DNA of 64,000 bases from Podarcis cretensis. Lineage: Eukaryota. The stretch spans positions 32,054,001-32,118,000 of the forward strand of contig OX638154.1 of assembly GCA_951804945.1 (NCBI GenBank), given 5' to 3'. Below are positions 1 through 64,000 of the stretch, one piece after another (the first letter of the stretch is position 1; each line of letters starts with the position of its first letter). Position numbers and translations under genes: made by a program. A model generated the notes under the pieces. That model had not been told where the DNA came from. It searched no databases and was given only the letters and a program-made list of their open reading frames with translations.

Positions 1-82
1 GGGTTCTAGATCATGTATCTTTAACCTTTTCAGACCCCAGTACCTACATAAAACAAAGCTAAGCACTAAGGAATAGGAATAG

Positions 83-430
83 TAATAGTAATTTATTTAT
101 ATGCCACCCATCTGACTGAGTTGTCCCAGCTACTCTAAGTGGCTTCCAACAAAATATTAAAAACACAATAAAACATCAAACATTTAAAATTTTCCTAAAT
201 AGAGTTGCCTTCAGATGTCTTCTAAAAGTCAGATAGTTGTTTATTTCCTTGACATCTGATGGTAGGGCATTGCAGAGGACAGGCACCACTACCGAGAAGG
301 CCCTCTGCCTGGTTCCCTGTAACCTCACTTCTCGCAATGAGGGCACCCCCAGAAGGCCCTCAGAGCTGGATCTCAGTGTCCAGGCGGAACAATGTGGGTA
401 GAGATGCTCCTTCAGGTATACAAGGCCAAA
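83..430 (-). mobile_element. L2-type LINE 3' fragment
   Basis: Typical squamate L2 tail (ttatttatat...ccatctg...gagaaggccctctgcc). Confidence 0.65.
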
Positions 431-1451
431 GCACCCTATGTACAGGTATATATAACAGCACCATCTAGTGGGTGATGTTGTAGCTTATATGATAATAGCT
501 TTCTACTATGATTCCAGAAAATGTAATTATCTAGATATTTTGTAGGTTGCAAACTTTGCATTTAGTATTTGGAAACTGAACCAGACTAGGAAGGGTAATT
601 TAATAGGTCTTGTGGAGCCCAACCCAAATCACAATTCCGAGACACGAATAAACACGGTTGTGGTAAAGTTCTGAGTTAATAGAATGGATGGTACTACTTC
701 AAATTTCAGGGTGGAGGATCACATTTTTAAATGTTCCCTATGTTATATATATGTGTAAGTAGATAACAGACAGCAGAATCCTAATCAAATCGTTCTCCCT
801 GATGTTTTAGTTTTTGCTTGTAGAGGTTTTTGTTTTGTTTTTGATGTGGGGAACATTGAAAAATGTGTCTTTACATCTACAATATGAACTGGTACAATTC
901 ACTCTAACACTTACTTCTTATTACCTTACTCTCATTGCAGCTCTATGCATATGCAGGGTGGGACTTAAGCCATAGAAGCCTCTGAGTTCATAATTCATGC
1001 TTTCTGTGCTGCCAACATTAACAGATGTGAGCCCCGCACAACTGCACCCGCCACAAGATTGCCCGCAAACACAATTTCTGCCGAACTTGAAGACTCATAC
1101 CCATCTGAATTGCTTCAACCAAGAATAATATTCACATTTTCCTCCAGCTAAGCAAACAGCTAAAATGTTATTAAGTAAATTAGTGTAAGTCTTGCTCAAT
1201 TAAACCACACAATTAAACCACCAGCACATTGGCTGTGTCTAAATTTATATTAAATATTATTCAGAGGAGCCAGATGGTACCTGCTGCAAGCAGTCATGCA
1301 GCTTCTAGAGCCCAGGAAACTACCCTGGAGAGAAAGCTTAACAGAAGTACAGAAAAGTTCTGTTCTTCCAGGTTTTCTGAATGAAATAAATTAAGCTGCT
1401 TTGGTATAGAGCTTGATTAACCATGCTTCAGAGCAAGGCCGCATCACAAGT

Positions 1452-1608
1452 GCCCTGTAGGTCAGTGGTAGAACATAAACTCAAGTTTAATTCCTGGTAT
1501 CTCCAGGTAGGACTGGGAAAGGCCTCATCTTAATCCTTGGAGAGCATCTGCTAGTCCATGCTGAGTTAGATGGACTAAGGGCGTTACTTGGTACAAGGCA
1601 GCTTCCTA
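1452..1608 (+). mobile_element. Decayed tRNA-derived SINE (Squam3-like)
   Basis: A-box-like tcagtggtaga; body cctggtatctccaggtagg...gatggac...aaggcagcttccta. Confidence 0.6.
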
Positions 1609-2194
1609 GATTTGGATTAGATAGCTCGATTCTTTCTTGTGGGCCATATTATATGGAGTCAGACCATCAATCAATGTGTCTATCTGTGCAGTGCCTTGCA
1701 GCTAAATTTGTTCCCTAGGCAGAATACCAAAAATAGGGTTGGAAACGTCAACCATATATGAGTAGAATACAGATGCACTAGGAGTAAAAAGAACAAAAGA
1801 AAAAGGAGAGGGTGCAGGGTAGGAGAGGCCCTCAACCAAAGACTAATACTCCCAGGCCATACATCAGACAACAGTATGTAACTGAACCCTCAGCTAACAT
1901 ACACTGAGAGTCAGGCTGATGGCAAGTAAGGAATTTGTCCCCTTCAGCCTGGGAAATATGGGAGGATTGGTCTCAGGGCACTTCAAGGTGAAAGAATCTG
2001 CCCATGCACTTTGGAGGACTGATGGGATGAAATTGCTTTCAGAGGACACCCTCAGAACAATCACCTTCTTCTGTGTCCCCAACTTAGAATAAAAAGCAAC
2101 AACTTGTAAATAATAAAATTCCGTTCAAAACAGCTGCAGCAACACGACAAGAACAACCACATCTGGTGAGGCCTTTTTGATTACCAGGTTTTCA

Positions 2195-2505
2195 GGGACA
2201 GGGATGTGTGAGAGGGTCTTTTCTGCAGTGGCATCCAGAATGTGAAACCCCCTGCCTCAGGAAGTTCCTTTGGAACGTTCTTTGCTAGTGTCCCGCCGGT
2301 GAGTAGCAAGTGTTTATTCTGCCTGGCGTTCATCATTTTACTGTTGTCTCCTCTGTGCTCTTATCTACTGCTTTTGTGTTTAATTGGTTTCGCTTAATTC
2401 TCTTTGTAGTTTGATTTCTAAACATTGTTAATTAGTTTTATGGTTATGTAGGTCACCTTGAGCACTGCCTTGTGGCATTGGAAAGACAGGGTGTAAATCC
2501 ACAAA
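2195..2505 (+). mobile_element. Decayed L2 3' fragment
   Basis: agggtcttttctgcagtggc...cctgcctcagg...ggtcaccttgag tail. Confidence 0.5.
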
Positions 2506-2580
2506 GCAAACAACCAGCCAACAAAGATAACAACAACAATAACAACAACAACAACAATAATAATAACAACAACAACCAAC
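2506..2580. repeat. (CAA/TAA)n microsatellite
   Basis: visible trinucleotide array. Confidence 0.85.
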
Positions 2581-5510
2581 CTTCAACTGTGCCAAACTAA
2601 TCAAAGTCCTTTTTAAAAAGGGCATCTTAACTCCCCCTTCTGCCTAGATGGAATTTCTTATGGATGGAGTAACGTAATTGCCATGGGAGGCCTCATCTGG
2701 TTACCAGTAATGGGGCCATGCTGCTGGCACTGCCTTGGCATTAGGCATCACACATGCCCATGTGTTGCCATTGTCTATCTGCATGAGGAAAGTCTACATG
2801 TCAGCAAGAGACCTACCAGTAGATCCCAATCTATCTTCTGCCAGCCACTGTTTTAAAAGGTTAAAACCTGCAATTTGAACTGAGCCTTTTGTTGCTTATT
2901 GGCTGTGATGTAGCTGCTATTCCAAATTGCAGTTGCTTTGCTAGCTGGTGCAGAGCTGTATTTTCTCAGCTACAGTAAGATGTAGTCGCCCCAATATTAA
3001 CAATAATATACCCAGACTTTAAAATATTGGCTACAGCCCACTATGTTTCATAGTGACCTGAAACTGCCTGTCTTTTTAGACCAGGCCCTGTTTGAATGCC
3101 AGGGAAATGCAATTGTCTCCCAAACAGATGCAGTTTTTTAAGAAAAGATTCCTCCCCGCCCCTCTTCATTCATCCATGTATAGATCTTCCAGCTGAAGGT
3201 AATGAATCTGATTAATAAAATGGTCTGTGAAAACTTATGTCATAATTACATTGACAACATCCAATGTTACTCATTCTCAGAGTAGATCCATGGAAATCAA
3301 TGGACTAAAAATCCATTGATTTCAATGATCTACACTGTGAGTGACTAATGTTGACTATCATCCTTTGTCTTTAAGTTAATTTAAGATGTTTTTGATGCAA
3401 TGAATGAGCAACCATTTGCAGGATATTTGCTCTGCTGCAAACTGATCAGCTTAATGCTTTCTTGCCCAGAAAAACATTTTGCACTGTAATGCCATGCTTC
3501 TTGGGCTTTCATAATTTTCTACATTACGACCAACTATCTTCTAAAGCAATTGTTTGTCAGATGGGTCACTTTTGTGGGATATTCCACCCTCCCCTCAAGT
3601 CCAATAAATCTTAGAAAGTATTTGCATCCCTCCAACCTTCTGACCATTGGATTGTGCTGGTGAGTTTGGGTACAATTTGGGCATAGCTGAGAGTGCCACA
3701 GCTCTTGCACAGCAGCAAAACTCCATTGGGACAAATTGCATTTATGCACAGCATTAGATGCTGATTTATAGAAAACAGGGAACTTCAGTGCTCTGCAATA
3801 TAGGTGCTTGCATACAAATGGTTATTCTGAAATCTGAAAGACTGCTTTTGAGAACACACACAGAATTTGAATGCATTTGGGCACTAAGATTAATGCCACT
3901 TAATGCTTCGGTAGTCATCTGCAAAGAGAAAACAGTGGTGTAAACTACAGAGATACATTCTTAATGTCTTTGTGCAAAGTAACTTTAAAAAAATACCCAC
4001 ACAATAAGCATATCCCAATTATCTTGTTGTTTAAATTGGTATATCTTCTTCTTGTTTCTAACACCTAATAGAATTTAATTGCACCTGCCTCTTCACAGAG
4101 CAGGTTGTACCTATTTCAAAATAAAACATTAGCAAAGCAGCCATTGATAACCATTGACAGCCAGGGGACTGCAAAGCTGCATAGAACATTTGCAGTGTTA
4201 GAGGCAAGTCAGGCTAGGTTCACTGACGGAGTTTTTTTTTTATAAAACAGCAGTTTTAAATTTCCTGGCAAACCAACCCAGAAACTAGCACAGATATGCA
4301 GTGAAGCATTTGTGTGAGTTGTAGCATCCTTTTTCCTAGTCAAGCAAGACAAGCAAATCTGTGAAAGGTTTCGGTGAAAAAAGGATAGCAGCCAATGTAA
4401 CCATATGGGACATTTTTTATTTCTGGTGTAGCAACATAGGTGTGATAAGAGTAATGCCTGCAGTATACAGATATCTGCCTTGTTACAGACTTTCCCCTTG
4501 CACAAGAACCACTTCGGTGTAGTGTGTACTGCAGGAAAAGAGTGTGCTATATGAAAGCAAGGCTGAAAGAACCACCCATAGTCTTTTGAATCTTGCAGTC
4601 AATATTTAATAGCCATATTTAAGGCACCTGGCTTGCATGAGGAAAAACACTTGGAACACAAATGTACAGATGGCCTGGCGTGTGAGATCTATGGATTCAA
4701 GCAGCACAGCCACACTCTTTTTGACAAAGCTCTTGAATTCATACCGTTATAGCACTCCTTCTCTGTGTTGTGCTGTTGCTGCGGCTCCTGCATTTAATGG
4801 GCATTTAATTGCCATGATTTAAGCTGTGCGCATATGTGCAGCAACATAAAAGATAGGGGGGCTAGGAAAGGAAAGGGGAAGATCCATTGAAGCAGCAACA
4901 ATCTGGAACAGCGGCTGTGGAAGCGGGGGGGGGGGGGGCGATGAGACATGGACATTGACATCAAGAGGCTGAGTCTAAACCCTCTCTTACCTGTAGTTTT
5001 TCCAGTGTATGGAATGGGTGAAGTTGACCTTAAGAGTGATCTAAAGGTGAATACATTTGATGCAAGGCAAGGAAAAACCACAAGCATTTAGTGCCATATG
5101 GCGGGACTTCATCTCGTATGCCTCTAAACCAAATGTACAATACTACTTGCCAACAGCAGCCAAGACGTTTTAACAATTTGATGTTGCTTTGTACAATCAA
5201 ACAGGCTCTGTAACATGTTCAGCACATGTTCCTCCTGACTTGTGCATGACCTCCCATGTTGGGGCTGTTCCATTAGTTCTTGTTGCTTATGTGTGTGGTT
5301 CTTTTTCGGGAAAGCCAACCACAGTGGTGAGCATTTTGGTAGTGCAGTATGAATACAAAGTCAAATCCAGATCTTGGAAAATAAGAGCCTTGAGGTGCAT
5401 TTAAGGAGAGGGAAATACCCCACTGAAGTTGAATGTGTATACTTTTACATGAAAAAAAATACATAGATGTGGCTTCTTTGGTCCATGAATACTTGCAAGA
5501 GCCCTCCATG

Positions 5511-5765
5511 CGAGAGCCAGTGTGGTGTAGTGGTTAAGAGCAGTAGATTCGTAATCTGGGGAACCGGGTTCGCGTCTCCGCTCCTCCACATGCAGCTGCT
5601 GGCTGACCTTGGGCCAGTCACACTTCTCTGAAGTCTCTCAGCCCCACTCACCTCACAGAGTGTTTGTTGTGGGGGAGGAAGGGAAAGGAGAATGTTAGCC
5701 GCTTTGAGACTCCTTTGGGTAGTGATAAAGTGGGATATCAAACCCAAACTCTTCTTCTTCTTCTT
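5511..5765 (+). mobile_element. Young tRNA-derived lacertid-type SINE with (TTC)n tail
   Basis: A box tggtgtagtgg, B box gggttcgcgtctcc, L2-like 3' end, (ttc)n tail; flanking repeat ctccatg at 5504 and 5766. Confidence 0.85.
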
Positions 5766-6248
5766 CTCCATGTCATGCAAGCAAACTATATGTCCAAGGC
5801 TGAGCTACTTAGATGGAAGGTGAAGTTGCTTTATTTAGAGATTTCTGAGAACATTGCAGTTGTGCTTTTAGAAATGAGAAGCTGTATTCAGCTCTGTTAT
5901 GTGATAGACTGTGAGCTACATTGATTTGCACTTCTGCGAGCAATTAGCTTGAAAACCGTAAAAATAAAAAGGTGTCTGTACACTGAAGCTTGCTTGTAAA
6001 CCATCCCTGCATTATTAGTGATAAATTTAACAAAGTGGGACTGCCACAAACTTTTATCATCTCCCAATTTCTATTTTGAAAGATTTTTAAGACCTGCATT
6101 ATCCATGAGCTGGTGATCAGATTAATTATTCACAGATTTATGGTGACTTAGGGCAACTCCAGCAGCAGCGTTTTGCAAGGGATAGCATATCAGTCGTACA
6201 AACCCACATGTTCATGGTGTAAATTGATGCTGGTCCAGATGGTTTCAC

Positions 6249-6575
6249 AGGACTCCCTTAGCTCAGTGGGCAGCACATATGTCTTGCACTCAGGACTCAG
6301 GTCTAGTCCTGGGTATCTCCAGGCAGGGCCAGCAAAGACTCCTCTCTGAAACTCTGGAGAGCTGCTACTGTAGACAGTTATGAGCTAGAACAGGCATCCC
6401 CAACCTGCGGCCCTTCAGAGGTATTGGCCTACAACTCCCATGATCCCTAGCTAACAGGACCAGTGGTCAGGGATGATGGGAATTGTAGTCCAAAACATCT
6501 GGAGGGCTGAAGGTTAGGGATGCCTGAGCTAGATGGACCAAATGGTTTGTCTCTGCATAATGCAGTTTCCTATGT
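6249..6575 (+). mobile_element. Squam3-like SINE interrupted by a MITE
   Basis: tagctcagtgg head; 3' end gatggaccaaatgg...tttcctatgt; split at agctaga. Confidence 0.65.
6391..6526. mobile_element. hAT non-autonomous MITE (136 bp)
   Basis: TIR caggcatccc/gggatgcctg; 8-bp TSD agctagaa/agctagat. Confidence 0.88.
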
Positions 6576-6590
6576 TATAACATGTAATAT

Positions 6591-7405
6591 TGTCAGGGGT
6601 TCGGGAGCAGAGGCACAGGGGAGAGAGGAGGCGGAGAGCGAAGGGGAACAATCCGAGGGCAGCGTAGGAGAATATGACAGTGGGCCGAGAGATTCCATGA
6701 GCTTCTCCAGCGATTCGGAAGATTCCCAGAAGGGGGCACCGATGGCCAGGGCAAGGGGGGTCCCGGGAAGGACGCACCAGAAGCAAGGGGCCAGCGGCGA
6801 CTCCCAAAGCAGACCAGCTTCCCCACCAGAGCGTAGCGGGGGGGGCGGAAGAGTCCCACGTGTCAGGGCTGGCTTCCCCTCCAGTGGGGAGAGAAGATGA
6901 GTCAGGGCTGACCACGCCCCTATCGCTGAGTGAGGGAACGGGGGGGGGGGAGTCAGACCCAGCTAGCCCCCCCGAAGGGGGAAGCAGTGACAGGAGCAGT
7001 GTAACGGTCAGGAGGAAGGTTGCCGGCTGGGCGCGCGCGCCAAGTTCAAATGTACAGGCGCGCGGGACAGCAGGGAGCTCGGATTGGGAGCCAGGTCCTA
7101 AAGCACGCCGGAAGCAGGGGGAAGAATCCGGGGAATCAGCATCAGAAGAGTCCAGAAAGGGCGACACCCCAGCGGGCAGAAGGACCCAGAGGAGAAAGGA
7201 GCAAAGGAGGAGGTGGAGCAAGGCTAGGGTCTTGAACTGGTGTCGAGGGGGAGGAGATTCAGATGGAGCTTCAGCGGTCTAGGGTTGGGACGTAGAGCTG
7301 CACGCCGCGGCTTTGAAATGGAAAGTGAACCTTAATAAAGACTTTTGTATATAGCAAGAACTGGCGTTGGTCCTTTGTGAGCTGGGACCTTGGGCAGCTC
7401 TGACA
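6591..7405 (+). mobile_element. Solo LTR (Gypsy-like), 815 bp
   Basis: TGTCAG...CTGACA termini, perfect 5-bp TSD AATAT, AATAAA at 7334, CpG-rich. Confidence 0.88.
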
Positions 7406-7558
7406 AATATGAATGAGGAAGTCCCTGTTGTGAATCTTGTCTTTGCTATGAAATCACTTCTTAGATAATCCCTAGCTTTCTGCCTCAGCCCTATTAAGGG
7501 GACAGCACACACCTTCCTTTTTAGGTTTTTTTAAAAATGAGATTACTAATGTAACTCT

Positions 7559-7696
7559 TGGTTGGACACTGTTCTCGAAGCTACAAACATGAGTCTGACC
7601 AAACTGCGGGAGGCAGTGGAAGACAGGAGTGCCTGGCGTGCTCTGGTCCAGGGGGTCACGAAGAGTCAGACACGACTAACGACTAAACAACAACAA
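7559..7696 (+). mobile_element. RTE-BovB LINE 3' end (5'-truncated)
   Basis: gcctggcgtgctctggtcca...ggtcacgaagagtc.gacacgact plus (caa)n tail; 11-bp TSD aatgtaactct. Confidence 0.88.
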
Positions 7697-8269
7697 AATG
7701 TAACTCTACCATATAATAGGATATTATTATGAGCACAGACAGGACAGAAATTGTTATCTGGTTGACCGATCTGAGAACAGGACGCAAGAGTAGATGAGCC
7801 TTTGGTCTGAGCCAGCAGGGCTCTGTTGGCCTAGATTCAGCTAACTCAATGTGCTACCAGAAGCCAGCACAAGGGCTCCTGAGAGTGCAAGAGGGCTTCT
7901 CCACCTTCTCTGCCTCCCCCACCTCGCCCAAATCCATTCTGGAAGGTCAGGAAAAGCTCGAGAACAATTGGGGAGGGGGGAAAGAGTGTGGGGGTTGTCC
8001 CATGTGGCAAGCAGAATTGCTTGTGCTGACAGCATGATCAGAAGAGTGGCATTGAAGTCTTCCCTATGTTCTTGTATCATATTAAAAAAAGGGGATAGGA
8101 AGTTTAAATTACCCAATGAAATATCTTTGTCTTCCATAATTTCTATGCTACTGCCATTGGTGCCAACCTGGAAGCACCGGAGACACTAAGCAATTCCCCA
8201 TTCTCATTTGTATATGAAGGATAACAGGAGAAGGAGCTCACACACTGAAGACCATCAGCTTCATACATA

Positions 8270-11200
8270 AGAATAATCTTTAAAATTTATTTGACTAATT
8301 GTGTTACATTCAAGATCTGATGTGTTTCTTCTAGACAAAGAGTTGGCATAAATACAAACAAGCCTTTGTGCCTTCCCTAAACAAGAGATAAAGTACTAGA
8401 GACAGAGGAACATAGCTTCACATCTTTGTATTTACAGTCTGCCTTTACAACTTAGTGGTAGGAATATTTACAGAAAATACAATAAGAACAAAAAGATCAT
8501 GTCTTGGCAACATACAGAACTTTATACACAATTGTACATGATTAAGCACATGGTATCTAGCCATCTCCTTCCAAGTACTCCTGCAAAAACCCAGTTGTCT
8601 TTCAAAGATGCACTCTATCAATTGTGTAACTATCACCATGTTATACTTCTGTTCACTATTCATGTTGAATTATAGTTCTATAATCCACCTGGGCTAAATA
8701 TTATGAACACTGCATGACAATTGTATACTTCCCTCCTGGGAAGCGGCTACAGATAATGGGCAGTCCAATCCTCAAGGCACTCCTAACAGCTTATGACCCA
8801 CTGAAGAAAATAGGGCTGGTACTGAGGACCAGAAGCAAGCTGCGTTTTCTATAGCTGCTTTACAGCTGCTCTCCATACAAAATAGCTACTCTTTCAGACA
8901 TGATTCCACTCAGCTCCCTCCCCATTTGATTTTTTCTTTACATTTAAAATATATTTGAAGGACCAGCTTAAAGGTGCTTTATATTTCTTAAATGGAAACT
9001 CTATCAAAAAGGTACTAAAACTGACATTTTTGATTTGAAATTGTTGTGAAGATGACTAACTTCCAAGTGTATGGTGCTTTATTAAGAGGACTTGAGTACA
9101 ACCCTTGTATGTGTTTATGTGGTAAATACTGCAGCCCTAATATTTTATCTCTTCAAGAGACCAGAGTGAAAACAAATAATACATGGTAGTTAAGATACCC
9201 AAAGGAAACAGTAATAGGAAACAAGCAACTTAAATGTTAAGAACCAAGCCTGGTCTACAAACTTCGATTCTTTTGATTATCCTGTGCAATGGTATCCAAA
9301 ACAAAAGTTGGAAATTTAAATGTTATATTGAGTTTTACAAGCCTGATGCCTCAACCTGACCTAAAAAGAACCAATTTTTCAAAGGCAGTCATGTTTAGAG
9401 AGCTCTAGACAGAACATTGTATTGCAGTTAATTGGTCAGTCAATAGTTCTGCACAGGGGACAGGAAGCTATCAGTGCACTTGGAAGCCTTCTCATTTACA
9501 CACATACAAAAACAGACAACCAGCATCTGTACCAAAGGACCACATCACACACATTTGGGAGAACACAGCGAAAGTGAGCCCTTATACATTTCCATTAATT
9601 GCTCAGTGCTGTTTGGAGAAATCACTGCTGTTATTTCCCTCCATAGTATTTTTATTAACAGAATCAAAAGAATTCCTGCATGCAGATTTAGGCCACAACT
9701 TCCAAGTCCACTTGTGTGCTGTTAAGTACACAATGGAAGAAAAAGTAAGTATAACACAAATGTGGATTCAGGGCAGCACGTCTGCTCCACAGCAGGGTTT
9801 TTTAAAAAATAAAATAAAATACAGGCTAAGTTAAGGCTGCATCAAGCAAATTATAAAGTTTGGAGAAGTAAATTCCTGGGGGCAAGAATACACTGGCTTA
9901 ATAGAAATGAATTCCTGGGGAGGGGGGACCTTTACAAGCATACGGCCCTTATTTTCACAGCAGAGTTTAACAAACTGAAATTTCCTTTACTAAACAGAAG
10001 GTTTTTGAACATGAGAGGCTGTAATTAAAAGCAAATTATTTAAACTCTTGAACACCAAACTGGGCCATGCCTCTAACCCAGTTCAAAAGCTGTTGTAGAT
10101 TTAATACATTTCTGTCCTGTCTGTGTAACTCAAAAGGATGGTTTTGGCAGGTCATTAGTTAAAACAAACTAATGGCTTCACCCAAAGTACATACATGGTT
10201 CAAACCATTGATTTTTATATGCAGTTGCCCAACTGCTCAACCTTTTATTGCACGGCTCTTGTGGTACGCATGCATTGGTTGTGCCATTAATCCATGGACT
10301 AAATGTGACAGGTCATCATCTAGATCAGAACAGTATCTAAGAGGGTTCAATTAAGTTTAGTGTTCGTGCACTAGGTTAATACTGGCAAATGTTCAGTACT
10401 AAGTAACTGCTATGCAAGTATCAGAACAACCTGCATCCCCACTAGCAGTGCTATTTGCTGTTCCAATCTGTGCATCAATGAAGCAGGACAGCTAAACATG
10501 CCAGACTTTGAGAGTGATTTTATGATGCGCCCTTATTTTTCATATGTGGACCTACACCACAAGCTGACAAGACGCTAGCATGCTAATTCAAAGTAAGCAG
10601 CAGGCTCCATTGTTTAATCTTCCCTAAGAAACCAGGAAGCTCTTTAGGGTTTTTAAATGACCACCCTGGCAGCTTTTATGAACAAAAAGTACACCTCTCA
10701 GAGGAGTGCTGTGTAATAAAATATTTTTGCTATAACCGTTATGAAGCAAGTACTGCCTCAAAGATTAGCTTTAACACACATAGCCTCACTGGAAATCCAT
10801 CAAAAGCAACCAAGTTTCTTTTTGCTAAGCCCTTCGCCAATTGCTCCAGACCTTGCCACTCTGCTTTCTTTGTCATAATTCAACTACATCAAAAGATATA
10901 GGGGAATACTGCTGCTGTAGGCCAGTTTCAAAAGAGCTTTTCTTCAGGATCTCAAAGAGTCAAAATATAACTTACTTTTGCACGTTCTATTAATGGACAG
11001 TTTGCTTCCTTCCCTGAAGTATCAGATTGCATAGCAACATTGAGAAAGGTAAAGGTTTTAACAAAACGAAAGCTTTCATGTCTATGTTTCTTATGGCCAA
11101 CACATCAGTTAAAAGTTTTCAAAGTTCCATGCTATGCATACTGGGAACACTGGGTATTTAAAAAAATAAATAAATAGACAAGTGGAAGTCAACTGTTTTT

Positions 11201-13512
11201 CAAAGGACATTCCAATGTTGTATTTAAAAGGAAAAGGGCACAGAAACTGAACAGACCATATTAATTTTAGACATTGAAAAGGCCCACCAACTTGTGTTTC
11301 ACTAACACTGGGAGAGTAGTTCACTTGCTTCAGAAGACTACTGGCCATGTGTTCCATAAGCAAAAAATGAACAAATTAAAGCAAAACAAAAATTGTATTG
11401 TCAATTGTAAGCCACTTGCATTATTATTATTATTATATATGCTTCTGAAGAATCAAGAGTTAATTTTGCTCTAGAATTTCTCAGCCTTGTTTCAGTACTA
11501 GGTTAAGACTTGTAAGGATATTATACTGGCTCCCCAATGATGAATCTTAAATACTAAGGGGCTGCTATGAAGTGAATCATCTTGATCTTGGGAGTGTTTG
11601 CTTCTAAATAGGTATTCTTCACATTTTATCCTTGAACACGTTCCAGCAACTTCCTGCAATTAGGCAATATTAAAGCAAAGTGTGCTAATCTGCATGTATT
11701 CTATTATGGCTGATGGTAAAAAAAGAGAAGAGAACCATTAAAAAACCTCAAACGTAAACTGTGTTGGGAACTTAGGAACTTAATTCTTGCTTGCTTAAAT
11801 ATCATACTATATGCCTACTATGAATCAAATATATTCAAATCAATAGGACTTGTTTCCAAATAAATGTGGACTAGGTTTGTATCTCTTATTTCTGAAAATG
11901 CAATTTGACTTTTTAATAGCTATCAAGAAAGTTCTTGCACAAAGCATTATTTTCTGGATTCCCTTTTGGAAAACATGGCCTCCATTTATAAAATGTGCAG
12001 GTAGATTTTTAAAAGGTTTTATCAGCTTCCAAAAAGGTTTTATTAAGAAAATGATACCCTGTCTTGCATCCAAGTGTCAAGCACAAGAAAACCAAGTGAT
12101 CTAATAATTTATTCTTTAAATCTGGACAGGGTAGCTATTTCTTTCCTCTCCAGTAACATCCAGTAATACAACACACATTAACCAATGAAGTGGAGGGACA
12201 CCAGGGAAATTTGAAGCTGCTTGACTTTGTATTACTAGATGTTAAGGGTGGGGACAACATTCCCGGTTCTTTTTGGCAGAAGCCATGCATGTAATATATG
12301 GTTCCAGACTGATATCAGTGCAAAGCAAGGATGAAACCATTTAATTTCAAACACTTGTAACAATTCTGAAGGGCACATAGTTATCAGATAATTTCTAGTA
12401 CACTTTTTAATGACCTTAACTTGCATGGGTCTTCACTTCCAATGATATTGGACAGCTATGGTGTGCCAGGGTTTGAATAATTCCTTTTTTAAAAAAGAAA
12501 CCCACCTCTTTCAGTAAAATGAATGAACGAACTGTGGGACATGAAAAGAAGCATCTATCCCTTTCTGTAAAGAACATTTGCAATTCAGAAATCAGATTTC
12601 ACAATAGGGTGGTTGTAACTAGTTCTTACATGCAGAGATGGACATACATTCTGATTGCACCTTTTCCAGGACAAGGATTTCACTTCTTTCTATAAGGGTG
12701 GACTGGTCAGATGAGAAATCACATTTTTAGCATTCATAAGATACAGGTGAAATTATGTACTGGTCATAAATACAATCGGGATGAACCACTATACAGGCTT
12801 TTCTTTGTCTCAAAGCTGACTTAAATGGACCATCCTTAGCTCAAAGAACCAATCTTCTTTGCTTCCCCATCCCTCACCAATACCCCAGAGCTTTTATCCT
12901 GGACTGGCCAGCAGTAGGTAGAGGGTGCTTGCAACCTACAAAGTTAAAGAAACTTTGAGCAACGGACCCATGGGTACATGCATCTTGGATCTAGAGGAGG
13001 AGAGTCAGAAATGGAGCCTCTGAGTGGAGCTAAAAATAAATAAATAGGCCTGCTTGCAGGTGGGAAAGCAAACCAAACAAGATATAGCACAATAATTTAT
13101 TGCAATTTCATGGTCTCTGTCTGGAAAAAAAAATGCACCTGAACCCAACCTGCTATGAAGCCAAGTACCAAACTTCAGGTGCTAGTTCTTTACGTTCAGA
13201 ATCTGGCATTTTAGGTCAACATAAAAAGCTATGAGAAGTGCAGTTAACCCCCCTCTCTCTACTACACATCCAGTACATATTACTAAATAGTGACTGATGG
13301 TGAAAGTTTGTCCCTCTGCAGCAGCTGATGGAGTGAAGCTGGTTTTCAGGGAAAGTGCCTATATTGTGTCCTCATTTCTTCCTTGCAGCAGAAGCAGAAG
13401 TCATGCTCAGGTTGTGGTTTCTTTATACAGGACTTGCAAGGTGGGGAAGGGTCCCCCCCCCCATTACCGTAGACACCAAGCTCTGATCTAATTGTTCAGG
13501 GAGGATATTGGT
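8270..13512 (-). other. RALGAPB: Probable long 3'UTR of RALGAPB
   Basis: AT-rich and free of recognisable TEs. Distal AATAAA at 8286-8291 with a GU-rich downstream element (~8238-8246); proximal AATAAA at 13096-13101 plus several intermediate ones. Confidence 0.6.
8286..8291 (-). terminator. Distal polyadenylation signal AATAAA
   Basis: tttatt on +; upstream UGUA motifs, downstream GUGUGUG. Confidence 0.55.
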
Positions 13513-52453
<38,941 letters not shown>

Positions 52454-54718
52454 AATGCCTCTATACTGCAGAGTAGACTGTACCTGGAAGGGGGGAAAGG
52501 AGAAAACAGATTTAAAATTAATTTTAATTGATATTACTTTGGTTGCAAAGGACACTGTTTCCACAAAATATAGCCATGCATATTGCAAACACTTGGCACT
52601 AAGAAGTGCAACCCTTAGCCCAATGTGAACGTATAGTTTTTCATGTGCAGATGCGTATCCTGCAGTACAGAAGTTGCTGTTATTTTGCCACCCCTTGAAC
52701 TTTTATCAGTTGACATAACTCTTCCACTCACCATGGTTTATTATTTAGTTTGCTTTAGCTGGAAAGCAGAACCAGCAAGCCTCTCTGACACTTAAGAATG
52801 TGCTTTTAATAGTTACTTTCCATTTTTATCCAGATTGTAACTTTGGTTCCTATTATGGCCACTGGAAACAGTTCATGCAACAGACAACACTGGAGTGCAA
52901 TAATATTATTGTAGTGTCAGAGTACACTGGCACTTCTTTCTCAACTATCACTCAGACCAACAAAGAGCCACCTCTCATGAACTGACTAATACCCAGAAGC
53001 TGCTTGAAACCTCTTCCGTGCAGAAAAGCCATGCACTTCCACAAGCTTGCCATGGTGATTGGGCCTCATCACACATTTTAGCTTCACATTACTGAAAAAT
53101 ATTCAGAAGAGGGAGCACAGAAAAAGGAAGAAGTTGAACCTCAAAGAGACAGCAGTGCACCATGTATCCCACGGAGGCAACTCCAAGCACCCCACACGAA
53201 ATAAGTGCATGCTAAGGAGCAGGCTAGGGTTAGGAGATAGACTTCATTCTGTATGTTAAGTCAGTATTGCACTTGGGGAGGCAGTTGCACATAACCTGCC
53301 ACATTTACCTTGGTTCTTCTCCCCCTTACTGCTGCCCTGGGTTTCCGCCTTCTAGCCACAAAGGCCTATACAAGTTAAACCCTTCTCAAAGGCTAGAAGG
53401 TGCACCCAGTTTAGTTGCCCACAGTGAAGGACTATATGGGAAGATGCAGTTGCTGCCATATTGAGACATGACTGAAGGCTCTTTTGTGCTGTTTTCAGTC
53501 TACATATGTTATTTGAATATTTCAGTTGAGGGGGGTTGTGGTTATTTTTGCTTTTGATGTGGTTTACTATATACCGTTAGCCACTTTAAGCCATCTCCAC
53601 TGGACTGGGAAAATGAAATAGAAATTTTAGTATAATGTAGATATAGAAGTGCATTGTAAACCGCCCTGGAATATTTATGAGGTGTGGTATATAAATGCCA
53701 TAAATAAATAAAGAGCTGCTTTGTTTTGGCTTTAAGCCTTAGAAGAAACACTAGTTAATAGTTCAGGAAAGCTATTAAAATGGGATAATATGGCAGTGAA
53801 TTTGCTGTATACAGACAATGCTGGAATAAAGGCACATTGTTTCTAATAGAGTGCTGCATATAAAAGCTATAATGCATGTGGAGCATGGCCTACACCAGGC
53901 TCCTACAGCCCGCCAGGCTCCTAAATCTGGCCCGCCTGGCCATTGCAGAATCCACCGCGAAGCTGTTGAGGAGACTCAATGCGCTTTGGAGAGCTTGCAC
54001 CATGATGCCTTTAAGCAGAGCAGGTGGGAGGGAAAGAGGCGGGTCAGGATTTCCCCCTCCTGGCCCTGCCTTCTGGCCTGTCTCTCCCCATGCATGTCCA
54101 CCTCCCTCGATCCCAGCCACCATGCTGCTCGCTTGCGCCCTGCGCTCCACCACACTCTCCGCTGTGGCATGCCACCCGATCCAGCCCCGGCCTCTGTTGT
54201 CCTTGCAGTCCAGCTCGGAGGTCCCAGCCTCCTCCTCCTCCAGCCAGGCTCGCCCTCTGTCTCCTGCGCCTGCAGTGGCCTCCACACTGATGGTGAGCTA
54301 CGCACGGAGGGCAGGGAAAGGGGAAAGAAGGTTGCTCGCAAGGACCGCAGGGCTCCTGCGCTTACTCAAGAGGAAGCCCGCCTTGGGGCCGCTGGGGATT
54401 GCATCCGAGGAAAAAGACAGCCACCATCATCCTAGCGAGTTTTTGTTCTGGGAAAAGTGCTCGGGGGCTGGGATGCGATCCAAGGCGCGCTTGCTCGTGA
54501 GGAATCCCCCTCAGCACTGGGTAGCTCACGAGTAAACGTCTGCCTGCCATCCAAGAGGAGGCCAGGCGGAGGCAGGCTTTGAAAAAAAAATGGGTATGGG
54601 TTCATCCAAATCCCACCCCACCCCTCAGAAGCAGGATTTCCATCCCACATTTTTTCTCCCAGGAGCTCAAGGTCTGTGGTTTTCGCCCTCCGCATTTATT
54701 CCCCGCAACCCCCAATGA

Positions 54719-54994
54719 GACACGTTCAAATCAAGCAGCCTCACTAATTTCCATGCATCTCTCCCCTCTGAGACATTTCTTAATCTCAGGAACCATGCTC
54801 TCAAAATTGCAACCATCTTTGGCAGCACCTATGTCTGTGAACAGACTTTTCCCCAAATGAAACATGTGAAATCTCCAACCAGATCCGGACTAACTGATGA
54901 ACACTTGCATCACTTGCTACAACTAGCAGTGAGAAATATGGAACCAGATATTGACCATCTCATTAGCCAAAAGCAGGCCCATACTTCCCATTGA
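54719..54994 (+). pseudogene. hAT transposase C-terminal (dimerisation domain) fragment
   Basis: Manual translation ...NHALKIATIFGSTYVCEQTFPQMKHVKSPTRSGLTDEHLHHLLQLAVRNMEPDIDHLISQKQAHTSH*; FGSTYxCEQ is the Charlie-type hAT motif. Confidence 0.9.
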
Positions 54995-55012
54995 AATACT
55001 TATAAGTTTATG

Positions 55013-55071
55013 ATTCAAGTAGGTAGCCCTGTTGGTCTGACGCAGTTGGAAATTATTATTTTTTAAATTCA
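55013..55071 (+). mobile_element. Short Penelope-like insertion nested in the hAT element
   Basis: attcaagtaggtagcc.tgttggtctg flanked by the 12-bp direct repeat tataagtttatg. Confidence 0.55.
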
Positions 55072-56449
55072 TATAAGTTTATGTTGATTAAAATCATTCT
55101 TGCTTTTAAATATTGTATTGTTTTTCCTGTTTTTTGTGCACTACAAATAAGATATGTGCAGTGTGCATAGGAATTCGTTCATATTTTTTTCAAACTATAG
55201 TCCGGCCCCCAACAGTGTCTGTGGGACAGTGAACCGGCCCTCTGTTTAAAAAGTTTGAGGACCTGTGGCCTACACTATGCTAGACATGGTCTGTGCAATG
55301 ATCAGCAGAACCTCATGAATGATGCATCGTATCCATGGAAAATGTAGCACAGTGACCAAATGTATTACAGTAGGTTATATACCTGGAACTTCACAAACAG
55401 CTCAACTAGTCATCTTGTGTTTCACGTGCTTACGCAAAAGGATACCTCTGTGATTCTGGTAGTTAAGTAGCGTGTACACATGCTACATTAAGAAAGCCTG
55501 TCTCAAAAAGTACTAATAAGTTGTGTCCCTTCAGTGCCAGTCACTATGTTGACATAAAACTGGTTAACTTCTAAAAATGGAAGTGGCAGAACTCAGGAAT
55601 CCTTGGAACTTGCATCTTCCGATCTGGAAGCGCCAGCCCCTAATCCCAAGTGTATCTAAGCCTGCTCACTATGCTTGGCCATGTATATTAGAGAAGGAAA
55701 CGTATCAGAGGTACTACTTCCCCTACAAGTCTAAAAGAAAAATCTGCAGTAGTGAAATAGATTTTCTTCTTCTCTTGAATAGATGTCTATCTTCCACTCA
55801 GCACCAAAAGGAAAGAGTTGACAGAAAGTGGCCTTTCAATCAGGACTGCCATAAAATTGGGAGATGTATATAAATAACATTTATCCAAAGGGGTGGGGGT
55901 GGGGAGCTGAACTAAAACCCTTTAGCAGTATAACCTCCTCCCACAAATATATTCTTTTACCTTTGTCACAAACAGAGAAAGTACTGTACTCAGAACAAAG
56001 CTGATACATTCAGAAGGATATCCTCCACTCCCACACACTTCCTAAGGAATCAACTTTTATTTCCTGGACAAGAAAATGGCTTACAGCCAGAAATTTCCTG
56101 TGTGGAAGAATAGGAAACAGTCACATGCTTGCCACTTCTCTGTCAGAAGGACTGTACATTAGGATGGTAGACATTCCAACTAGTTCAGGATAATGAAGTA
56201 TAAAATGCCGCCTTCTGACAAGGAGAGAGCAGTCCCACATCCAGCGGATCACTAAGAAGCAGGAGTAGACTTAGAGCAAGAATATTCATTTGGTCCAGGG
56301 TGGGGGAGGAAATTAAGACATTTACTGGGGGAGGTGGGTTAAAAAAAAGTTTCTTCTGCTTTGTACTTGCTGTCCTACTTGCAACCACTTCTTTTGGTTT
56401 TCATATGCATTTCTCAGATGAGAGGAGTCAGTTGTAGACAGGAGAGCTA

Positions 56450-56660
56450 AGCCTGTCATCACCTTTTCTCTTTGAAGCCAGCTACTGTGATCCTTGAGTC
56501 TACAGTTGCCTCATTCTTCTCCACCCCCACTCTTATTCTTAGCACCTTCAATATCCATATTGACTCACATTCTGAATCTTGTTCAGCACTTCCTCACACA
56601 AGTTCTTTTGCTTTCACCCACTCTTCTATACACCAATTTATTTTGTGTTGGCAAAACAAG
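56450..56660 (+). mobile_element. Ancient L2 ORF2 endonuclease remnant
   Basis: STPTLILSTFNIHID resembles the APE motif xILGDFNIHVD. Confidence 0.55.
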
Positions 56661-57459
56661 ACTACAGCCTGCCTAGTCTTTTGTTTTTAATGTCTGCTAG
56701 ACCCCAAGTTAGTTTACCAGTGGCACAGAATGAAATGCCACTCCACCAGCCACCACTGAGCCAAGTGCTCCATAAACTGTATAGAGTGCTCAGACATTTC
56801 CTAAGAACTCCAATCTGCTCAGACCAATGGTGGCTAGAGGAAAGGAGCTTTGTTCAGCATCATTACCAACGGTAAACTGGGCTGGGAGCTGGAGTGTAGC
56901 ATCACAGTGCTGGGCAGGGCAGAGTGGTTTAAACCTCTCCGCCCAGCTGAGCACCACAATGGGAAATAAAATACTCCATGCTCCTCTGTTGATCTTCACA
57001 GATCAGCTGAGCTGCAGGAAGGCAGAGGATATGTAGTGTGATCATGCCATGTTTGGTCTAAACAGCCCTGAGTGGAGGGTGTGACAATGAGGAAATGTGA
57101 CCCTTGGACCAGTCTTAGATCTTGCAATATGAAGAAATGAATTGATTGTCTTCATTCTGCTCGTTTTCCTCTCTCAAATCATTTTGTTTGCTTTAATTTC
57201 TTCCATTTAATTTTTCCTCTAGGGCTGTATCCAACACTGTGCACTAATGAAACACGTTTTCCTCTTCCTCCCCCTGTGCATCCTAAAAATATGCTCCAGA
57301 GAGTGCTCCAGCTGTCTGAAGTGGATTTGAGAGTTGGGGAGTGGGGAAAGTTCTGCTGCACAAGCAGAAGTTTGCTGCACTAGCAGAACTGCAGTATTGG
57401 ACATGTCCCAAAGTTTCTGAACCATTTGAGAACTTCGTTTTCTACACTTGGATATCTGT

Positions 57460-58150
57460 GGGAACTCATCAGTCTTTTCTCTTGCAATCTCCTTATTCTG
57501 CAGTTGTGTATTTTGTGTTCTGAATGGTCACACATTAGACTATTTTGCTCTGGTTTCCGTCATACAACTAATATTCTGCTTTAGCAGTCTCCCTTTTTAT
57601 CTTATTTTTATTCCTACATCAAAGCTGCTGAACATCTCTGCAAATCTCAGTAACTCCACTCATTATGAATTCATGCGTTCATTCTGCTCACGTGCTTTAA
57701 TTCTAAGCAATATTACTCATCTCGCCTTATTTTTATCAGTAAAAGTGCTCTCTTTAACTATGCTCTTCTTCGTTGGGTTGCAATATTCTGATATAATTCT
57801 CTGTCACTCTTGCCGAATCTTCATCCTCCTTTTGCTATTCTCTATATTCTGCTTCTGACAACATTCTTCTTTAGTTAAACCCACCACTACTTCTTTACTT
57901 TATCCAGTATATCTCTTGTTCTGTCCCCGCCTCCCTGTCCTTTTCTCCATTTCTTTCTCTCTTCTGGTGTTGTTCCCTTTGCTTTTATATACGCTATGCT
58001 ATTTCCCCTGATACTTTAAAAAGCCTTCTGAATCCTCCTCCTCCCTAGAACTGTTATTCTTTTTCTGTTCTCTCTTTCATTCCTACACTTCAACAACCAA
58101 TGCCTCAGCTTTGTTTCTCCAATTCCCCTTTTGACACTTCCCAATCTGGT
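57460..58150 (-). mobile_element. Highly decayed L1-like ORF1 remnant
   Basis: Purine-rich minus strand; NCRIRRLQE resembles L1 ORF1 NLRIxGLPE. Confidence 0.35.
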
Positions 58151-59976
58151 TTCTGCTCTGTGTAAACTGAAGTTTTAAAACTGCTTTTCTGTTTAAGGTA
58201 TCCTCAAAATAGCATACAATAAAACAAAGTTAGCAGAATTTTCAAAAACCATGATGCTTTATTAAGAAAAGACAGACGAGATAAAATTTTGAGCAGCACA
58301 GAATGAAGCAAAATCAGCCACAGAAAAAGTCAGCCGCATCAAAACTACCAAATACAGGAGGGGCAACTAAAGGACATGTTAAAGGACAGAAAACAGTGGT
58401 GAAAAATTAATAGGGGAAGGAGGAAGTTCCAGAGTCTGGTTGCTACAACTGAGAAGGCATTGTTCCACATTCCCAACTGCACTTCCCAGCCACAATAGTG
58501 GAACACAGAACAGGACCTCCCCAGGGACCTCAATAAGTGGGTGGGATCATTAGAACATGTAGTCCTTTAAATATGCTAATTATAAATCGGCTAAGCCATA
58601 GGACAAACCTTGGTTATAGTTCATGGTTAGTCTGGAGGGAGCTTAACCTTCAGATGACAAGATAAGCCACACTATGGCTTAGCACAGCACTGCACAGCAG
58701 TGAAATGACTGGAAAGGAGCAAAGTGGCCAGAATCTGCCCTGTGGGAACCACTAGGTTTATGCTTTACCATTATTTGGCTTAACATGACATGCAATGCAA
58801 GCCCATGTGCTTCTCTTCACGGTCTTCCTTTACTGACCCAATTAAGTTTCAATTTACAAGTATTTTCCTGCTCTTACCCCTTATCTGTCTTAGTTACTTT
58901 TTCCTTTCTCCCTCCATTCATGAAATGATAATATTATTATTATTAAACCTTCACTTCCTTGTGCCATTTCCTGTGCAGATGCCATCTCTTTCACTCCCCT
59001 GGCCCTTGATGCATGGAATTCTCTCCTCTCAGCAAGCATCCTCTTGTCCTCCTTTAATATAAGCTCATCTCTTCTCTGTTGCATTTCCCCCCTGGTGTCA
59101 TTCTATTTTTATACCCTTCTTACTGTTAGGCTAATTATTATACAGGTTTTACTGTAACTGTTGGCTGACAGAAAGAAAACACCAGCAGAATAGGGAGGCA
59201 GGCAAGTATCAATACTCCCCCCCCCCCCGCAGTACCACACATCCCTAAATCTGTTCTGAAGGGTTGGGGGACTCTTTAAACCCAATTTAGGGGGCATTGC
59301 AGCAAGCAGGGAGGGAATTATTTCCCTCCATGCCCAATTGGTGTACTACTTGTGTAAGCAGACAAGATCTATTGGATGCCAACAGATTTTTCTTCACTTT
59401 AAAGTTTGTACACTACACATTAATTCAACTTTAGAAATAGGCAGAAATAGAAACATAATTCATCTTTATTAGCTAAGCTGAGAAGTGACCAAGCACATGC
59501 ATGTAGTCCAGTCTCTCAGTGTGCTGTAGTTTGGTCCCCATGGCACCCACTCTTGCTGTACCACATTAAGTTAACTGAACATAGTTGCCTGTTTTGGCTG
59601 AAATAGGAAATGGTCATTAGCAGATTTCAAATAAGCCTGGAACCTAAAACTGTATTTTGAAGTTAGTCTAGAATACCACCTCATTCCAAACTAGGCAACG
59701 TTTCCCATTTTATATGAAACAGGCAACTATGATCAATTGAGCACTTCCTGGCTCACTGTGGTACACCAAGAATGGGAGCCATGGGGCTAAGTATAGGGGC
59801 AAGAAGGTCTGTGAATATTGAGCCATGGTATTATCATCCAAACACAGCCACTATTAATTTGTTCCCTAACATCCAAAATCCAAACATCAGTAATTATAGC
59901 CTAATGGAGAATTTAATAATGTACTGAAATATTGTGTGTCATCTTGCTTCATTGGCAACCTCTTCAAACATGTAAC

Positions 59977-60120
59977 ATGGATGGAATAGGGAACCTATGG
60001 TCCTATAGATATTGTTTGACTCTAACCCCATCAGTCCCAGCAGCACGGCCAATGTTCAGGGATGGCAGTAGTTGTATTCAAACAACATATGAAGGTCCAC
60101 ACTCCACAGGTTCCCCATTG
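59977..60120. mobile_element. hAT MITE remnant
   Basis: ggggaacctatgg...ccacaggttccccat. Confidence 0.6.
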
Positions 60121-62796
60121 CACACTTTGGGGGAACTTCACAGAAGGCCCAAGGACAATTAGCGCTATGTACTGAAGGGCGATCAGAGAGCCAAAAGAGC
60201 TTGAGAAACAGAACGGTTGAGACCCAAAAGATAGGAAAGAAGAAAGAAGAGGATGGAGTTTAAAAAACCCCAAACACCAGCAGACCCTGTACTAACACCT
60301 AAAATTCTTAACTCCCCAGTTCTAGGAGGAGCTTTAGAGCAGGGAGCTGGTGAAGAGGGCCAGTACATTATGGAGAAGTTGATGCCATAACTTGCACACA
60401 GAGCTGTAGGAGAGGCTACTCCATTATTATTTCATTTATATTCCTCCTTATATTCCAACCTGAGAGTTCCCAGGACAGTTGATGTGAAGGGAGGCAACAA
60501 CATATGTAACTTACTTGACCATGCCCAAAGCTTCTCCTAGTCCTACAGAATAGTTTTGGTTGTGTGTGTGGTTTTTTTTAAAGTAATAAAGATTTAATTA
60601 AATCTGCTGGCTTTTTCCAAACAAAGTTTGTAGAGCCTTGAGGGCAAGCCAAGTATTTTCTTTTCGGAGCTGGTTCCTTTGGGCTTTGAATGTAAGCCTT
60701 TCCTATAGAACTCACCTAAGGAACATTTTAACTACTACTATTTATTATTGTTCCAATTATATTGGAGCCAGGATAGTATTTCTAAGCTTTTAAATCTCCA
60801 TATATAAGATCAAACAGAGCCACTCACTTCAATCCTAAACATATTTACCAAGCAGTCTGTCTGCTTGAAATCAACAGACTTCACACAACCCAAACATTTA
60901 CATAAGTATAATATAAAAACAAAAATGTAGTAAGAGCAGAAACACAACCTTTTTTTGTGAATGCCTACCAAGATAAATGGTTTCGTACACCTTCAAGAAG
61001 GCAATGAGATTAACAATGTACCTCTTGGAAATGGGTAATACTTAAGGCCATTACAGTATGGACACTACTTCTCGTCTACCCACAAAGGGAAGAGGATCAT
61101 AAGAGCATGGGATCTACAGAATGCAGACAGTATGGAGGTTCAAAACAAGAGGGGGAGTCTCTCAAGTATTTAGGTCTCAAAAAATGAAAGGCTTTAAAGG
61201 GCAAGTGCCAGAAGCTTAAGCTGGACACAGATGCAAACAACAAGCCAATGTATTTGCCACATCTGTTGAATATGCTCCCACTTCCCTGTCAGGAAATTAG
61301 TAGTGGCATTCTGCACAATAGTCTAACAGGCAGATTCACATAATTGCATTACAGTAATAAACCTTACATGTTACAAAAAGCAGATAAATAAAGCAAGATA
61401 ACTGACCTCCAAATGTGCACAGCCTACACGCTAAACATAATTGACAAAAAGCATTCCCGGCTTCCAGCTTATCTGGGGTCTTAAGTTTATAATACAAGAA
61501 ATGCATCCACATGTTGCATTATTTTTCTCAAATGCTGAGTTTTTCTTATATATTTGCATAACTGTTCTGTTGTTCTTGTTCATTATGTCTGCTACCATTA
61601 TGCTTACAAAAGAATAGTGCTCCAGAGGATTCCTTACTTAGTGCATTGTATTGTTATGGGAGGGGAGGGAGTATGCAAAAATGCCCCTTCAGCACCACAC
61701 CATAAAGGTAGACACCTTCCCCATTCTCCCTTACAAAATTTTACTATGGTATATTGTGCTCCCAAACAAAGATCTCATTTTTGCTCTTCTGCATTTTCAC
61801 ATAACAAGAACAATGACACATACTCTCTGGTATACTTATTTTCGATCTGCTTCATGTGGAGTTTTTTGTTCATAGATGTACAACCACACTGCTTTGCCAC
61901 AGCAGAAATACCACAACTGCATGTTTTTGCAAGAGCAACAACCCCACCCCATTGCTTTGTATTTTGATATTTTGAATGTTTGTTGTAAGCTGCTTTGGGC
62001 ACAGCTCACACATATATTCAGAATGGCATGTAGACCACTGAAGGGATATAGAGTGGGAAGAAACGCTATTCAGCTAATCCGCAATAATTATCTTAAGTTA
62101 TTTTATGTATGGTCTTTCAAGAAGTGTTACTATTCTGAGTACTTTTTCCGATTGGGTTGCTGAGGGCTGAAAATGGCATATGTGCACATGATCTGAGCCT
62201 ATAATTTGCCAGGTTCTTAGGTTAATTGCTGCATTTTTACTTTTATTTTTTAGAACTTCAAAACAAAACATAAACCAATATGTAACCACATACAAATTCA
62301 TAGGTATTGTGGGCAGGATTCTACTTCTACTTTCATAAGGACTTCTACTTGCACAATGAGTTTTTCTCCTCCTGCCTATGAAATTGGCTTGGGGAGGGTC
62401 AGGAAAGCCCCCAGAACTGCATGGGGGAGAATACAATACTTGCACAGATAGAACAATCAGATGAGTGCAACACTGAATTCTTTTTTATGAATATGTCCGA
62501 GGTATTACATTACCAGGTTTTGAAAAGCAGTCCTTTTGCAAACCTGTTTTTTTAGTAAAAACAGGATCTTCATAGCAATAACTTTAAAAAACAACTAAAT
62601 TGGGGAAATCAGCGAGTAGAGTAACTGGCTGTTTGCCTTCAGGCATGAGACAAAACAGCAAAATCCTGTCCGTAAGAGTATAACTTCTAGCTTCAAAGAA
62701 GCCAGGATTTCAAGTTAGGTTTTCAAACAACTAGGATGAAAGGCAGTAAATACACAGACTGAATTACAGACTACAGCTGCCCCAAATGGAATGAGA

Positions 62797-62932
62797 CAGC
62801 CGTCCCCAGCCTTTCGCCCTCCAAATGTTTTCAGCAATAACTCCTATAATCTGTGACTGTGGCTATGCTGGCTGGACCTGATGGGCATGAGGAGCCAACC
62901 ATAACAGGAGACCCACAGGTTCTGCTCCCCTG
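62797..62932. mobile_element. hAT MITE remnant
   Basis: gccctccaaatgttt...aactcc...ccacaggttctgctcccctg. Confidence 0.5.
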
Positions 62933-63399
62933 CTTTAAGGGAATAAACTCTTTCCCCAAACAGTATTAATACGTAGCATTTATACATAGCGCTTTTTTCA
63001 AAGTGCTTCTTGCACATCAGTGTTGCCGATTTTTACAACTCCTCTGTCGCAAAGCACTACAATTACCCCTCTTTTTTGCAGAAAGCTGTGGAGTGCAGAA
63101 AGGTAAAAGCAGCAACAGGCGCAAACAAATTCATGACAACACATGGCTCCATTTATACCTCAAGTCCCTCTTGATGACATGCCATCAGTATAGTTTCCAT
63201 CCACCTGAGCTTGACCAACAGTGTCAGCATCTTTGCCTAATAAACATGTGTCTCTGGCTGTTTAAGTTTAAATCCTGCTACCTATTTCCGAGTTGGGAGA
63301 AGAAGTGAACCCAGAATTTGCCAGCTGGCCAACCTTGCCCAGCAGCAACAACAACAACAACTACAAACTGGAGTGCAATCGTTAACTCACTCAGGCAGC

Positions 63400-64000
63400 T
63401 GCTGTAGGGGCTCTTCCTCGAGAGGGTGGGAGCGGGGAAAGGGATATTGCTTCGCCTCGGCAGGGCCTTAGCTTTGCTTAAGCGCCCCATGGGGGGCTCC
63501 AGGATCCACCGGAAACAAGAGCAACTCCTCTCCCGCAGGGAGCACTTTCTACCAGGAGCGGTCCGCCGGGAAAGAGGAGCTGCTTCCCGGCCAGGGACAA
63601 CCGCGCGCACCGTTGTGGGAGGCAGCCCGGAGAAGAGCCCCCCGCTCCGGCTACACCCTCCCGGGAAAGGAGGCGGCAGCATCGGGCGTCGAGGCCTCCA
63701 ACCCGGGAATAATAAAGGAGCGAGGCAGCCCGGAGCGCAGAGGTCAGAGCGGGTGAGGGAGCGGGCCCAGCGAAGGGAGAGCGCGTCGTGGGCCGTGGTT
63801 CTTTTGCGGAGGGGGGGGGGTCGCCTGGCCGCGCTTACCTGCACCAAGGGGGCCGGCTAGCATGTCTGGGGCAAAGGCAAGCAGCTCCTCCTTCAAGCTC
63901 CCGGTTCCATAGTGCCCGCAGTGGGTGAGGGGCGGGGGGGTGCGGGAGAGAAATCGGACGCTGCGCTCAGGTCTCTCCGGACACTTCCGGCCGCGCCAGA
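63400..64000. promoter_or_regulatory. CpG island / RALGAPB promoter-proximal region with ETS motif
   Basis: Very high GC and CpG density; CCGGAAGT (ETS/GABP-type) on the minus strand at 63983-63990; GC-box GGGGCGGGG near 63929. Confidence 0.85.
63839..63990 (-). other. RALGAPB: Probable non-coding exon 1 (5'UTR) of RALGAPB
   Basis: Consensus donor CAG|GTAAGC at 63839/63838 inside a CpG island. The 5' end (TSS) is approximate and may lie beyond the window edge. Confidence 0.75.

Follow-up and report, generated by a model that had tools for sequence, protein, structure and literature searches.

The stretch of DNA analysed here (64 kb; hereafter the window) includes the first coding exon of RALGAPB on the minus strand (52250–52450; PDB 9qwp_B, E = 8e-31), and upstream of this exon, antisense to the gene, lies a 1,372-bp unit at 53896–55267. 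It is flanked by GCCTACAC at 53888–53895 and 55268–55275. This 8-mer occurs three times in the window, and two of the occurrences coincide exactly with the element edges, which were fixed independently from the OC1 termini of sister copies. A first-pass annotation had described a 1372-bp unit with a perfect 8-bp TSD, and both flanking 8-mers were found where it placed them. The TSD carries a central TA, whose two letters (positions 4 and 5) each recur in 23 of 27 subfamily TSDs. The insertion site is probably RALGAPB intron 1, a placement that follows from a CpG island near 63.2–64 kb; the annotation had named the same intron, and the PDB match secures the gene and its strand.

The unit is a non-autonomous OC1 (Charlie-group hAT) copy with a foreign interior. 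On the plus strand it begins with an OC1-subfamily 5' end, internally deleted here (53896–53956, from alignment to intact sister ends), and a short linker (53957–53980) that also occurs in a copy with a different interior (L106) and is likely the remnant of an earlier filler. Its right half consists of the OC1 transposase C-terminus including the stop codon (54717–54994), followed by the OC1 3' subterminal region and 3' TIR (54995–55267), into which a 59-bp high-copy repeat end was inserted with a flanking 12-bp duplication (55013–55071). This reading of the right half, already made from the bare sequence, was upheld by a weak match of the translated segment 54719–54991 to PF05699 (hAT C-terminal dimerisation; E = 0.00099, 19.3 bits, below the 21.4 cut-off) and by identity to OC1_Das, the one consensus against which OC1 identity was judged, at about 248 of 276 nt of the transposase C-terminus (counted by eye, in a copy whose hAT part differs by 4.5% from the majority sequence of 12 copies). 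The termini had likewise been called OC1-like, an assignment that holds through a sister copy whose ends match OC1_Das (L002); those of the window copy are decayed versions, with about 30 bp lost at the 5' end and two substitutions at the 3' end. The insertion at the RALGAPB site was present in all four related organisms examined, none of which thus showed an unoccupied site, and two of them still have the missing 5' TIR letters. An Rfam scan of 53500–55700 gave a single match at chance level.

Between the OC1 5' end and the OC1 right half lie about 740 bp that derive from the 5' end of C1QBP, a gene on another chromosome (G000:C15:13.1656 Mb). The segment comprises the C1QBP upstream region and 5' UTR (53981–54121, by alignment to the donor), coding exon 1, which encodes the mitochondrial presequence region (54122–54292, 171 nt), and the splice donor with the first ~420 bp of intron 1 (54293–54716), all on the plus strand. 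In the donor, the next exon matches 1p32_A from chain residue 6, the C1QBP exons are intact, and there are no OC1 ends within 20 kb. The proposal that the cargo is the 5' end of a host gene was thus confirmed, with its landmarks reassigned. The ATG|GTGAG motif at 54290–54297 is present and does end exon 1, but its ATG is the Asp-Gly junction that closes this exon in the donor, and the start codon, in Kozak context, is at 54122. The pyrimidine tract and AG, also present (54650–54662), belong to a dispersed-repeat remnant at 54636–54716 (presumably SINE-like, with at least nine further short matches) that extends in the donor intron past the junction; the true acceptor of C1QBP exon 2 is about 2 kb beyond the repeat AG.

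The upstream part, which contains GC boxes and lacks 18 bp of donor sequence close to its left end, likely carries the C1QBP core promoter. Exon 1 is 171 nt long here and 256 nt in the donor, owing to an 85-bp deletion near 54220–54228 that breaks the reading frame and leaves the intron in phase 0 instead of phase 1. As a side observation, this phase-0 exon would share the reading frame of the OC1 ATG, 9 nt past the OC1 acceptor; since the chance of such agreement is 1 in 3 and the acceptor is absent from every C1QBP copy, we do not use it as evidence. A 215-codon open frame across the cargo had no Pfam match and was discarded as a by-product of GC content. At the junction with the transposase (54717) there are 3–4 nt of microhomology, which is within chance. 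GC content and CpG observed/expected ratio are 0.60 and 0.50 in the cargo, and 0.66 and 0.87 in the donor. The left part, annotated as GC- and CpG-rich and not transposase-like, is therefore still GC-rich and has no OC1 interior match, but it now falls below CpG-island thresholds (GC > 0.5, ratio > 0.6) on the ratio.

The Pack-TIR definition of Tan et al. 2021 calls for an interior of 100–5,000 bp, a TE-free parent, a length ratio of 80%–120%, and at least 90% identity. The interior of the window copy lies within these lengths (about 85% of the donor span) and its parent is TE-free; identity is 87% raw, below the threshold, and 91% at non-CpG sites. The 90% value is the survey's filter for young cases rather than a property of the class.

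Could the GC-rich part be native OC1 interior after all, or could the C1QBP and NAA35 promoters (the latter discussed below) derive from the transposon? OC1-like elements do possess GC-rich native first exons. However, the cargo matches one coding exon that is in frame with C1QBP exon 2, the donors lack OC1 ends and are CpG-richer than the copies, they retain segments absent from all copies, and no match to the OC1_Das interior was seen by eye. We give this reading almost no credence, and for C1QBP it is already refuted. A native hAT interior or a cargo without a source locus had been named beforehand as grounds for abandoning capture; the C1QBP locus is such a source.

Four dispersed copies of the C1QBP type, on C6, C19, C11, and C1, have both junction regions in common, along with the 85-bp deletion and the 3' insert. 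The 59-bp insert, whole or partial, was found in all four and in none of eight other aligned copies. Three have different TSDs, which match at 8/8, 8/8, and 7/8 positions, and the fourth is 5'-truncated. The check proposed for capture therefore came out positive, yielding a TIR-free CpG-island donor and three further copies bounded by TIR or transposase. Non-CpG distances are 0.064 from copy to copy and 0.069 from donor to copy, and the phylogeny of the copies is near-star. Segmental duplication, or separate gap filling, might be invoked in place of transposition, given that the truncated copy offers no testable TSD and that C19 carries, at 43.484 Mb, an older duplicate of the C1QBP region without TIRs. 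Against this, similarity ends at the TIRs, target sites differ, three private marks are held in common, and at non-CpG sites the copies are 9%–12% divergent from the C15 gene versus 25%–28% from the old duplicate, which was rejected as donor. We regard such an origin as very improbable, and favor transposition of one C1QBP-bearing element.

The copies are about 4%–5% diverged, and of the 57–61 donor CpGs aligned in each, 15–25 are retained and 28–37 have turned into TG or CA. Together with the antisense position relative to RALGAPB and the insertion common to four related organisms, this divergence and CpG decay identify the window copy as a decayed fossil rather than a spreading module. The suggestion that a host module may be spreading was thus not supported; no intact transposase was found. 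Judged from its antisense position relative to RALGAPB, its shifted frame, its methylation-type decay, and the lack of a downstream acceptor within the element, the copy is most likely inert. Exonisation into RALGAPB was ruled out by the opposite strand. Co-option as a RALGAPB regulatory element, either antisense promoter or enhancer, would accord with fixation of the insertion across the four organisms and with the slightly greater number of donor CpGs kept (25/61, versus 15–20 of 57–58 in the sisters). However, divergence from donor and sisters is at the ordinary family level, the CpG ratio is down to 0.50, the frame is shifted, and a separate CpG island belonging to RALGAPB lies at a distance of 8 kb, making co-option improbable.

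The lizard OC1 subfamily has roughly 100 copies. Our collection held 47 distinct 5' ends, 37 of them also with a 3' TIR; among these 37 complete copies, 27 had a TSD at 0–1 mismatch and 35 had a non-OC1 interior longer than 100 bp, some of these interiors being partly later transposon insertions. Twenty-four pattern-sampled copies fell into 17 interior clusters. A TIR-free donor was found for 12 of 13 cargos searched. The selection was not blind: four cargos had been chosen for their high GC content, and the search bypassed 7 of the 17 clusters, among them the least GC-rich, which allows a donor rate down to 9/17. The exception was the L107-type cargo, for which no donor was found among 11 loci examined of about 19 match places; one candidate (C11:9.187 Mb) turned out to be another TE copy. 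All 13 donor segments had GC ≥ 0.6 and a CpG ratio ≥ 0.75, compared with 4 of 360 background bins, and four only were tied to a gene via protein homology. The cargo always begins 60–100 bp behind the subfamily 5' end, and one copy (L104) fuses two donors from two chromosomes. Thus, the C1QBP capture is one of many different captures by a single lizard OC1 subfamily. We found no publication on this subfamily or on promoter capture by OC1 in a search that left subscription papers mostly uncovered, including the 2010 OC1 paper, which possibly treats 5' segments.

The oldest cargo is the 5' end of NAA35, the type with the greatest divergence among six cargo families compared. In L190, the only long copy found of the subfamily, it stands ahead of OC1's own splice acceptor and transposase, in the order host promoter, exon, splice donor, OC1 intron end, acceptor, and ATG, a spliceable arrangement seen in this one copy. 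A PDB search matched the NAA35 donor exon, as it did the RALGAPB exon; a Pfam search matched neither. The transposase of L190 is broken, and with 4 of 8 positions mismatched between its flanks, this copy may have arisen by recombination between two others. A search for an intact autonomous copy returned two long copies only, both with a broken transposase. Nine copies of the NAA35 type have nine different right-hand joins, and in another copy (L034) a second cargo is joined straight to the transposase start via a host AG. The position of the NAA35 5' end before the OC1 acceptor and transposase suggests recruitment of a host promoter.

Whether such recruitment mattered, or broken OC1 copies were passively repaired from open GC-rich chromatin with the NAA35 piece as mere filler of no role in transposase expression, is to our minds evenly balanced. 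Passive repair fits the non-uniform orientation of cargos: about 8 of 13 donor segments are in sense (by splice-donor motif), 2 are antisense to an evident gene, and 3 are unclear, and a strict sense-orientation rule was rejected. It also fits the loss of the donor splice site or coding part from several copies. Moreover, a native GC-rich first exon was retained by a sibling family in the same genome, whose copies are far more numerous (1,213 candidates at first look); that exon is high-copy, and no TIR-free donor of it was identified (12 loci retrieved, not inspected singly). In addition, Tan et al. report GC-rich capture in multicopy Pack-TIRs, with no function invoked in the accessible part of their account (PMC8277862). 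What a passive bias does not predict is that the only long copy has its parts in spliceable order, that L034 joins its cargo directly to the transposase start, and that NAA35-type copies resemble independent deletions of one long element.

Our overall reading, to which we assign a probability of about 0.86, is that the window unit is an OC1 copy with a C1QBP-derived interior that moved to at least four chromosomes and then died, and that it was one of many CpG-island captures by a subfamily with an NAA35 founder. The founder would have been a long element in which the NAA35 5' end preceded the intron end, acceptor, and transposase of OC1, and its deletion derivatives may later have exchanged their cargo for other CpG islands, one of these being the C1QBP piece. 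A broken element was presumably repaired by template switching, so that ~740 bp of C1QBP 5' end replaced its interior, and the C1QBP-bearing copy was likely moved by transposase supplied in trans.

OC1 (OposCharlie1; Gilbert et al. 2013, PMC3621081) shares with the lizard subfamily its TIRs, a transposase C-terminus about 90% identical by eye, and an intron end and acceptor before the ATG. OC1 consensus sequences are 90%–95% identical to one another, and lizard OC1 is listed at 5.5% in Table 1 of that paper, an age similar to that of the subfamily here. The 5' subterminal region (positions 66–447) differs among Old World, New World, and devil elements, with no origin given in the part of the paper available; in the lizard subfamily, unlike in that account, this region is occupied by 5' ends of identified host origin. 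A tentative extension, which we consider possible though doubtful, is that OC1, among the most promiscuous of horizontally transferred DNA transposons, re-equips itself in a new host by exchanging this region for the promoter, first exon, and splice donor of a host housekeeping gene, which would splice into the transposase. The lizard founder would have taken NAA35, its descendants would have sampled dozens of CpG islands, and the Old World, New World, and Tasmanian-devil 5' segments would also be captured promoters. If true, promoter swapping would explain the OC1 host range and tag the last donor species. If the founder did express transposase from a host promoter, the expression of horizontally transferred transposons in new hosts becomes testable with published OC1 consensus sequences.

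The lizard OC1 subfamily constitutes a Pack-MULE-like system in a vertebrate. Plant Pack-MULEs carry many GC-rich gene fragments and chimeras of several donors, and LINE-1 has repeatedly exchanged its 5' promoter region while the coding body behind it stayed conserved, each in another TE class and other hosts. The lizard subfamily has scattered housekeeping gene starts genome-wide, which can confound promoter mapping, and its junctions, dated and numbering in the dozens, are material on which capture mechanisms can be tested. Multicopy TIR gene capture has been counted as rare in animals, with four cases in 100 genomes in the survey of Tan et al. 2021 (PMC8277862); here, one subfamily has foreign DNA in nearly all complete copies, with 13 donor segments and most searched cargos multicopy. 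As far as the available part of that survey goes, it counts no Pack-TIRs in its lizard (no hAT consensus counted there) or its snake, and lizard OC1 copies, at 84%–87% raw identity, would be invisible to its 90% filter. Its Xenopus case, Pack-hAT-N8_XT, resembles lizard OC1 in having hAT ends around host DNA with a TE-free donor on a different chromosome, and its multicopy animal Pack-TIRs likewise have several copies, different TSDs, and GC-rich cargo from 5' ends.

Among lizard hATs, hobo_AC of Anolis (Novick et al., PMC3014272) also includes autonomous and non-autonomous elements that absorb extraneous genomic DNA. However, the material it took up is reported to be genomic DNA that includes fragments of old TEs, with no CpG-island or gene-start bias in the part of the paper available, and the words exon, host gene, and OC1 are absent from the main text as accessible. 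Bat Helitrons (Thomas et al. 2014, PMC4224331), which amplified the promoters of 15 genes, likewise made serial captures and favored promoters, 5' UTRs, first exons, and first introns. Unlike lizard OC1, they are rolling-circle elements without TIRs or TSDs, reach far higher copy numbers, and, in the portion of that study available, carry cargo that is not ahead of the element's own acceptor.

The unit at 53896-55267, a non-autonomous copy upstream of the first coding exon of RALGAPB, is bounded on either side by GCCTACAC, an 8-bp target-site duplication (TSD), and the hAT C-terminal region encoded in its right part has ~248/276 nt identical (counted by eye) to OC1_Das, the published Tasmanian devil consensus of OposCharlie1 (OC1). 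The TSD and OC1-like right half reported by the first-pass annotation were therefore recovered, with corrections. Both ends of the window copy are damaged; the terminal inverted repeats (TIRs) of OC1_Das are also seen in intact sister copies, and the 5' TIR letters lost here are still present in contigs from two of four related organisms. Contigs bridged the left flank and insertion in 3/4 of these organisms and the right flank in 4/4, so the insertion is older than their split. Because RALGAPB lies on the minus strand, the element runs antisense to its host gene. A run of 149 N at 36254-36402 is distant from the element.

Searching the 1.5-Gb genome with 53940-54715 returned 19 matches, comprising the window, three copies (79-81%), a donor, one older duplicate and short dispersed-repeat matches. 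The donor (C15:13.166 Mb; C, chromosome) is a CpG island with no OC1 ends within 20 kb. Its open frame stops at the splice donor noticed earlier, its following exon matches human C1QBP/p32 starting at chain residue 6 (E 4.5e-23), and a MAM33 exon lies 6 kb further along, which together identify the cargo (the non-OC1 interior) as the 5' end of C1QBP. Judged by alignment, the window cargo covers exon 1 with ~140 bp before its ATG and the first ~420 bp of intron 1. The proposal of a Pack-type OC1 hAT carrying a captured host first exon and intron was thus supported by donor, junctions and copies, and the source locus sought for the GC-rich part was found; of the proposed ATG|GTGAG motif, the splice donor stands, while the start codon lies at 54122.

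The three sister copies (C19:45.57, C1:26.16 and C11:7.12 Mb) run on into the transposase half seen in the window copy and occupy separate target sites (TSD 8/8, TSD 7/8, and one copy 5'-truncated). The captured exon measures 171 nt versus 256 nt in the donor owing to an 85-bp deletion common to all four copies, which also have one right junction and, within the 3' region, a 59-bp insert absent from eight other copies. A single capture followed by transposition explains these common marks. The insert (window 55013-55071, in all C1QBP copies) is the end of a very high-copy repeat, presumably Penelope-like, with a 12-bp duplication. The older duplicate (G000:C19:43,484,150-43,485,960) is TIR-free and holds undeleted C1QBP exon 1 and ~1.1 kb of intron 1; it is ~30% diverged, keeps 6/73 CpGs, and its left edge falls almost where the OC1 capture has its own. 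Separately, a repeat rich in GC and CpG, with long open frames in either direction and probably part of a retrotransposon, occurs at window 6511-7279 (RALGAPB) and in a C1QBP intron (locus L021, ~4860-5530).

With CpG and gap-side columns masked, the C1QBP copies differ by 0.064 from each other and 0.069 from the donor, and their tree is nearly star-shaped (supports 62-71), implying capture within the burst. The hAT part of the window copy differs by 4.5% from the majority sequence of 12 copies, a figure biased low because these were the top matches to the window; lizard OC1 has been reported at 5.5%, with transfers dated to 15-45 My (PMC3621081). Among 57-61 aligned donor CpGs, the copies kept 15-25 and turned 28-37 into TG/CA, the decay expected where DNA is methylated. 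The search for long transposase copies yielded just two, both broken. The suggestion that the element may now be spreading is not supported, given this divergence, the CpG decay and the broken transposases: the window element is a fossil. It belongs to OC1 and behaves like a multicopy Pack-TIR. Taken alone, this copy is an ordinary fossil within an uncommon class; the interest attaches to the capture of CpG islands across the family and to the lead on promoter recruitment.

A first look gave 1,918 candidates for the large family to which the right half belongs, and nearly all complete copies reached in this way have differing GC-rich interiors. Cargo-independent sampling with a 5'-end pattern gave 25 matches (0 in a reversed control), namely one 198-bp MITE and 24 copies in 17 interior clusters. 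Pooling all loci gave 47 distinct 5' ends, of which 37 had a 3' TIR; 27 of these 37 had a TSD with ≤1 mismatch, and 35 had a non-OC1 interior >100 bp, some of it later insertions. The exact pattern fits 9/31 ends found by other routes, which suggests a subfamily of around 90 copies; as the routes are not independent, this is a rough estimate only.

Of 13 cargos searched, one was that of the window copy, four were chosen among complete copies and eight were drawn from the pattern sample; donors without OC1 ends were found for 12. These searches covered ten of the 17 pattern clusters, the least GC-rich lying outside them, which sets a floor of 9/17. All 13 donor segments passed a rule of GC 0.6 and CpG o/e 0.75, versus 4/360 bins in 20 arbitrary 10-kb stretches. 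Orientation to the element, from splice-donor motifs only, was sense in ~8, antisense in two and unclear in three. Besides C1QBP, the donors assigned to genes are NAA35 (by protein homology; its upstream exons share the strand, and the exon with the ATG follows the captured splice donor by 0.9 kb), an EF-hand first exon that we take to be SLC25A23-like, and a TFIIB-zinc-ribbon first exon, presumably BRF1-like, antisense within its element. The cargo of L104 (G000:C2:4.5266 Mb) is a chimera in which a CpG island from C3:63.030 Mb splits another from C19:1.955 Mb; its sister L115 holds only the C19 island. For L111, the donor accounts for no more than a part of the cargo, and no TIR-free donor for the L107-type cargo was found among 11 loci fetched (all TE copies) of ~19 matched places. 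This type was the most numerous cargo found (~19 places). Donors L084, L095 and L205 look like bidirectional promoters, both strands showing splice donors or coding exons.

In the available text of their survey, Tan et al. (PMC8277862) list four multicopy Pack-TIR cases in 100 genomes, none in lizard or snake rows, using a 90% identity filter that the present copies fail. Anolis hobo elements also absorb genomic DNA but are described as carrying TE-laden filler (PMC3014272, in part), and bat Helitrons share the bias toward gene starts, although by a different mechanism (PMC4224331, in part). In the literature searched, the 2010 OC1 paper lying outside it, we found neither this lizard subfamily nor any capture of promoters by OC1 described.

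Donors, junctions, copies, decay and CpG-island bias are observed. We propose that breaks within OC1 derivatives were probably mended by template switching from open CpG-island chromatin, as in the FoSTeST or gap-filling models described in PMC8277862, and that repair products retaining both ends were then mobilised in trans.

The long NAA35-type element L190 (C13:56.495-56.500 Mb, 4,113 bp) runs from an OC1 5' end through the NAA35 upstream region, a non-coding exon with its donor, an OC1 intron end, an acceptor with ATG and the transposase (mostly present, broken) to the 3' end. Eight shorter NAA35-type copies each depart from the long form at a different point, as would independent deletions of one long element, whereas the C1QBP copies have one common junction. 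In a comparison of six cargo families, NAA35 had diverged furthest (copy-copy 0.104 and donor-copy 0.148, against 0.049-0.095 and 0.069-0.103). Remnants of the founder's intron persist in two copies with other cargo, and in L034 the cargo is fused directly to the transposase start. From these comparisons, an L190-type element was probably the founder of the subfamily. Even odds attach to the NAA35 piece of the long copy having been a passive filler that did not help to express the transposase: L190 is a single copy whose flanks differ at 4/8 positions, and a sibling family with an apparently native first exon is more widespread, but exon, donor, OC1 intron end, acceptor and ATG stand in order in L190. 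That the first swap equipped an incoming transposon with a host housekeeping promoter is speculative and rather doubtful.

The intron end and acceptor of L190 also occur, behind other first exons, in OC1_Das and in the sibling element L200. OC1 positions 66-447 differ between Old World, New World and devil OC1 (PMC3621081, whose available text proposes no origin), and this is the same region as that filled by host cargo in lizard copies. By eye, the 5' segment of OC1_Das has ETS-type motifs and a splice donor before the shared acceptor, making a captured promoter there a candidate lead. The sibling (L200:5286-8485; G000:C19:3.011-3.014 Mb) is a near full-length hAT with different TIRs and an 8-bp TSD; it has a GC-rich first exon of its own, followed by donor, intron and acceptor, as well as a broken transposase and a high-copy 5' part.
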